Shown: in pieces, positions 1 to 64,000 of the stretch
Numbering within the stretch: the stretch's first letter is position 1
Layout of the letters: the number at the start of each line of letters is the position of its first letter
Source: a virus
Lineage: Duplodnaviria > Heunggongvirae > Uroviricota > Caudoviricetes
Direction: 5' to 3' (one strand)
Length of the DNA: 64,000 bases
IMG/VR virus record: IMGVR_UViG_3300009154_000029
Position numbers and translations under genes: made by a program
The notes under the pieces: model-generated
Database searches by the model: none
What the model was told of the DNA's origin: nothing
Seen by the model: the letters and a program-made list of their open reading frames with translations, nothing else

Positions 1-33
1 AAGCCTTACATTTGGATTCTAAAACAAATAATT

Positions 34-411
34 ATGAAAATCTTATTAACACCAGAGGAATCAGAAAAATTCTTTTACAATTCACTTTGTAATGGCTTAG
101 GCTATGTTGAAGGGTATGGCTTGGAGCTCGACTTCAAGGAGAAAGATTATTTAGCCGCCCGTAAGAAGCTTAATTCACCCTGCTTTGAGGACGTGCTTAT
201 GCAGATACTCAAAGATGGCAAGCCACTTAAGATGATAGATCATGATTGTGATGGCGAGTACACCAGAAAGATCACATTAAAAGATGTGCACGAGAAGGTG
301 CAGACCACAGACGCTAAATGGCTGCTTCAAATGGAGCACGAAGAGGACGACGCCACCACAGCAGACTGCATCTTGCAAACTGTCTTCTTCGGAGAAATCG
401 TCTTTGGATAA
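34..411 (+). CDS. Hypothetical early protein
   Basis: 125 aa ORF behind an early promoter copy. Confidence 0.85.
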   Translation: MKILLTPEESEKFFYNSLCNGLGYVEGYGLELDFKEKDYLAARKKLNSPCFEDVLMQILKDGKPLKMIDHDCDGEYTRKITLKDVHEKVQTTDAKWLLQMEHEEDDATTADCILQTVFFGEIVFG

Positions 412-463
412 TTTTTTTATCTGGAAAGGATTCATTATCTTTACTTTCTAAAACAAAACAACT

Positions 464-1111
464 ATGCGTACAGTAACTCTCTACAAATTCGATGAACTTC
501 TGCCAGAGGCCAAGCCCAAGGCCATAGAAGAGGTCAGAGACGACCTCATGCAGTCTCAGGGCCACGAAGCCCTCCAATGGTCTATAGATGACTGCTCACT
601 GTTCGAGCCACCACACAAAGAGATGGCGGATCTGCTCGGTGAAGACTACTATGACAGGAACCTCACCCCAGATGGCAAGTATGGCCAGTTCGTCTTCAAG
701 AACAAACGCAAAGGGATTATGGTTGATCTGGATAGCAGCGACCTTTGTATAGCCGAGCCCTTGGAGATAACTAATGAGAAGATGTTTCTGAAGTGGCTCG
801 GTATACCTGAAGCAATGCAAGACAAGGTTAGCTGGTTCATTCAAGACGGCACCTTCGGTACCCAACTGAATATAGAGTACGCCGACTGGGTCTTAGAGGA
901 TGAGGAATTATCGGTTGATCCAGACGATCCCGTCTTCCAAGCCGCCAGGGATAAATTCGAAGACCACCTGAGTTCGATCCTACACCGCATACAAACCGGT
1001 TATGATGAATACTTCTCGGACGAAAACATTGCCGAGATCCTCTCAGAGTCAAACTTCGAGTTTAGCGAAGATGGAACCTTGATAGAGAACTCAAACAATT
1101 TAAACTTTTAA
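464..1111 (+). CDS. Hypothetical acidic early protein
   Basis: 215 aa ORF behind an early promoter copy. Confidence 0.85.
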   Translation: MRTVTLYKFDELLPEAKPKAIEEVRDDLMQSQGHEALQWSIDDCSLFEPPHKEMADLLGEDYYDRNLTPDGKYGQFVFKNKRKGIMVDLDSSDLCIAEPLEITNEKMFLKWLGIPEAMQDKVSWFIQDGTFGTQLNIEYADWVLEDEELSVDPDDPVFQAARDKFEDHLSSILHRIQTGYDEYFSDENIAEILSESNFEFSEDGTLIENSNNLNF

Positions 1112-1128
1112 ACCCAAAAACCAAGTAT

Positions 1129-1344
1129 ATGTCAAACGAAGAAAAAGCCCCTCGCACTTTAGAAGAGTTAATCGCAGACTTTAATGCCAGCTCTGGCGAG
1201 TTTGCCAAATTCCATAAAGAGCTAGGCGAAAGAGAAAAGATCCTCTTCAAAGGCTGGTTGCACCAGATGAGAGCCATGCCTCCATCTTTTTCAGCGGACC
1301 CAAATATAGGGATGGTCGGGGGATTAATAGATCGAAAACTTTAG
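1129..1344 (+). CDS. Hypothetical protein
   Basis: 71 aa ORF with A/C-rich leader. Confidence 0.7.
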   Translation: MSNEEKAPRTLEELIADFNASSGEFAKFHKELGEREKILFKGWLHQMRAMPPSFSADPNIGMVGGLIDRKL

Positions 1345-1374
1345 GTGGATTTGCTGTAGAATATATAAACGGAA

Positions 1375-1599
1375 ATGGCAGCAGTTAAGTTTATTTGCAA
1401 GACGAACAGCAAGAAAAACCACGAAGCTATCAAGAGTAAAGTTTATATGGCAGGTGGAGCTCTTCTAAGGGAAAAGATCTACAGAGACACCTCAACAGCT
1501 TTTGAAAGCGAATTGGAAGTTATTTCAGAAGGCGGAACAGTCTATAGAGAGGTTAAAGAGACGGGACTATCCACTTCGATTAATATTATAAATAATTAG
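1375..1599 (+). CDS. Hypothetical protein
   Basis: 74 aa ORF; AATATATA at 1360. Confidence 0.75.
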   Translation: MAAVKFICKTNSKKNHEAIKSKVYMAGGALLREKIYRDTSTAFESELEVISEGGTVYREVKETGLSTSINIINN

Positions 1600-1601
1600 T
1601 T

Positions 1602-1910
1602 ATGTTCGAAGATGACGATGACGAAATTAGTTCCTCAGAGGAACGAATGAGACAATACAGAGAAAAATCCAAACAGGAGTTTATCGAAGGTTGTTACGAA
1701 GCTTACGATCTTTTGGTTAAGAGTGGAAAGAAAGCCCTCGACGAAGCGGAGGTCTCATCGATCCAAAAGGCTATCAATCGGATGACAACATTCTTTATTC
1801 TTAGGGAGGAGTACGAGAAGTGCCAGTTCCTTAAGAGCTTTGTTAAAGACCATATGCCAGAGTTTCAAATAACTCCTGACGAATCAATTAAAGAAGATCT
1901 AAACTTTTAA
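1602..1910 (+). CDS. Hypothetical protein
   Basis: 102 aa ORF, tightly packed in operon. Confidence 0.8.
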   Translation: MFEDDDDEISSSEERMRQYREKSKQEFIEGCYEAYDLLVKSGKKALDEAEVSSIQKAINRMTTFFILREEYEKCQFLKSFVKDHMPEFQITPDESIKEDLNF

Positions 1911-1912
1911 GC

Positions 1913-2107
1913 ATGAGCAACAAAAAGGATAGCAAAGTCTCCTTTGAGAGCAAAGTTATGAACTGTAAAGGATGTCAAGAGAAAGTCAAGAATGTTGATA
2001 AGAATGCAGTTTCAGTTCTCTGCTGGAGGTGCTCCAGCGGAATGACCCAAAATAAAACCCAAGAATCTTATGGATCCAAGATCGGAGACACTCCTAAAGG
2101 AGTATAA
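1913..2107 (+). CDS. Small zinc-finger protein
   Basis: CKGC...CWRC motif pair. Confidence 0.7.
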   Translation: MSNKKDSKVSFESKVMNCKGCQEKVKNVDKNAVSVLCWRCSSGMTQNKTQESYGSKIGDTPKGV

Positions 2108-2285
2108 TAAAAGCGTAGAGAAATTAGCCCGCGGTATTTACCTGCAGATTATATCTATCAGAAGAGATATAGACTTATCTGCTATTAACCCGGAAGACAA
2201 GTACGCTATCGTATTAAATTCAATTCACCTTCTTACCAAACCAGTAACCACTGAAATGCTTTCTCAATCTATGAATCAAAAATGA
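2070..2285 (+). CDS. Hypothetical protein
   Basis: 71 aa ORF; ATGA overlap with next gene. Confidence 0.65.
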   Translation: MDPRSETLLKEYNKSVEKLARGIYLQIISIRRDIDLSAINPEDKYAIVLNSIHLLTKPVTTEMLSQSMNQK

Positions 2286-2572
2286 GATTGATAGACCATC
2301 TGAAAAAGAAATACCGGATTCTGAAAAAGGAGAAAGGTATTAAAAAAGAAACAGAGAGGAGAGGAGGTGTATCGGGGAGGTTAGAGGCAAGGAGAAAGAG
2401 ACAAGATGATATCAGAAAACACAAGGCGGTGATCATTCAAGGTCTGATCCGAAGCTGGGATCTCGGAGAAATCCGAAAGCCTTCGAGAGAGGAATATGAA
2501 ACCCTAAGGTGGTTCTATCGGGGGCTTACGTTAAAGTATTTACAAGACCTTGAAAAGAGATCATGGAGTTGA
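2282..2572 (+). CDS. Basic hypothetical protein
   Basis: 96 aa K/R-rich ORF. Confidence 0.7.
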   Translation: MRLIDHLKKKYRILKKEKGIKKETERRGGVSGRLEARRKRQDDIRKHKAVIIQGLIRSWDLGEIRKPSREEYETLRWFYRGLTLKYLQDLEKRSWS

Positions 2573-2606
2573 TATATAAACCCGTACGCCCAATTTTTTC
2601 ATACGT

Positions 2607-2645
2607 AAGGAGTCTTCTCTGTTAATGAAAGACTCCTTATTTTTG
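2607..2645 (+). terminator. Rho-independent terminator
   Basis: AAGGAGTCTT...AAAGACTCCTT hairpin followed by T-tract. Confidence 0.7.
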
Positions 2646-2732
2646 AAAAAGATTCTCCGAAATTTTTTATCTTCGATTTCTTATTCTATATTTGCTTTGT
2701 GATTCATTAATATATAGAATAAAACAACCACT

Positions 2733-3068
2733 ATGATAGTTTACGGTATAGCAGATGCACACGGATTAGAAAGCTTTAAACCAGCCGAGATCAATACTGA
2801 GTTAGAAAGATTCCAGATTGATCCAAGAGAGTTAAGCTTCATGTCTCTTAGAGTCAACGCCAACAGACATCGTCACGCAGTCATTTATCAAGCCGACGTT
2901 TCCGGCAAAGACGCAGTGGAGATTTTCAAACTGATAGACGAAGGCGAATATACCGGAGCTTTACTGAAACTAAAAGAGTGCGCCAAGGCTATAAGCTTAG
3001 GTAGAATGCCAGGAGCAGAGAAGAGCTGGAATCTTATCCCAAATCCAGATTTAGATCCGTATTCATAA
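2733..3068 (+). CDS. Hypothetical protein
   Basis: 111 aa ORF; TATATTTG promoter upstream. Confidence 0.85.
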   Translation: MIVYGIADAHGLESFKPAEINTELERFQIDPRELSFMSLRVNANRHRHAVIYQADVSGKDAVEIFKLIDEGEYTGALLKLKECAKAISLGRMPGAEKSWNLIPNPDLDPYS

Positions 3069-3086
3069 ACCCCAAAATAAATTTCG

Positions 3087-3332
3087 ATGAGTGTATTAAA
3101 AGTTGGAGACGAATTCAGAACTAACGACCTCAGCCTTATCCCCGGCGGTAAAACCGTCACAGTCATTTACCAGAACGGTAAGAAGCTTATCTATGACAAG
3201 GTAAAAAGTCCGGGTAAGTATATCAAATCAATATCCGAGAAAGTCTCGACTGACGGTAAAATTGTTGAGATCCTAGTAAACGGAAAACAAGTTTGGACCG
3301 ACAGTGAAACAAGATCGCCTTGGGACATATAA
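3087..3332 (+). CDS. Hypothetical protein
   Basis: 81 aa ORF. Confidence 0.8.
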   Translation: MSVLKVGDEFRTNDLSLIPGGKTVTVIYQNGKKLIYDKVKSPGKYIKSISEKVSTDGKIVEILVNGKQVWTDSETRSPWDI

Positions 3333-3345
3333 TATAAAAATAGTT

Positions 3346-3564
3346 ATGCAAAATTTTCTTAAAAACAATCAATCAGCTATCAAGATTTTTACAACAATTA
3401 TCGGAATCGGCCTTTTTGTTATGTTCCCTCTTTTATTAATCTGGGGATTAATGTTAATAGGTCTTCCGGTTAAAGTTACCCTAGGATCTTGGTTCGGAGG
3501 ACTACTAATTCTTTTCTTTATTATTCTGGCAAGCCGCATTGCTCAAGGAGTTAAAACCAAATAA
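3346..3564 (+). CDS. Small membrane protein (2 TM)
   Basis: Two hydrophobic segments; start moved to the in-frame ATG that avoids overlap. Confidence 0.7.
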   Translation: MQNFLKNNQSAIKIFTTIIGIGLFVMFPLLLIWGLMLIGLPVKVTLGSWFGGLLILFFIILASRIAQGVKTK

Positions 3565-3565
3565 T

Positions 3566-3826
3566 ATGTTCAATCAAAACACAGGCAGAGCAGTAGATCT
3601 TATCTTCATCAAAAATGAAGTGAGTAAGTATATCCCAACAGCCGACGCTAGGATCCTAAGCCAATTAGGTTATCTTATGCTAAACAAAGAGATTCCAAAA
3701 GAAAGCATTGAAGAGAATATGGGATCCGACGTTATCGAGGCTCTTCTAGATGAAATCGAATTTGCCAGTTATGATAGACTAAAAGAGATACACACAGCTT
3801 TAAAGACTCAAGGTCTTATAAAATAA
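3566..3826 (+). CDS. Hypothetical protein
   Basis: ORF starting 2 nt after previous stop. Confidence 0.75.
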   Translation: MFNQNTGRAVDLIFIKNEVSKYIPTADARILSQLGYLMLNKEIPKESIEENMGSDVIEALLDEIEFASYDRLKEIHTALKTQGLIK

Positions 3827-3856
3827 ATTTTTTATTTAAACCCAAAAATCAGAAAA

Positions 3857-4099
3857 ATGCAAGAAGCAACAAATGCAGGACAAAGTCCTAGAAAGAACAA
3901 CCGTTTGACAATGGATCAAAAAAGAGCAATCGCAAATCGTGCTCGTCGCCGTGGAGACGTTACCCGCGTTTCTCGTAAGACAGGATTCGCTATCAGTACA
4001 GTTAGTGAAGTTCTTTCAGGTAAGTACAACAATGCTCGTATCGTAAACGTTGCTTACGAAATGAGTCGTGGACGTAAGAACGCAAAGGTAGCTGCTTAA
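3857..4099 (+). CDS. Small basic HTH DNA-binding protein
   Basis: GDVTRVSRKTGFAISTVSEVLSG is an XRE/LacI-like HTH; strongly biased codons (CGT, GCT); terminator hairpin at about 4123-4148. Confidence 0.7.
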   Translation: MQEATNAGQSPRKNNRLTMDQKRAIANRARRRGDVTRVSRKTGFAISTVSEVLSGKYNNARIVNVAYEMSRGRKNAKVAA

Positions 4100-4209
4100 T
4101 CAGAAACCTATTCTTAGAAGAAGCCCAGAAATTTCTGGGATTTTTTTTGTGATAAATTTTTTTATTCGGAAAAGATGCTGTACATTTGGATTCTAAAAAC
4201 AAAACGACT

Positions 4210-4491
4210 ATGGAAAATGAAAAATTTGAAGTTGCAGTCTTTGATAGCTTTGATGACTCCGTCGCTATTACAGTTGAAGGGGATCTAAGCTATGAAGATG
4301 CCTTAGAGAAGGCAACCAATCTCTTTGAAACCGGAGACCACTATGGTGTGGAAATCATAGACCAAGATCCGGATAACATGGAACCTATTGTTTGGATAAT
4401 GACCAGAGACGATGATGACAACTTTGACGATTTCATAGACCCGGATTTCATAGACCCTGCGGGTGGTAGAGGCTTACATTCTCACATTTAA
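4210..4491 (+). CDS. Hypothetical acidic protein
   Basis: Start reassigned behind promoter; 15-bp internal duplication (DFIDP x2). Confidence 0.8.
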   Translation: MENEKFEVAVFDSFDDSVAITVEGDLSYEDALEKATNLFETGDHYGVEIIDQDPDNMEPIVWIMTRDDDDNFDDFIDPDFIDPAGGRGLHSHI

Positions 4492-4514
4492 TCTTAAACT
4501 AAAACAAAACAAAT

Positions 4515-4913
4515 ATGGGACGTTATTATTCAGGAGACATCGAAGGTAAATTCTGGTTCGCAGTTCAAAGCTCGGACGACGCATCTTTCTTTGGAGGATC
4601 TGATGAAGAGATCATAGACGAAGAGAGTGGAGAAGCCTTTGAATTGGAGTACTTCTTTCAGACTGGGGATCTTGAGGAAATAGACCACGGTATCGAAGAG
4701 TGTCTAAACCAACTTGGAGATCGAAAAGGTCAGCTCGATGCTTTCTTTGCACGCTTGGATGGTTATAACAACACTATGGTTTCAGAGTCTCTAGGGATTG
4801 AGCTAATAGAGGTTAGACCTCTTCTTGAGTGGTATGCCCGTTTGGAGCTTGGTGTTAAAATCCGTGACTGTGTAAAGGAAAAAGGACAATGTTCATTTAA
4901 TGCAGAACTCTAA
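4515..4913 (+). CDS. Hypothetical phage protein (MGRYYSGDIEGKFWF family)
   Basis: 132 aa ORF with AAAACAAAAC leader. Confidence 0.85.
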   Translation: MGRYYSGDIEGKFWFAVQSSDDASFFGGSDEEIIDEESGEAFELEYFFQTGDLEEIDHGIEECLNQLGDRKGQLDAFFARLDGYNNTMVSESLGIELIEVRPLLEWYARLELGVKIRDCVKEKGQCSFNAEL

Positions 4914-4922
4914 ATCACAACA

Positions 4923-5159
4923 ATGAAAACAACTATCCAGGAATTCAAAGCTTTATTGAAAAAGGATTACAAGGAGTATATGGATAATATTCCCCATGAC
5001 GACGATGCTATGCCAATGAGTGAGTATCATTCTAATAATGCAGACGTCTATGAAAGGCAGTGTGGTGTAATATGGGATGACCATAATGAGGAATGGTCCT
5101 ACACATTTGAAAATGAGAATTATAAGGATGAGGAAGACGATGATGAATTTTTCTACTAA
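4923..5159 (+). CDS. Hypothetical acidic protein
   Basis: 78 aa ORF. Confidence 0.75.
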   Translation: MKTTIQEFKALLKKDYKEYMDNIPHDDDAMPMSEYHSNNADVYERQCGVIWDDHNEEWSYTFENENYKDEEDDDEFFY

Positions 5160-5218
5160 TAATTTTTTTATCTGGGAATAAGTTGTTACTTTTACATTCT
5201 AAACCAAAAAACAAAATT

Positions 5219-5653
5219 ATGTCAACACGCTCAAGAATCGCTATTGAAAATCAAGACGGTACAGTTCGTTCAATCTATTGCCACTTTGATGGCTACCCTG
5301 AACATAACGGGGAAGTCTTATTTAAGAATTACAGGACACAAGAGAAAGTTGAATCTCTTATTTCACTTGGAGCTCTTTCGTCGCTTAGTGAGGAGATTGA
5401 AATTCCGGAAGGGGTAACACACAATTTCAATAATAGAGTGAAAGGTATAACGGTGGCTTACCATCGAGACAGAGGCGAAGATCTAAGTATCGAAGAACAT
5501 GAGAATGCAGAGGAATTTATGCTCGGCGATGTTGAAGAGTATGGTTATCTTTTCACCGCAGCTGGAGAATGGTTATTTGTTGATGGACACGTTAAAGCGT
5601 CAGGAAGAGAATTTCAAACTTTGGAATCTGTGTTAAGTAAACAGATAAATTAA
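5219..5653 (+). CDS. Conserved phage protein (TRS...SIYCHxDGYP family)
   Basis: N-terminal motif common in phages; start reassigned behind promoter. Confidence 0.85.
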   Translation: MSTRSRIAIENQDGTVRSIYCHFDGYPEHNGEVLFKNYRTQEKVESLISLGALSSLSEEIEIPEGVTHNFNNRVKGITVAYHRDRGEDLSIEEHENAEEFMLGDVEEYGYLFTAAGEWLFVDGHVKASGREFQTLESVLSKQIN

Positions 5654-5677
5654 AATAGTTTTTGGTTAGGTGGATAA

Positions 5678-5707
5678 AGTCTAAGCCCCGTAAGGCTTAG
5701 GCTTTTT
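5678..5707. terminator. Bidirectional terminator
   Basis: AAGTCTAAGCC-CCGTAA-GGCTTAGGCTTT between convergent genes. Confidence 0.8.
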
Positions 5708-6642
5708 TATGCGTACTTGGCCCAATTGCTAACTTTAAGGTTAGAGGTAAGTGAAGGACCCATATACTTGATAAATTCACGAATATTTCTTTTTAGACAC
5801 TGAACTCCTGCGTTAGCATTGTCTTCTATATTAAAAATGTCACCACCTGGAACATATTTAGTAAACTCTTCTTTGCTAAGAGCGAATAGTCCCCTATATC
5901 TTTTGTTTCCAACTTTTGGATTCAGCCCAGATTCTGTAGTAGCTACAGTGATAGCAAAATCGAAAGGCACGTTATACTTATTGCAATATTTAGTAATAGC
6001 ATTCTTTACCAGCTGGTTCTTTGGCTGGTTTATCAAACTCTGAGCTTCTTTTTGCTTGTAATTCCATTTCTCTTTCCACATAGTCATAAATAGATAAGCC
6101 GCAGATTTTTGATCTCCTGCATCTAAAGATTTTATTATTCCACTCTTAACTTTCGGCCTATCCGAAGGCACATTCATTATTAGGTTAGCGTATTTTACTC
6201 CCGCTTTAGTTTTAATTGTATCTGGATGCATAGTACCAATCCCCATAAAAGCTCTAAGAATACCCGTGGCTCCCGCAATACCTTGTTGATGCTGCATATA
6301 CAACATGAAGTCGTCATTTCCTGGAACCTGTGATATTCCCGAAACCGTTGACGACGGTTTTTGTGACGGCTCGTCTTTTAGGTCTGATGCACTGACGGTT
6401 CCAATTCTAGATTCACCGCTATCAACTACTGAATTTGATGTGCTTGTCCCTGGAGTTGTTCCCGGGGTGGTGGTTTGACCCACTCCATAGTTCTTAGCTA
6501 ATGCTTTTAGATATTCCACGTCTCCAGAAAGAAGAGCGGGTAGGGCTTTAGCTAGATCTTTTTTAAGTCCCTCATTTCCGTAGAATTCCTCATTGAGGTG
6601 ATTACCAGATTTTTCGAAGTCTTCAAAGTTTTTTATTGTCAT
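5707..6642 (-). CDS. Lytic transglycosylase (SLT-like), apparently permuted, with N-terminal tag
   Basis: TTESGLNP catalytic Glu motif, YRGLFAL, NANAGVQCL; GATATATA upstream. Confidence 0.75.
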   Translation of the reverse strand: MTIKNFEDFEKSGNHLNEEFYGNEGLKKDLAKALPALLSGDVEYLKALAKNYGVGQTTTPGTTPGTSTSNSVVDSGESRIGTVSASDLKDEPSQKPSSTVSGISQVPGNDDFMLYMQHQQGIAGATGILRAFMGIGTMHPDTIKTKAGVKYANLIMNVPSDRPKVKSGIIKSLDAGDQKSAAYLFMTMWKEKWNYKQKEAQSLINQPKNQLVKNAITKYCNKYNVPFDFAITVATTESGLNPKVGNKRYRGLFALSKEEFTKYVPGGDIFNIEDNANAGVQCLKRNIREFIKYMGPSLTSNLKVSNWAKYA

Positions 6643-6715
6643 ATCCTATATATCTCCATAATAATTTTTTTATCTCAAGAAGATGTCGTATATTTGTGTT
6701 CTAAAACTTAAAACT

Positions 6716-6928
6716 ATGTTCAATCCAGTCTTCGAAAAATTCGGTGTTATCAAAGTTGAAAATACCAGAATTAAAATCTACAAAGACAATTACAACCATC
6801 AAATGATTAACGTCAATGCTCCAGTCTCCCACGCACTATGGAACTCCGGCGTCCTTACCGTTTATCTTATGAACGGAGAAGTTAGAAGATATAGGGATCA
6901 TTACTACTATGACAATGTTAGGTTTTAG
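6716..6928 (+). CDS. Hypothetical protein
   Basis: ORF behind early promoter. Confidence 0.8.
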   Translation: MFNPVFEKFGVIKVENTRIKIYKDNYNHQMINVNAPVSHALWNSGVLTVYLMNGEVRRYRDHYYYDNVRF

Positions 6929-7009
6929 TCTGAAAAAGTTTTCAAATAAATTTTTTTATCTGAAAAGGTTTCTTTACTTTTACATCCTAAACCAAAAACA
7001 ATACATACT

Positions 7010-8035
7010 ATGGCATTCAAAGAACCAACAGGACAAAGAAAACCAATGAGCGACGAAGCCAGGGCTCGCATCGCAGAAGCTGTTCGACTAGCAGCTATCC
7101 GCAAAAGAGAGGCGTTGGGACTACCCACCGCTTCATTCACCCCGGCACCACAAGCTATGCATACACAATTTACCGACAAGCCCATTGAGCTTGTCCGCAT
7201 GAAAGACCAACACTTCGCGGACGATCTATTCATCCCGATGAAAACTGGCAAGGCTATTGACTATGTCTTCACCGAGGAAGGCGGAATACCCAAAGCCTGT
7301 AACTTCATGCTTATAGGTGACCCGGGGGTAGGTAAGTCCACGGTTTCGCTCGACGTCATTTCCGATTTGGCTCTGGCTGGTTATAAGGTTTTATTCATAT
7401 GCGCCGAAATGACACGTATAGATTTATATGGATACGTTAAGCGTTACCCAAAGTTTGGAGAAATTGATATTCTCTTCACCGGCGAATATTGCGACAGTAA
7501 CCCCAGGACAATTATAGAGAACGCACTCAAGCCGGGATATGACGTGGTTCTGATAGACTCCTTTGCAGAGGTTCAAGAGGATATCAAAGAGGCGTTAAAG
7601 GTTAGCAGTTCAAGTTCAGAAAAGTGGTTGATAGATCTTATGATCTCCAACAACCTCGGCGAAAATGACGCCCAGAAAAATACCACATTCATTGCCATTC
7701 AGCAGGTAACCAAAGGTGGTGTGTTCGTCGGTTCTAACAAACTCAAGCATAACACTACGGGAATGTTAGAGTTACGTTTCGATCCAGACTCTGGCACACA
7801 GTATCTTGTCTTCTCTAAAAATCGTAGAGGCACAGTTGGCAAACGTATGTTCTATTCCTTGTCCGCAACTGGAGACGTTCAATACGACCAAAGACGTTAC
7901 CACAACGACGAGAACGCAAGGGAAGCGTTAACTAACGAAAGGACCCTGATCGAGACAGAGGCCACAGCCTTCGATAAGCTCATCTTCGGCGATGAAATTC
8001 CTAAGATTCTTCAAAGCGAGAACGAAAATATATAA
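7010..8035 (+). CDS. RadA/Sms-like RecA-fold ATPase
   Basis: Walker A GDPGVGKS, Walker B VVLIDS, KNRRG (cf. RadA KNRFG); no Zn finger or Lon domain. Confidence 0.8.
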   Translation: MAFKEPTGQRKPMSDEARARIAEAVRLAAIRKREALGLPTASFTPAPQAMHTQFTDKPIELVRMKDQHFADDLFIPMKTGKAIDYVFTEEGGIPKACNFMLIGDPGVGKSTVSLDVISDLALAGYKVLFICAEMTRIDLYGYVKRYPKFGEIDILFTGEYCDSNPRTIIENALKPGYDVVLIDSFAEVQEDIKEALKVSSSSSEKWLIDLMISNNLGENDAQKNTTFIAIQQVTKGGVFVGSNKLKHNTTGMLELRFDPDSGTQYLVFSKNRRGTVGKRMFYSLSATGDVQYDQRRYHNDENAREALTNERTLIETEATAFDKLIFGDEIPKILQSENENI

Positions 8036-8103
8036 ACTATCAAAAAGATTTTTTTATCTCGTGGAATAATCTTAAATTTGCCATCTAAAATAAAATAAAC
8101 ACT

Positions 8104-9198
8104 ATGCCAAAATTTGAAACGATTTCTCAGCAGTTGTTCGACGCCAAGGCCAAAGAGGCTATGGACAGGACCCCAATCCGAAGGGAGTTCGGACTCAAGG
8201 ACATTGAGGTTATCAACAATGAGACCTTAGCCTTGGACGGAAGACACGTGCCGATGAACGGCGAGGCTTTTAAAGGACTCTGTAAGATTATCGGTTTGCC
8301 TGTTGGGTTTGACCGTACCTTCTCAGAAGCCTTCGGAGACAAAGCTCGTCAGCAACTCGTTAATAGGCTAAAGATTGCCAGTCAGGCCAAGGGTAACACC
8401 ACGGTTTCGTTGGTGCTTAACCCGGACACCAAAAAGATTGTTGGAGTTCAAGCAGACCCAAAGGATCTTATCTCAAATCAAACTTTCGTCAGCACTGCTA
8501 GCGATATCATTAATAAGTATGATTTGGAAGTCAATAACTTCTCAGTCAACAGCGATGGTGGGGTAGCTATCAACGCCTCATCTCCCAAGAACGTTTGGGG
8601 ATTGCAAGGGTTAAAGGACGAAGAGTTCTACGGTGGTATCTCTTTCACCAACTCACCTAACAGCGGGTTTCAAGTTAGTCCTTACCTTCAGCGTTTGGTT
8701 TGCGCCAACGGTATGATTGGTAGAAGCTTTGAGGAGTCAATGAAGCTCGGACAAATGGACGGGAAATCAATGGAGAAATTCTGGAAGGGACTTAACGAAT
8801 TAGCAGACAGAGGCTTTCGTCCGGAGTCGTTCGAGAATAAAGTGAGATTGGCTATGGAGACGAGAGCCTCATTGGCCGAAATGGAAAGTGCCATTTATGA
8901 CCTTAAGGCTTACTCCGACGCCGACACCAAGGAGTTGGAAGCTTGGATCCCTTTGGTTTCAACAAAGGCTAAATTCCACTTGGCAGGTATCGACACCAAC
9001 ACCTTCACGGGTAATCAAAGGAAGGGAGCTAAGACCGGAACTTCGGTTTGGGACTTAATCAACGGCATCACTCACTTCGCAACACACGACAACGGTTTCA
9101 AGATCGAAGACTATGACCGTCGTAAATTGCAGGTTGAAGCTTCAAGATTGTTGACTAAGAATTATGATATGGCGAACTTTGTAAAAAGTCCATTCTAA
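8104..9198 (+). CDS. DUF932-like protein
   Basis: QRLVCANGMI signature. Confidence 0.7.
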   Translation: MPKFETISQQLFDAKAKEAMDRTPIRREFGLKDIEVINNETLALDGRHVPMNGEAFKGLCKIIGLPVGFDRTFSEAFGDKARQQLVNRLKIASQAKGNTTVSLVLNPDTKKIVGVQADPKDLISNQTFVSTASDIINKYDLEVNNFSVNSDGGVAINASSPKNVWGLQGLKDEEFYGGISFTNSPNSGFQVSPYLQRLVCANGMIGRSFEESMKLGQMDGKSMEKFWKGLNELADRGFRPESFENKVRLAMETRASLAEMESAIYDLKAYSDADTKELEAWIPLVSTKAKFHLAGIDTNTFTGNQRKGAKTGTSVWDLINGITHFATHDNGFKIEDYDRRKLQVEASRLLTKNYDMANFVKSPF

Positions 9199-9220
9199 TA
9201 TTCCTCCCCTACATATACAG

Positions 9221-9246
9221 GTCCAGGTTATACTGGACTTTTTTTA
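9221..9246 (+). terminator. Rho-independent terminator
   Basis: GTCCAG-GTTATA-CTGGAC followed by T-tract; near-identical stems at 36570 and 41060. Confidence 0.8.
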
Positions 9247-9351
9247 TGCCCCCTGACATAGTATGATGGTAAGATAGTGTGCGTACGTGAGCCCGCAGGG
9301 AAAGTTCCAAATTTATTTTTTTATCCCAGCATTGGTTATTATATTTGGGAT

Positions 9352-9567
9352 ATGAAAAAGAATAAACCAGAATTTACAAAGGAGAAAATCTTAGACGTAG
9401 CCCAGCATTTGGGTGCAGCTAAGTTTATGACATGGGCAAACGATAACGATCTCCGTCCTGTAATAGAGAATTACGATGACGTGTTTGATCTTAATAGAGA
9501 CCGTGCTCTTATAGATGTTGATGGACATAAGCTTGAGTTCGAAGAGGGAAAGATAAAAATGGAATAA
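9352..9567 (+). CDS. Hypothetical protein, near-leaderless
   Basis: ATG 4 nt after TATATTTG. Confidence 0.75.
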   Translation: MKKNKPEFTKEKILDVAQHLGAAKFMTWANDNDLRPVIENYDDVFDLNRDRALIDVDGHKLEFEEGKIKME

Positions 9568-9627
9568 ACATTTTTATTCCTCGGGAAGATTTTCTACATT
9601 TGTCTTCTAAACCTAAAACACAGAACA

Positions 9628-10253
9628 TGAAAAAGATCTTTTTATTATCCTTGTTGGTCTCCGCCGGTTTCGGAGCACGCTCTCAGACACCGCAAGACAC
9701 CACACGCATTTCCCGTGACACCCTTACAGTTTCGGCCATCTTATATAATGGAGAAATCATTCCAATGGCATACCTGTCCACGGTTACCGTTACCTGCACT
9801 ATGACCGAGGAGCAAAGAAAAAGAATGGCAGAGTACACCGGACTTCGTAATGCAGTCTACCTAGTTTATCCATATGCTAGAACCGCCGGGGTTCTCTTAA
9901 ATGATATTAACCAGAAGTCAGAGGGTATGAGTAGAAGGGAAAGAAAATCATATGTAAGAAGTAGGGAAGCTGAGTTAAGAAAGGAATTCACCAGACCAAT
10001 TACAAAAATGTCTACGTTCCAGGGTAAAGTGTTAATGAAGCTTATAGCCAGAGAGACTGGGAATAGCTGCTTTGAGATCATAAAGGACTATAAAGGCGGC
10101 TTTATGGCAACCACTTATCAAACCGTTGCTTTCTTTTTTAAGACAAGCTTAAAGCAAGAATACGATGCTAGTGACGAGGATTCGGTTATGGAGAGATTGG
10201 TTAAAGAGGTACAACACTTATATGGTTATCAAGAAATAGCTAAAAAATCATAA
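9628..10253 (+). CDS. DUF4294-like secreted protein
   Basis: Signal peptide; VYPYA and FQGKVLMKLIARETG motifs typical of this Bacteroidota family. Confidence 0.7.
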
Positions 10254-10469
10254 ATGAAACATATACTCATAGCACTAGGCATAATGGCTGCAAGCCACTG
10301 TAAATGCCCAAAGCATTACAACAACCCATCCTTAGTAAGCGGGTACACCATTAAAATGGGCAGAACACCCTCACATAGAGATATAAAAAGATCAATGGAA
10401 GAGGCTGATAGAATATTTATAGTAAGCTCAGGGCCTGTCCGCATTACCGATTCATTGAATAGAAGATAA
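10254..10469 (+). CDS. Small secreted or lipoprotein-like protein
   Basis: Hydrophobic N-terminus followed by Cys. Confidence 0.6.
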   Translation: MKHILIALGIMAASHCKCPKHYNNPSLVSGYTIKMGRTPSHRDIKRSMEEADRIFIVSSGPVRITDSLNRR

Positions 10470-10716
10470 TTGTTTATAGGTGTTTGTTTTAGGTTCAGAG
10501 ACTTCCTTTTGGAAGTCTCTTTCTGTTTGCCCTAGCCAAAACTTAATCCGTGCAGCAGACCGGAACCGTTGGCAACGGTTTTCTGGATGTTCGAATTCTT
10601 GGACGTTTTAGATAGTATCATGGTAAGGTAGTATGCGCCCGCGGGCGAAAACTGGAATCGAAAAAATTGTTTTTCTCGAAAAGATGTATTATATTTGCTA
10701 TCTAAAACAAAACATC

Positions 10717-11013
10717 ATGCAAATAGCTTACACCTCACCAATTGGATTAGAAGTCTCTAAAGGAGACTGGGACGATTCAGAATGGACCGTTACTGGCAAT
10801 GCCCGTAAGGAGTTAACCATCAAAGAGTTTGACTCTGCTTACGAGTTTGAAGAGTTTATCCAGGAAAAGATTAATTGCAAAGGGATTACATTTGACAGCG
10901 AGTCTTGCCAGTTCTTTGCATATGCAAAGACCAAAGCCAGAGCAGTTAAGTTTGCAAAGGATATAGATAAGTACTTTGAAAAGGTCAGAACGACTATGGC
11001 CAAACTTTTATAA
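10717..11013 (+). CDS. Hypothetical protein
   Basis: ORF behind early promoter. Confidence 0.8.
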   Translation: MQIAYTSPIGLEVSKGDWDDSEWTVTGNARKELTIKEFDSAYEFEEFIQEKINCKGITFDSESCQFFAYAKTKARAVKFAKDIDKYFEKVRTTMAKLL

Positions 11014-11259
11014 TATTCGAAAAACCAAATGTGCGGGTGTGTTTAAGAGACTCTAATAAGAGTCTCTTTTTTTGTGTGGTAAGCAGGAAATAAAATTCCT
11101 GTTGGCCGCTTCAGAAACCGTCGCCAACGGTTCCGCGTGACGGCTCGATTCTCAGCGACACGTCTTCCAGACGTCTTTTGATGCTAACGAATCTTTTCCG
11201 GGCATAATAATTTTTTTCTACGGTAAATGCCTTACATTTGGATTCTAAAACAAAACACT

Positions 11260-11577
11260 ATGAGCCCAAATTCACAGATCTTCAACAGAACAGTAGAGAT
11301 GGTAACCACTCTAAGAGAAGCCAGATTCTTTGATGAGAATCCCTTAATTGACGAGGATCTTCTTATTAAAAAGATGATCATCACTATGCAAGAGAATTAC
11401 GCCAACACAGAGGAGATCGGCATTACCGAGAGGGACTTTCTAAAAATCGTAGATGAAGTTGCAGGGGAGTCATTAGAAAGTACTCTTATTAGTCTTTCTG
11501 AAAAAGGAGCTCTTGTTATGTCAGTGAACGAGAAGGGGGAGTTAGCTTACGGAAGAAATCCTAACTTTGAGTTCTAA
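11260..11577 (+). CDS. Hypothetical protein
   Basis: ORF behind early promoter. Confidence 0.8.
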   Translation: MSPNSQIFNRTVEMVTTLREARFFDENPLIDEDLLIKKMIITMQENYANTEEIGITERDFLKIVDEVAGESLESTLISLSEKGALVMSVNEKGELAYGRNPNFEF

Positions 11578-11649
11578 CGAATCTTTTCATCCGAAAATTT
11601 TTTTTACTGGAAATGGTTGTTTAATTTTACATTCTAAAACAAATACACC

Positions 11650-11808
11650 ATGTCAGAAGAAACAAACGAATTTCAAAAACAAATGAAAGAATTTATCGAC
11701 AAGCTTCAGGAAGCAATCAAGCAAGCCGAAATAGAAGCCAGAAGAGAAGCCCAAGTAACTCAAGTTATCGATGGCCAATACGGTAAGTATCTAATTCACC
11801 TAAACTAA
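11650..11808 (+). CDS. Small hypothetical protein (52 aa, not in ORF track)
   Basis: MSEETNEFQKQMKEF... behind early promoter. Confidence 0.7.
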   Translation: MSEETNEFQKQMKEFIDKLQEAIKQAEIEARREAQVTQVIDGQYGKYLIHLN

Positions 11809-11813
11809 ACCAC

Positions 11814-12185
11814 ATGAGATCATTCAAAGTTCGTTTCAATCTCGGACGCGGGGCCAACTACATGAAGTGGAAGGTTCAGCACCCCGACGGTAAGGTTGAG
11901 TACTTTAATCCTTCAGAGGTTCAGTTGATCCTGGAGGAGTGTACGCTTAAGAATCAAAAGGGCACGGCCACAAAGATCTTCAACGGCGGTACCAAAACCG
12001 TTTGCGCCTGGGTCTTGTGTAAGAGCTTCGAAATCAAAAGGAATAAGTTCATCAAGGACAAGCAGGAGAAAAGAGTCAGATATAACCCTCGCGTTTGCCC
12101 CCAATGGACCTACCAGGGTAACGTAGCTGATGGGCACTTCTTCGAAAGAATTTACAGTGTGGACTTCGGTCTATATGTTTTATAA
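11814..12185 (+). CDS. Conserved phage protein (KVRFNLGRG family)
   Basis: 123 aa ORF. Confidence 0.85.
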   Translation: MRSFKVRFNLGRGANYMKWKVQHPDGKVEYFNPSEVQLILEECTLKNQKGTATKIFNGGTKTVCAWVLCKSFEIKRNKFIKDKQEKRVRYNPRVCPQWTYQGNVADGHFFERIYSVDFGLYVL

Positions 12186-12435
12186 AATCTTCCCAAGGGA
12201 GAATCTTGGCCGGGTAAAGGTGCCATCCCTCGCAATCAGATTCGCAGAAGCCTCTTCTTTCAGAAGAGGTTTTTTGTTGGGCATCAAATTGGATTCGCCA
12301 CAGAGTAATACCGCTGCCAACGGTTCCGCGGCTGACATCCAGGTTTCTCCTCCTGGTTTCTGCTGGGAAGAATTTTAAAATTATTTTTTTATTTAAAAAG
12401 GTTGTTTTATATTTGCCTTCTAAAACAAACACACC

Positions 12436-12873
12436 ATGAAACCTAGATTCAAAGAAACCCGTAAATTCTTAAACTCAATTGGAACTATCAACTATGGCGG
12501 ATGTGGAGTTTCCGCTCTCGCGCTTTACGACTCTGCCAAAAGAGAAGGTCTTAAGCCCAAGATAGTTTATCTCTATTTTGCTTTTTTTGAAAGCAAGTCA
12601 ATGCTAAACAATAACAAATTCAAAGAGGGCAAAAGAAAAACAGCAGACGCATGCTCCCACATTCTCGTTAAAATCGGCAATCGTCTTTATGATTCATCAG
12701 GGGTTATTGGAAAATCAATGCTCTATATGTACAAGTTGGACGAGGAAATCACAAGGGAACACTTAGTTTCTTCAATCAACAATAAAGGGGTTTGGAACGA
12801 AACATTTGATAGAGAAAGATGGATCCCCCACATTCAAAAGTATTTCAAAAGAGGAACCACAATAAAAATCTAA
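12436..12873 (+). CDS. Hypothetical protein, possible papain-like fold
   Basis: GGCG...SHILV...LYDS Cys/His/Asp order; fold call is tentative. Confidence 0.6.
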   Translation: MKPRFKETRKFLNSIGTINYGGCGVSALALYDSAKREGLKPKIVYLYFAFFESKSMLNNNKFKEGKRKTADACSHILVKIGNRLYDSSGVIGKSMLYMYKLDEEITREHLVSSINNKGVWNETFDRERWIPHIQKYFKRGTTIKI

Positions 12874-12929
12874 AAGATTTTTTTATCCGGAAACAAAATC
12901 CTATATTTGCCTTCTAAAACAAAATAACC

Positions 12930-13139
12930 ATGAACACATTAGACATCAGTTACACCAAAAGACAACTCCAGAACATGGACACCATTGAACAGGCATGGGA
13001 CGGAGACGAATTAAAAGTTGATGACGGAGACGTTAGAATTTGGCTGGTCTTTCCAGAGAACAGACCTTACAACGGGGATTATGTAGTTGAAACCCGAATC
13101 AACGGAAGTTGGTATCAGAAAGCTTGCTACTTTGATTAA
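12930..13139 (+). CDS. Hypothetical protein
   Basis: ORF behind early promoter. Confidence 0.8.
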   Translation: MNTLDISYTKRQLQNMDTIEQAWDGDELKVDDGDVRIWLVFPENRPYNGDYVVETRINGSWYQKACYFD

Positions 13140-13359
13140 AAAGATTAGTTTGGTGGTTTGTTTTAAGAGTTCCATTTGGAACTCTTTTTTTTGCGTGCAA
13201 GTTTTTCCTCAAACTTTTCATACGTGCACGGAAATACCGTCGCCAACGGTTCGGTAGGGGTTTTAGGGTTTTTCAGCTGTTAGATTCCAAAACAGTATTC
13301 TGGAAAGATTTTTTTATCTCGTTGGCTTGTCTTATATTTGTAGACAAATAAACAAACCA

Positions 13360-13554
13360 ATGCCAGTTAAACTCTTACAAAAAGAAACAACCTATGAGGT
13401 TGAGTTCAACGATCAGAACTACAGTGTTACAGTAATGGAAGACTCTGTTAGTTTAGGGTATACCCAATACGACGTTTATGATGAGGAGGGAGAACTCGTC
13501 GAGGGTGACCTTGAGTTTGCTATTATAGAGTATTTAGAAACATCGTTACAGTAA
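13360..13554 (+). CDS. Hypothetical acidic protein
   Basis: Start reassigned behind promoter. Confidence 0.75.
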   Translation: MPVKLLQKETTYEVEFNDQNYSVTVMEDSVSLGYTQYDVYDEEGELVEGDLEFAIIEYLETSLQ

Positions 13555-13567
13555 TTAAAACCCCAGT

Positions 13568-14137
13568 ATGAAAAGAAGAGCAATCCTGTCGCTTAAAAAA
13601 ACGTTAATCATTTCTGCCATATGTGTCGTTGCCTTCTTATTGGCCACGGTTTACATGAATGTGACCGGAATAGATTCGCCAGCTATCATTTTAATGAACC
13701 CGTTTATTAGTGGATTTATTCATGTTAGCATAGAACACTTTGTTGGAAATATGTTAGGACTTTTCCTATTTCTCATTCCCGCGGTAAACGCAGGCTATAG
13801 AGTAAAAGAAATCTTCTGGATAACATTTCTTATCTCTATTGCGTATTTACCGATCTCCATTTTAGGTTTAACAGATCCTGCCGTCGGTATATCAGGGACT
13901 TGCATGTTTCTAACTAGTAGATCCTTGTTAAGTATTAAGAATAAGAAAATAGGGATTGTCCTGGTTTCATTAATAGCACTCAGCGAAATGCTACCTCTCT
14001 TTGATGCCGACGGTACCGCACATGGCGTGCATTTATTAGGTTTACTCTTAGGTTATCTCTCATTAAAATCTGGAGTAATGGAAAAGATCTTCCCAAAGTT
14101 TATCACTTCAAGAATAGCATGTCCAACGTTTAATTAA
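13568..14137 (+). CDS. Rhomboid-family intramembrane serine protease
   Basis: FIHVSIEHFVGNM, VGISG (catalytic Ser), AHGVHLLG (catalytic His), multiple TMs. Confidence 0.85.
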   Translation: MKRRAILSLKKTLIISAICVVAFLLATVYMNVTGIDSPAIILMNPFISGFIHVSIEHFVGNMLGLFLFLIPAVNAGYRVKEIFWITFLISIAYLPISILGLTDPAVGISGTCMFLTSRSLLSIKNKKIGIVLVSLIALSEMLPLFDADGTAHGVHLLGLLLGYLSLKSGVMEKIFPKFITSRIACPTFN

Positions 14138-14198
14138 CAAAAAGAATTTTTTTATCTAGACCAAAGTTTTTACATTTGTGTTAATAAAATAAAACAAG

Positions 14199-14339
14199 AT
14201 GAAAACTCTAAACCCCACTAAAGCCAAACGCAAGGATATGATCCAGGCTGGAGCCTATGATGGGAGATTCCGTCAAAGGATGGTTAAGGATAAAAAGAAA
14301 GAATCTAATAAAAGATGGGCGAGAATTAACTCATACTAA
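14199..14339 (+). CDS. Small basic protein (46 aa; YDGRFR...KDKKK)
   Basis: Hand-translated; behind early promoter. Confidence 0.7.
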   Translation: MKTLNPTKAKRKDMIQAGAYDGRFRQRMVKDKKKESNKRWARINSY

Positions 14340-14350
14340 AATTAAACACC

Positions 14351-14509
14351 ATGTCTATACTAAAATTTTCAGATGGCATTTCAATTGACACTTCAGGACC
14401 TCTTAGAGTTCTAGAATTATATGATGGTTTCTATGTTGTTGGAGAAGGTGTTTTAATTCCCGTTGAGTCAGAAGAGAGAGCGTTAGAGTTCATAGAAAAA
14501 AGAAAATAA
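14351..14509 (+). CDS. Small hypothetical protein (52 aa)
   Basis: Hand-translated; ACACC leader. Confidence 0.7.
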   Translation: MSILKFSDGISIDTSGPLRVLELYDGFYVVGEGVLIPVESEERALEFIEKRK

Positions 14510-14561
14510 TTTTTTTATCTGGAATCTATACATTACTTTTACCTTCTAAAACAAAACATCT

Positions 14562-14711
14562 ATGTCAAACTTAAATCACATCCAGGAGTTACAGTCAGCA
14601 ATTTCAAAATTGAAAAGAGAACCAGCCCAAAAATGGCACGGTAAGATCTCAAAGTCTTCAAAGGTTAGAATGATTGAGAAAAAGATCCAATCGTTAGTCA
14701 AGGGACACTAA
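14562..14711 (+). CDS. Small basic protein (49 aa)
   Basis: Hand-translated; behind early promoter. Confidence 0.7.
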   Translation: MSNLNHIQELQSAISKLKREPAQKWHGKISKSSKVRMIEKKIQSLVKGH

Positions 14712-14915
14712 AAATTAAAAAAACAAATTCAGGAAACCCAAACCAAAGTGTTTGGGTTTTTTGTTGCAGCTAATTGTAGAATTTTATAGTAGCACTAGTT
14801 AAAACCGTTGCCAACGGTTTCGCGACAGCCGCAGCGGAAAAGGTTTTTTCCTGTAGGATTTTTTTATCTGGAAAAGATTCCCTACTTTTACATTCTAAAC
14901 CAAAAACAATCTATT

Positions 14916-15143
14916 ATGAAACTATTTGAAATTTTAGTAAGCGGAAACGATCAAACCATCGCATTAGTAGTTGCAGCCGAAACCGAAGAGCGAGCTGAGG
15001 AACTTGTAACACAAGAGTATAGTCTCGATGACGAAGAGGCAAGGGAAGAGGATGAATTACACATCCATCGTTCGAGCGAGATTAGTAAAGCCTCTGCCAC
15101 TGAAGAGTTTGTACGTGAGATTTTCAACACAAACGAACTCTAA
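14916..15143 (+). CDS. Hypothetical acidic protein
   Basis: Start reassigned behind promoter. Confidence 0.8.
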   Translation: MKLFEILVSGNDQTIALVVAAETEERAEELVTQEYSLDDEEAREEDELHIHRSSEISKASATEEFVREIFNTNEL

Positions 15144-15226
15144 AAATTTCTAAAAAAGTTTAGCCTAGATTTTTTTATCTGGAAAAGGTTCTCTACTTTT
15201 ACATTCTAAACCAAAAACAATAAACT

Positions 15227-15673
15227 ATGGGCTGGTGGTCAAAAACAATTATGGGTGGAGACACCCCTCTCGATTTCAAATCCGAATTCTTTGACTTGGC
15301 TGGAGTAGACCAATTCAACGACAAAGGGTCAAAGGTCAAAAAATCCTTTGAGGAATCTCAGGATAAATTTATTAAAGGAATAGACAAAGTCCTGAAACGT
15401 TGGGGATGTGGTAAAACCGGTAGTGATTACTATAACGATCAGAAGAGTATTGGGTTTCAGGTTCTCGCGGTTCAGATGATGGCTCATGGCTGTGTTATCA
15501 AGGAGGAACTAAAGGACCTTATGTTAAAATGGATCGTTAAGGATGTTTGGGCAAGTCAAGACACCGAACGTGAGCAGAGAATTAAAGAATTAGAGGAAGC
15601 CCTTAAGAATTACAATAGCAAACCCACATCAATCAAGTCCGAGGGTCTACTTCAAAAAATGTTTGGAGAATAA
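15227..15673 (+). CDS. Conserved phage protein (MGWW..IMGGDTPLD family)
   Basis: 148 aa ORF behind promoter. Confidence 0.85.
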   Translation: MGWWSKTIMGGDTPLDFKSEFFDLAGVDQFNDKGSKVKKSFEESQDKFIKGIDKVLKRWGCGKTGSDYYNDQKSIGFQVLAVQMMAHGCVIKEELKDLMLKWIVKDVWASQDTEREQRIKELEEALKNYNSKPTSIKSEGLLQKMFGE

Positions 15674-15724
15674 TTTTTTATCCGGAAAGGGTTTATTAAA
15701 TTTGCCTTCTAAAACAATCAAACT

Positions 15725-15880
15725 ATGTTTACACTAGACTGCAACTACTACAACAAGACCTTTAATTCATTTGAGGATCTTATGAATGACGTTGTCGATT
15801 CCGGTATGGATCCCAATGTTGAAATCGTTTATAACGGAGAACCTTCAGGAGAATTTCCTATAGACTATATAGTCTTCTAG
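15725..15880 (+). CDS. Small acidic protein (51 aa)
   Basis: Hand-translated; behind promoter; repeat B follows the stop. Confidence 0.7.
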   Translation: MFTLDCNYYNKTFNSFEDLMNDVVDSGMDPNVEIVYNGEPSGEFPIDYIVF

Positions 15881-16134
15881 AATAGTATAGTACTAAGGTA
15901 CTCCCGCGCGAAGGGGTTTTTGTTAAAATTTAAAAAATCTATCTATGGATATACCAATCTTTAATTACGCAACCATCTCAGAAAACCTTGTATCATTTAC
16001 ATTTAGTCTTTCTACCGAAAGATATTGTACCGAGGGGTATAATGAACCTGACGTAACGTTAACAGATTTTTATTGGGAATAATTTTTTTATCTTGACTGG
16101 ATCTATTACTTTTACATTCTAAAACAAATACACC

Positions 16135-16524
16135 ATGGCAAAAAAAGTAGCTAAAAAAGCAGCACCCAAAAAAGTAAACAAATTTAGCCAGATGATGCTG
16201 GCGACAGAAACCGTTCAAAAGATGGACGGAATTCTAAAGGATGTTAAAGATTCAAAAAGCAGTGTCTTCTCAAAGGATGATGTGATAAAAATCATATCCG
16301 AGATAAAGGGCACGTTCAATCAGGAGTCTCCCACAGTATTGATTGACATGGAGGAGTTTATCGATGAAGTGGCTGAGAACATAGTTGATAATATCACGGA
16401 GATGGATTTAGATGATTTTGATCTGAGTCTGGATGGAACAGCGATTTGCATTGACCGGATAAAACTTGATTCTGACAGAGTAAGGGAGCTGGTTGAGGAA
16501 ATAACATCAAGCTATTTCGCTTAG
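16135..16524 (+). CDS. Hypothetical protein (basic N-terminus, acidic C-terminus)
   Basis: 129 aa ORF behind promoter. Confidence 0.85.
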   Translation: MAKKVAKKAAPKKVNKFSQMMLATETVQKMDGILKDVKDSKSSVFSKDDVIKIISEIKGTFNQESPTVLIDMEEFIDEVAENIVDNITEMDLDDFDLSLDGTAICIDRIKLDSDRVRELVEEITSSYFA

Positions 16525-16601
16525 CATTAACGAAAATAAATCCCCTAGGATTTTTTTATCTTAGGGGATTTCCTTATTTTTGGATTCTAAAACAAACTAA
16601 C

Positions 16602-16877
16602 ATGAAACTTTGCCACTTACACTTAAAAGATTCAATGGGTAACCCCAAAACTCTTATTTGCCGCGTTGAAGACGGGTCTGTCCATTATAATCTCTATGGA
16701 GGCCACGGTTCCAGCGGTATGGGATTATCGCTCAGCAATCTCCAATGCACGCTTCCCATAGAGAAACTATCCAAGAAAGAAACCAAAGAGGAATTCGTTA
16801 AGAGAATTGTTAGAGTGATTAACTACGAAAGTGTTTGTCGTGTGGTTAAACAAGTTGATTGCAATGTCACATTCTAA
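16602..16877 (+). CDS. Hypothetical protein
   Basis: 91 aa ORF behind promoter. Confidence 0.8.
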   Translation: MKLCHLHLKDSMGNPKTLICRVEDGSVHYNLYGGHGSSGMGLSLSNLQCTLPIEKLSKKETKEEFVKRIVRVINYESVCRVVKQVDCNVTF

Positions 16878-16896
16878 TCCTAAAAATAAAAAAAAT

Positions 16897-17043
16897 ATGG
16901 TACTAAGCAAATGCTGCGACGCAGAAGTAAAATTTGGAATGGTTGATGATCGTGTAGGTCATGGTATGCACGAGGAAACTGAATGCTCAAATTGTGGACA
17001 GCTTTTTCCAGATGTTTATGATGACGAAGAAGATGAAGAATAA
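16897..17043 (+). CDS. Small Cys-rich (Zn-ribbon) protein
   Basis: SKCC...CSNC. Confidence 0.65.
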   Translation: MVLSKCCDAEVKFGMVDDRVGHGMHEETECSNCGQLFPDVYDDEEDEE

Positions 17044-17100
17044 TTTTTTTTCCTCAACCAAATTCCTTACTTTTATAACCTAAACCTAAAAACAAAACAA

Positions 17101-17196
17101 ATGAAAAAAATCAAAGTTTTCTTTGCCAAACTGAACAGAAGCATTTTCGGAACTCAAGATGGGTATGTAATTCTGCCCACTAACTTTCCGCTGTAA
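17101..17196 (+). CDS. Mini-protein (31 aa)
   Basis: Hand-translated; own promoter and terminator. Confidence 0.55.
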   Translation: MKKIKVFFAKLNRSIFGTQDGYVILPTNFPL

Positions 17197-17401
17197 AACT
17201 CTTTATGGTGTGTTGTTAGAAAGGAACTCTTCGGAGTTCCTTTTTTGTTTCCCAGAGAATTTCCGTGTACGAATCCATAAACCGTCGCCAACGGTTCCGC
17301 GACAGCCGAATCGGAAAAGTTTTTTCCACTGTAGGATTTTTTCCAAAAAGATTTTTTTCTTTGGGAAAGATGTTTTACATTTGGATTCTAAACAACAAAC
17401 T

Positions 17402-17863
17402 ATGTCAAAAACAAACACTATTCCTGGAGCATTAAAGATTAAGGATAATCTTTGGATCAAGGGAAATAAGATAATCAGCTACGAAACAGTGGTTGGAAAA
17501 ATTGAGAATGATAGGATTCTGGAGTATGGGAAGTATAGCAGAACTACGACCAAACACATTTATGCAGTCTCAAGAATTATGGGACTTCCTGTTGTGTTTA
17601 AACCAACAAAACAGTTATTCTGGAAATTTGAAGTGGGTGTTAAATGCTCTTCTCCGTCTCCAAGAGTTTTCTCTAAGAATGCGTCAGAGGCAATTCTAAA
17701 GAGCATGAAAGAAGGGGAGGATATCGTTATGACTTTTGCTGCCATGAAATCCATTGGGAAAAAAGATATGGACCTGCTTAAGAAGTATATGGAGGATAAC
17801 GAAATTCCTTTCAACGTTTTCGAACTCGCTAAAAAATTCCACAAATTCAAAAACTTTGCATAG
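17402..17863 (+). CDS. Hypothetical protein
   Basis: Start reassigned behind promoter. Confidence 0.8.
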   Translation: MSKTNTIPGALKIKDNLWIKGNKIISYETVVGKIENDRILEYGKYSRTTTKHIYAVSRIMGLPVVFKPTKQLFWKFEVGVKCSSPSPRVFSKNASEAILKSMKEGEDIVMTFAAMKSIGKKDMDLLKKYMEDNEIPFNVFELAKKFHKFKNFA

Positions 17864-18135
17864 CAAAAACTCGGTGGTTGTTTTAAGAGTCCTGTTTTTC
17901 AGGACTCTTTTTTTGTGTGCGTGGTAAATCCTCAAGTAATCCAAGAAACCACCAGGAACCGTTGGCGACGGTATTGCCCGGAGACAGCATCGAAATATGT
18001 CAACTGGAATCTTCGGAAAGTGTAAAGCCTTGGATAGTATAGTACTAAGGTACTCCCGCGCGAAGGGATTTTTTGGTGTTTTTATTTTTTTATCCTAGGA
18101 AGAATCCTTAATTTTAACCTATAAAACAAAACACC

Positions 18136-18273
18136 ATGAAACAGTTATCAAAATTATTCATTGTCTCGTTAATCAAAGCCTTTTTAGCCTTTCAGGTTCT
18201 GACTGCAGTTGTTAGCATGTATTACATAACAAAGTTCTTTATTATGGTGCTCTCCTTTTTTCATTCCAATTAA
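18136..18273 (+). CDS. Small membrane peptide (45 aa)
   Basis: Hand-translated; hydrophobic; behind promoter. Confidence 0.6.
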   Translation: MKQLSKLFIVSLIKAFLAFQVLTAVVSMYYITKFFIMVLSFFHSN

Positions 18274-18324
18274 TTTTTTTATCCGGATAGGATTCTTTAT
18301 ATTTGTAATCTAAACCAAACCATC

Positions 18325-18672
18325 ATGAAATTCGAAATTGAAGAAATCCAGGTTAGAGCCTACGAAAGAAGATCTGGCGAAAAGTATAAGCATCTTCCTA
18401 AGATCTATATCTTCCCCGAGGGAGAGAGTGTATTGGAAGGACTTTATAATCGTCGTCAACGTCCATATAAATTCTTCAAACAGGAAATCGTTCCGCTGGT
18501 TATTGAAGACCTTAGTAAGAATCACAAAGGTATATTTGACCGGATTGGTGGGGACAAATGGGGATGGCGTCAAGACTGCGGATGTTCAATGTGTCCTTGT
18601 TCCCCCGGTTTCGTAGGTAGCAGCGAGTACGAACCCCACAACATTTACGTCACGGTTAGATTCTCAGAATAA
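18325..18672 (+). CDS. Phage protein with CGC..CPCSPGF motif
   Basis: 115 aa ORF behind promoter. Confidence 0.85.
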   Translation: MKFEIEEIQVRAYERRSGEKYKHLPKIYIFPEGESVLEGLYNRRQRPYKFFKQEIVPLVIEDLSKNHKGIFDRIGGDKWGWRQDCGCSMCPCSPGFVGSSEYEPHNIYVTVRFSE

Positions 18673-18723
18673 TTTTTTTATCCGGAGGGGATACCCTATA
18701 TTTGCATTCTAAAAATCAGCAGC

Positions 18724-18963
18724 ATGCTTAACTATAAAGTGCTGGGCGGAGACGTCCTCATCTTCAAGAACACCAACGATACTCTAACGATCTGTCGGGG
18801 CTCGCTCGGTAGTCCTATCATAGATCAGATAGAGATCAACGGCGAGGCCTTGGATTGGTTCCACGAGGTTCACCCCTTCGATAGGGAAGAGAACACCTTC
18901 ACCGAAGAGGAGCTTGATTATTTCATAGCTCACTATAACGAGATCGTTGGTCCAAGCTACTAA
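18724..18963 (+). CDS. Hypothetical protein
   Basis: 79 aa ORF behind promoter. Confidence 0.8.
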   Translation: MLNYKVLGGDVLIFKNTNDTLTICRGSLGSPIIDQIEINGEALDWFHEVHPFDREENTFTEEELDYFIAHYNEIVGPSY

Positions 18964-19034
18964 CGAATCTTTTAGTGAAAATATTTTTTTATTTGGTGGG
19001 AGAGCTGTATATTTGCCTTCTAAAACACACCACC

Positions 19035-19535
19035 ATGAAAAAGCAAATCGTTCGTTCTAATGTCAACCCCCTCCGTCTCCGCGAACTTTTCTTCGCCGGT
19101 AATTCAACCCTTACTTTTCAGAACACTGCGTCGGGCACTCACATGACCGTTAAGGTTAAGCAAGCCCGCGACAGACAAGACCGCAAGAAGAAGTTGCCCA
19201 TCTTCTTCGTTAACGTTTCGTTATTGGGCGACCAGACCACCGGTTTCATCTTCGGTGGCACTTTCTTTACCGACACCATGACTTTGAAGCTGAGCAAGCA
19301 CGCTCCCTCTAATTCTCAGCTCGGTCGAGTTATGGCTTGGTTATTCCACTCAGTGCAAAACCCCACGGTCCTAAGAGAGAAGCGAGTTTCACTTCTTCAC
19401 GAAGGTCGTTGCTGCCGTTGCGCACTTCCTCTCACTCACCCCGAGTCAATCAACAGCGGTTTCGGACCCGATTGCTTGGAAATGGTTTTAGCCCAAACCA
19501 AACTGAACGTTAAAGACTTCTTCGAGAAAATATAG
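19035..19535 (+). CDS. DUF6011-like Zn-finger protein
   Basis: GRCCRCALPLTHPESINSGFGPDC. Confidence 0.8.
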   Translation: MKKQIVRSNVNPLRLRELFFAGNSTLTFQNTASGTHMTVKVKQARDRQDRKKKLPIFFVNVSLLGDQTTGFIFGGTFFTDTMTLKLSKHAPSNSQLGRVMAWLFHSVQNPTVLREKRVSLLHEGRCCRCALPLTHPESINSGFGPDCLEMVLAQTKLNVKDFFEKI

Positions 19536-19657
19536 TTTTATGGTTGGTGAATACACAAAGGTCCTTTTCCAAGGACCTTTTTTGTTGCTGTAGATTTTTG
19601 TAGACATTTCGAAGCTGTCTCTGGGTAATACCGTTGCCAACGGTTCCGCGGCTGCAA

Positions 19658-19720
19658 ATCCAGGATAATGCCTGGATCAAACCTGGATATCACTGGATAA
19701 AACCCTGGATTATTTTTCCA
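19658..19720 (+). repeat. Helically phased CTGGAT repeats
   Basis: CTGGAT at 19672, 19683, 19693, 19705 and inverted ATCCAG at 19658. Confidence 0.75.
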
Positions 19721-19784
19721 GATGCTCTATCGCTAAACCGTGGGTTTATTTTTTTACTCCGTAACAACGGTTTACATTAGCGTC

Positions 19785-20198
19785 ATGAGTATATCTTACC
19801 TAGAAAGATTAAGAGAATCGCACAAGAAGGAAGCCGCTTACTTGAGAGGCATATATGGATCCAGCGGTTTACTGAATGGCATTTCCAAGCTATCTGATTT
19901 CTTTTATGGATTGGATAAGGACGGAGGAATAGAATGCTACGAAGAGCATACAGGAAACGTGGAAAGACGATTTGAAATTCGAACAGAAAGTCTGTATCTA
20001 TCTGTCTTCTGTACACCCCAATCATATCCCACGTTTTCACTTCATAGTAGAATCTACGAAAAGACAATAAATAAATTCAAAAAAATTGGACATGAGCACA
20101 TCCTCGAAACCTCGGACGTTGACGCTCTTATCGCTTATATCTACTTTCTAATTGGCTCCGTCGATCCCGAGAGAGGCAAATGGATTAAGCTTAGATAG
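19785..20198 (+). CDS. Hypothetical protein with C-terminal DPxxGKW motif
   Basis: Ends SVDPERGKWIKLR; compare 22443. Confidence 0.8.
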   Translation: MSISYLERLRESHKKEAAYLRGIYGSSGLLNGISKLSDFFYGLDKDGGIECYEEHTGNVERRFEIRTESLYLSVFCTPQSYPTFSLHSRIYEKTINKFKKIGHEHILETSDVDALIAYIYFLIGSVDPERGKWIKLR

Positions 20199-20266
20199 TA
20201 TAGTAGTAACATACTGCGCACGCGAGCGAAACCGGGGGCTAATTGATAACACATTAAATCTATAAC

Positions 20267-20605
20267 ATGGAAAAGATCCCATTTGAAAAAGCTTTAGAGA
20301 TGACCCAGTACCCGGAATCGAGTGAATGGTATGATTTTGGAAAGGGATCGGATGTGGGAGCTGACCAAATAAATGAGTGGATAAGGGAGGGACTTGACCG
20401 GATTAGAATGGAATATTTAAAGGGTGATGAATCTCCTTCTACATACACTATGAGCGGTAATACGCTCGTTGCTATCTTTGGCTTTACAGATGATGACGGT
20501 TCACACAATGTGAGCATATTTGTCTCTAAATCACACAAGAAGATGGAAATAGACAACTTAGAAACCCTCGTGGACGTGGAGTTTGTGGAAATAGATAAAG
20601 GCTAA
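20267..20605 (+). CDS. Hypothetical acidic protein
   Basis: 112 aa ORF. Confidence 0.8.
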   Translation: MEKIPFEKALEMTQYPESSEWYDFGKGSDVGADQINEWIREGLDRIRMEYLKGDESPSTYTMSGNTLVAIFGFTDDDGSHNVSIFVSKSHKKMEIDNLETLVDVEFVEIDKG

Positions 20606-20709
20606 GAAAAAGATTCTGCTCTATCTCTATTCCGCCGCCGGCGGTTCCGATTCCCCTAAATCCAGATTCAATCTAAGGAATCCAAGAGAATCACAGGGAA
20701 TGTAAACTC

Positions 20710-20883
20710 CTACTTATTATTCTCCGTCGGTTCTACGGTATGACCAATCGCTTCGATTTCTTTCAGCTTCTTCTCATACATCATTTTATAATGCTCTTTT
20801 GTCCAACCATCGTTTCCGTCGTGGTTCATTTCAAACTTAAATTGAAGCAACAGCTTTTCGTGTGTTATTAAATTTTCTTCCAT
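20710..20883 (-). CDS. Small hypothetical protein (57 aa)
   Basis: Hand-translated MEENLITHEKLLLQFKF...; GATAAATA upstream on minus strand. Confidence 0.6.
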   Translation of the reverse strand: MEENLITHEKLLLQFKFEMNHDGNDGWTKEHYKMMYEKKLKEIEAIGHTVEPTENNK

Positions 20884-20987
20884 ATCTTATTTATCGTTAA
20901 GAATTTGAAAGATTCCCGAAAAAGCCTTAATAAGATTTTTTTATTTAACCCGGAAGCCCTACATTTGCCTTCTAAACCCAACCCACT

Positions 20988-21131
20988 ATGACCAACAGAC
21001 AGCTCACCATCTTTAGTCTTCTTATCTTTTACTTTATTGTCATCTGTTTCCTATTAACAAGTTGCTCGAGATCTATTACCCCGTTCGAGGCCGCCAACGG
21101 TAAGGCGAGGTGTGGCAGATCCCTCCGCTGA
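20988..21131 (+). CDS. Small lipoprotein (47 aa)
   Basis: Signal peptide with lipobox LTSC; behind promoter. Confidence 0.7.
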   Translation: MTNRQLTIFSLLIFYFIVICFLLTSCSRSITPFEAANGKARCGRSLR

Positions 21132-21222
21132 AGGGATAAGGTATTCTCTAACGAAACTTTTAGAGGGAAAATTTTTTTTCTATCAGGAAGGGCTGTATAT
21201 TTGCCTTCTAAACAACAACACC

Positions 21223-21501
21223 ATGAGAATTATCAAATTAACCTACCAGGCCCCAGAATCACAAAAAACCGCTTTCGCCAACGCTATCGACAAGGTGATC
21301 GCACAACTTCCCAAGAACTCGCCAGACACAGTGGTTGTGAGAAAATCAGACACTGTGGCGTGTTTCGACCTCCGCTATATTGCGCCCATGCTTTGGGAGC
21401 GCACGATCCAGAAACTTGGTCTCATCGACGCCAAGGAGATCGGGCAGACCACAACTTGGGAGGGTGAGGGGAAAAAAATAACAAACATGCGTGGGAGGTA
21501 A
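21223..21501 (+). CDS. Hypothetical protein
   Basis: Start reassigned behind promoter. Confidence 0.8.
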   Translation: MRIIKLTYQAPESQKTAFANAIDKVIAQLPKNSPDTVVVRKSDTVACFDLRYIAPMLWERTIQKLGLIDAKEIGQTTTWEGEGKKITNMRGR

Positions 21502-21750
21502 CCCCCGCGCTTTCAACAGCTTCTCGCTATATCCCATCCATTCAGCTCCAAAAAAGACCGACCCCTATTTCGATAGGGGTTTTTCTTGCTCCCATAAAAA
21601 GCGGAAAAAAGTGGTTGGAAAAAGTTTTGTAGTAACATCCTAATACCGTCGCCAACGGTTCCGCCGCCCTAAATCCAGAAAAGATTTCCGGCGTTTTCTG
21701 AATCGCACTTCAGGAACTTGATATATAGTGCTATACATAAGAATCACGAA

Positions 21751-22254
21751 ATGAAAAACCTAAAACTATTTGAACAATTCAGTGAGGAGCTATTTGAAGC
21801 CGACGCTATTCCACTGCTTAGTGTTCTTGCTACTCCAAAAAACATCAACTTCTTCTCTGATCCGAAAGATCCGAAATCAATTCTTTTAGCGCAAAGGGAT
21901 GCTAGAGGTGCGGTGATACCAGGCACAACTCACAAATACACAATCAAAGGGGATTATGGTCTGATGGGTTTTGATGTGGCGCTAAGAAATGTCAAAAGAA
22001 ATCGTGTTGGAGATTTGTTAGCAGAGGCAAAGCCAACGGGTTTACTTGCTGGAAAGCTGATGGGGTTTCTTCCTAATAAGACCAAAAAAGGAAACGATTT
22101 AAAGACCAAGGATGGTTGGCTATACATTCAAGTTCCTGTAGGCAAGCTAAACACGTCAATAGCTGACCTGGTTAAGAATCAAGGAAAGAAAGCCAAGATC
22201 GATGCAGGAAGCGGTGTTACAGTCACATTAAAGTATCAAGGTCCAGTTGCTTAG
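21751..22254 (+). CDS. N-tagged (MKNLKLFEQF) hypothetical protein
   Basis: GATATATA at 21720; shared N-terminal tag. Confidence 0.85.
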   Translation: MKNLKLFEQFSEELFEADAIPLLSVLATPKNINFFSDPKDPKSILLAQRDARGAVIPGTTHKYTIKGDYGLMGFDVALRNVKRNRVGDLLAEAKPTGLLAGKLMGFLPNKTKKGNDLKTKDGWLYIQVPVGKLNTSIADLVKNQGKKAKIDAGSGVTVTLKYQGPVA

Positions 22255-22442
22255 ATCCAGTTAAAATCATAACAGCCCACAGATTCTGTGGGTTTTTTGT
22301 GTGTAGTGGTTTATGGTATCCAGTGTCTAAACCGTGGGTCCTGACATAGTATGATGGTAACATAGTGCGCACGCGGGCGGGAACAGGGGGGTATCTGGAA
22401 TCTTTTTTATTCTTCGGGTATAATCTCTATATTTAACATGTC

Positions 22443-22859
22443 ATGAACGAATTCACGCTAACACAAATGTTTAAGGATAAGTCTTGGAAAGGTCGCTATA
22501 AAGGGGTTCAGCACATTGAGGCCTTAATAGATGAAATCTGTGAGACCCACGGTATAACCCCTGAGACGGAAAAACACAATATTGGCTCCTGGGCGCTCAC
22601 AGAGAAGAGAACCATGAAAACCATCGTTCCCGAGACAGCCGCACTAAAAGGACTTTGGCTCATGTTTACCTACAGTGTACCAATTGGCTCTAGTCCAGAA
22701 CCGATGACTCTGCATGCTTTATCGCCTATCTCCGGAAACGTTGAATTAAAAACTGAGGATCCTTCCGTTATCATCTCTGTGCTAGCCACTCTAATAAGCG
22801 CCCACGATCCCGACCATGGCAAATGGGTAAACTGGCACAACCCCTCGCCCGGAAAATAA
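22443..22859 (+). CDS. Hypothetical protein with C-terminal DPxxGKW motif
   Basis: Ends AHDPDHGKWVNW. Confidence 0.8.
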   Translation: MNEFTLTQMFKDKSWKGRYKGVQHIEALIDEICETHGITPETEKHNIGSWALTEKRTMKTIVPETAALKGLWLMFTYSVPIGSSPEPMTLHALSPISGNVELKTEDPSVIISVLATLISAHDPDHGKWVNWHNPSPGK

Positions 22860-22939
22860 ATCTCCGAAAAGATTTTTTACTTTGGGTTTTTTCCCTTACA
22901 TTTGTGAAACAAATGCACATAACCCCTAAATCATCTACT

Positions 22940-23206
22940 ATGAGACTAATCCTCTTTATGCTACTCGTCCTCGGTTTCACGGCTTGCACTGTGACCAACC
23001 ACCCACACAACCCAGAAGGACACGGCTTCCTGGTAAGGGCCGGAAAGATCACACCTACGAGAATAAAGGGTGTCTTTATTGTGCAAGGCATGGACGTGAA
23101 CGGCAGGATCCTCGGTCCTCGCTTCAGAGCTAGATTCAAGGTTACACCACATGTTGGGGATTGTGTAATGGTCTGCAGGGATCAAATTATGGAACCAAAA
23201 TTCTAA
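22940..23206 (+). CDS. Lipoprotein
   Basis: MRLILFMLLVLGFTAC lipobox. Confidence 0.65.
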   Translation: MRLILFMLLVLGFTACTVTNHPHNPEGHGFLVRAGKITPTRIKGVFIVQGMDVNGRILGPRFRARFKVTPHVGDCVMVCRDQIMEPKF

Positions 23207-23377
23207 ACCAAAAACTCACCTATATGCAAACCGTCGCCGGCCTAGCCATTCTCGTCCTTTATCTGATATGTGGGCTTAGTCTCATACATCTAGTCATTGA
23301 GGACCTGAAAAAATAACACCAAAAGAATTTTTTTATTTCACGGGAAGGCTGTATATTTGCCTTCTAAACCACTTATC

Positions 23378-23677
23378 ATGAAATCAACTCTCTTCATTCT
23401 CGCTACGTTCTTCTTCGGCCTTGCGGGCCTGCTTTTCACTGGGACCCTCCAGGAGCTTATCCACTTCGGCGGTTCGGCCAGCGAGATAGCTTGCTTCTCC
23501 CTGGCTTTTGTGGGTGGTGCTATCTGTCTGGTAGGGGCCTTCCAAAAGGAGATCATAACCCCTCGCACAGTGGCGAATCCCTCACCCTCGTTCCACGCCC
23601 AGGACATAGAGATTGAGGCTGATCGCTGGGAGGAGAGAGAAGCCATAGTCAGGGAGATGCTGGAGATGGAGAACTAG
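23378..23677 (+). CDS. Membrane protein (2 TM)
   Basis: Last gene behind an early promoter. Confidence 0.8.
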   Translation: MKSTLFILATFFFGLAGLLFTGTLQELIHFGGSASEIACFSLAFVGGAICLVGAFQKEIITPRTVANPSPSFHAQDIEIEADRWEEREAIVREMLEMEN

Positions 23678-23832
23678 GAGTTTAACACCTTTCTAACGGA
23701 GTCCCTTTGATAGGGGCTTTTTTTGTGGGGAGGAGTTGGGAAGGGAAAAAGATTTTGCTCTAGCTCTATACCGCCGCCAGCGGTTCCGCTTCCAAATCTA
23801 TTTCTTGGTTTTATTGGCTTTCCTGAGAAATA

Positions 23833-23988
23833 GGGGCCCTCCAAAAAGATGGAGGGGGGTTAAAACAGGGTCCCTGGTAGGGGGGTTAAAGGCCCCTCGT
23901 GTATAGGGGGCTTCTAGGGGAGGGATCCGCTTAGGGGACCCCTAAATGGGCATTTTGGGGGAGGGGCTTTAGGGGTAAATCTAAGGGG
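23833..23988 (+). other. G-run tract with G-quadruplex potential
   Basis: 13 runs of 3-6 G; TAGGGG recurs about 6 times; non-coding. Confidence 0.8.
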
Positions 23989-24026
23989 CCTCGCGTATGA
24001 GGAACTTTAACGTTTCACTAAACGCC

Positions 24027-24136
24027 AGGTCCGAGTTCTTATCAGTCTTTTAGGTCTTATCAGTCTTCTAGTTCTTATCAGTCTTTTAGGTCTTATCAGT
24101 AGGTCTTATCAATAGGTCCGAGTTCTTATCAGTCTT
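24027..24136 (+). repeat. Tandem iteron-like repeat TCTTATCAGT (6 copies, 18-bp period)
   Basis: Copies at 24037, 24055, 24073, 24091, 24104 (TCTTATCAAT), 24124; AGGTCCGAGTTCTTATCAGTCTT duplicated at 24027 and 24114. Confidence 0.92.
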
Positions 24137-24185
24137 CTATATCCCAATCTCGCCCTTCTTATAGGTAACCTATAATATATAGCAT

Positions 24186-24773
24186 ATGAGACCTTTTGTT
24201 CTGTTCCTCCTTCTTTCTGTCTGTGCCTTCTCTCAGGATCCCAAAATCGCCAAGTATAATCGGGAGATAGACTCCCTAAAGGGTGTGTATGGCATTCCAA
24301 CCACTATGGGCTACACCAAGACCGTTATTAGAGACGAGGATGGTATCAGGGAGACCATGGTCCTGTTCTATAGAAAGGGTGGTGAGACCGAGGAGGTGAT
24401 ACTATGGACCAAGCAACTCGGCAGCAAGGACTCCATTATTATTCTTGGCCAGCTCTCCTTCCCTGTCGTGGATCTACCCAAGGGCACTGTCATGCCCAAG
24501 CCCAAGTTGGACTGTGACTTCTATCATACCGGCAGTGCGATCTACTCTGACAACCGGCTCTTCGGTGTTCTCTTTGACTCCCGGTGTCGTAAACGCAAGT
24601 ACTTTCTGTTGAAGGAAGCCGTTCCCAATCAGAGCCTCTTAGGTGTCATAGACGAGCACGGCATCTATATAGGCCAGTACCTCATTCCCATTGAGTGGTG
24701 GAACTCTCATGTCCAGGGGGCCCTTTCAAAGGCGCAGATCCTGTGGATCCGGGATTATTTCAAGCTGGATTAG
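24186..24773 (+). CDS. Secreted hypothetical protein
   Basis: Signal peptide; AATATATA upstream. Confidence 0.8.
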   Translation: MRPFVLFLLLSVCAFSQDPKIAKYNREIDSLKGVYGIPTTMGYTKTVIRDEDGIRETMVLFYRKGGETEEVILWTKQLGSKDSIIILGQLSFPVVDLPKGTVMPKPKLDCDFYHTGSAIYSDNRLFGVLFDSRCRKRKYFLLKEAVPNQSLLGVIDEHGIYIGQYLIPIEWWNSHVQGALSKAQILWIRDYFKLD

Positions 24774-24806
24774 AATATATAAGGCAGATTAAAAAAAATT
24801 GAATTT

Positions 24807-25304
24807 ATGAAGCACATTCAAATCTACGAAAACTTTGATCTTGAGTTCAACTCAGAAGATTTCGTTTTCGAAGGAGACGTTACTAAAACACCAGACGCCC
24901 TATTTAATAAGGCTGTTGACTCCCTGCCTAAGGGAAAGGATCCATATAAAGTAACAAAAAACCTCTTTTCAAAGCGAAATTTTCAAACCTCGCAAAAACT
25001 CGCGAAGGCTGTAGGTAAGGGTCTACTATATGCAACCCCTGTAGTAGGTCAGGTTTATGCTCTTGGTCAGATATTGACCTCAGAGGTTGGTAAAAAATCA
25101 ATCAAGGCTATAATAGACGTAACCCCATTCGGTCTTCTTAAGAATATGGCTTTGGCTGCTGCTAATGGTGACGCCAAAACATTCGGTGAAGCATATGACA
25201 AAGCCTCAGTTTATAGGAAGAAGGATTTCGAAGAGCTTAAAGGCGCCATCTTTAATGACCTGAAAGGATTTGGATCTCTTTTGAAAAAAATGGGGGTTCG
25301 TTAA
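24807..25304 (+). CDS. N-tagged (MKHIQIYENF) protein
   Basis: Shared N-terminal tag. Confidence 0.85.
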   Translation: MKHIQIYENFDLEFNSEDFVFEGDVTKTPDALFNKAVDSLPKGKDPYKVTKNLFSKRNFQTSQKLAKAVGKGLLYATPVVGQVYALGQILTSEVGKKSIKAIIDVTPFGLLKNMALAAANGDAKTFGEAYDKASVYRKKDFEELKGAIFNDLKGFGSLLKKMGVR

Positions 25305-25305
25305 T

Positions 25306-25818
25306 TTGAAGCACCTTAAATACTATAACATTTTCGAGAGCGAGCCCTCTGACTACACCATTATTGGAGTTTATAGTTCACCTGGTAAAGAGGCTGCCTT
25401 AGCTAAGCTTAGAGAGGTTGGCATGCAGTGGCTAGCCGGTCAACTTTCATCAGAAGCAGCTTGGGATAGCTACTTCCGTGAGAATAGCAAATTTGTTATT
25501 CTGCAGGGTCCCTCAGGTGAATACCTCACCACCATCTTGCCCGGCAATTTTTCAAAGAATCTTCAAAATCTGGCGACTGCAAGATACTTCACGGTGGATG
25601 CAAATAATCGTAGAATCACAGATCCTGAAGAGCTTAAAAAAATCACACAAGCCCTATCAAATATCACCCCAGACGATGACATAGTTTCTTATCTTAAAGC
25701 AAATCCCATGGATCAGGACCTTATAGATGAGCATCCGAGAAGGGATGAGCTGATTCAGAAGACCGGAGCAAAAGACATTTCCACCCTAGCTCGTGCCATG
25801 AGAAAGGGCATGATCTAA
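25306..25818 (+). CDS. N-tagged protein with conserved C-terminal module
   Basis: TTG start MKHLKYYNIFE; ends YLKANP...KDISTLARAMRKGMI. Confidence 0.85.
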   Translation: MKHLKYYNIFESEPSDYTIIGVYSSPGKEAALAKLREVGMQWLAGQLSSEAAWDSYFRENSKFVILQGPSGEYLTTILPGNFSKNLQNLATARYFTVDANNRRITDPEELKKITQALSNITPDDDIVSYLKANPMDQDLIDEHPRRDELIQKTGAKDISTLARAMRKGMI

Positions 25819-25832
25819 GAATATATAAGAGC

Positions 25833-26216
25833 ATGAAACACCTCACATCATACCATTTATACGAGTCCGCACCATTGGGTGTGCAGGGCGCCAACTTCGT
25901 TATATCCCCTGCCTATAAAAAACTTGCCGATCTCTTAAAACCTAAAGGGTTTATCGAAGACATCTTCAATATCAAGAAGTCCATGTATTTTATTCTCAAG
26001 AAGGGCAATGATTACGATGGCATCATTCTGAACTACAGCGCCAAGGCCGGAGATTGGACTTGGGTGGTAACTCAAGGTGGTGTGGAGAAGCTTAGACAAG
26101 ATGAGGTGAAAGATTCGCCCGCCATCTATGATGAAATTCTAAAGGGCATTGCCCCTTATCTTAATATGGAGATTCGTGTTGATCCTGCTATTCTTAGAAA
26201 GCTAGGCATCAATTAA
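25833..26216 (+). CDS. N-tagged (MKHLTSYHLYE) protein
   Basis: AATATATA at 25820. Confidence 0.85.
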   Translation: MKHLTSYHLYESAPLGVQGANFVISPAYKKLADLLKPKGFIEDIFNIKKSMYFILKKGNDYDGIILNYSAKAGDWTWVVTQGGVEKLRQDEVKDSPAIYDEILKGIAPYLNMEIRVDPAILRKLGIN

Positions 26217-26742
26217 GTCTTCTGAGTGTTGCAAAGTGAGTGGGTGATTCGGCTATAACGTCCCTTGACTTCTTCCAGTCCTCTATATTGCCGAGACGCT
26301 TGTCTTGCACTCCCCACACATAGTCAAATCTGTGATCATTAAAGTACCAAGTTTTTAGCAGATTGCCATACCCTTGGGATCTCCACTCAGGCAGAAGGGA
26401 TAGCGCTATGCCTTGAAGGCCTTTATCCCCTAGTGGCTCGTTCAGGTAGATCTCTGTGGAGTCGGCCGGGAAATCCTTCAGCACACCCCTATGTATATCA
26501 TCGATAAACACATTAACGGATTTTTCGGCTAGCAGGTAGCAGCCCACTGTTTGGCCGTCTATAGAGAGCTTGAGTGATAAACCATTGAGCATCCTCGGTC
26601 TAAGCTTGGCGGCTATAGTATCCCTTGTGTCGATATGTCCAAATGAGGTGTAGAGCACCTCCACCACCTGTGGGATATCCTCCTCCTTGATAGTGGAAAT
26701 TGTGGGAATAGAGAATGTCTCATAGAGCATTAGATTGCGCAT
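26209..26742 (-). CDS. GNAT-like acetyltransferase with N-tag
   Basis: LLPEWRSQGYGNLL acetyl-CoA motif A; MRNLMLYETF. Confidence 0.75.
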   Translation of the reverse strand: MRNLMLYETFSIPTISTIKEEDIPQVVEVLYTSFGHIDTRDTIAAKLRPRMLNGLSLKLSIDGQTVGCYLLAEKSVNVFIDDIHRGVLKDFPADSTEIYLNEPLGDKGLQGIALSLLPEWRSQGYGNLLKTWYFNDHRFDYVWGVQDKRLGNIEDWKKSRDVIAESPTHFATLRRLN

Positions 26743-26799
26743 GGTTTATATATCATGTGTGCGGCAAAATCTTCTTGCCGGTGGTGAATATATAAGACA

Positions 26800-27525
26800 A
26801 TGAAGCACATACATAAATTTGTCAATTTAAACGAGGCTGGGAAATCTCCTGTTCCATCTGCTCCTTCTGCAGTGACTCCTATCGGATTTATCATCTACCT
26901 TAGAAACTGTTGGTACTATGGTGCCTTCCCCACCTTTCATGACTTTGCCTCTCTGGTGTATGAGGATTTCTCAGGCATGGATGTCGAGGGTGAATTCTTT
27001 GGTGAGATGGCATTGCTTAAGCAGAGTCTCTGGAAGACTTTGGATGATAGCGGTCAAGGTGGAGAGCTGGCTAGTGATGACGTTGATAGCTCGAGCCTCT
27101 GGTGGGGCATGACTCCCAAGTGTGCCCCCAACATTCTGCTTCAACACTACTTTCCAGGTAATCCCTACACAGCCTCCAAAGCGCTTGACCTAGCTTTTAG
27201 TGGCACTAAGACGATTATGGATAAGTGGACGAGCGGACGTGAGAGGGATCTCGGTTATATTGGGCTTTCCATTCAGAACGATCCCCTTCAATTCGACATG
27301 TATATTGAGAAGTACTCCAATAAAGATGATGACGATAAAGACTTCACCTTTTCAGATATCGTCAAGGTTACCCCCGTCTCGGCGATAGCATCATATATGA
27401 AAATGAATCCCATGAATCTGGATCTGCTGGATCCATTTCCAAAGATCAAGGGGGAAGTGATAAAAATCGCAGACATCAAAGACACATCAACTCTAGCTAG
27501 AGGTCTAAGAAGAGGCCTAATATAA
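26800..27525 (+). CDS. N-tagged protein with conserved C-terminal module
   Basis: MKHIHKFVNLNEA; ends YMKMNP...KDTSTLARGLRRGLI. Confidence 0.85.
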   Translation: MKHIHKFVNLNEAGKSPVPSAPSAVTPIGFIIYLRNCWYYGAFPTFHDFASLVYEDFSGMDVEGEFFGEMALLKQSLWKTLDDSGQGGELASDDVDSSSLWWGMTPKCAPNILLQHYFPGNPYTASKALDLAFSGTKTIMDKWTSGRERDLGYIGLSIQNDPLQFDMYIEKYSNKDDDDKDFTFSDIVKVTPVSAIASYMKMNPMNLDLLDPFPKIKGEVIKIADIKDTSTLARGLRRGLI

Positions 27526-27535
27526 AAACAAAACA

Positions 27536-28348
27536 ATGAAGCACGTTCAACTATTCGAAGCCTTTCTAAAAGGCATGGATAAAGGGATTTTTCTTAGACT
27601 GGCTAAAAGCGGTGAGGTTCCTCAAGTTTACCAAGGCGTAACCCTTACCAGCAATAAAAGGGTGAGTTCAAGACTCTATAAAGACACGTCAGTGGAAACC
27701 TCAAAAAGGGATCTCTATGAGTTTCCCAACAAGGAGAGCCTGATAGAGGACACCAAGTATATGCAGGGTTCAGTAACCCAAAAGGATATTAGATCTCTAA
27801 TAGAACTTGGGTTTATTAAAATGCACCCACAGGTGGATCTCACCGCCTATGATCTTATTCTTACCCCGCAGAGCACATCTCTAGTGCTGGATGAAATCAT
27901 GAACGTTCTGCTCAACGTTGAGCCTTCCAGTGCATATGGACCAGCCAAAACTTGGAACCCCCAAGTTATCAGAGGTGCTTTCACCAAAAGAACATGGAAC
28001 GAGGTTGAATGGGATACGGAGCTTATTGACAGACTCTCAAATAGTGGAACCAAGAATGAAGTGCTTAAACTCAAGGAGAGACTCACCACCACAAAGGGCG
28101 GAGAAAAAGCCAAGCTTAGTGGAAATGTGATTCCAAGATTCAGAAAGTTTCTAAAGCAGTTTATGGATATCACCCCAGAGGCTTTATCAGCTCTTGCGGG
28201 TCGCAAGGTGATTATCTTGGATGACTTTGTGACAGATGGTGCCACTAGAAGGCAAATGCAAAGGCTAGCAGTTCCAGGAGGACCACAGAAGATTCTAAAT
28301 CTGGCCCTATTCCATGTGGTTGGTTATAAACAAGAGGATGACGAGTAA
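27536..28348 (+). CDS. Type I phosphoribosyltransferase-like protein with N-tag
   Basis: KVIILDDFVTDGAT PRPP-binding motif; MKHVQLFEAF. Confidence 0.75.
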   Translation: MKHVQLFEAFLKGMDKGIFLRLAKSGEVPQVYQGVTLTSNKRVSSRLYKDTSVETSKRDLYEFPNKESLIEDTKYMQGSVTQKDIRSLIELGFIKMHPQVDLTAYDLILTPQSTSLVLDEIMNVLLNVEPSSAYGPAKTWNPQVIRGAFTKRTWNEVEWDTELIDRLSNSGTKNEVLKLKERLTTTKGGEKAKLSGNVIPRFRKFLKQFMDITPEALSALAGRKVIILDDFVTDGATRRQMQRLAVPGGPQKILNLALFHVVGYKQEDDE

Positions 28349-28423
28349 ATCGAATTAAGCCCCAATTTTTTTAGTAACGTCCAAGGCAAATATAATCCAA
28401 ACACTCAAAGAATATATATTCAT

Positions 28424-29089
28424 ATGAAAACATTCTATGGAGTTTTAACGGAGGCAGGAGAACCAGATCAGCAAAAGATGGTGGAAGAGCCTGAGAAAGT
28501 TCAAGCTCCAGAACCAGAACCGCTTAAGGGTTATATCATTTGGTCCCTAGTAGGCAGAGCAGCTTCAACCCCAGGGGCAAGCTTTATGACTGTCTGCTCC
28601 TCTAGTATTGTTTCCACATCTTTGCTTGACGCCATCCAAACGTTTATGGAAAAAAATCTGGAGATGACAAAAAAACTGTCTGATGAGGAAATGTTTGGGT
28701 TGTTAACAAATCCTTTAGGGGCACTTCCCGTAATTATAGACACACATCACCCAAATTCTTCAAAGTGTGGAGCTCTTAGAATCTGGACAGGAATGAAACC
28801 CAAAGAGCAAAAAGAGGTTTATAACAGGTTGCTTAGCTTTGATCCTTGGGGTTTAGTGTGGGATCTGGAAAGGCACTTTCAAGATGCAAGAACAGCGTTT
28901 ACTATACATGGGGATAGCAAAAAAGAGCTAGCAGAAAATGTGGGAGAGATCTACGCCTATTTCAAGGCCAATCCACTAAATCTCTATCTTCTGGATTCAG
29001 ATCCAGAGCTAAAGAAGAAAGTTATAGAGGCTACCGGCATTAAAGATATAGGTAAACTCGGAAAAGCCATGAGTAAAGGCATGATATAA
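28424..29089 (+). CDS. N-tagged protein with conserved C-terminal module
   Basis: MKTFYGVLTEA; ends YFKANP...KDIGKLGKAMSKGMI. Confidence 0.85.
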   Translation: MKTFYGVLTEAGEPDQQKMVEEPEKVQAPEPEPLKGYIIWSLVGRAASTPGASFMTVCSSSIVSTSLLDAIQTFMEKNLEMTKKLSDEEMFGLLTNPLGALPVIIDTHHPNSSKCGALRIWTGMKPKEQKEVYNRLLSFDPWGLVWDLERHFQDARTAFTIHGDSKKELAENVGEIYAYFKANPLNLYLLDSDPELKKKVIEATGIKDIGKLGKAMSKGMI

Positions 29090-29095
29090 TCATTT

Positions 29096-29752
29096 ATGAG
29101 ACACCTATTAACATACGAGATTTTTGAGTCCCAAGAGGAAACCGGTGAATTTGGCCTGGTGATTTTTCTGAAATGCGAAATTAAGGATGAAGGGGAGATT
29201 AAACCCGCAGTAGTGGTTCTAATGTCATCCGGTGAAAACTCTAGATCAGCTATTGAAAACATGCTATTAGGCATGAATTCAAAAATAGACGATATAGAGA
29301 CAACCAAAGATCTTATTGCTTCATTTCAAACCACCAGTTTTACTGATGGAATCCTAGGAGGAAAAATCTCTAAGGTTTATGCGGTTATTCCATACAAAGC
29401 GATCCCAAGAGGATCTCAATCTGATTTCGATTGGGTGTGGTGCACATACAAAGATGTAAAAGATTTTGATCCTACAGATATGGGGGATTCGGATGATGAG
29501 GATAGCATTGTTAGTAAGGGCTGGGACACCGATCGGATTATGTCCAAACTATATGGCATGTTTAAATCTGACAGAAAGCTATTTCACAAAATAGCTTTAG
29601 GTGAACTAAGCAATATGGAGGGCGGATCTGATAATAAATTTCCAGTAGAGCCGGGGGATGATCCAAAGGCTAAATCAAATAAAAAGGCTCTAAAGAGAGG
29701 GGCAGAGGATATCACACTATTACGCCGCTCACTTAATAGAGGAATGCTTTAA
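29096..29752 (+). CDS. N-tagged protein with partial C-terminal module
   Basis: MRHLLTYEIFE; ends GAEDITLLRRSLNRGML. Confidence 0.85.
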   Translation: MRHLLTYEIFESQEETGEFGLVIFLKCEIKDEGEIKPAVVVLMSSGENSRSAIENMLLGMNSKIDDIETTKDLIASFQTTSFTDGILGGKISKVYAVIPYKAIPRGSQSDFDWVWCTYKDVKDFDPTDMGDSDDEDSIVSKGWDTDRIMSKLYGMFKSDRKLFHKIALGELSNMEGGSDNKFPVEPGDDPKAKSNKKALKRGAEDITLLRRSLNRGML

Positions 29753-29753
29753 T

Positions 29754-30068
29754 ATGAAAAATCTAGAGCTATATGAGAACTTTGGACGTGAGAGAATAAC
29801 AACACTCACATCGAGAAGAGGTAAGGACATCATTATCACGTTATTAGGAGCTCGTATTCAATCGATCGATAATCAGTCAGGGGTAAACTTCCCTTTCTCC
29901 GTTGGACAGAGTTATACGCAATCTATTGAGACGTGGGCATGTAATAATGGCTTTACGATTGATGGCAAATCACCATGCCCAGAGGAGAAGATCTTCGGAA
30001 TCAGAAAGAAGGATATCCCACAGGGGCATGAGCTTAGGTTTTTATTTCCTCATAAATTCAGAGACTAA
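29754..30068 (+). CDS. N-tagged (MKNLELYENF) protein
   Basis: 104 aa ORF. Confidence 0.8.
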   Translation: MKNLELYENFGRERITTLTSRRGKDIIITLLGARIQSIDNQSGVNFPFSVGQSYTQSIETWACNNGFTIDGKSPCPEEKIFGIRKKDIPQGHELRFLFPHKFRD

Positions 30069-30091
30069 TATATAAAGAAAACAACTATCAG

Positions 30092-30625
30092 ATGGAAGAA
30101 ATTGAAATGTCTATAGAGCCAAACACAGTTACGGTTAAAACACCAAAGGGCTTACCCGAAGAGATTGTGGCTATGTTAGAGGCTAGAATTGGAGACGAAT
30201 ATAAAGCTCACTACACCTATAGGAGTGCAGCCAATTGGTGTAAAAATGCCAACTACAAAAAAGCGGCTTCCTATTTTGAAAGCGAAGCAAACTCAGAACT
30301 TGAACATGCCAAGGGTCTTCAGGACTACCTCACTCAATGGAACATAATGCCACAGATTCCTGCGGTAGATCCAACTAGAGAGTTTAAAGGTCTAGTTGAT
30401 ATAGTGAACCAAGCTTATGCTATGGAGTATGCTCTTTTAGAGTCTTATTCAGATCAGCAAATTGAGCTAATAGATATGCATCCGGCAACACATAACTTTA
30501 TACAGAAGTACGTGGATATTCAGAACGAAGCGGTAGGCGAGTATTCAGATTTATTGAATGCTTTATGCTTGATCAATCCAGATAATAAATTGGATCTGCT
30601 TTACTTTGAGAAAAGATACTTCTAA
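30092..30625 (+). CDS. Ferritin-like protein (non-haem ferritin)
   Basis: EYKAHYTY, EANSELEHA (ExxH), QNE ferroxidase-type residues. Confidence 0.8.
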   Translation: MEEIEMSIEPNTVTVKTPKGLPEEIVAMLEARIGDEYKAHYTYRSAANWCKNANYKKAASYFESEANSELEHAKGLQDYLTQWNIMPQIPAVDPTREFKGLVDIVNQAYAMEYALLESYSDQQIELIDMHPATHNFIQKYVDIQNEAVGEYSDLLNALCLINPDNKLDLLYFEKRYF

Positions 30626-30704
30626 AGATACCCCAGGTTTGAAGACCTGGCTTAGGACCGGAAAGTTATTTCCGCAAAGGACAGAATTCGCTACTCTGTC
30701 CTTT

Positions 30705-31280
30705 TTATTTGTCTTTGCCTTCTGATGCGTATTTAACCCCCATAATGGTACCAACAATACTGAATGCGTTGGTTAGAAGAATACCAAACATGTTGCTCCA
30801 TGTTGATCCTATAATCTGGGTATCCTTTCCAGTAAACATTGAAATGATATACATGATAGTGGTAACAACCCCAACACTTAGAATAACTAGCAAAGCCACT
30901 TTAACGATGGTGCTGATTAACTCGGTCTGCGATTTCTTCTGGAGAACGTCAAGATCGTTTAGAGCCAGATCCTTGGCTTTCTCAGCTTCAGCCTTAGCAC
31001 ATTCTGCATTATCTAAGGCTTCTTTAAGATCAACCAAAAGTTTTTGATTCTCCTCCTGAGAGGACAATAGATTCCTATTTTGGTCTTGAACATGTTTAGT
31101 AACGTCAAGTCTTCTCCTTCTAGAATCCTTATCTTTTTCCAAAGCGTCTGCTAAATATTTGGAGAATTCAGTATCTTCTGGATCCGCTTCCAATAATTTG
31201 AGAATGTTTCCTTCTAGTAAGACCCTTTTACTTTTTTGTATTTCAAGAAGGAGGTCTCTCGTGGATTTATCTACTTTCAT
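30705..31280 (-). CDS. Coiled-coil membrane protein of the two-component operon
   Basis: Coiled coil and 2 C-terminal TMs; overlaps the stop of the receiver gene. Confidence 0.8.
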   Translation of the reverse strand: MKVDKSTRDLLLEIQKSKRVLLEGNILKLLEADPEDTEFSKYLADALEKDKDSRRRRLDVTKHVQDQNRNLLSSQEENQKLLVDLKEALDNAECAKAEAEKAKDLALNDLDVLQKKSQTELISTIVKVALLVILSVGVVTTIMYIISMFTGKDTQIIGSTWSNMFGILLTNAFSIVGTIMGVKYASEGKDK

Positions 31281-31711
31281 TATTTATATACTTTAAATGG
31301 TAAAGTCTTGTTTTTATAACCTTGGAAATCTTTCTTGAATTCTTCAAGTCTTGGCTCAATCTCGTCAGACTTGATAATCCAGAATTGAGCACCTGCAGCT
31401 TTTGCTTTATCCTGCTCTGCTGGTTCGTTTGATGAAGATATAATTCCTATCACCACTCCGTTTCCATAGTCATTATTTACCTTACGAATAAGTTCAATAC
31501 CATCAAAAGATGAACCTATTATATTAAGATCTACAAAAACACATTCAGGTCTTCCTGCTGGTGTTTTTTGCCATCCCTCGAATAATTTTGCTGCTTCGTC
31601 TGAGCTGTCCAAACCCTCAAGAGATAGTGAGATGTCAAGAAGACTGCAAGCGTCTTCGAACACAAGATGAAATAAGCTTTCATCATCTACTAATAAAATT
31701 GAATCGATCAT
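31280..31711 (-). CDS. Single-domain response regulator (receiver)
   Basis: ILLVDDE, CVFVDLNI (phospho-Asp), IISSS, WIIK. Confidence 0.9.
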   Translation of the reverse strand: MIDSILLVDDESLFHLVFEDACSLLDISLSLEGLDSSDEAAKLFEGWQKTPAGRPECVFVDLNIIGSSFDGIELIRKVNNDYGNGVVIGIISSSNEPAEQDKAKAAGAQFWIIKSDEIEPRLEEFKKDFQGYKNKTLPFKVYK

Positions 31712-31729
31712 TGTTTATGTTTTTATTTT

Positions 31730-32251
31730 TTATTTGCGTGCCTGTTGGTTTAATATTGAAATAGCTAAAGCAGTCCAGGCTACGAAAATCCCAATTATAG
31801 CAGGGTCAACGTGAGTCCTAGTTCTTTTTTCAATCTGCTCAATCTTTTCTATTCTTTTTATCTCATTTTGATAGAATTCAATTTTTTTATCCATCAATTC
31901 TAAATTAGAATTAGCAATAATTAAGCTTTCACTCTTATTTTTAAGATTTCTTTTTAGATATGCTTGGTTAACTGATAAGTCCCATTTTAACAGAAGATTC
32001 TCGAATAACAAATTTTTTACTGTGTCTTTCAAATTAGATATTCTCTCAACATATTTTTTTACATATAGATCTTCACCCTCTATAATTAAATTTTTTTGAC
32101 TCAGAAGATCGCTAATCTTTGCATTTTGATTATACTTTAAGATAATAACAGAATCCCTCTTAAATAGAGTTCCTATTGGATATTTTTGTTGAGCAAATGT
32201 AGACATAAAAATCATTGCACAAAATAAAAATAGAATGGCTTTACTTTTCAT
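31730..32251 (-). CDS. Exported coiled-coil protein with C-terminal TM
   Basis: Signal peptide and C-terminal hydrophobic helix. Confidence 0.75.
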   Translation of the reverse strand: MKSKAILFLFCAMIFMSTFAQQKYPIGTLFKRDSVIILKYNQNAKISDLLSQKNLIIEGEDLYVKKYVERISNLKDTVKNLLFENLLLKWDLSVNQAYLKRNLKNKSESLIIANSNLELMDKKIEFYQNEIKRIEKIEQIEKRTRTHVDPAIIGIFVAWTALAISILNQQARK

Positions 32252-32253
32252 TT

Positions 32254-33876
32254 TTACTTTAATGTTATTTTCATTTGCGTTCCTATTTCTGGAAGTTTAC
32301 AACATGTTATTGAGAATCCATGTTCTTCTAGTATTGCAATACAGATATTAAGACCCAAACCAGTTCCCGATTCCTTCTGTCCTTCCTTACGTGTATATGG
32401 CTGCGAAAGATATTTAAAATCTTCAGAGCTTAATCCTCTTCCGTTATCTTCGATAAAAATCTCATTCTCTACTCTATAGATTTTAACAAATTTAGAATCG
32501 CTATCGTTGTATTTTAATCCATTTCTAATAAGATTATCTATTGAGGTGCAGAACAATGCTTCATTAACCTCAAACTCCCCAAGCGGTTCAAGAATTACTT
32601 GAGATCTATAAGCGGTAGCAGACAAATAATCTTCTAGAATTAAGTTTAAATCACATAGTGATTTGTTAAGTACCACGTCTTTCTTTACTAGGTTAGTAAA
32701 CTCATAAACCCCTTTATAAACTTTCTGGGTGTGTCTTAAACCCTCCTTAATCATTTTTAGTGGAGCTTCTATTTTTAAGTCTTTCATCTGCTGCTCACTT
32801 AGTCTTCTTTCTAAAGACGATAAACCTCTAGGCATATACGTGTTTATTCCACTGTGCATATCATGTCTAAGAATTTTTGCCGAATGCTCTAGATATGTGT
32901 TTTTCTTTTCAATTTCCTTTTTCTGATCCACCATGTTAGTAATATCAGTAGCAATTTTCATAACTCTATAAACTTTACCGTCAGTGTCTATAATTGGATT
33001 GTAAGTTGCTTGTAAATGTATTAATGATCCATCTTTGCGAACCCTTATAATCTCTCCGCTAAAAAATTCACCGGATCTAAGTGTTTTCCAGAAATCATTA
33101 TACTCCTTAGATTTTTCATATTCGTCCTCAATAAATATTTTGTGATGTTTTCCTATAATTTCAGAATCTGAAGAATATCCCATTGCTTCTACAAATAGCG
33201 GATTAGCAAACATTATGTTACCATTAAGATCAAATTCAATTACCGCATTTGATTTGTTTATCGCATTCATTCTATTTCGAATCTCAACTTCCTTTTTCTT
33301 TAGCTCCGTAATATCCTGACGAATTGACATAAATCCTAAAAAATTATCTTCTGTATCAAATTGCCCTTTAATAAAAGTATCAACGTAATAAAGTTCCCCG
33401 TTTTTTGCTTTATTTGTACAAACTGCGTTCCATACAAGTTTATCCTTGATAACAGTTTTATACATATCTGTCCAGAATTCTTTTGGATGATATCCTGAAT
33501 TAACTATATTATGATCATTTCCTACTGCTTCATCTAAGGTATACCCTGAGATCTCTGTAAACTTTTTATTGATGTGTGTAATTTTTCCTTTTGAATCTGC
33601 TTTAGAGACTATCGCCGAAGCTTCTATAAAATCATCAAGCTCTTTAAAATTTGCAGCCTGCTCTCCGGATATTGAAGATTTCAGCAGATGCGAATAATCT
33701 TTAATTATAAAATAAAAGCAGGGGATAAAACAGAGGAAACAAGAAAATTCTGACCATCTGGTTAATTGGGTAGAAGGTATAAATTCAAATAGAACTCGAA
33801 GCTTTATCACTAAAAAAATCAACATAATGATAGCGGAAAGATAGATTGCTATTCTTGTTCTCAGTTTAAGCTTCAT
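32254..33876 (-). CDS. PAS-PAS sensor histidine kinase
   Basis: 2 N-terminal TMs, two PAS/PAC domains, H-box LRHDM, N-box NLIRNGLKYN, DNGRG, GTGLGL. Confidence 0.92.
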   Translation of the reverse strand: MKLKLRTRIAIYLSAIIMLIFLVIKLRVLFEFIPSTQLTRWSEFSCFLCFIPCFYFIIKDYSHLLKSSISGEQAANFKELDDFIEASAIVSKADSKGKITHINKKFTEISGYTLDEAVGNDHNIVNSGYHPKEFWTDMYKTVIKDKLVWNAVCTNKAKNGELYYVDTFIKGQFDTEDNFLGFMSIRQDITELKKKEVEIRNRMNAINKSNAVIEFDLNGNIMFANPLFVEAMGYSSDSEIIGKHHKIFIEDEYEKSKEYNDFWKTLRSGEFFSGEIIRVRKDGSLIHLQATYNPIIDTDGKVYRVMKIATDITNMVDQKKEIEKKNTYLEHSAKILRHDMHSGINTYMPRGLSSLERRLSEQQMKDLKIEAPLKMIKEGLRHTQKVYKGVYEFTNLVKKDVVLNKSLCDLNLILEDYLSATAYRSQVILEPLGEFEVNEALFCTSIDNLIRNGLKYNDSDSKFVKIYRVENEIFIEDNGRGLSSEDFKYLSQPYTRKEGQKESGTGLGLNICIAILEEHGFSITCCKLPEIGTQMKITLK

Positions 33877-33976
33877 TTACCATTTTAAATATTTTAATTA
33901 TATATTCAAAATTTAATTAAAAATCAGGGTAAATAGGAAACATTAGAAATTGACGAGCTATAAAATAAAAAAAATC

Positions 33977-34360
33977 ATGAATAGCACAGATACAAATTCA
34001 AAAAATCACGTAAGTGATGAAGCTTTATTAGATCTAGGAGTTACTAGGGAACTTTGGGAATCATGGTATGAGGTAATGGACAATCTTTATATTGTTGGTC
34101 AACATCTTTACCCTGGTGAAATCTCAAACGTTGAGAATGATCTAATAATAGGAGATCTAACAATATCAGGTTCTTTTTCAAACGAGGAGTTTATAGAGGT
34201 TGCAGTAACTAAAAATGATATTGATTATTTGTTGATCAGATATAATGAGAACATTCCAACCATGGTTTCTGCAGTTTATGCGGTGGTTCAGGATCATGTT
34301 GGACCAGGAAAGGATTTCAATCCAGAGACTATTTTAGATATAGAAAACTTACCTATCTAA
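33977..34360 (+). CDS. Hypothetical acidic protein
   Basis: ORF divergent from the kinase operon. Confidence 0.75.
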   Translation: MNSTDTNSKNHVSDEALLDLGVTRELWESWYEVMDNLYIVGQHLYPGEISNVENDLIIGDLTISGSFSNEEFIEVAVTKNDIDYLLIRYNENIPTMVSAVYAVVQDHVGPGKDFNPETILDIENLPI

Positions 34361-34368
34361 ACATCATA

Positions 34369-34398
34369 AAAAAAGGAGATCTTTCGATCTCCTTTTTT
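34369..34398. terminator. Bidirectional terminator
   Basis: AAAAAAGGAGATC-TTTC-GATCTCCTTTTTT. Confidence 0.85.
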
Positions 34399-34411
34399 AA
34401 TACGCCCTAAA

Positions 34412-34726
34412 TTAAGCTTTTTTCGCACTCAATTTAGCTTTGAGTAATTCAAGAATCTTCTGAATTACATCGATTGTGTAAAGACCGTTGGCAATTAGAC
34501 CTACGGCAACAGCATTAAGAACTGTCCATAGAATCGTTGAATCGGCAAAAATCCCAAGACCCTGCCATTTCCCAACAAATGCAATAACACCAGACACCAC
34601 CCAAGATAATAGGTGTGCCTTCCATCCGTCTACTTTTACTAAGTGAGTTTTTACCCACCCTGTTACAAGCAACACTAAAGCTGCAACTGCAGTTAGCGTT
34701 CCGAAGTAAGGACTAAGATCAATCAT
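34412..34726 (-). CDS. Holin-like membrane protein (3 TM)
   Basis: Three TMs and a basic C-terminus. Confidence 0.55.
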   Translation of the reverse strand: MIDLSPYFGTLTAVAALVLLVTGWVKTHLVKVDGWKAHLLSWVVSGVIAFVGKWQGLGIFADSTILWTVLNAVAVGLIANGLYTIDVIQKILELLKAKLSAKKA

Positions 34727-34913
34727 AAAGCACTTTATTTTTTTTAACCATCAGGATTATCTCCCGGGCAATTATATATCTTTGGATGCACATTTTATTA
34801 GCAAAATGCGGTCAGACAAGCATTGCTAACACAAAAAGATATTTCTTTTATTTGTTATTTTTACTATTTTCTGTACCCTTTGGGATATATAGGATGTCAA
34901 AAAAAGATTAAAT

Positions 34914-35270
34914 ATGGAACAAGTATTAAATTTCTCAAACTATCTTAACGAAAGCGATCTAGATCAAGATTTAGATCTATTTGAAGAATCTAACGATGGA
35001 CAATTCGACGAGTTTGAAACGTCAGATTTCTACGAGAACCTAGACGAGTGGTATACCGGTTATGATGAATATGACAATATTCTCGAATCAGATGACTCTG
35101 ATGATAGTTTTGAAGAGTACGATGACTTAGATGAGGATGAATATCAAGATTTCGAAGAAAGCGATGATTATGAAATGGAGGAGGGGTATCCTGAAGAAAA
35201 CTATGGCTTAGAAGAAGAACTGGACGAGTATGACGGAGACAATTATCAGGATTTTGATGATGATTTTTAA
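34914..35270 (+). CDS. Extremely acidic N-tagged protein
   Basis: MEQVLNFSNYLNE followed by D/E/Y-rich body. Confidence 0.8.
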   Translation: MEQVLNFSNYLNESDLDQDLDLFEESNDGQFDEFETSDFYENLDEWYTGYDEYDNILESDDSDDSFEEYDDLDEDEYQDFEESDDYEMEEGYPEENYGLEEELDEYDGDNYQDFDDDF

Positions 35271-35287
35271 TTAAAAAAAAATCTGTA

Positions 35288-36541
35288 ATGAAGAAACTTC
35301 TAAAATTTTCGGAATTTTTAAAAGAAAGCCTCTTTATAAACGAGGGTAAGGGCCAACAGATTCAAAAAAACGGTGTAGTTGCTTATAAAGCTTCAACATC
35401 AAAAACTAGGGTTACCCCGAAATTAGCTACTGAGCTAGGAGTAGAGAAAGATGCTATTTATCAAATTGATATGAATAGCATTGGATATATTTTAGATATT
35501 ACAGGGGGAATACCTGAAGGTACAAAGGGTGCAAACTGGGCAAGTTTAATTCAAACCCCAAAATTCGGCTACACTATAAAAAAAGTAGGTAAAACAGCCA
35601 AACCTGGTTTGGATGTTTTGACAATAAACGGTAATCCTGTTATTCCTGGTCCTGATGGATTACTTATCAGTCCATCAGATTTTAAAGAAGGAGGAAAAAA
35701 TACTATAAGTGCAGCAAATAATGGTATCCTAGCACTTACTAGGCTTTCAAGAGCAATGAATGCTGCATTAAGAACCTCTACTTTAAAAGGTGGTAAAATA
35801 TCAACAGGTCTTTCTAAAGATTGGTCTATCCAGCTATCAATAGGAGGGAATCAGCAAAGCACTGAATCTAGAGGGTATAAATATTTTTATGCAGTACCCG
35901 GATCTTTTGGTCCTGCAAGAAACACAATATTAAATTCAATAGCTGTTGCAGCAGTAAGAGCATACTACAATAAAGGTGAGAAACTTTCTATAACATTCCC
36001 AGATTATACTAAACAACCGCAATCTTGGTGGACCGATAAAATTTGTAAGGCTACAGAGGGAAAATCTTCAAGGGAAGAAATTGTCAATTTAGAGATCACC
36101 ACTTTAAATGAAATTATAGATCTAATTAGAAATATGCTATTAAAAGAGAATAACCTAGTTAATCAAACACCAATCGATATTTCTAATGAATGGAAAGGTT
36201 TTACATCCAACATAGATTCTTATATGACAAAAACGGGTGATCCAAAAGCGGGAAAATTTATAATGTCTTTAACTCCCTCTGGTGTTAAAGCAGTTTCAGA
36301 TTTAATGAAATCTATAGCAAATAAGATTTCTGATACTACAATGCCAAGCGATATTGAAATGACACAATCAGTATTAGCTACTTTAATTTCAACAACATTT
36401 TCGGAATTATCAATGGTTAGCAATATTCGTATTAACGAATCCGTAAAAGAGGCTCAAATTTTAAACAAATATGGTCCTACTTCTAGCATAGTAGCTCTTA
36501 GCGGAAGTTCTGCAGTTAGACAAGCAGAAGGAGGCTACTAA
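35288..36541 (+). CDS. N-tagged (MKKLLKFSEFLKE) virion-type protein
   Basis: 417 aa ORF. Confidence 0.85.
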   Translation: MKKLLKFSEFLKESLFINEGKGQQIQKNGVVAYKASTSKTRVTPKLATELGVEKDAIYQIDMNSIGYILDITGGIPEGTKGANWASLIQTPKFGYTIKKVGKTAKPGLDVLTINGNPVIPGPDGLLISPSDFKEGGKNTISAANNGILALTRLSRAMNAALRTSTLKGGKISTGLSKDWSIQLSIGGNQQSTESRGYKYFYAVPGSFGPARNTILNSIAVAAVRAYYNKGEKLSITFPDYTKQPQSWWTDKICKATEGKSSREEIVNLEITTLNEIIDLIRNMLLKENNLVNQTPIDISNEWKGFTSNIDSYMTKTGDPKAGKFIMSLTPSGVKAVSDLMKSIANKISDTTMPSDIEMTQSVLATLISTTFSELSMVSNIRINESVKEAQILNKYGPTSSIVALSGSSAVRQAEGGY

Positions 36542-36565
36542 TTCATAAATCATTTAAAGAGCATA

Positions 36566-36596
36566 AAAAAGTCCAGTATTATCTGGACTTTTTTTA
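36566..36596. terminator. Bidirectional terminator
   Basis: AAAAAAGTCCAG-TATTAT-CTGGACTTTTTT. Confidence 0.85.
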
Positions 36597-36613
36597 TTGT
36601 ATTAATTTATCTA

Positions 36614-37102
36614 TTAAAAATCTCTACTTCCACTCAATACGTTTAATGTTAACTGTGATCCCTCCATCTTCCAAGTATAGTAAATAAATGGTGATTTTTT
36701 AGGATTTTTCTCTTTCCCTATAAATTCGTTTGTTTCTAGATATACTATAGCATCTTTTATCGATTTTCTATCTGATGGATCTATTATAAATTTGTAGATC
36801 TGGTGATGATACTTAAAATTCTTACACTCAAGATCTTTCTTCTTTCTATTAAAATCTGAAATCGTTTTCATTTTAATAGGTTTAGCACCTTGGTTATATT
36901 CATCCATCGGATAAACGATATATTTAGGTGAATTACTATTAGTCGACTTCCCAGTTTGTATTTCTTCTATAGTTAGGTTCGTTACTATTGGGGTGATCAT
37001 AAAAGAAACGATCTTTCTTTCTACTAAAGAATCTTTAGGTGTCTGAGCATTTAAAGTTAATACTGATAATGAGATGATGAGGATTGAGATTAGCTTTTTC
37101 AT
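36614..37102 (-). CDS. Secreted hypothetical protein
   Basis: MKKLISILIISLSVLTLNAQ signal peptide. Confidence 0.8.
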   Translation of the reverse strand: MKKLISILIISLSVLTLNAQTPKDSLVERKIVSFMITPIVTNLTIEEIQTGKSTNSNSPKYIVYPMDEYNQGAKPIKMKTISDFNRKKKDLECKNFKYHHQIYKFIIDPSDRKSIKDAIVYLETNEFIGKEKNPKKSPFIYYTWKMEGSQLTLNVLSGSRDF

Positions 37103-37189
37103 AATTTTTGTTTTTAATTATAGACCAAATATATGGAACATTTTCGGGTAAAAAAATAAAAAGGTATTTTTTTTTAGAATATATAGGAT

Positions 37190-38395
37190 ATGAAAAGACT
37201 AAAAAGTTTCGACTCCTTTATTAACGAAAAAGCAATTATGCCATCGGATTTCAAGGGAATGCTCGACGAAATGAGGGATTTGGTTACTTTTAGACCCCTT
37301 ACAATAGAACAGGTTAATCCTATAACAGTTCCATATGGGGTTCATTTTGTTTCCTATGATACTTTCTATAATGATTTACCTGAGCATTTAAAATCTACAG
37401 CACCTCCAAGGGGAACACCTATTTTCGGTCATATTGATGCTAACAATAGAATAAAGATAGTAGTATCTATACCTTTTATTGGTATTAGAGAATTGCCTTT
37501 CTTAAATCATATGATACAGCACGAAAGTGTTCACGTTGGACAATGGGGAAGAAGAGCTGGAAATGTTGAATGGACACTCCCAGATGCAAAAGATAGAAAA
37601 AGCTACTTTTCAAACAAGGATGAGATAATGGCTTTTTCACAATCTGTAGTTGAAATGATGATTACAACTCAGAACATTAGGAGTCTTAATGACGTTCAAT
37701 CTGCTTTGAATACCAATAGACTTTGGAGCGATATAAAAAAACATGTTGATCCAGAGGTACAAAACAGGTATCTTAAATACATTTACGAATACGCTAAAAA
37801 CTACTTAGAGCCAGAATCAGAGGTTGATTTAGGGTTTAAACAAATAATGAGTAGTAGGAATCAAGGTTTAAGTGAGGGTCTATCATATCATTTAGATCGC
37901 GAAATCCCACTATCAGAGAGCGTGTACAGAATAGGATCAGAATCTTGGATATCTATTATAAAAGAGGCAAGATCGCTTTGGGAATCAGGTGAAATTGAAT
38001 TAGACCCTGATGATCTTTTTCTTATTAGCACAGACGCAGGCGAAAGAGGGATTTATGAGGGTAGTGACGTTCTTCTGGAGATTCCTTTTGAAAACGAGGA
38101 AGTCGACGAGGATGAATATAAGGGTAAATCTGTTGACTTAAATAAGCCATTCAGAACTCCAGGTGGACCTAGAAAATTCTCAGTATATGTTAAAGATGAT
38201 AAGGGGAAAGTGGTTAAGGTAAATTTCGGACAGCCTGGAATGAGGGTCAATAATGCAGATCCCGAAAAGGCAAGATCTTTCAGAAAAAGAATGGTTTGTG
38301 AAAAACCTGGACCTAAATGGAAGGCTAAGTATTGGGCTTGCAATGTTGGTAGATACGCTAAATTATTAGGACTTTCATCTAGTAGACCATGGTAA
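37190..38395 (+). CDS. N-tagged multidomain protein: HExxH zincin-like plus C-terminal phage domain (RxSF..R..C, DUF6321-like)
   Basis: QHESVH; KVNFG...ARSFRKRMVC...KYWAC. Confidence 0.7.
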   Translation: MKRLKSFDSFINEKAIMPSDFKGMLDEMRDLVTFRPLTIEQVNPITVPYGVHFVSYDTFYNDLPEHLKSTAPPRGTPIFGHIDANNRIKIVVSIPFIGIRELPFLNHMIQHESVHVGQWGRRAGNVEWTLPDAKDRKSYFSNKDEIMAFSQSVVEMMITTQNIRSLNDVQSALNTNRLWSDIKKHVDPEVQNRYLKYIYEYAKNYLEPESEVDLGFKQIMSSRNQGLSEGLSYHLDREIPLSESVYRIGSESWISIIKEARSLWESGEIELDPDDLFLISTDAGERGIYEGSDVLLEIPFENEEVDEDEYKGKSVDLNKPFRTPGGPRKFSVYVKDDKGKVVKVNFGQPGMRVNNADPEKARSFRKRMVCEKPGPKWKAKYWACNVGRYAKLLGLSSSRPW

Positions 38396-38661
38396 AATTT
38401 CCATTCAAAGAAAAGCATATAGAAAAATCGATCTATGAAAGATCTTTTAGTGAGAATCTAGAAGGAGAGGATCTTAAATGGCATTGGGATGAAGAAGATC
38501 GAATAATAACACCATTGCACGAAACCAATTGGATGTTTCAGTTTGATAACAAGCTTCCTCAAAAAATAGAGGGACCCATCGAAATCCCAAAAGGAGTTTG
38601 GCACCGTCTTTTAAAAGGAAATGGAGATTTAACTTTAGAAGTCAGAAAAATAAAAAAATAA
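38389..38661 (+). CDS. Small cupin-like protein
   Basis: LKWHWDEEDR...IPKGVWHRLLKG. Confidence 0.7.
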   Translation: MVKFPFKEKHIEKSIYERSFSENLEGEDLKWHWDEEDRIITPLHETNWMFQFDNKLPQKIEGPIEIPKGVWHRLLKGNGDLTLEVRKIKK

Positions 38662-38663
38662 AA

Positions 38664-38867
38664 ATGGAAAACTTAAAAAACTACAGCAATTTTCTTTTTG
38701 AAAGAGCAGGTATAAGCAGTGCAATATACAAGCCATTAAAAGATTACTTCGAAGAAACAGATTCACCTAACTTTTTTATAGCTAAAAAGTATGTTGCTAG
38801 TAAAGTTGACGGCTGGGAACTTAGCAAAGAGGATTTCAACGAAGCTAAGAAAAAATTTAAAAAGTAA
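38664..38867 (+). CDS. N-tagged (MENLKNYSNFLFE) small protein
   Basis: Start reassigned. Confidence 0.75.
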   Translation: MENLKNYSNFLFERAGISSAIYKPLKDYFEETDSPNFFIAKKYVASKVDGWELSKEDFNEAKKKFKK

Positions 38868-39449
38868 TTGAAGCACATTAGACTATTTGAAGACTTCGAC
38901 TTGGATAAATTTCTATCAGATCCAAATTCACAGTTCCATGATGATTCCGATCCAGTAATCGTGGAGGGCGATTGGATTAACTCATATAGAGGACCAGGCC
39001 AGGTCGTTTCCATCTCTGGTGACATGACTAAGGTTCAGCTTATTAGCGGATCCCAACAAATAGTTACAGTTCCATATGAATCATTGACAAAGATATCAAA
39101 AAGTCAAGCTATGGAGATCTATAAAAGGCTTCCAAATACCAAAAAAGAGTTGGAAGATATTTTAGCTCAAATGAGGGAATATAGTGAAATTTCAATATCT
39201 GACGATAATTCAGGTGATCCTGTTTTTTCAGGGGATCCTCAGAAAGCATCAGAATATATGGAGGATATATTAGTAGAACTTATAGATTTAAAAAACAAAG
39301 ACCCCTATGTTCCATATTACACCAATTACGGTGATATAATATCCACAGTTTCTATGCTATGCGATAGCATTCTCGATTCTATAGAAGATCCTAAATTAAG
39401 GGACAGGATCGAATTTATGCAGGATAAATACTACGAGATCTCGGTTTAA
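38868..39449 (+). CDS. N-tagged (MKHIRLFEDF) acidic protein
   Basis: TTG start directly after previous stop. Confidence 0.8.
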   Translation: MKHIRLFEDFDLDKFLSDPNSQFHDDSDPVIVEGDWINSYRGPGQVVSISGDMTKVQLISGSQQIVTVPYESLTKISKSQAMEIYKRLPNTKKELEDILAQMREYSEISISDDNSGDPVFSGDPQKASEYMEDILVELIDLKNKDPYVPYYTNYGDIISTVSMLCDSILDSIEDPKLRDRIEFMQDKYYEISV

Positions 39450-39485
39450 ATATATAGGGTGTAATTGTAATAAAATGCCGCCCTC

Positions 39486-39926
39486 TTGGAAAGAATTCAT
39501 AAAGATAGGATATTAAGGGTCTGGAGTTTAATAGTCTTTAGAAAGGGTAAATCCAAGTATAAAAAGGATATACCCAAACTTATTCTTATTACAGGCTCCA
39601 ATAAAACCCAGATCATTGGTAGATACCTACCATATGAAAACTCCATTCTTGTTTGGTGTAAATCCCATTATGACTTTAAAGAACTAACGTCAACCATATT
39701 ACACGAATATACTCACTATTTACAATTTTGGCCTTGGTATCAAAGGTATGCAAAAATCTACACATACAAAGAAAACCCATATGAGATTGAAGCTAATCTC
39801 TCTGAAGCTGAAGCCCCTAGCTTAATAAAGGAAATATCTGAAAATAGATGGGAAAAAAATGTAAAAAATCAGGGGATTAGAACGATATACGAGTCAGCTG
39901 ATGATTCTGTTATTGTTAAGTTTTAA
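39486..39926 (+). CDS. Zn metallopeptidase-like protein (HExxH)
   Basis: TILHEYTHYLQ...NPYEIEA. Confidence 0.75.
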   Translation: MERIHKDRILRVWSLIVFRKGKSKYKKDIPKLILITGSNKTQIIGRYLPYENSILVWCKSHYDFKELTSTILHEYTHYLQFWPWYQRYAKIYTYKENPYEIEANLSEAEAPSLIKEISENRWEKNVKNQGIRTIYESADDSVIVKF

Positions 39927-40190
39927 AGGGTCTCACTTGGATGCCATTCGTCATCCCGATTTTCAAAAGATTCCTTAATTTCTCTTACCTCTTTAATCCC
40001 AATTACAGCTTTATTTTTCTTACTAATTAACTTTTTTATTTTATCTATTACCTTAGATTTTGGTCTATCTTTGCATTTTAAAATCCTTTTCATGTTAGTA
40101 AATGTTCTATTTTCAAGACCTATATATTTTTTGATCCGTGATTTCTTTTTGTTTTAGATATATAAATAAGAAATAAATTAAAATTTATTA

Positions 40191-41036
40191 ATGGTAGAGG
40201 TAAAATATGGTTCTGAAATAACTGATATTAGTAGGTTCGTAGATGCCCTATCTAATCACGAGAAGGTAACCTTCGTTACAACTTCTTCAAGAAGTGAGTA
40301 CATTTTGAAGAAAGGCGAAGCCCCTAAATCCTCACAGTTAGCTAGAAATGTTGCAGAAGCTTTAGAAAGAAGAGGTGTTGAAGTTAATGTTATAGATGCA
40401 ACAAAATTAAACATACACAATTGCTTAGGTTGCGTTAGTGAACAACACGGGAATCATTGTGGTGCAAAAGAAGCTAGCGTTAAAGATAGCGAAAAGAATC
40501 CTAATGGACTTTTAAGATGCTGGGCATCTCATGACTATGAAGAAGATGAGCTATGGAAGATTTCGAAATCAATCTATGAAAGTCAGGCAGTTATATTCTT
40601 CGGATCACAGAGATGGGGGAGTGTTAATGCAATGTATCAGAAAATAATAGAAAGACTGGACTGGATCGAGAATATGCACACCACTCTAGGTGAGGAAAAT
40701 TCGGTACAGAAAATACAAGCAGGATTAGTCTTAATTGGGCAAAACTGGAGGGTTAAAGAAAGTATAGATCTACAGAAAAAAGTATTAGATTTTTTTGGGT
40801 TTGAAATAAACGATAGTCTTTTTATAGGATGGCAATATACGAGAGATAATCTTGACGAATCTAAAAACTCATACAAAAATACAACGGAGACGTTTGAAAA
40901 CTCCTTTAATATTCCACTTTATCATTGGGATAAAAAAGAGGGGGAAGAGCTTAGTTCAGAAAAAACATCAGTTTCAGAATCATATAAAAACATAGACTCT
41001 TTTGATTCTTTTTTAGAAAGAATAAAATACATTTAA
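40191..41036 (+). CDS. Flavodoxin-fold FMN reductase / iron-sulfur flavoprotein-like
   Basis: TTSSR FMN loop, CLGC...HC...RC cluster motif, FFGSQRWGS. Confidence 0.75.
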   Translation: MVEVKYGSEITDISRFVDALSNHEKVTFVTTSSRSEYILKKGEAPKSSQLARNVAEALERRGVEVNVIDATKLNIHNCLGCVSEQHGNHCGAKEASVKDSEKNPNGLLRCWASHDYEEDELWKISKSIYESQAVIFFGSQRWGSVNAMYQKIIERLDWIENMHTTLGEENSVQKIQAGLVLIGQNWRVKESIDLQKKVLDFFGFEINDSLFIGWQYTRDNLDESKNSYKNTTETFENSFNIPLYHWDKKEGEELSSEKTSVSESYKNIDSFDSFLERIKYI

Positions 41037-41053
41037 CATTTAGAATGCCCAAT

Positions 41054-41084
41054 AAAAAAAGTCCAGTAATACTGGACTTTTTTT
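41054..41084. terminator. Bidirectional terminator
   Basis: AAAAAAAGTCCAG-TAATA-CTGGACTTTTTTT. Confidence 0.85.
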
Positions 41085-41102
41085 ATAAGATCTAATTTAA
41101 TA

Positions 41103-43421
41103 TTATCTTCTTGCTGTAAGATTTGGATTAACTGCTTTACCCTTAGTTGTAGGAGTAGAAGCTGGTGCTGCCGGTTTAGCTGCTGCTGAAGGTGCTGCCG
41201 GTTTAGCTGCTGGTGCTGCTCCTGGTTTAGCTACTGGTGCTGCTCCTGGTTTAGCTGCTGGTGCTGCTCCTGGTTTAGCTACTGGTTTAACTCCTTTTTT
41301 AGTTCCTTTAATCGTTGTCCATTTAGCTAAATTTGTAAGATACAAGTTTGTTGATTTAAGTGCTGAAGAGATACCAGCTTTTGCACTTCCGCTAAATTTA
41401 GAAATTACATTTACTGATGCTTGTCCGCCTTTGATTGAATTAGTTTTAACTGTTTTATGGTTAGTGATGATTTGACTTAGAATCTTTTTAGATGCAGATT
41501 TGTCTTTTGCATTAAGAGCCTTCGATGCTATAATTTTAGCTTCGGCAGTATTTTTGGCCTTTTCCCAATTTAGTCCTAAGCTTTTTCCTAAAGGCTTTAA
41601 TATATTTAATGCTAAGTTAGATGCTACTTCACCAGCCTTTCCTGCAGGGGCTAGAGAAGCTCTCATAGAGCAAAGAAGTGTATACATTCCTTGTGCTGAT
41701 CCTTTTAATGCTTGAGAACATGAAGTAATATAGCCAGTCCAAAGTGCACCTGCATTAAGACTAGCAGTTGATAATTTCTTAGAAAGACCCTTGGCATTCC
41801 ATTTTTGAACTTGAGCAAGACCGTGGGCTACGCTAGATACGCAAGCCATTGTTCCAGGTTTTGCATATTTATAAGAAGATATAGCTATATTGTTCATTGC
41901 GTTTGCAGTTGGAACAGTAGCTAAAGCTACACCCTCTGTTGTATAGATCAGTGCTTTACCTGCTGCTTTTTCAGCTAGTGCTATCCAGCCATATCTCTTT
42001 GCGAAATTCTTACGCTTTTTAAGTATAGTTAATTTTGCAGCTGCATCTTTTCTTGGAAGAGCAACTACGTATTGAGCGCCATTTACATTAATAATAGTCA
42101 TGGTATCAAATACTCCATAAAGTGCTCCTGATTTTAGAATGCCACCTTGTGCTTTTTTACCACCCTTGATTGCTAAATACTTAGAGAAAGCTTCGTTCGG
42201 AGTTTTCCCTGCAATCTTTTTGCCGTCTGGGCTCTTTACATAAATGTCTTGAGCTTTCTTTAAAGATTCACCTTTAATCCCCTTCTTTATTAGCATTTGT
42301 TTAATGCCTTCCTGTCCTATTTGGTTCGTTGGCTTTATACCATATTTAGCTTGGAATGCTTTAAGTTTGGCTTCCGATTCTTTATCAAAAACACCAGTTG
42401 GTTTTGCACCAATCAAATTTTGAAGGATTTTTACAGGTTCACCCTTTGAACCCGGCTTTACCACAGCTGCTGTTTTAGCTCCAGATTTAGGATTTCCTAA
42501 AAGTTTTACGAATTCTGCTACTGCTTTTTTAAGCTTGCCTCTCTTCACACCTTTATCAATAAGCATTTTTTGATATGTAACAGGTCCAACTAAACCATCA
42601 ACTTTTTTAAACTTCATATCTTTCTTGAAGTCCATTACTTCTTGTTCCATTTCTTTATCGAAAGTTCCACTAGGGTTTAGATCTAGAGCAGATTGTACTT
42701 TTTTAACTGCTTCACCCTTATCATTAAGCTTTACAAATTTTTTCCCTGCTCCGGCTGCTCCTTGTTTTTTTGGAGTCTTTAAAGCAGCAATACCTTTAAC
42801 GAATTCTGCTACTGCTTTTCTAAGTTTTCTTCTTCTTAGTCCCTTAGCCATAAGCATTTTTTGATATGCAAATGCTCCAACAACTCCATCAGCTTTTTTA
42901 AACTTCTCATCCTTTTTAAAATCTATAACCTCTTGTTCTAGCTCTTTATCAAAAACATCAGTTTTTGAATCTAAATCTAAAGCAGCTTTTACCTTGCTAA
43001 CAATAGGTCCTTTATCACCCAATTTTAAATATAGCTTGCTTTTAGGCTCGTCAGCTTCTTCAATAAGGTCATGATCTAAATCTATTGAAAAATTAAAATC
43101 TTCTTCGTCCAGATCATCATAAGTATCATAATCCTCATCCAATTCATCTTCGTCCTCATAAATGTCATCATCTTCGTCTTCTAATACTTTAGGCTTAGCT
43201 GGGGCTGGAACTGCACCAGGCTTTAAAGGTTTCTTACCCCTTTTACTTCCACCAAAAGCTGAAAGCATGTCTGTAATTTTTTCTTTAGCTAGACCCGTTT
43301 TAGGATCCATAACAGATTCCTCAGGCTTAGAAGGTTTTGGGATAACTGAGTTTGCTTCAAACACAAATCCGTAGGTTTCATACATTTGCTCAAACCCCGA
43401 GAATTTTAATAATTTTTCCAT
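41103..43421 (-). CDS. Large basic protein with 3 PG-binding-like repeats, acidic linker and AKP(G)AAP tail
   Basis: LKLGDKG..V..V...L...DGVVG repeats; KPGAAPAA tandem repeats at C-terminus; N-tag MEKLLKFSGFE. Confidence 0.8.
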   Translation of the reverse strand: MEKLLKFSGFEQMYETYGFVFEANSVIPKPSKPEESVMDPKTGLAKEKITDMLSAFGGSKRGKKPLKPGAVPAPAKPKVLEDEDDDIYEDEDELDEDYDTYDDLDEEDFNFSIDLDHDLIEEADEPKSKLYLKLGDKGPIVSKVKAALDLDSKTDVFDKELEQEVIDFKKDEKFKKADGVVGAFAYQKMLMAKGLRRRKLRKAVAEFVKGIAALKTPKKQGAAGAGKKFVKLNDKGEAVKKVQSALDLNPSGTFDKEMEQEVMDFKKDMKFKKVDGLVGPVTYQKMLIDKGVKRGKLKKAVAEFVKLLGNPKSGAKTAAVVKPGSKGEPVKILQNLIGAKPTGVFDKESEAKLKAFQAKYGIKPTNQIGQEGIKQMLIKKGIKGESLKKAQDIYVKSPDGKKIAGKTPNEAFSKYLAIKGGKKAQGGILKSGALYGVFDTMTIINVNGAQYVVALPRKDAAAKLTILKKRKNFAKRYGWIALAEKAAGKALIYTTEGVALATVPTANAMNNIAISSYKYAKPGTMACVSSVAHGLAQVQKWNAKGLSKKLSTASLNAGALWTGYITSCSQALKGSAQGMYTLLCSMRASLAPAGKAGEVASNLALNILKPLGKSLGLNWEKAKNTAEAKIIASKALNAKDKSASKKILSQIITNHKTVKTNSIKGGQASVNVISKFSGSAKAGISSALKSTNLYLTNLAKWTTIKGTKKGVKPVAKPGAAPAAKPGAAPVAKPGAAPAAKPAAPSAAAKPAAPASTPTTKGKAVNPNLTARR

Positions 43422-43484
43422 ATTTTAGAAGTTGTTTTAATTTTTTATATATCTTCCTCGCTTATCTTTTTTTAAACTTTTGTA

Positions 43485-43958
43485 CTACTTTAGAGTGACT
43501 AGATATTGGTTCCGATCAACCAGACCTAATATCTCGTCTATTATATTAATAAGCTCTGGATCATCATCTTTATTAAATAAAGATTTACAGTTTACTGAAT
43601 AGCATTTAGTTAGGTGCTCGATAAATTCACTTAAATCCCCCTCTTTTGGATTCTCATAATTAAGGATATTTAAACTTCTATTATCCTTGCCCAAAACAGG
43701 CTTTCCGTATTTACCCATAACAGCCTCTGCTAATTTGTCACCAAGCTCCAAAAACTCTTCAAAGAATTGATCGAGCGTTTCGTGCTGTCCCTTATATTCA
43801 CATTGCCAGTGAAGAAGTTTTGCCTGAGCCAAATTCTGAAGGACCATCTTAAATATACTACCGTATTTGTCTTTATCCGAATTCTGCTTAATTTTACCAT
43901 ATCCAGAGGATCTTGGTATAACATCTCCAAAAGCACTAAGACTTAATATTCTATCCAT
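43485..43958 (-). CDS. Ferritin/Dps-like four-helix protein (DUF5856-like)
   Basis: LLHWQCEYKGQHETLDQFFEEF...LAEAVMGKYG. Confidence 0.65.
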   Translation of the reverse strand: MDRILSLSAFGDVIPRSSGYGKIKQNSDKDKYGSIFKMVLQNLAQAKLLHWQCEYKGQHETLDQFFEEFLELGDKLAEAVMGKYGKPVLGKDNRSLNILNYENPKEGDLSEFIEHLTKCYSVNCKSLFNKDDDPELINIIDEILGLVDRNQYLVTLK

Positions 43959-44142
43959 GGGGTGAAAACTTTTTTATATATATCTATAGGGGTTTAAACA
44001 AACCCTGCACATTTTAGATTTTAAATGGTCCTTTTGATATATAGGAAAGATCAATTAAAACAAATTTAAGAAATATTTTTAAAGTGGGATCGAAACCCAA
44101 ATTTGAAATATAACTATAAAATCAAACAAAAATTAAAAAAAC

Positions 44143-44322
44143 ATGAAAAAAACATTTGCATTGATTGCCTTATCAGCTATTTTAGGATTGACTTCTTGTG
44201 GCGGTGCTTCAACATCAACTCCTGCTACTACTGATAGCACTCACGTAGATTCTACTAAAGCTACTGTTGATACTGTTAAAGCTACAGTTGACACAACAGC
44301 AGTTGATAGTACTAAGAAGTAA
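44143..44322 (+). CDS. Small Thr-rich lipoprotein (59 aa, not in ORF track)
   Basis: MKKTFALIALSAILGLTSC lipobox; DST repeats; terminator at about 44346-44377. Confidence 0.8.
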   Translation: MKKTFALIALSAILGLTSCGGASTSTPATTDSTHVDSTKATVDTVKATVDTTAVDSTKK

Positions 44323-44424
44323 TCTTGGAAAAAATTAGGAAATCAGAAAAGCTTAGATAAATTCTAAGCTTTTTTTTATGGGATAATGAAATTTTAATAC
44401 ATATTAGCAATAATAGTATCACAC

Positions 44425-44555
44425 ACAGGAGTGGCGGAAGGGGATTAAGCCGGCTTAAGCCCTAATGTTAGACGTAGCCTTTTTAGATTTCCGGGATTTA
44501 ATTAGGTCAGTTGCAGAGTAATCGAACTGTGAAGGTGCGAGTCCTTCCTCCTGTA
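44425..44555 (+). ncRNA. tRNA-shaped RNA (131 nt) with D-loop and anticodon-loop insertions
   Basis: Acceptor ACAGGAG/CTCCTGT+A; T-arm GAAGG-TGCGAGT-CCTTC; Leu-type D elements separated by an inserted hairpin. Confidence 0.7.
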
Positions 44556-44560
44556 CAAAT

Positions 44561-44641
44561 GGCCCTCTGGTGGAACGGTAGACACTTAGGTCTTAGGAAC
44601 CTATGCCGAGAGGCGTGAGAGTTCGAATCTCTCGGGGGTCA
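44561..44641 (+). tRNA. tRNA-Leu(TAG), class II
   Basis: TAGGT-CTTAGGA-ACCTA, long variable arm, canonical T-arm. Confidence 0.92.
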
Positions 44642-44661
44642 CTTTAAAAAAATTCTACAGA

Positions 44662-45087
44662 ATGAGAAAGATCTCAATTTACCTCGACGATATCAGAATA
44701 CCTATCGAACACCCAGAAAACAAAATATGGGAGATAATTAGAAGCTATGAAGATTTTGTGGAAGTTGTAGAGTTAGTTGGTTTAGATAATATAGATATTA
44801 TTTCACTAGATCACGATCTAGATCCTTCTGCGACAAAGCACTTTCTCGATGAGGTTCTTCTAACTTATCAAATTGACTATTCTAAGATAGAAGAGAAAAC
44901 TGGATTGGATGTTGCCAAATGGTTAATAATGCATTCTATAGAGACCGGAAAGAAATTACCTCTCTGTTACGTTCACTCTGCAAATCCTATAGGTGCAGCA
45001 AATATAGAGGGCCACATAAATCTCTATTTGAAAAAATGCAGAATGCCAGAGAACTGTGTTAGAGCCAAATGGAAATGTGTCAGATAA
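44662..45087 (+). CDS. Cyclic-phosphate-processing receiver-like domain protein
   Basis: IYLDDIR, ISLDHDL, VHSANPIG motifs. Confidence 0.7.
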   Translation: MRKISIYLDDIRIPIEHPENKIWEIIRSYEDFVEVVELVGLDNIDIISLDHDLDPSATKHFLDEVLLTYQIDYSKIEEKTGLDVAKWLIMHSIETGKKLPLCYVHSANPIGAANIEGHINLYLKKCRMPENCVRAKWKCVR

Positions 45088-45105
45088 TTGATTTAATTTT
45101 AGAAC

Positions 45106-45324
45106 ATGCCATATACACTTTATTACCCAGCTTATGATATCAACGTCGATCCCATTGACGGTGAAATAAATTTACCTATTTGTAAATGCCCAGAGGAGGA
45201 TGGATGTATATTTATGAAGAATTGGATTAGCGACGGAAAGCCTACACATATACCAAAAGACGAGCTTGATACTCTAAATTCAGAGAAAAATATAACAGAT
45301 AGCGAGCCTTTTGTTTTCGAATAA
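45106..45324 (+). CDS. Hypothetical protein
   Basis: 72 aa ORF. Confidence 0.65.
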   Translation: MPYTLYYPAYDINVDPIDGEINLPICKCPEEDGCIFMKNWISDGKPTHIPKDELDTLNSEKNITDSEPFVFE

Positions 45325-45387
45325 TTCGCACTAATATTTTTTATTCCGTGATTACCCTTTAATTTTGTGTTCATAAAATATAAAAAT

Positions 45388-45582
45388 ATGGACAACCCAC
45401 TAAAACCGACGAATGAAGAATTCCAAAGAGCAGGTTTATTAGCTGTGCTAGCTCAATTTGCGACAAATCCAAACGTAGAGATCCACACACAATTATCTAT
45501 AAAGCAAGCAACGATGAATGTCTTAAACCAGCATCCAGTTAATGACAGAGTTGAAAATATAGTCAGAATTAAAATGAGATAA
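45388..45582 (+). CDS. Hypothetical protein
   Basis: 64 aa ORF. Confidence 0.65.
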   Translation: MDNPLKPTNEEFQRAGLLAVLAQFATNPNVEIHTQLSIKQATMNVLNQHPVNDRVENIVRIKMR

Positions 45583-45594
45583 ATAAAGCAATAC

Positions 45595-45668
45595 ACGGGT
45601 GTGGTGCAATGGTAGCATACAGGTCTCCAAAACCTTTGATGGGAGTTCGAATCTCTCCGCCCGTGCCA
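45595..45668 (+). tRNA. tRNA-Trp(CCA) with encoded CCA end
   Basis: CAGGT-CTCCAAA-ACCT; acceptor ACGGGTG/CGCCCGT. Confidence 0.92.
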
Positions 45669-45672
45669 GATT

Positions 45673-45745
45673 GCTCTTGTAGTTCAATGGATTAGAACAC
45701 TTGACTACGGATCAGGAGATAAGGGTTCGAATCCTTTCGAGAGCA
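45673..45745 (+). tRNA. tRNA-Arg(ACG)
   Basis: CTTGA-CTACGGA-TCAGG. Confidence 0.92.
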
Positions 45746-45786
45746 CAGCTCCAGATCTGGTTAAAACCAGTAGTTACCACATTTAT

Positions 45787-45858
45787 TGCCGCATGATGTA
45801 ATGGTTAGCATCACAGATTTTGATTCTGTTCGTATTGGTTCGAGTCCAGTTGCGGTAA
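45787..45858 (+). tRNA. tRNA-Gln(TTG)
   Basis: ACAGA-TTTTGAT-TCTGT. Confidence 0.9.
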
Positions 45859-45952
45859 CATAGAAATCTAAAATATTTTTTGACTGAACAGAAACATTAT
45901 CTTTGATCTGTTAGTACAAAAATTAAGGTCTTTGACATATTGGTTAAAAAAT

Positions 45953-46024
45953 GCCGCGTTGGTCAAGAGGTTAAGACGCCTCCCTTTCACGGAGGAATCA
46001 CGGGTTCGAGTCCCGTACGTGGTA
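45953..46024 (+). tRNA. tRNA-Glu(TTC)
   Basis: CCTCC-CTTTCAC-GGAGG. Confidence 0.93.
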
Positions 46025-46175
46025 CAGCCCGGATAAAATGCGTAGATAAAATAGCTGTGAGAGCAGTGACGCAAGGGTACACACTTAGGACAGGTAGAAA
46101 TGCCCATCTCTCTTATGGTGTGTGAAGCGGTTTAACAACCTCGGGATTCCTGATAAATTTTATCATCCGGTTTAA

Positions 46176-46249
46176 GGATCGGTAGTTCAGTTGGTTAGAA
46201 TGCTGCCCTGTCACGGCAGAGGTCGCGGGTTCGAGTCCCGTCCGTTCCG
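46176..46249 (+). tRNA. tRNA-Asp(GTC)
   Basis: CTGCC-CTGTCAC-GGCAG. Confidence 0.93.
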
Positions 46250-46507
46250 CAATCAGCCCCGTTGGCCAGGGGATCGAAATACAGGATAGACATCCCATAA
46301 GAACTGTCCGCATATATCCTCCTAATCGTTAGTAGGCACAGAGGCAACACTGGAGGTTTTTTTGTAAATGTTGTAGGTTTGCCCGTTTAAAACCAAATAA
46401 GGTGAAATAGAATGTAAACCCAACAAGTGTATGTTAGTAGTTTACTGACTAACTTAAACTAAATAGGAATATCTTTTTATCGTTGGTGTCCTTAAAAATG
46501 GGAACAT

Positions 46508-46590
46508 AGTCAGGTGGTGGAATTGGAAAGACACTAGGGAAACCTTCCCGAGAATGAAAGTTCATACAGGTTCGAATCCTGTCCTTACTA
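46508..46590 (+). ncRNA. tRNA-shaped RNA with collapsed anticodon loop
   Basis: Acceptor AGTCAGG/CCTTACT+A; T-arm ACAGG-TTCGAAT-CCTGT; anticodon arm GGGAA-ACC-TTCCC. Confidence 0.7.
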
Positions 46591-46602
46591 CAAAAATAAA
46601 AT

Positions 46603-46676
46603 GGACTCTTAGCTCAGTTGGTTAGAGCATCTGACTCATAATCAGAGGGTCGCTGGTTCGAGCCCAGCAGGGTCCA
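46603..46676 (+). tRNA. tRNA-CAT (elongator Met or Ile2)
   Basis: TCTGA-CTCATAA-TCAGA. Confidence 0.9.
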
Positions 46677-46704
46677 CACAAAGTTCTTTGGTAACTTATT
46701 AAAT

Positions 46705-46776
46705 AGTGGCGTAGAGCAGTGGTAGCTCACTAGGCTCATAACCTAGGGGTCGGTAGTTCGAATCTACCCGCCGCAA
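46705..46776 (+). tRNA. tRNA-CAT, initiator-like
   Basis: 1:72 mismatch, GAGC/GCTC D-stem, CTAGG-CTCATAA-CCTAG. Confidence 0.85.
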
Positions 46777-46781
46777 CACTT

Positions 46782-46853
46782 GGTCTCATAGTTCAACGGA
46801 TAGAACGCAGGTTTTCTAAACCTGATATCCAAGTTCGATTCTTGGTGAGACTA
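46782..46853 (+). tRNA. tRNA-Arg(TCT)
   Basis: CAGGT-TTTCTAA-ACCTG. Confidence 0.92.
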
Positions 46854-46974
46854 CATTGTAGGGAAATAATCTCAAGCAGCCCTAAATGGAGAATCGTTCA
46901 AATCTGTCCAGATATAAGAATGTGCTACCGCCGGTAAAGATTGCTAAGGTTGACGCGGGGAAAGTCCCGACCAT

Positions 46975-47121
46975 AGTCAGGTGGTGGAATGGTAAACGCA
47001 TTAAGATAACAGGACTGTATGTCTGTCTTGGAGTGGATATACAAAGTCAAGCTGTGTTACTCAGATTAACCAAGTGACGAGGGTATGCTTAATTTTACAG
47101 GTTCGATTCCTGTCCTGACTA
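46975..47121 (+). ncRNA. tRNA-shaped RNA (147 nt) with an approximately 80-nt structured domain replacing the anticodon loop
   Basis: Perfect acceptor AGTCAGG/CCTGACT+A; T-arm ACAGG-TTCGATT-CCTGT; closing stem ATTAAG/CTTAAT. Confidence 0.75.
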
Positions 47122-47138
47122 CAAAAAAAATAAAAGTT

Positions 47139-47285
47139 ATGGAAGAAGTAAATTACGAATGGGTTATCGGACAAGGATGGGTTGTAGAATCTAAAGATCA
47201 TCAACTTAAAACTACAGTGGAAGAGATGCTCAAAGAAGTAGATGCGGCAATAAATTTTCAAGAGTACATAGATAACAATTACTAA
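47139..47285 (+). CDS. Small hypothetical protein
   Basis: 48 aa ORF between RNAs. Confidence 0.6.
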   Translation: MEEVNYEWVIGQGWVVESKDHQLKTTVEEMLKEVDAAINFQEYIDNNY

Positions 47286-47294
47286 AAATAAATA

Positions 47295-47369
47295 GCTCTC
47301 GTAGCCCAATTGGCAGGAGGCAATAGACTTAGGATCTATCCAGTGTCGGTTCGAATCCGACCGAGAGTA
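47295..47369 (+). tRNA. tRNA with TAG anticodon (Leu) but short variable loop
   Basis: ATAGA-CTTAGGA-TCTAT; variable loop CCAGT. Confidence 0.85.
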
Positions 47370-47389
47370 CAATTAAAAAAACAAACAAT

Positions 47390-47629
47390 ATGAACCAGAA
47401 CGAACCAATGCAAATGAATCTCCAGTTGGAGCAAACAACACCGGTAGTTTGTGAAGAATGTGGAAACGACTCATTCACTCGAGTTATGTTTCTCAGAAGA
47501 GCTAGTAAATTTTTAACAGGTGCTCCACAGGACACAGTTACTCCGATTCCAACTTTTGCTTGCTCAAAATGTAAACACATCAACTCAGAGTTTCAATTAA
47601 AAACAGATAGCTCAGAAGACCCTGAATAA
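47390..47629 (+). CDS. Zn-ribbon protein
   Basis: CEEC...CSKC. Confidence 0.8.
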   Translation: MNQNEPMQMNLQLEQTTPVVCEECGNDSFTRVMFLRRASKFLTGAPQDTVTPIPTFACSKCKHINSEFQLKTDSSEDPE

Positions 47630-47634
47630 CCAAT

Positions 47635-47817
47635 ATGGAAAAGACAGATCCAAAAAGAAAGATTTGCATGAATTGCAAATACCTTATCTGGGCGGTAGGA
47701 GTAGGACAGGGTTTAAAATGTTCAAGAGTAAGAAAAGAGAATAGATACGAGGCAATACCTCATAGCGAGCACACGTGCGAATTGTTTGAGTTTAAGGAGG
47801 ATCAAAAAACAACATAA
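47635..47817 (+). CDS. Small Cys-rich protein
   Basis: CMNC...C...C. Confidence 0.7.
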   Translation: MEKTDPKRKICMNCKYLIWAVGVGQGLKCSRVRKENRYEAIPHSEHTCELFEFKEDQKTT

Positions 47818-47822
47818 CCCAA

Positions 47823-48281
47823 ATGGAAAGATCATTCAGAACGCTGGGCAATAATAAAAAGATAGATCTTTTTCCCTACATTAAGGAGTATTTAGAGCTT
47901 CATAGTGGAGTTCAGATCCTGATTGGATGTGATTCACAGAACAGAAAGAATGACACGATTTATGCAGTTGTAATCGGTCTATACACGCCAGGTAAAGGTG
48001 CTCATGTTCTTTATAGTAAATTTAATACAGTAAGGGAAAGAGATTACGTTAATAGACTTCTTAATGAGGTTTGGTTCTCGGTTGAAACTGCAGAAACTAT
48101 TAGAAAAGATGTTGGGGTTGTTGCTAAGTGGATAGATATTGATCTTAATCCAGATCCTAAGTATCGATCAAATCAAGCTCTTACAAGTGCGGTTGGAATT
48201 GTTACTGGCATGGGATATCAAGTGAGACATAAGGGTAACTCACCTGTTATGACCTATGCAGCAGATCATCTGGTTAAATAA
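47823..48281 (+). CDS. YkuK/DUF458 RNase H-like protein
   Basis: IGCDSQ, LLNEVWFS, IDIDLN, YAAD. Confidence 0.85.
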   Translation: MERSFRTLGNNKKIDLFPYIKEYLELHSGVQILIGCDSQNRKNDTIYAVVIGLYTPGKGAHVLYSKFNTVRERDYVNRLLNEVWFSVETAETIRKDVGVVAKWIDIDLNPDPKYRSNQALTSAVGIVTGMGYQVRHKGNSPVMTYAADHLVK

Positions 48282-48303
48282 AAAGGATATATAAGAAGTA
48301 AAC

Positions 48304-48460
48304 TGAAGGATGGTGAAAGCGTACGCATGGCAAACACACCCTCTCGTCTCGGGGGTGGGGATAAAGAAATAGATAGAATGTATGGGGTTGACCACCTGCT
48401 TGCAAGCACTAATGCATTTTATTGAATCTCCTCTTGAAGGTTCGACTCCTTCTCCTTCAG
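48304..48460 (+). ncRNA. tRNA-shaped RNA (157 nt) with D-loop hairpin and an approximately 77-nt branched variable arm
   Basis: Acceptor TGAAGGA/TCCTTCA+G; T-arm GAAGG-TTCGACT-CCTTC; GATATATA at 48286. Confidence 0.75.
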
Positions 48461-48504
48461 CAAATAAACGGGATTTCACATTTATAAAAATAAAAAAACT
48501 CAAC

Positions 48505-48696
48505 ATGAAAAAATTAACTCAAAAACAATGGTTTGGTGTTACTGCAGTTTTAGCTTTTGCTTCTGCAATTTCTTTCTTCAATATCGGAAGCTCTTGGGCT
48601 GATGATCACAATTTCAATGGACTTATAGGCTTTACTGGAACTGGAATTCTTGGAGCAGTCCTAGCAGTTTATGCACTTTACAAAAGCACAAAATAG
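48505..48696 (+). CDS. Small membrane protein (2 TM)
   Basis: Start reassigned downstream of the RNA. Confidence 0.75.
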   Translation: MKKLTQKQWFGVTAVLAFASAISFFNIGSSWADDHNFNGLIGFTGTGILGAVLAVYALYKSTK

Positions 48697-48702
48697 ATTT
48701 TT

Positions 48703-48951
48703 ATGAAAAGACTTATCATAATATCCATTCTTCTTTTTGTTATTATTCTATACTCTATTAGATGCACAGTTACCTCTAAGTGCAATGATGCAATCAAACT
48801 AAAATGCGAAGATCAATCAAGAGTCATAGACAGCTTAAATGCAGAGCTATCCATGAAAGAAATAGAGGTTGGTAGATATGAAATAATTCTAGACAGAATA
48901 AGGGGGAAAGACTCAGCTCTTGTTGATGAAGCCACTTCAAATACAGAGTAA
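48703..48951 (+). CDS. Small exported coiled-coil protein
   Basis: N-terminal TM or signal peptide. Confidence 0.7.
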   Translation: MKRLIIISILLFVIILYSIRCTVTSKCNDAIKLKCEDQSRVIDSLNAELSMKEIEVGRYEIILDRIRGKDSALVDEATSNTE

Positions 48952-49054
48952 TTCAATAATAAACGATTTAAACCAGGCGAAATCAAATTTCGCCTTTTTT
49001 TGTGGTTGTAGCTCTTGCTCCTATTGATATATACTAGGAAAATAAATTGTAAAA

Positions 49055-49654
49055 ATGGCATATAGAATACTTTTTAGGAGAGACACCGCAGCTAACTGGT
49101 CTACAAACAATCCTGTTCTAGCATCAGGTGAACCTGGATACGAAACAGATTCAGGTAAAATGAAAGTTGGCGATGGCACAACAGCTTGGAGCTCTCTCGA
49201 TTATTATGGCGTCCAATTCACAACACCTCAGGTTGGTAATCCTGTCGTAGGATATACAGGTAGCACTAATAGTAGTAATTATAAAACAGTTGCAACTAAG
49301 CTGGATCCAACCAAAAATGTTATTTATATAGATACAACAGGATGGAATGCTAATACAAGTTATCTGAATTATTATCTGCCAGCTTCTGATGTTGATGGAC
49401 ATAAAGTTGAATTTGTACTAAATCCTAGCGGATCTAATCTCTCTAGAAATCCGAATAAAATAAATATTTGGATGGACACACTTAGAGATCCTTCTAGGTA
49501 CGGCTCAACGGGGGCTACAGGTTCAACTGGATCTAGCTCTTTCTGGAACGCTTTTTCTAGGTATGATAGTACAACTAGTTGGAGGCCAGACAATCCTAGC
49601 GGGATTTGGATAGATGGATATTGGACTATCGATAATGGCCAATGGAATAATTAA
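49055..49654 (+). CDS. Tail fibre-type protein with [19 protein letters not shown]-terminal domain
   Basis: Mtd/hyaluronidase-type N-terminal motif. Confidence 0.75.
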
Positions 49655-49671
49655 AAAATAAAAAAGTAAAA

Positions 49672-51534
49672 ATGCCATATAGAATACTTCTTAGAAGGGA
49701 TAGTGCAATAAAATGGCTGGATAATAATCCGGTTTTAATGACCGGTGAACCTGGGGTTGAAACCGATACTGGTTTAATAAAAATAGGAGATGGACAATCT
49801 CCATGGAGTGATCTTCCGTATACAAGAGGTCCTATTGGACCTACCGGACATATAGGCCCTGTTGGACCAACCGGTCCTGCTGGAGGTCCTATTGGACCAA
49901 CCGGACCGACAGGAAATACAGGACCTACCGGATCAACAGGAAATACTGGGCCTACTGGAGAAACGGGAGCTACTGGAGCTACTGGACCTACATTTACTGG
50001 GTATGACTTTGAGATCCATGTTAGTACAGAAGACGGTGATGATACTACTGGTAATGGCGATTTACTTAATCCCGTTAAAACCATTACTCATGCATTGACG
50101 TTAGTAACAGGTGTAAGAAGAACAATTATTGTTCATCCAGGTGGGTATACAGAAAACCCATCAATAACAGTTCAATACACAACCATAACTGGCCCTGGAC
50201 TTATTGGCGGAAACATAGTAATTTCAGGAACACTTAGTACAAACACTGGTTGTACTATTTCAGGAATAAAAATGACAAACCTGACAATTACTACACCAAC
50301 AGCAACAGGAAATGTAAATATATTAAATTGTGAGATTTCTGGAACACTTACAAAGAGCGGTAATGCAGATTATACTGTTCTTCGTTTATGTGACTATAAT
50401 GCAGCAAGTATTACTGGCGCAGGTTTGATTGCAATCTTTGGTGGTAATCCAAATTTTACAACGGTTAACAATGCTAGTGCAAATGTAATTATTAAAAGTG
50501 CTGTAACCGTTGCCCCAGTATTAACTGCTGGAACCTTAAGTATTGTAGATTCAATAGTAGTAGCTGCTGTAACTAATGCATTCACTTCTGCCGCTGGAAC
50601 TTTTACTACATTAGCAAATAGTCAGTTCTTAACTTCTGCTTTAAATAATGTTGCTCCAGTTGTGTTAAATGGTTTTTACTCAATACTAAATTGTGTTTTT
50701 AATAAGCCTACTTCAACATTAGTTGCTTTGTCTGCAACAGGAGGTTCTACTAATTCAATAGATTATTTTCAATATATTAATGCAGATAAGTTTATTACAC
50801 AAGGAGGAACTGCTGGCCAATTTGTTAAAGGGGATGGGTCACTTGATTCTGTAGGTCCTGTAGGTCCTACAGGAGTAACAGGTCCAACTGGGGCTACAGG
50901 TTCTACAGGCTCAACAGGAGCTACAGGATCTACAGGAGCTACAGGAAGGACTGGTGCTACTGGCTCAACTGGTGCTATCGGACCAACAGGAGTCACGGGA
51001 CCTACTGGTACTTTTGTTCCCAGTTATAAAGTGTTTACAGCTTTAGTTACACAAAATGGTGATGGTGCTCAACCTGATTCTCTATCTAATGCTCCAATAG
51101 AAATAGGAGTAACTTACGAAATAACACAAGTTGGAGATGGGAATGATTGGACTGTTGTAGGAGCACCTAATAATAATTTAGGTACATTTTTTATAGCTAC
51201 AGGTACAAATCCTATATGGGGAACTGATGGAGAATTAAGTTTTGAAAATGGTGCTCCAGTGGTAACAGTCCTTGAAAATACATTAGGTAATGTATGGTTT
51301 GAATATTATGGTGAAGGAACCTATAGATTTGTTTCAAATAATCTTTTTACTGTTGGTAAAACTATGATAATAGGAAGTACTTTTTATAATGTTGATTATG
51401 ACGCTACTATAGTATTAAATAGTTTTTATGGAGAAAATTCAGATTATAGAATTTGGTTAAGATCGACATATTCAAATGCACTTTCTAATAGTGTTATTAA
51501 TCATACACCTTTAGAAATCAGAGTTTATAATTAA
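49672..51534 (+). CDS. Collagen-repeat tail fibre protein
   Basis: Same N-terminal domain as 49055; two G-x-T collagen tracts; [15 protein letters not shown] motif. Confidence 0.85.
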
Positions 51535-51625
51535 TTTAAAAATTCAATTAAATACAAAGCCATTATTTTTTAATCCGAAATTTTACCATATAATTGCGTA
51601 AAATCATAAACACAAATTTTAACTT

Positions 51626-53680
51626 ATGGCAGCATTCGAAGACGATAAAGATGACGATATGCCTAGCTACTCAGCTAAGCCAGGAGCAAAAACCCCGGTT
51701 CTTGATACTTTTTCTAGGGATCTTACCGATATGGCGGCTAGAGGGGAACTTGATCCTATCATAGGCAGAGATGCCGAGATAGAAAGGGTTTCGCAGATTC
51801 TCTCAAGGAGAAAGAAAAACAATCCAGTCCTAATCGGAGAACCAGGTGTCGGTAAATCTGCCATTGCGGAAGGCCTGGCTTTAAAGATAATTCAAAGGAA
51901 AGTTTCTAGAAGTCTTCTAAATAAAAAGCTGCTAAGTTTAGATATCGGTTCTATGGTAGCAGGAACAAAATATAGAGGTCAATTCGAGGAGAGGGTCAAA
52001 GCTATTCTTGAGGAACTTAGATCCAATAAAAATATTATTATCTTTATAGACGAGCTTCACACGATCGTGGGAGCGGGAGGAGCATCAGGATCACTTGATG
52101 CTGCTAACATGTTTAAGCCAGCATTAGCCAGAGGAGAGATTCAATGCATAGGAGCTACCACACTAAATGAATACAGGGAGAACATAGAGAAGGACGGAGC
52201 CTTGGAAAGAAGATTTCAAAAGGTTACTGTAGATCCACCTGATTCTGCAACAACCCTTAGGATTCTCAATAACGTTAAGTCTAAATATGAGGATCACCAT
52301 AATGTGAAGTACACCGATGAAGCTATTGAGAACTGTGTGAAGCTTACTGAAAGGTATATTACAGATCGAAATTTTCCAGATAAAGCTTTAGATGCCCTTG
52401 ACGAGGCAGGAAGTAGAACACAGCTAACCGATGTTAAAGTTCCAGAAACAATTCAAACACTAGAGAAGAACCTGGAGAAGGTTCAGGATGATAAGAAAGA
52501 AGCTGTTAACAAGCAAGACTACGAAGCTGCAGCAAAACACAGAGACAGTGAGAGAAAAATTAAAATCTCATTAGAGGTGGAAACTCTTGAGTGGGAGAGA
52601 AAAATGAAGGAGAAGAAAAAAGTTGTTGACGGCGAAAGAGTTGCAGAGGTCATTTCAATGATGTCCGGTGTTCCTCTTAAAAAAGTAACACAAACAGAAA
52701 ATGAGAAACTGGTTAATATTGAGGCAGATCTAAATTCTAAAGTTATCGGTCAGTCTCACGCTATTGAAAAGATCTCAAGAGCTATTAGAAGAAACCGAAT
52801 GGGATTAAAAGACCCGAATAAACCAATAGGATCTTTTATGTTTCTTGGACCTACTGGCGTTGGTAAAACCCAATTAGCTAAAGAGCTAGCCAAGCTTATG
52901 TTTGGCGATAAAGATGCTATCATTAGAGTTGATATGAGCGAGTTTAGCGAGAAGTTCGATGTAACTAAACTTACAGGTGCACCTCCGGGATACGTGGGAC
53001 ATGAAGAAGGAGGACAGCTAACTGAGAAGGTTAGAAGAAAGCCCTACTCGATAGTTCTATTTGATGAAGTTGAAAAAGCTCATCCCGAGATCTTTAATAG
53101 TCTTCTACAGATATTAGATGAAGGACATATTACTGATGGCTTAGGCAGAAAGATCAATTTTAAAAATACACTGATTATTTTAACATCAAATGTGGGTCAA
53201 AGAAAACTTCAGGAGTTTGGTGGCGGTGTTGGATTTGCAACAAAAGCAAGTTCAGATAGACTTGAAACCGAGAATGAAATAATGCTTAAGAAGGAGCTTC
53301 AGAAAATGTTCTCCCCTGAGTTCATTAATCGGGTGGATGATATCATCTATTTTAAAAATCTAGGAAAGCCAGAAATAATGAGCATCTTAGATGTTGAGCT
53401 AACTAAGGTTATCCCAAGAATAGAAACTCTAGGATATAAAGTAAAAGTTGCTGATGATCTTAAAGAGAAAATAGCAGAAACTGGGTTTGATCCTAAGTAT
53501 GGTGCTAGACCTCTGAAAAGAATTATTCAGAAATATATAGAGGACACACTGACTGATTTGATGATCATTGGTAAAATCGAAGAGGGTAGTACAATATTAC
53601 TCTCCTATGATAAAGATAAAGACGAGAGCATGCAAACACCAGTCAAATGTAAAATAACAAAGAAAAGAGGAAAAAAATGA
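51626..53680 (+). CDS. clpC: ClpC-like Hsp100 ATPase lacking the N-terminal Clp-repeat domain
   Basis: Two AAA+ domains (GEPGVGKS, GPTGVGKT), UVR-like middle domain, RIDMSE-type motif RVDMSE. Confidence 0.9.
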   Translation: MAAFEDDKDDDMPSYSAKPGAKTPVLDTFSRDLTDMAARGELDPIIGRDAEIERVSQILSRRKKNNPVLIGEPGVGKSAIAEGLALKIIQRKVSRSLLNKKLLSLDIGSMVAGTKYRGQFEERVKAILEELRSNKNIIIFIDELHTIVGAGGASGSLDAANMFKPALARGEIQCIGATTLNEYRENIEKDGALERRFQKVTVDPPDSATTLRILNNVKSKYEDHHNVKYTDEAIENCVKLTERYITDRNFPDKALDALDEAGSRTQLTDVKVPETIQTLEKNLEKVQDDKKEAVNKQDYEAAAKHRDSERKIKISLEVETLEWERKMKEKKKVVDGERVAEVISMMSGVPLKKVTQTENEKLVNIEADLNSKVIGQSHAIEKISRAIRRNRMGLKDPNKPIGSFMFLGPTGVGKTQLAKELAKLMFGDKDAIIRVDMSEFSEKFDVTKLTGAPPGYVGHEEGGQLTEKVRRKPYSIVLFDEVEKAHPEIFNSLLQILDEGHITDGLGRKINFKNTLIILTSNVGQRKLQEFGGGVGFATKASSDRLETENEIMLKKELQKMFSPEFINRVDDIIYFKNLGKPEIMSILDVELTKVIPRIETLGYKVKVADDLKEKIAETGFDPKYGARPLKRIIQKYIEDTLTDLMIIGKIEEGSTILLSYDKDKDESMQTPVKCKITKKRGKK

Positions 53681-53868
53681 TTATCGTAGAAATTAAAGGA
53701 AAGACAAGTTTAGACTCTGCTCTTAAGACTCTTAAAAACAAATTTATTAAATCCAAGACAGTTAAGGATCTTAATGAGAGAAAAACTTTCACAAAGAAAA
53801 GCGATAGGAAAAGAGCCGAAATTAAAAAGGCTAAATATAGAGAAACCCTAAGGAACACAGATCAGTAG
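53677..53868 (+). CDS. rpsU: Ribosomal protein bS21
   Basis: SLDSALKTLKNK...ERKTFTKKSDRKRAEIKKAKY. Confidence 0.85.
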   Translation: MIIVEIKGKTSLDSALKTLKNKFIKSKTVKDLNERKTFTKKSDRKRAEIKKAKYRETLRNTDQ

Positions 53869-53890
53869 AATCGAATCAAATTTAAAATAA

Positions 53891-53921
53891 AAAAATCTCG
53901 GGAATCATCCGAGATTTTTTT
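53891..53921 (+). terminator. Rho-independent terminator
   Basis: AAAAATCTCGG-GAATCAT-CCGAGATTTTT. Confidence 0.8.
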
Positions 53922-53949
53922 GTACATTTAGATTCTAAAAATTATCAAA

Positions 53950-54408
53950 ATGAAGAAATTAATTTACATCCCTCTAATTTTTATTTTATTAATCTGTTCA
54001 TCTTTTGCATTAATCACAAAGAACACAGGTATACCATTAGAAGGGATACAGGTTGTCAATCACTATATGTTTGGTAATGGAGAAGATCTAATTTTAAAAT
54101 CTGATTATTTACCAAATTCTCCCGTTATAAAGAGGAATTTAAAAACAATGAAAGTTGGGCAAACGAAAAGAATAGTTTTTAACCAAAAGGAAGACTGGAG
54201 ATTGTCTTATGCTTTAAACCCTTTTAATTTAAAGAAAACAAAGAATGGGTTTGAAATATATCAATATATTAAATTTGATAACACTGGTAATGTTTTCACC
54301 TATATAAAAACACCTTTCGGAAAAATAAAAGTTAATGATAATATAGTACACATTAAAAAGTGTAAACCATACATGGTTAGATATTATTATACAGGCTCTA
54401 CATTTTAA
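53950..54408 (+). CDS. Secreted hypothetical protein
   Basis: Signal peptide. Confidence 0.75.
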   Translation: MKKLIYIPLIFILLICSSFALITKNTGIPLEGIQVVNHYMFGNGEDLILKSDYLPNSPVIKRNLKTMKVGQTKRIVFNQKEDWRLSYALNPFNLKKTKNGFEIYQYIKFDNTGNVFTYIKTPFGKIKVNDNIVHIKKCKPYMVRYYYTGSTF

Positions 54409-55357
54409 TTTCTACCATAACAGCAAATCCCTTATATCCCATTTTTTCTAAATATGATGCTAGCTTCTCGATTCCCTGAACTAAATTTCCAGACAATACT
54501 TTTTTCAAAGAATCACCAACAGTTTTGGGAATGCTCGCTAATGTGTATTCCTCCGGATGATCGTAGTAGTTATTGAAATCGTACAAATCCCAGACTATAT
54601 AAGTTCCCTCTGATTTTTTAGTGACGTATGCATTTCCTATAGCTAAAGAGATTTTTGTATAATCACTCTTAAGATGAAACTGGTTAAGCCCTAAATTTTT
54701 TTTATTCCTAAAGTCTATTATCTCCTTATCCTTATTCATTCTATTTGCAATGTCATAAAAATTGGTGGTTTTAGTTCTACTCAATACCAGGATTTTTTTA
54801 TTTTTTGCATATGTTATCATTTCCTTGATCGCATTAATTTCCTTATCAGTTAGATCATTTTCAGTTACTGGAGGTTTTCTTAAACCAAGAAAATATGAAA
54901 AGAATCTAATATGGATTGGGGCTGTGAAGAAGTCAACAGTTGAATCGATGGATTTTTTTATCCTTCCCGAAACACGAGAGAAAAATCCACCTCCTTTTTT
55001 TTCTATGTCTTCTGCAGATGTTACAACGGCAGCTGTTCTTGGTTGTTCACTCTTATTTGGCTTAACACCGTTTGAAATATTCTCAGAATCACTTTTAAGC
55101 ATCTTCAGTAAAAATTGATCAACTTCACCTGTTACTGTCATTGATTTTTTTATCTGGTATTCACTTATTGCTTTTTTTGTGACATTTCCAAAATCATCAT
55201 CAACACCATCTCTATTTAAACCAGTCATACCTAAGTTATAACCTAAAGATTTAAGATATCTCTGAATTTCAGTAACCCTTATTCCCTTATCACCTATTCT
55301 AATCGGGGTATTAATTTGTCTATTAAAATCCTCAAATAATTTAATTCTTTTATTCAT
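54398..55357 (-). CDS. N-tagged PG-binding-domain protein
   Basis: MNKRIKLFEDF; GDKGIRVTEIQRYL...GEVD. Confidence 0.8.
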   Translation of the reverse strand: MNKRIKLFEDFNRQINTPIRIGDKGIRVTEIQRYLKSLGYNLGMTGLNRDGVDDDFGNVTKKAISEYQIKKSMTVTGEVDQFLLKMLKSDSENISNGVKPNKSEQPRTAAVVTSAEDIEKKGGGFFSRVSGRIKKSIDSTVDFFTAPIHIRFFSYFLGLRKPPVTENDLTDKEINAIKEMITYAKNKKILVLSRTKTTNFYDIANRMNKDKEIIDFRNKKNLGLNQFHLKSDYTKISLAIGNAYVTKKSEGTYIVWDLYDFNNYYDHPEEYTLASIPKTVGDSLKKVLSGNLVQGIEKLASYLEKMGYKGFAVMVEIKM

Positions 55358-55394
55358 AACATTCTTATGCTTTTTATTTCGTAATTAGCCAGTA

Positions 55395-56447
55395 CTAACT
55401 AATAAATCTTTTTAATTTATCCATCGTGGTAGCAAATATACCTCTCTTCTCTCCTGATTTAACCCAAAGTATTTTAACATTATTCATTTTGCTGAATGGA
55501 GTGGAATGAATTTTTTGGTGTATACTATGGAATATAATAGGCTCACCATCAACTATAGCTCCAACATATCCTAAGTGGGTGTTGAATGTAAATCCACCTC
55601 CGCTTTTTAAAGTGTTCCCTGGAACAAATTCAATTCTCTGCCCAAGATCTTCTGGGGTCCAAGGTGATCCTGTATCCTTCCTTCTAAAATATGTAGGCGT
55701 TACTTTACCGCCAGTTCCCATGTCTATTCTTCCAGTTGCACCTTCAAAGAAAGCTTTTGTGAAATTCTCAGAACTACCGTAATACATACCAACTATATCA
55801 TTAACATTTAGCATTTGTTTAATCTGAGCTTGCTGTGGAATTATTTTTTGTACAAGAGATTTAATTCTGCTTTCTGCTACCTTCTCTTTCGGGTTGGCGT
55901 TTATAAAGGTGAATATGCTAGCCATCTCAGATAATATAGGAGAAGAGAGATTTTGAAAAGCGTTAAATTCTATAAGTGACTCATCGATAGCTCTAGCATG
56001 CCAGGCATTTCCCTGTCTATTAACACCTAATGTACCAAGTTTATTTGAAACCCATTCAGCGCATCCTTCCTCTTTAACAGTGAAAAGAATATTTTCTTTA
56101 CTTGGATCAAGATTTATCTTATTACTTTTAAGAGTATCAGATATTTGAACCTGATTATATTTATTGTTATTCACAATCGGTGTGTCTTTAGTTACCCTTG
56201 GTTGAACACCGCCCAATAACTTAGGACTAGTGTTCACGCCTACGACGCCATCCGGATCTAATCCATTTTTACGTTGAAATGTCTGAACTGCTAGATTAGT
56301 CTGAGCCCCGAAATATCCTGTTGGCGATGGTATATCAAGTAGACCTAAATCTATTAGCTTCTGTTGAATAGCAGAAACCTCATTTCCTTGGTCTCCCATT
56401 TTGACATTTTCGTTGATGAACTGGGAAAAGGTTAAAGTCCTTTTCAT
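55395..56447 (-). CDS. N-tagged PG-binding plus CHAP/NlpC-like peptidoglycan hydrolase
   Basis: PG-binding DGVVG; GCAEWV...GNAWH and THLG (Cys/His). Confidence 0.7.
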   Translation of the reverse strand: MKRTLTFSQFINENVKMGDQGNEVSAIQQKLIDLGLLDIPSPTGYFGAQTNLAVQTFQRKNGLDPDGVVGVNTSPKLLGGVQPRVTKDTPIVNNNKYNQVQISDTLKSNKINLDPSKENILFTVKEEGCAEWVSNKLGTLGVNRQGNAWHARAIDESLIEFNAFQNLSSPILSEMASIFTFINANPKEKVAESRIKSLVQKIIPQQAQIKQMLNVNDIVGMYYGSSENFTKAFFEGATGRIDMGTGGKVTPTYFRRKDTGSPWTPEDLGQRIEFVPGNTLKSGGGFTFNTHLGYVGAIVDGEPIIFHSIHQKIHSTPFSKMNNVKILWVKSGEKRGIFATTMDKLKRFIS

Positions 56448-56501
56448 ATGATAATTTATGGTTTTTTGTCGTTTTGATTATATATCACAAAAATAATCTT
56501 T

Positions 56502-56711
56502 ATGGAATCTAAAACTAAGAAAGATAACCCAGAGGCAACCTTAATTAAAGAAAATATTATGCTAAAGAGTAAAATAGCTTACTCTCTAGGATCACTTGAA
56601 ACTATAAATTATTTGCTAAAAAATGACGATCCGATTATGCTTCATAAGAATTTAGAGCATTTAAGGAATACTGTGAATCGGGTATTGGATGATCTTAGAA
56701 AGGATATTTAA
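56502..56711 (+). CDS. Small hypothetical protein
   Basis: 69 aa ORF. Confidence 0.65.
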   Translation: MESKTKKDNPEATLIKENIMLKSKIAYSLGSLETINYLLKNDDPIMLHKNLEHLRNTVNRVLDDLRKDI

Positions 56712-57259
56712 ACCTTTATTATCTTGATTTTACAATCAATATGGTTTTCTACCTCTTTAGCTAACCTTAGGTTATCCTCGTCATCGTCGAAAAATATCAA
56801 ATCTGTGTACCCATCCTCAATAAAATCTTTGATTGCCTGCTGCTTTCTTTCTGGTATACTTCCCTCGTAAGGACAAGATGGATCATGTACTGCAACAACT
56901 AAAGATGGATGTATATCTATTCCATTCTCTAGAAAAAAATTCCTAACTAGATCTTTAGAACTTCTAGCTGTTAATATAGCGACAGGGACTGAATTTTTGT
57001 AATATCTAACAAGTTTTGAGAAAACACTTTTTATGATTTTCCCCTGTCTTAGAATTTCAGGAGATTCAAAGTCATCGTAATTTATAATATGCTTTCTTGT
57101 TTTTTTGAATTTGTTAAACTCCTCCGGTGTTAATTCCCTGATAACCTTCCCGGTTTTAGAATCAACTATCTTAGTCTTCGCATCTGTCTTAACTAGAGTA
57201 TCATCCAAGTCAAAAATGACCAGCTTATTTTTTTTAATATCTTTCAGCTTATTTGTCAT
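56708..57259 (-). CDS. HAD-superfamily phosphatase-like protein
   Basis: FDLDDTL, ILTAR, FFDDD. Confidence 0.8.
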   Translation of the reverse strand: MTNKLKDIKKNKLVIFDLDDTLVKTDAKTKIVDSKTGKVIRELTPEEFNKFKKTRKHIINYDDFESPEILRQGKIIKSVFSKLVRYYKNSVPVAILTARSSKDLVRNFFLENGIDIHPSLVVAVHDPSCPYEGSIPERKQQAIKDFIEDGYTDLIFFDDDEDNLRLAKEVENHIDCKIKIIKV

Positions 57260-57261
57260 AT

Positions 57262-57921
57262 CTATATCTTAACCTTGACAATCTTAGATCTTTCTGTTAT
57301 TTTCACCTCTTCTATTTTTTCGTATTCTAAGTTACTTAGGCCCTCTTTCTTTGAGATATCTATCGAATCCTTTGCGTTGGTAAAAACTCCAAGCTTACCT
57401 AGATTTCTAGTGTATAGAGATCGATCTATATCTCTATTGTGATCTAATGATCTGTAACGACATTGCTTTCTGTATGTGCTAATCTCGTTAATAGCACATC
57501 TCATTAGAACGTCATCATCCTCTGCTCCCCATCCCCAATACTCATTAGCATATCCATTTATTTTTAAGAAGCTCTCTTTGTCAAAAAGAGTAACCCCTCC
57601 GAAGTATCCATCATAGGGTAAACCCCATCCAAACTGTTCAACCTCTGAGGCCAAGTGGGTCGGTCCATCTGGATAGCTATAATCAGAGTCAAGCGGAAGC
57701 ATGTCAACGTCATGGAAGGCAAAGTAATCAAATCCTTCGGATTCTTTAAACCCTACATTCAAAAGCTTGGCTCTATTAAAAGGCTTATCATCAGATTGCT
57801 CTATGATAAATATTTCATAATCTATTCCTTCTTCGGATAGAAATTTTTCCATAAACGGAACGAATTCTTCTAGATGTGATTTCCTATCCCTGTACGGAAC
57901 AACTATAGAGAGCTTTTTCAT
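57262..57921 (-). CDS. GT7 beta-1,4-galactosyltransferase-like protein
   Basis: VVPYRDR, FNRAKLLNVG, FHDVD, YWGWGAEDDD. Confidence 0.9.
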   Translation of the reverse strand: MKKLSIVVPYRDRKSHLEEFVPFMEKFLSEEGIDYEIFIIEQSDDKPFNRAKLLNVGFKESEGFDYFAFHDVDMLPLDSDYSYPDGPTHLASEVEQFGWGLPYDGYFGGVTLFDKESFLKINGYANEYWGWGAEDDDVLMRCAINEISTYRKQCRYRSLDHNRDIDRSLYTRNLGKLGVFTNAKDSIDISKKEGLSNLEYEKIEEVKITERSKIVKVKI

Positions 57922-58018
57922 TTAAACACTTTTATTTTTCTACAACAATTATCATTTTTAGTTCCAATATACGAAACTAAAATACCATAAACAACTAAAA
58001 ATTTTTAAGATTATCTTT

Positions 58019-58870
58019 ATGATCACATTTCATCAAATTGGGTATTTGGGAAGACTTGGCAACCAAATGTTTCAGTTTGCTTCCACGATAGGAATTGGAG
58101 GTAAATTGGGGATTGGTGTTAAATTTCCAATAGAGAACTGCACAAAACTGGAAAAAGCTGGTCCCTTTATACCAGAGAAAAATGAAAACATGGAGGTTAA
58201 GTGTGATCTATTAGAATGCTTTGATATAGATCCATCTTATTTTACAGAACTAGATGGGATGGGAATATCATCATATTATCAGGAGGCTTCTTTTAAATAC
58301 GATCCTGGAATTTTAAATATCCGAGACAGTATGACTTTGATAGGTTATTTTCAAACCGAAAAATACTTCTTAGAACACAGAGATCTTATACTTTCTCAAT
58401 TCACATTTAAACCGCAGTATTTCAAGTCTGCTTCAGATTATGTGCAATCAATAAGAAGAAACAATATCGATAAAAGAATAGTTTCTATTCACATAAGAAG
58501 AGGTGATTATGTGATGTATCCAAACCATCACCCAGTTTGTTCTAAACTTTATTATAGAACAGCGATAGATCTGATTAAATCAGAGATACCAGATGTAAAA
58601 TTTTTGATATTTTCTGATGATCCTGAATGGTGTAAAACTGAGTTTTTTGGAGAAGATTATATAATATCAGATCTTGCTGATCAGTATCTAGAACTTTGTG
58701 CAATGAGTCTATGCGATCATCACATTATAGCAAATAGCTCATTTAGCTGGTGGGGCGCATGGCTAAATAAGAATTCAGATAAAAAAGTAATTGCTCCCTC
58801 TAAATGGTTTGGCCCAGCAATTGATCATGATACATCCGATCTATATTGTCAAAATTGGATAAAAATTTAA
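58019..58870 (+). CDS. GT11 alpha-1,2-fucosyltransferase-like protein
   Basis: GRLGNQMFQ, HIRRGDY, IANSSFSWWGAWL. Confidence 0.9.
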   Translation: MITFHQIGYLGRLGNQMFQFASTIGIGGKLGIGVKFPIENCTKLEKAGPFIPEKNENMEVKCDLLECFDIDPSYFTELDGMGISSYYQEASFKYDPGILNIRDSMTLIGYFQTEKYFLEHRDLILSQFTFKPQYFKSASDYVQSIRRNNIDKRIVSIHIRRGDYVMYPNHHPVCSKLYYRTAIDLIKSEIPDVKFLIFSDDPEWCKTEFFGEDYIISDLADQYLELCAMSLCDHHIIANSSFSWWGAWLNKNSDKKVIAPSKWFGPAIDHDTSDLYCQNWIKI

Positions 58871-58873
58871 AAA

Positions 58874-59620
58874 ATGAATAATTTTTTTAGTATAACAATA
58901 AACACTTTTAACCATGTTCAATGGATAGAGAGATGCCTCAGAAGTTGCGCAGAACAAGACTACCCAAACTTTGAGGTTATCGTACTTGATGACATTTCAA
59001 CAGATGGAACTTTTGATATCTGTAAAAAAATAGAATCAGAGTTTCCTGATAGAGTAAGAGCAATTCAAAACAATGAAAAGATGTACTCGCAGGTCAGAAA
59101 TATTTTTCTATTGACCAAAGAGTGTAAACCTAATTCTATTGTGGTTTCAATAGATGGAGATGATTGGTTAAAAGATAACAGCGTATTAAAAACAGTAGCT
59201 TCTGTGTATGAAAAAGAAGATATATGGATGACATACGGAAGATATGAGGAATATCCAACAGGTAATATCCCAGGGGATTATCGTTCATATCCACAAGAAA
59301 TAATAGAGGGAAATTATTTCAGAAATTATAATTGGCTTGCTTCACACTTAAGAACGTATAGAAGAGAACTTTTTCTAAAAATAAAGGAGGATGATTTTAA
59401 ATTTCCCAATGGAGAATGGTTAGACGTTACCGGAGATCAAGCTTTCATGTTTCCTATGCTGGAGATGTCTGGGCATAGAAGCAGATTTATAGATAAGGTT
59501 TTACTTGTTTATAATGTGGCAAATCCAACACGTGATGGAGCAACAAAGGTCAATCGTCAGGTTGAGGTAGCTAATTACATAAGAAGCAAAGAAAAATATC
59601 AAAAAATAGATTCTATATAA
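58874..59620 (+). CDS. GT2 glycosyltransferase
   Basis: EVIVLDDISTDGT, SIDGDDW. Confidence 0.88.
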   Translation: MNNFFSITINTFNHVQWIERCLRSCAEQDYPNFEVIVLDDISTDGTFDICKKIESEFPDRVRAIQNNEKMYSQVRNIFLLTKECKPNSIVVSIDGDDWLKDNSVLKTVASVYEKEDIWMTYGRYEEYPTGNIPGDYRSYPQEIIEGNYFRNYNWLASHLRTYRRELFLKIKEDDFKFPNGEWLDVTGDQAFMFPMLEMSGHRSRFIDKVLLVYNVANPTRDGATKVNRQVEVANYIRSKEKYQKIDSI

Positions 59621-59621
59621 T

Positions 59622-60251
59622 ATGGAGAATAAGTTTTTTATCGGGATCATCTCCCATAAGGGTAGCGTTAAAAGAGATCAGCAGGCAAAGGTCTGGAAAG
59701 AGACAAATATACAAGACATAGAGTATTATTATTTTATAGGGGATCCAAGGATAGAGGATGAATATAAGGTAGACGAAAAAGAAAGAATAGTTTACCTTAA
59801 GGTTCCCGATAATTATGAATCCCTCCCTCTAAAAACAAGAGGCATTTTGAAATTTTATCTTGAGAATTTTTCAGATTCAACAAGGGGTATTTTAAAGACA
59901 GATGATGATATTGAGGTAAATCCGCTTCTCATACATAAGATGCTGCTGGAAAACTTGGATAAAAATTATTATGGTCTGGAAGTTAATATAGTTAATGGAT
60001 ACGAATCAACGTATCATTGGGGAAAATGCGAATCTGAATATTGGAATCATAACAGTGCTACAGTACCGCAATCTAAATATTGTGCTGGCGGTGGATACTA
60101 TATAGGAAAAGAAAATGTAATCCTTATGGAGAATGAATTTGGAATTTACGAAACATCTATTTTCGAAGATGTTTTAACTGGGGTAATCTTAAATAGGGCC
60201 GGAATTTATCCAGAAAATATCGATATTAAAAATAAAGGATTAATTTGGTAA
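59622..60251 (+). CDS. GT31-like galactosyltransferase
   Basis: ESLPLKT, LKTDDD, YCAGGGY, EDV. Confidence 0.8.
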   Translation: MENKFFIGIISHKGSVKRDQQAKVWKETNIQDIEYYYFIGDPRIEDEYKVDEKERIVYLKVPDNYESLPLKTRGILKFYLENFSDSTRGILKTDDDIEVNPLLIHKMLLENLDKNYYGLEVNIVNGYESTYHWGKCESEYWNHNSATVPQSKYCAGGGYYIGKENVILMENEFGIYETSIFEDVLTGVILNRAGIYPENIDIKNKGLIW

Positions 60252-60961
60252 TTATGAAAGTTTCAATTTGCATACCTTGTTACGAAATGCATAATATAGG
60301 AGCAACATTTTTATACGTAAATTTGTCTAAAATTTTATATCAGACTTATAAAGATATAGAAGTTGTAATTTCTGATCACAGCAATGATGATTCTATATTA
60401 AAAATTTGCGATGAATTTTCAAAAAAAGGTTTGGAGATATCCTATATAAAAAATAAAAATATGAGGGGTAATTCCTCTGCTAATTTAAATGAAGCAATAA
60501 AATTAGCTAAGGGTGATATTATTAAAATTATATTTCAGGATGATTTTTTATACCACGAAAGAAGTATAGAGGATATAGTTAAAGTTTATAAAGAGAATGC
60601 AAAAATTAAATGGTTAGTTACCTCGTGTTGTCATACCAAAAATGGATCAGATTATTATGAATATATGGATCCAATGTACACTAAAAATATTCTCGAGGGT
60701 AATAATAGGATAAGCTCTCCTAGTGTTCTCTCTTTTATTAATTCGGAGGATAAGGAGCTATTTGACCCAAATTTTATTTGGCTAATGGACTGTGATTATT
60801 ACTATAGATTATATCAAAAATACGGAGAACCCTTTTATCTAAAGGAAACTAATGTTGCGAATCGTCACTGGGGGGGTCAACTGACTAAAACGGTCGATAA
60901 TATAACAGCGGAATTTGAACATCAATATATATTAAAAAAACACAATTATGGATTTAATTAA
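60245..60961 (+). CDS. GT2 glycosyltransferase
   Basis: SICIPCY, VVISDHS, FQDDF, MDCDYY. Confidence 0.88.
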   Translation: MVIMKVSICIPCYEMHNIGATFLYVNLSKILYQTYKDIEVVISDHSNDDSILKICDEFSKKGLEISYIKNKNMRGNSSANLNEAIKLAKGDIIKIIFQDDFLYHERSIEDIVKVYKENAKIKWLVTSCCHTKNGSDYYEYMDPMYTKNILEGNNRISSPSVLSFINSEDKELFDPNFIWLMDCDYYYRLYQKYGEPFYLKETNVANRHWGGQLTKTVDNITAEFEHQYILKKHNYGFN

Positions 60962-61511
60962 TCAGATTTACGAGAAAAAATGCAACACACCATCAGATAT
61001 ACATGAGCATTTACCAGTATTAAAAAAATATGCTGAGGAATGTGAGATAGTATTAGAAATGGGTGTGAGAAGTATAGTTTCTACCTGGGCATTTCTTTCT
61101 GCTAAGCCTAAGAAATTGATATCATTAGATATCATACACCCGAAGGATTATATAAATCACGATCCTGGAGGTTGCAATCTTAACCTAGTTGAGAAACTTT
61201 CAGAAGAGAATGGGATAGATTTTAAATTTATATTAGGTGATAGCTTAAAAACAAATCCTATAGAATGTGATCTTTTATTTATTGATACCCTCCACGATTA
61301 CGATCAGCTTAAGAAAGAACTCAATATACATTCTTCCTTGTGTAAAAAGTATATTATCCTTCATGACACTACACATTTCGCGGATAAGGGAGAAACTAAA
61401 GGTAAAGAAGGAATATGGAGGGCAGTAGAAGAATTCATAGATAATAAAGAATGGGTAATAAATGAAAGATTAACTAACAATAATGGTTTGACCATATTAA
61501 AAAAGATCTAA
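60948..61511 (+). CDS. Class I SAM methyltransferase (Methyltransf_24-like)
   Basis: LEMGVR, DLLFIDTLH, LHDT. Confidence 0.8.
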   Translation: MDLINQIYEKKCNTPSDIHEHLPVLKKYAEECEIVLEMGVRSIVSTWAFLSAKPKKLISLDIIHPKDYINHDPGGCNLNLVEKLSEENGIDFKFILGDSLKTNPIECDLLFIDTLHDYDQLKKELNIHSSLCKKYIILHDTTHFADKGETKGKEGIWRAVEEFIDNKEWVINERLTNNNGLTILKKI

Positions 61512-61513
61512 AT

Positions 61514-62170
61514 ATGCTCGAATTAAAAAATGTAACTTTAGTTTCTATGTCATCTGTTAGTTTAGATCTTACAATCAAAGCTATCGAAAAGTCATGTTCT
61601 AATATAAAATACGGGGCAGTAAAGCTAATCTCACACGAAAAACCAACCAATCTTCCGGATTTTATAGAATTTTGCTATATAGAAAGAATAAACAGCATAG
61701 ATGAGTATAGCTATAATATGATATACAATCTAGGGAAATACATAGAAACGGAATTTGCTTTAATAGTTCAAGCGGATGGATATGTTGTTAATTCAGAATC
61801 GTGGAGTGATAGTTTTTTAGAATATGACTATATAGGAGCACCGTTTACTTTACCTGAAGATAGCTTTTCGTATCGGGATATTTTTGGTAATATCTTCAGA
61901 GTCGGTAACGGTGGATTTTCATTAAGAAGTAAAAAATTAATAGATCTTCCAAACAATCTAAATTTAGAATGGAAATCTTTTCATGGGTTCTATAATGAAG
62001 ATGGATTTATATGTGCTATGTACAGGAACATATATGAAGAAAATGGGTGTAAATTCGCTCCATTAGAAGTTGCTAAATATTTCTCACACGAAAATACAAT
62101 ACCCGAGATATATGGGATTATCCCATTCGGGTTTCACGGTAAAAATTCAAAATGGATAAAAAATGGATAA
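61514..62170 (+). CDS. DUF5672-like glycosyltransferase-associated protein
   Basis: YDYIGAPF, VGNGGFSLRS, NED, FGFHG. Confidence 0.8.
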   Translation: MLELKNVTLVSMSSVSLDLTIKAIEKSCSNIKYGAVKLISHEKPTNLPDFIEFCYIERINSIDEYSYNMIYNLGKYIETEFALIVQADGYVVNSESWSDSFLEYDYIGAPFTLPEDSFSYRDIFGNIFRVGNGGFSLRSKKLIDLPNNLNLEWKSFHGFYNEDGFICAMYRNIYEENGCKFAPLEVAKYFSHENTIPEIYGIIPFGFHGKNSKWIKNG

Positions 62171-62282
62171 AACAAGAATCAAGGAACTAATCGGAAAAGA
62201 AAACCCGACAATCTTAGAAATAGGGTGCGCAGACGGGAGAGACACACAAGATTTCATTAACTTAAAAAATAAAAAATTATGA
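62163..62282 (+). pseudogene. 39-aa N-terminal remnant of an FkbM-like methyltransferase
   Basis: Hand-translated MDKTRIKELIGKENPTILEIGCADGRDT, then stop overlapping the next ATG. Confidence 0.55.
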
Positions 62283-63064
62283 TAGAAAAAAATAAAGGCA
62301 CTTTTGTTGTGCTACGTTCTGCCGGATTAGGTAATAGGTTAAAATCCTATATATCACATATGGCTAGATACGAAAGCATTTTAGTCGAAAAACCAAGTGA
62401 TGCAATTTTTTTTAAGAATTTCGGATTGGCTTCTGTAGATGATATTGCAAAATATCCACACACTGCAAGTGTTTGGCAATTGCTAGTTGATCCAGAAGAA
62501 GAATCTTTTATACAAGACTATAAAACTATTGACTTTCTATATAACGATACCCCAAAATATTTTATAGATAAATACCTACCGATTTGGGGATCGCTTGAGT
62601 TTAACGAAGATGTAATAAATAGAGTAAATGAAATATCAAAAACTTGGGATTTTGATAATTTAATTGGGTTAAATATTAGAAGTATGACACCTTGTTTTGG
62701 TAGAGATAAGTTTGTTGATTATGACGGATTTGAAAAAGAGATAAATGATAAAAATGATATTTTTTTTATTGCGTCAGATAGTTTAGGAATTAAAAATTAT
62801 TATAAAGAAAAATATGGTGATAGATGTTTTATGTATGAGAGAAATGAAATAATAGATAGTGGTGTTACTGATGACTATGAACAAAATCTACAAGCGTTAG
62901 TAGAAATAATATTATTATCAAAATGCCGTAAAAAATTAGTTGCATCATTAGGTAGTACATTTACTGAATGTGCTTGGTGGTTAGGTGGATGTAAAACAAA
63001 GGTTGTTTGTCCTGTTCATCAAATACCCGATGAATGGATTAAACTACACATGATAAAAAAATAA
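62279..63064 (+). CDS. O-fucosyltransferase/NodZ-like (GT-B) protein
   Basis: GLGNRL, GLNIR, FIASDS, LLSKC, GSTF. Confidence 0.7.
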   Translation: MIEKNKGTFVVLRSAGLGNRLKSYISHMARYESILVEKPSDAIFFKNFGLASVDDIAKYPHTASVWQLLVDPEEESFIQDYKTIDFLYNDTPKYFIDKYLPIWGSLEFNEDVINRVNEISKTWDFDNLIGLNIRSMTPCFGRDKFVDYDGFEKEINDKNDIFFIASDSLGIKNYYKEKYGDRCFMYERNEIIDSGVTDDYEQNLQALVEIILLSKCRKKLVASLGSTFTECAWWLGGCKTKVVCPVHQIPDEWIKLHMIKK

Positions 63065-63078
63065 TAAATATAATCTAA

Positions 63079-64000
63079 ATGATAGTAACTGAATTTTATA
63101 ATGGTCAAGGTTTAGGAAATCAATTATGGAATTATTTTGTTACTAAAATAGTGGCTCATAAAAAGGGACATCTACATGGCGTAATGTCTACTGAAAAATT
63201 TAAGGGTAAAGAATTTTTAGAAATAGATTTCGGTCAAAAAGTTTTTGGAGGGAATGGACCTGAAGGAGGACCACCTTATTCTTTACCTGAAGACATACTC
63301 CATTATTACAGAGAAAAACGCACTACACACCCAAACGGTCTAGATATTTCAAAATTCGATGAAGATCTATTTAAACTAAAGGATAACACTAAAATAGACG
63401 GGAATCTACAATCATTTGAGTATATCAAAGATAATAAAGAATTAATAAACTCTTGGATCGAAATAAAAAAAGGATTCTCAGTATATAATTATGCGGGGGA
63501 AAATATTTGTATTATACATATAAGAGGAGGCGATTTTTCTGGGAGTACAGCTATGCTGGGACATGATTATTATGTAAAAGGAGTGGAAAAAATGCTAGAA
63601 CGTAATAAAAATATGGAATTTTATATAATTACGGATGATGTGAATTACGCAAAATGGATTTTTCCCTCTATAGAAATCATAGGGGGTTCAGCTTCAGGAG
63701 AAAATGATCAGAATAAAGCTGGACATCATATAGGAGGACCAATATGGATGGATTGGTCAATTCTTTATAATTGTAAAAATGCCATAATTTCTGCTTCTAG
63801 CTTTAGTTTTTGGCCTATTTGGCTGAATGAAAATAATGTTAAAGTTATAGCACCTATGTACTGGGCTGATTATAAAAAAAGCGACGGGTATTGGTCCTGC
63901 TGGGATTCTTTAATACCTCAATGGGATTATCTGGATAGAAATGGGAATCTTCGTGACTATGAATTCTGCAAGAACGAGAGGGATGAATATGAAAAAAATA
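63079..64000 (+). CDS. GT11-like glycosyltransferase (3' truncated by window)
   Basis: Hand-translated MIVTEFYNGQGLGNQL, IHIRGGDF, ISASSFSFW. Confidence 0.8.
   Translation, partial: MIVTEFYNGQGLGNQLWNYFVTKIVAHKKGHLHGVMSTEKFKGKEFLEIDFGQKVFGGNGPEGGPPYSLPEDILHYYREKRTTHPNGLDISKFDEDLFKLKDNTKIDGNLQSFEYIKDNKELINSWIEIKKGFSVYNYAGENICIIHIRGGDFSGSTAMLGHDYYVKGVEKMLERNKNMEFYIITDDVNYAKWIFPSIEIIGGSASGENDQNKAGHHIGGPIWMDWSILYNCKNAIISASSFSFWPIWLNENNVKVIAPMYWADYKKSDGYWSCWDSLIPQWDYLDRNGNLRDYEFCKNERDEYEKN

Follow-up and report, generated by a model that had tools for sequence, protein, structure and literature searches.

A phage gene with a leucine-type tRNA frame and a folded module in place of the anticodon arm

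The RNA 3 locus and its tRNA frame

The window is a 64,000-nt stretch of DNA from a virus of the class Caudoviricetes (IMG/VR record IMGVR_UViG_3300009154_000029), and the DNA sequencing runs that contain the locus described here are from freshwater or lake metagenomes. Eleven plus-strand tRNA calls made by ARAGORN are clustered at 44561–47370 of the window, and the RNA 3 gene lies in this cluster, at positions 46975–47121 on the plus strand. RNA 3 is composed of a leucine-type tRNA outer frame and a 94-nt folded module that replaces the anticodon arm. A close relative of the window phage, contig L131, carries an orthologous RNA 3 gene, next to an ORF with 89% amino-acid identity to its counterpart in the window. 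The elements of the frame, together with a paralogous gene on the same frame, are as follows.

46508–46590, plus strand: RNA 2, a paralogue on the RNA 3 frame with a different and shorter insert (tRNA model, 30.3 bits)
46975–46981, plus strand: 5′ strand of the acceptor stem, AGTCAGG, with 7/7 Watson–Crick pairs to CCTGACT at 47114–47120
46982–46999, plus strand: U8, G9 and the leucine-type D arm (from the sequence and the family profile)
47094–47096, plus strand: short variable region, TTT (from the sequence)
47097–47113, plus strand: T arm, ACAGG-TTCGATT-CCTGT, with T54, T55, C56 and A58 (from the sequence)
47114–47122, plus strand: 3′ strand of the acceptor stem, A73 (47121) and C74 (47122) (from the sequence)

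The frame has the hallmarks of a tRNA body, including a 7-bp acceptor stem, a discriminator base, a D arm with A14 and G18G19, and a T arm with T54, T55 and C56, and ARAGORN recognises its acceptor, D and T arms. Specifically, the D stem, GTGG/ACGC, forms three pairs and a G13.A22 mismatch, the D loop, which holds A14 and G18G19, reads AATGGTAA, and the variable region is devoid of a long variable arm. The CCA end is not fully encoded, as only C74 follows A73. The D arm and the T arm are 97 nt apart, a distance made up of the 94-nt module and UUU, and 82 nt lie between the two 6-bp strands of the stem that closes the module (P1), where a 7-nt anticodon loop belongs. A canonical anticodon arm, with a 5-bp stem, a 7-nt loop, U33 and a purine at position 37, is absent from RNA 3.

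A sequence-only reading of this DNA had described RNA 3 as a tRNA scaffold whose anticodon loop is replaced by a folded domain, and the acceptor stem, D arm, T arm and 6-bp ATTAAG/CTTAAT stem on which it relied are all found where it had placed them. It had named a match to a known Rfam family or intron as grounds for abandoning its proposal; RNA 3 matches neither in Rfam at E values up to 10. In particular, RNA 3 was without a match when the whole window was searched against Rfam at gathering thresholds, and again when positions 44000–48000 were searched at E values up to 10, the tRNA family RF00005 included. Thermodynamics alone lends the structure no support, with a minimum-free-energy z-score of −0.96 against shuffles for the whole of RNA 3 and a predicted fold without a cloverleaf.

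The surroundings of RNA 3 hold several other features. The tRNA cluster contains a gene for a cyclic-phosphate-processing receiver protein (cREC_REC; 44662–45087; Pfam E 1.4e-19), and close to the tRNA genes is one that is RNase H-like (PF04308; 47823–48281; E 3.3e-18). Homologues of cREC, for which a role in RNA repair has been proposed (PMC7824862), also adjoin tRNA clusters on jumbo-phage contigs of 207–434 kb (L001, L002 and L004) and on shorter viral contigs (L003 and L005). At 47295–47370 is a 76-nt tRNA with anticodon UAG, a reader of a leucine codon, which has a short variable loop and is conserved in L131 (3908–3983); it is thus a type I tRNA and not the usual type II tRNA-Leu, a situation with a precedent in Streptomyces (PMC6614811). 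Three stretches between tRNA genes (46026–46175, 46251–46507 and 46855–46974) are free of ORFs and contain patches conserved in L131, and contigs from RNA library X20 cover 46034–46127 and 46268–46498. These stretches may be further non-coding RNAs.

Structure and conservation of the 94-nt module

The module was compared between three lineages, namely the window phage, L131 and L144, an unrelated 44.6-kb viral contig. The comparison defines four helices (P1–P4) and the following elements.

47000–47005, plus strand: P1 5′ strand, ATTAAG, the equivalent of the anticodon stem, which closes the module and pairs with 47088–47093
47007–47011, plus strand: P2 5′ strand, TAACA, which pairs with 47055–47059; a C-G pair becomes U-A in L144
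47013–47023, plus strand: 5′ strands of P3 (4 bp) and P4 (7 bp), which pair with 47045–47048 and 47036–47042
47024–47035, plus strand: apical loop of 12 nt, with TGTCTTGGAG invariant in the three lineages
47027–47031, plus strand: CTTGG, a possible pseudoknot strand in the apical loop, complementary to CCAAG
47036–47048, plus strand: P4 3′ strand, AA bulge (47043–47044) and P3 3′ strand (from the L131 and three-lineage covariation)
47055–47059, plus strand: P2 3′ strand, TGTTA (three-lineage covariation)
47060–47087, plus strand: 28-nt strand between P2 and P1 (three-lineage comparison)
47063–47082, plus strand: 20-mer CAGATTAACCAAGTGACGAG within the P2–P1 strand, invariant in the three lineages
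47070–47074, plus strand: CCAAG, which possibly pairs with the apical loop (sequence complement)
47088–47093, plus strand: P1 3′ strand, CTTAAT (three-lineage covariation)

From P1 to P1, the 94 nt of the window and L131 modules align without gaps and differ by 15 substitutions. Ten of these make up five compensatory pairs and two are switches between G-U and G-C, while the unpaired columns contain three substitutions in 50, so that the apical loop and the 28-nt P2–P1 strand are nearly the same in both copies. The substitutions fix the register of the module, with P3 formed by GACT/AGTC, P4 comprising 7 bp, and the AA bulge placed between them. The TAACA/TGTTA and GACT/AGTC helices, the long hairpin and the CTTGG...CCAAG complement that had been picked out by eye in the letters of the window are all present in RNA 3. 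The long hairpin, which had been given 8 bp, consists instead of 7 bp and the AA bulge, because a T-A to A-T change in L131 assigns T47016 to GACT/AGTC.

The three-lineage comparison extends this picture. Both partners are altered in 10 of the 22 nested pairs, pairing is preserved in 96% of cells, compared with 25–37% for slid partners, and no shuffle attains the observed values; the alignment was fitted to a covariance model, which favours pairing. Double-sided changes affect 7/11 pairs of P3 and P4 and two pairs of P1. The possible pseudoknot, CUUGG/CCAAG, is intact in all three lineages, its ten bases being invariant and hence without covariation. In addition, a near-identical metagenome copy (L173) differs from the window at three positions of the frame and at no position of the module. 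The insert of RNA 3 is therefore a four-helix folded module with invariant unpaired segments, kept by selection, in which conservation is higher in the unpaired bases than in the stems. An insert lacking conserved structure would have counted against the sequence-only reading; compensatory changes instead back the helices of the module.

The copy in L144 lies at 1437–1527 and is matched from end to end, with 41 bits and an E value of about 1e-10, by a covariance model of the module that was built from tRNA-borne copies only. This copy sits on a plain extended stem without a tRNA frame. ARAGORN finds no tRNA at the site, no copy of the AGUCAGG frame occurs anywhere in the L144 contig, the L144 proteins do not match those of the window and L131 loci, and a search of the L144 module region against Rfam returned nothing. 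Since the same module has no tRNA frame in L144, it is a portable cassette. The surrounding L144 sequence is a 640-nt region without ORFs (993–1632), in which the module is flanked by a possible outer stem, GAGTAG/CTACTC, and a hairpin, and which may encode a larger unknown RNA.

Carriers of the module were found in three lineages only in searches of viral contigs and metagenomes. Among viral contigs outside the window, exact occurrences of CAGATTAACCAAGTGACGAG are restricted to L131 and L144. A 17-mer search of metagenomes gave 53 matches, of which L173 (98% identical to the window) and L166 (of the L131 type) are real and the remainder are chance matches. A gapped pattern of the module gave two additional matches, both in coding DNA and attributable to chance, and the covariance model detected no further copy in 1.4 Mb of loci of the frame family described below. 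Furthermore, none of 185,579 prokaryote species genomes contains the 20-mer, and nothing therefore points to mimicry of a cellular RNA by the module. A search of the 64-kb window for an antisense target of RNA 3 yielded nothing beyond chance matches no longer than 10 nt.

The AGUCAGG-frame family

To find relatives of the frame, we scanned IMG/VR for the T arm and the 3′ acceptor strand only, and then inspected the sequence upstream of each match. The scan of this 3′ half returned at least 120 viral contigs, and more than 140 copies of a near-identical, leucine-tRNA-like frame were found in uncultured viral contigs. The 5′ half, although not searched for, is conserved with the consensus AGTCAGG-TG-GCGGAATGGTAGACGC, corresponding to the acceptor strand and a leucine-type D arm. 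Among the matches listed, frame positions 1–12 are 81–100% conserved in about 130 distinct copies, and positions 1–7 are 95–100% conserved in 130 copies. C74 is retained in 135 of the 138 family copies listed, even though it was no part of the search pattern; such retention is what processing of the ends as in a tRNA would lead one to expect.

RNA 3 agrees with this family at both ends. Its 5′ half matches the consensus AGTCAGG-TG-GYGGAATGGTARACGC at 23/25 positions, and its 3′ half, at 47097–47122, is exactly ACAGGTTCGAWTCCTGTCCTGACTA followed by C74, matching the consensus at 26/26 positions; the exact 25-mer of its own 5′ half is absent from viral contigs. These agreements and the compensatory changes in its helices place RNA 3 beyond chance. 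RNA 3 belongs to a widespread phage family with one nearly constant leucine-tRNA-like frame, in which the acceptor stem AGUCAGG/CCUGACU and A73 are combined with a D arm of class II type and a canonical T arm. It shares with other members a variable, non-canonical insert and a phage context, in its case a phage tRNA cluster.

The middle segment of the family is highly variable. Gene lengths among the matches listed range from 54 to 182 nt, and the 110 inserts of 30 nt or more among these matches fall into at least 95 clusters without mutual similarity. Several contigs carry two to five copies of the frame with differing inserts. The folding energy of the inserts is mildly below that of shuffles (mean z −0.57). 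A naive family-wide test for a closing stem at the insert ends gave no enrichment (3.18 bp against 3.11 bp in shuffles), in a comparison that is poorly defined because the D arm varies in length and many inserts include the variable arm.

The frame occurs in 16 of 185,579 prokaryote genomes (one genome per species), and all 16 are contigs of metagenome-assembled genomes, several of them in Bacteroidota bins. All 16 copies carry an odd insert and none has a normal anticodon arm. The rarity of the frame in these genomes, its confinement to such contigs and its odd inserts set it apart from cellular tRNAs. Neither Rfam nor the searched literature, the frame sequence included among the queries, yielded a description of the family; one survey mentions unspecified 'tRNA-like' candidates in viruses (PMC10690425).

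Several variants border on the family. A 71-nt copy (L046) and a few other short copies have a canonical-looking anticodon arm, for example with the loop CUUUUAA (Lys UUU), and judging from these sequences the family may include some decoding tRNAs. Jumbo-phage contigs of 207–434 kb (L001, 10964–11054; L217–L219) each have a single tRNA-like gene, in which the T arm is the same but the acceptor stem differs (GATCAGA/TCTGATC) and the middle is non-canonical. No conserved neighbour protein is universal over 136 family loci; the commonest is a family of proteins of about 80 residues (median), found at 25/136 loci and often in tandem copies, with the motif MKQTAVEWL...QAKEMEKEQI...YYNETF (for example L037 3537–3961, L101 1703–1909 and L201 1705–2339).

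The sequence-only reading had grouped RNA 3 with RNAs 1, 2 and 4 of the window as an undescribed family of phage RNAs on a tRNA chassis. A large family does exist and RNA 2 shares its frame, but RNAs 1 and 4 are built on other tRNA frames. In the L131 orthologue of RNA 3, a 22-nt hairpin is inserted in the D loop (3115–3137) while A14 and G18G19 are kept, showing that the frame tolerates peripheral insertions while retaining its core. D-loop insertions are also present in other family copies (for example L058, L072 and L107) and in RNAs 1 and 4.

A further variant is the tRNA-Arg(UCU) gene of L131 (3790–3889), the orthologue of window positions 46782–46854, in which exactly 27 nt are inserted between nucleotides 36 and 37. 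These nucleotides would pair with the anticodon loop, lengthening the anticodon stem to a 12-bp helix. Insertion-free alleles are present in four other viral contigs (L222–L225), and the window allele has the same frame as L131 with a different anticodon stem. Real tRNAs of this phage group can thus gain insertions in the anticodon loop. From its sequence, the L131 gene would be either a tRNA on its way to becoming a frame RNA or the bearer of a short phage tRNA intron of a novel kind, and the insertion would accordingly illustrate either the route by which frame RNAs originate or an unknown splicing route.

Among assembled metatranscriptome contigs, one 174-nt contig from a river spans 46973–47081 without interruption, at a depth of 3.3 and with six differences from the window. 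It weakly suggests that a relative makes the RNA in unspliced form, but it could also be DNA carry-over. In a search of RNA runs for the sequence words of RNA 3, no run reached half of them. The assembled RNA contigs showed no joint across 47012–47086 and did not cover the flanking ORFs, observations that do not count as evidence either way. Joints between the 5′ half of RNA 2 and the 3′ half of RNA 3 in RNA contigs proved to be other family members and not products of splicing.

Possible roles of the frame and the module

The closest known analogue of RNA 3 is the species 1 RNA of phage T4. Like RNA 3, T4 species 1 (rnaC) and species 2 (rnaD) are small stable RNAs of about 120–140 nt encoded in a phage tRNA cluster. 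The 139-nt rnaC has a canonical T arm, CCGGG-TTCGAAT-CCCGG, and an acceptor-like end pairing around a large internal domain, and its 3′ part is read as Leu-like by ARAGORN with introns allowed, whereas rnaD has no obvious T arm. At the sequence level, a blastn-short comparison of RNA 3 with T4 gave only chance-level matches of 8–14 nt, none in rnaC and two in rnaD (8 nt, E 6.6). Unlike the RNA 3 family, the T4 RNAs are single genes, and a constant frame that hosts hundreds of exchangeable inserts is not known among them. Stable tRNA-like RNAs of phage tRNA clusters have been on record since these two, for neither of which a function is known.

Other systems resemble RNA 3 in part. Class II tRNA-Leu of bacteria or phages (RF00005) resembles the RNA 3 frame in its D arm (GGYGGAAUGGUARACGC), discriminator base A73, T arm and tertiary-core nucleotides, but it has a 7-nt anticodon loop and a long variable arm, both of which RNA 3 lacks. 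tmRNA also closes a large insert with an acceptor and T-arm frame and has a possible pseudoknot, as RNA 3 does; however, it is about 350 nt long with G3:U70 and a tag reading frame, whereas RNA 3 is 147 nt long with U3-A70 (U3.G70 in L131) and no tag frame. The identification of RNA 3 as a tmRNA was rejected, since the tmRNA search of ARAGORN (-m) finds nothing and G3:U70 is missing, and the distinction from tmRNA drawn from the letters alone was therefore sound. YrlA, a bacterial Y RNA (RF02553), is likewise a non-decoding tRNA mimic found in some phages, with a reversed topology in which the tRNA-like part is internal; its model does not match RNA 3, and its sole weak match, at 46541–46654, scores 19.4 bits against a threshold of 69. 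Ponchon and Dardel reportedly engineered tRNA scaffolds for recombinant RNA expression in which a payload replaces the anticodon arm. Such scaffolds owe their processing and nuclease resistance to the tRNA body and carry the cargo on the anticodon stem, the same design as in RNA 3, except that they are man-made and RNA 3 is natural.

We consider it fairly probable that RNA 3 is a non-decoding, tRNA-shaped gene, whose frame matures and stabilises the RNA and whose module binds a partner in host takeover or counter-defence. RNA 3 would be transcribed together with the neighbouring tRNAs, and the frame would recruit RNase P, 3′-end trimming and the CCA-adding enzyme to give an excised and finished RNA, which the tRNA frame would make stable and L-shaped. 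The module, displayed at the position of the anticodon arm, would be the active part, and the specific partner that it would bind is most likely a protein of the host or the phage. The sequence-only reading had likewise proposed maturation by RNase P and CCA addition, with an aptamer, ribozyme or decoy as the displayed domain. An action in takeover or counter-defence would fit the diversity of the inserts, the carriage of several copies by one phage, and the proximity of RNA-repair genes.

One alternative, which we regard as unlikely, is that the frame is charged with leucine and that RNA 3 serves as a leucyl-RNA adaptor in a step linked to a transferase or the ribosome, or as a sponge for LeuRS or EF-Tu, with the module providing target specificity. 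RNA 3 retains A73, U8-A14, G18-U55 and G19-C56, which are reported to be critical for bacterial LeuRS, and the anticodon arm is reported to be dispensable for aminoacylation (PMC2377443); the anticodon is not read by LeuRS (PMC11028032). The leucine-type D arm and the conserved C74 point in the same direction. Against charging, RNA 3 is without the long variable arm, the orientation of which mattered in the Aquifex study (PMC2377443), and its first pair is A1-U72. Moreover, replaced anticodon arms are also found on the Arg frame and on RNAs 1 and 4, so leucine identity is not required for the phenomenon.

A second alternative takes the module to be a self-cleaving ribozyme or an autonomous mobile RNA element that happens to reside in a tRNA gene, the frame being incidental. 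The module has unpaired nucleotides that never vary, stems that covary freely, a potential pseudoknot and two unrelated genomic contexts, a profile typical of small ribozymes. Nevertheless, the module has no match among Rfam ribozymes at E values up to 10 and was found in three lineages only, and the frame is itself under selection, as the L131 orthologue retains it despite the D-loop insertion; more than 140 other copies of the frame carry unrelated inserts. We give this alternative only a slim chance.

It is also conceivable, but in our judgement decidedly improbable, that RNA 3 is a real tRNA, for example tRNA-Val(AAC), with a 75-nt protein-spliced intron at position 37/38 that is removed by phage-encoded cutting, healing and sealing enzymes. 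With introns allowed, ARAGORN reports tRNA-Val(AAC) i(38,75) for RNA 3, and the loop halves AUAACA|G supply U33 and A37. As happens in eukaryotic pre-tRNAs, the would-be anticodon is paired with nucleotides of the insert, here through P2. The 27-nt insertion in L131 tRNA-Arg(UCU) and its four insertion-free viral alleles indicate that interrupted tRNA genes exist in this phage group, and the cREC and RNase H-like genes are found by the tRNA cluster. The ARAGORN call is uninformative, however, because shuffled inserts give similar calls in about 44% of cases: introns are called in 78/132 real family copies and in 47–64/132 (36–48%) with shuffled inserts, and the anticodons and intron positions called are scattered across the family copies. 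To our knowledge, a tRNA-Val with A34 is not normal in bacteria.

The structure of the module likewise argues against splicing. In L144, the module has no surrounding tRNA from which to be spliced, and the C of the would-be anticodon is a U that is matched by a G to A change in its partner; the constraint on P2 is therefore on a helix and not on a codon. The RNA 3 insert has no bulge-helix-bulge motif, its junctions being a 1-nt 5′ spacer and a 28-nt 3′ strand instead of two 3-nt bulges 4 bp apart. It also has no group I or II core, for which 82 nt are too short, and no match to an intron in Rfam. No insert-free allele of RNA 3 was found among viral contigs, family copies or in the metagenome searches. 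Gene finders that allow introns will mislabel genes of the frame family as intron-bearing tRNAs.

Finally, that RNA 3 is a tRNA pseudogene in decay, its anticodon loop filled with junk, is extremely improbable and already contradicted by the substitution pattern: although RNA 3 as transcribed cannot decode and has no match to the Rfam tRNA model, five compensatory pairs separate the window from L131 while hardly any unpaired base has changed, the unrelated phage L144 has conserved the module, and the frame of RNA 3 is near-perfect.

Beyond the partner-binding role that we favour for RNA 3 itself, we tentatively suggest that phages of lake bacteria may run a natural tRNA-scaffold display system, in which one near-invariant frame serves for the expression, maturation and stabilisation of hundreds of interchangeable RNA modules for host takeover or counter-defence. 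The frame of such a system might still be chargeable with leucine, and its cargo could be aptamers, decoys or small ribozymes. The RNA 3 module would then be one cassette, able to work on a non-tRNA stem too.

The locus shows that tRNA-like phage RNAs are a large and modular phenomenon, with one frame and at least 95 unrelated inserts. What RNA 3 adds is an insert that is a selected, folded domain with a covariation-supported structure and an ability to leave the tRNA frame. Taken together, these features suggest that nature reached the same tRNA-scaffold design as RNA engineers.
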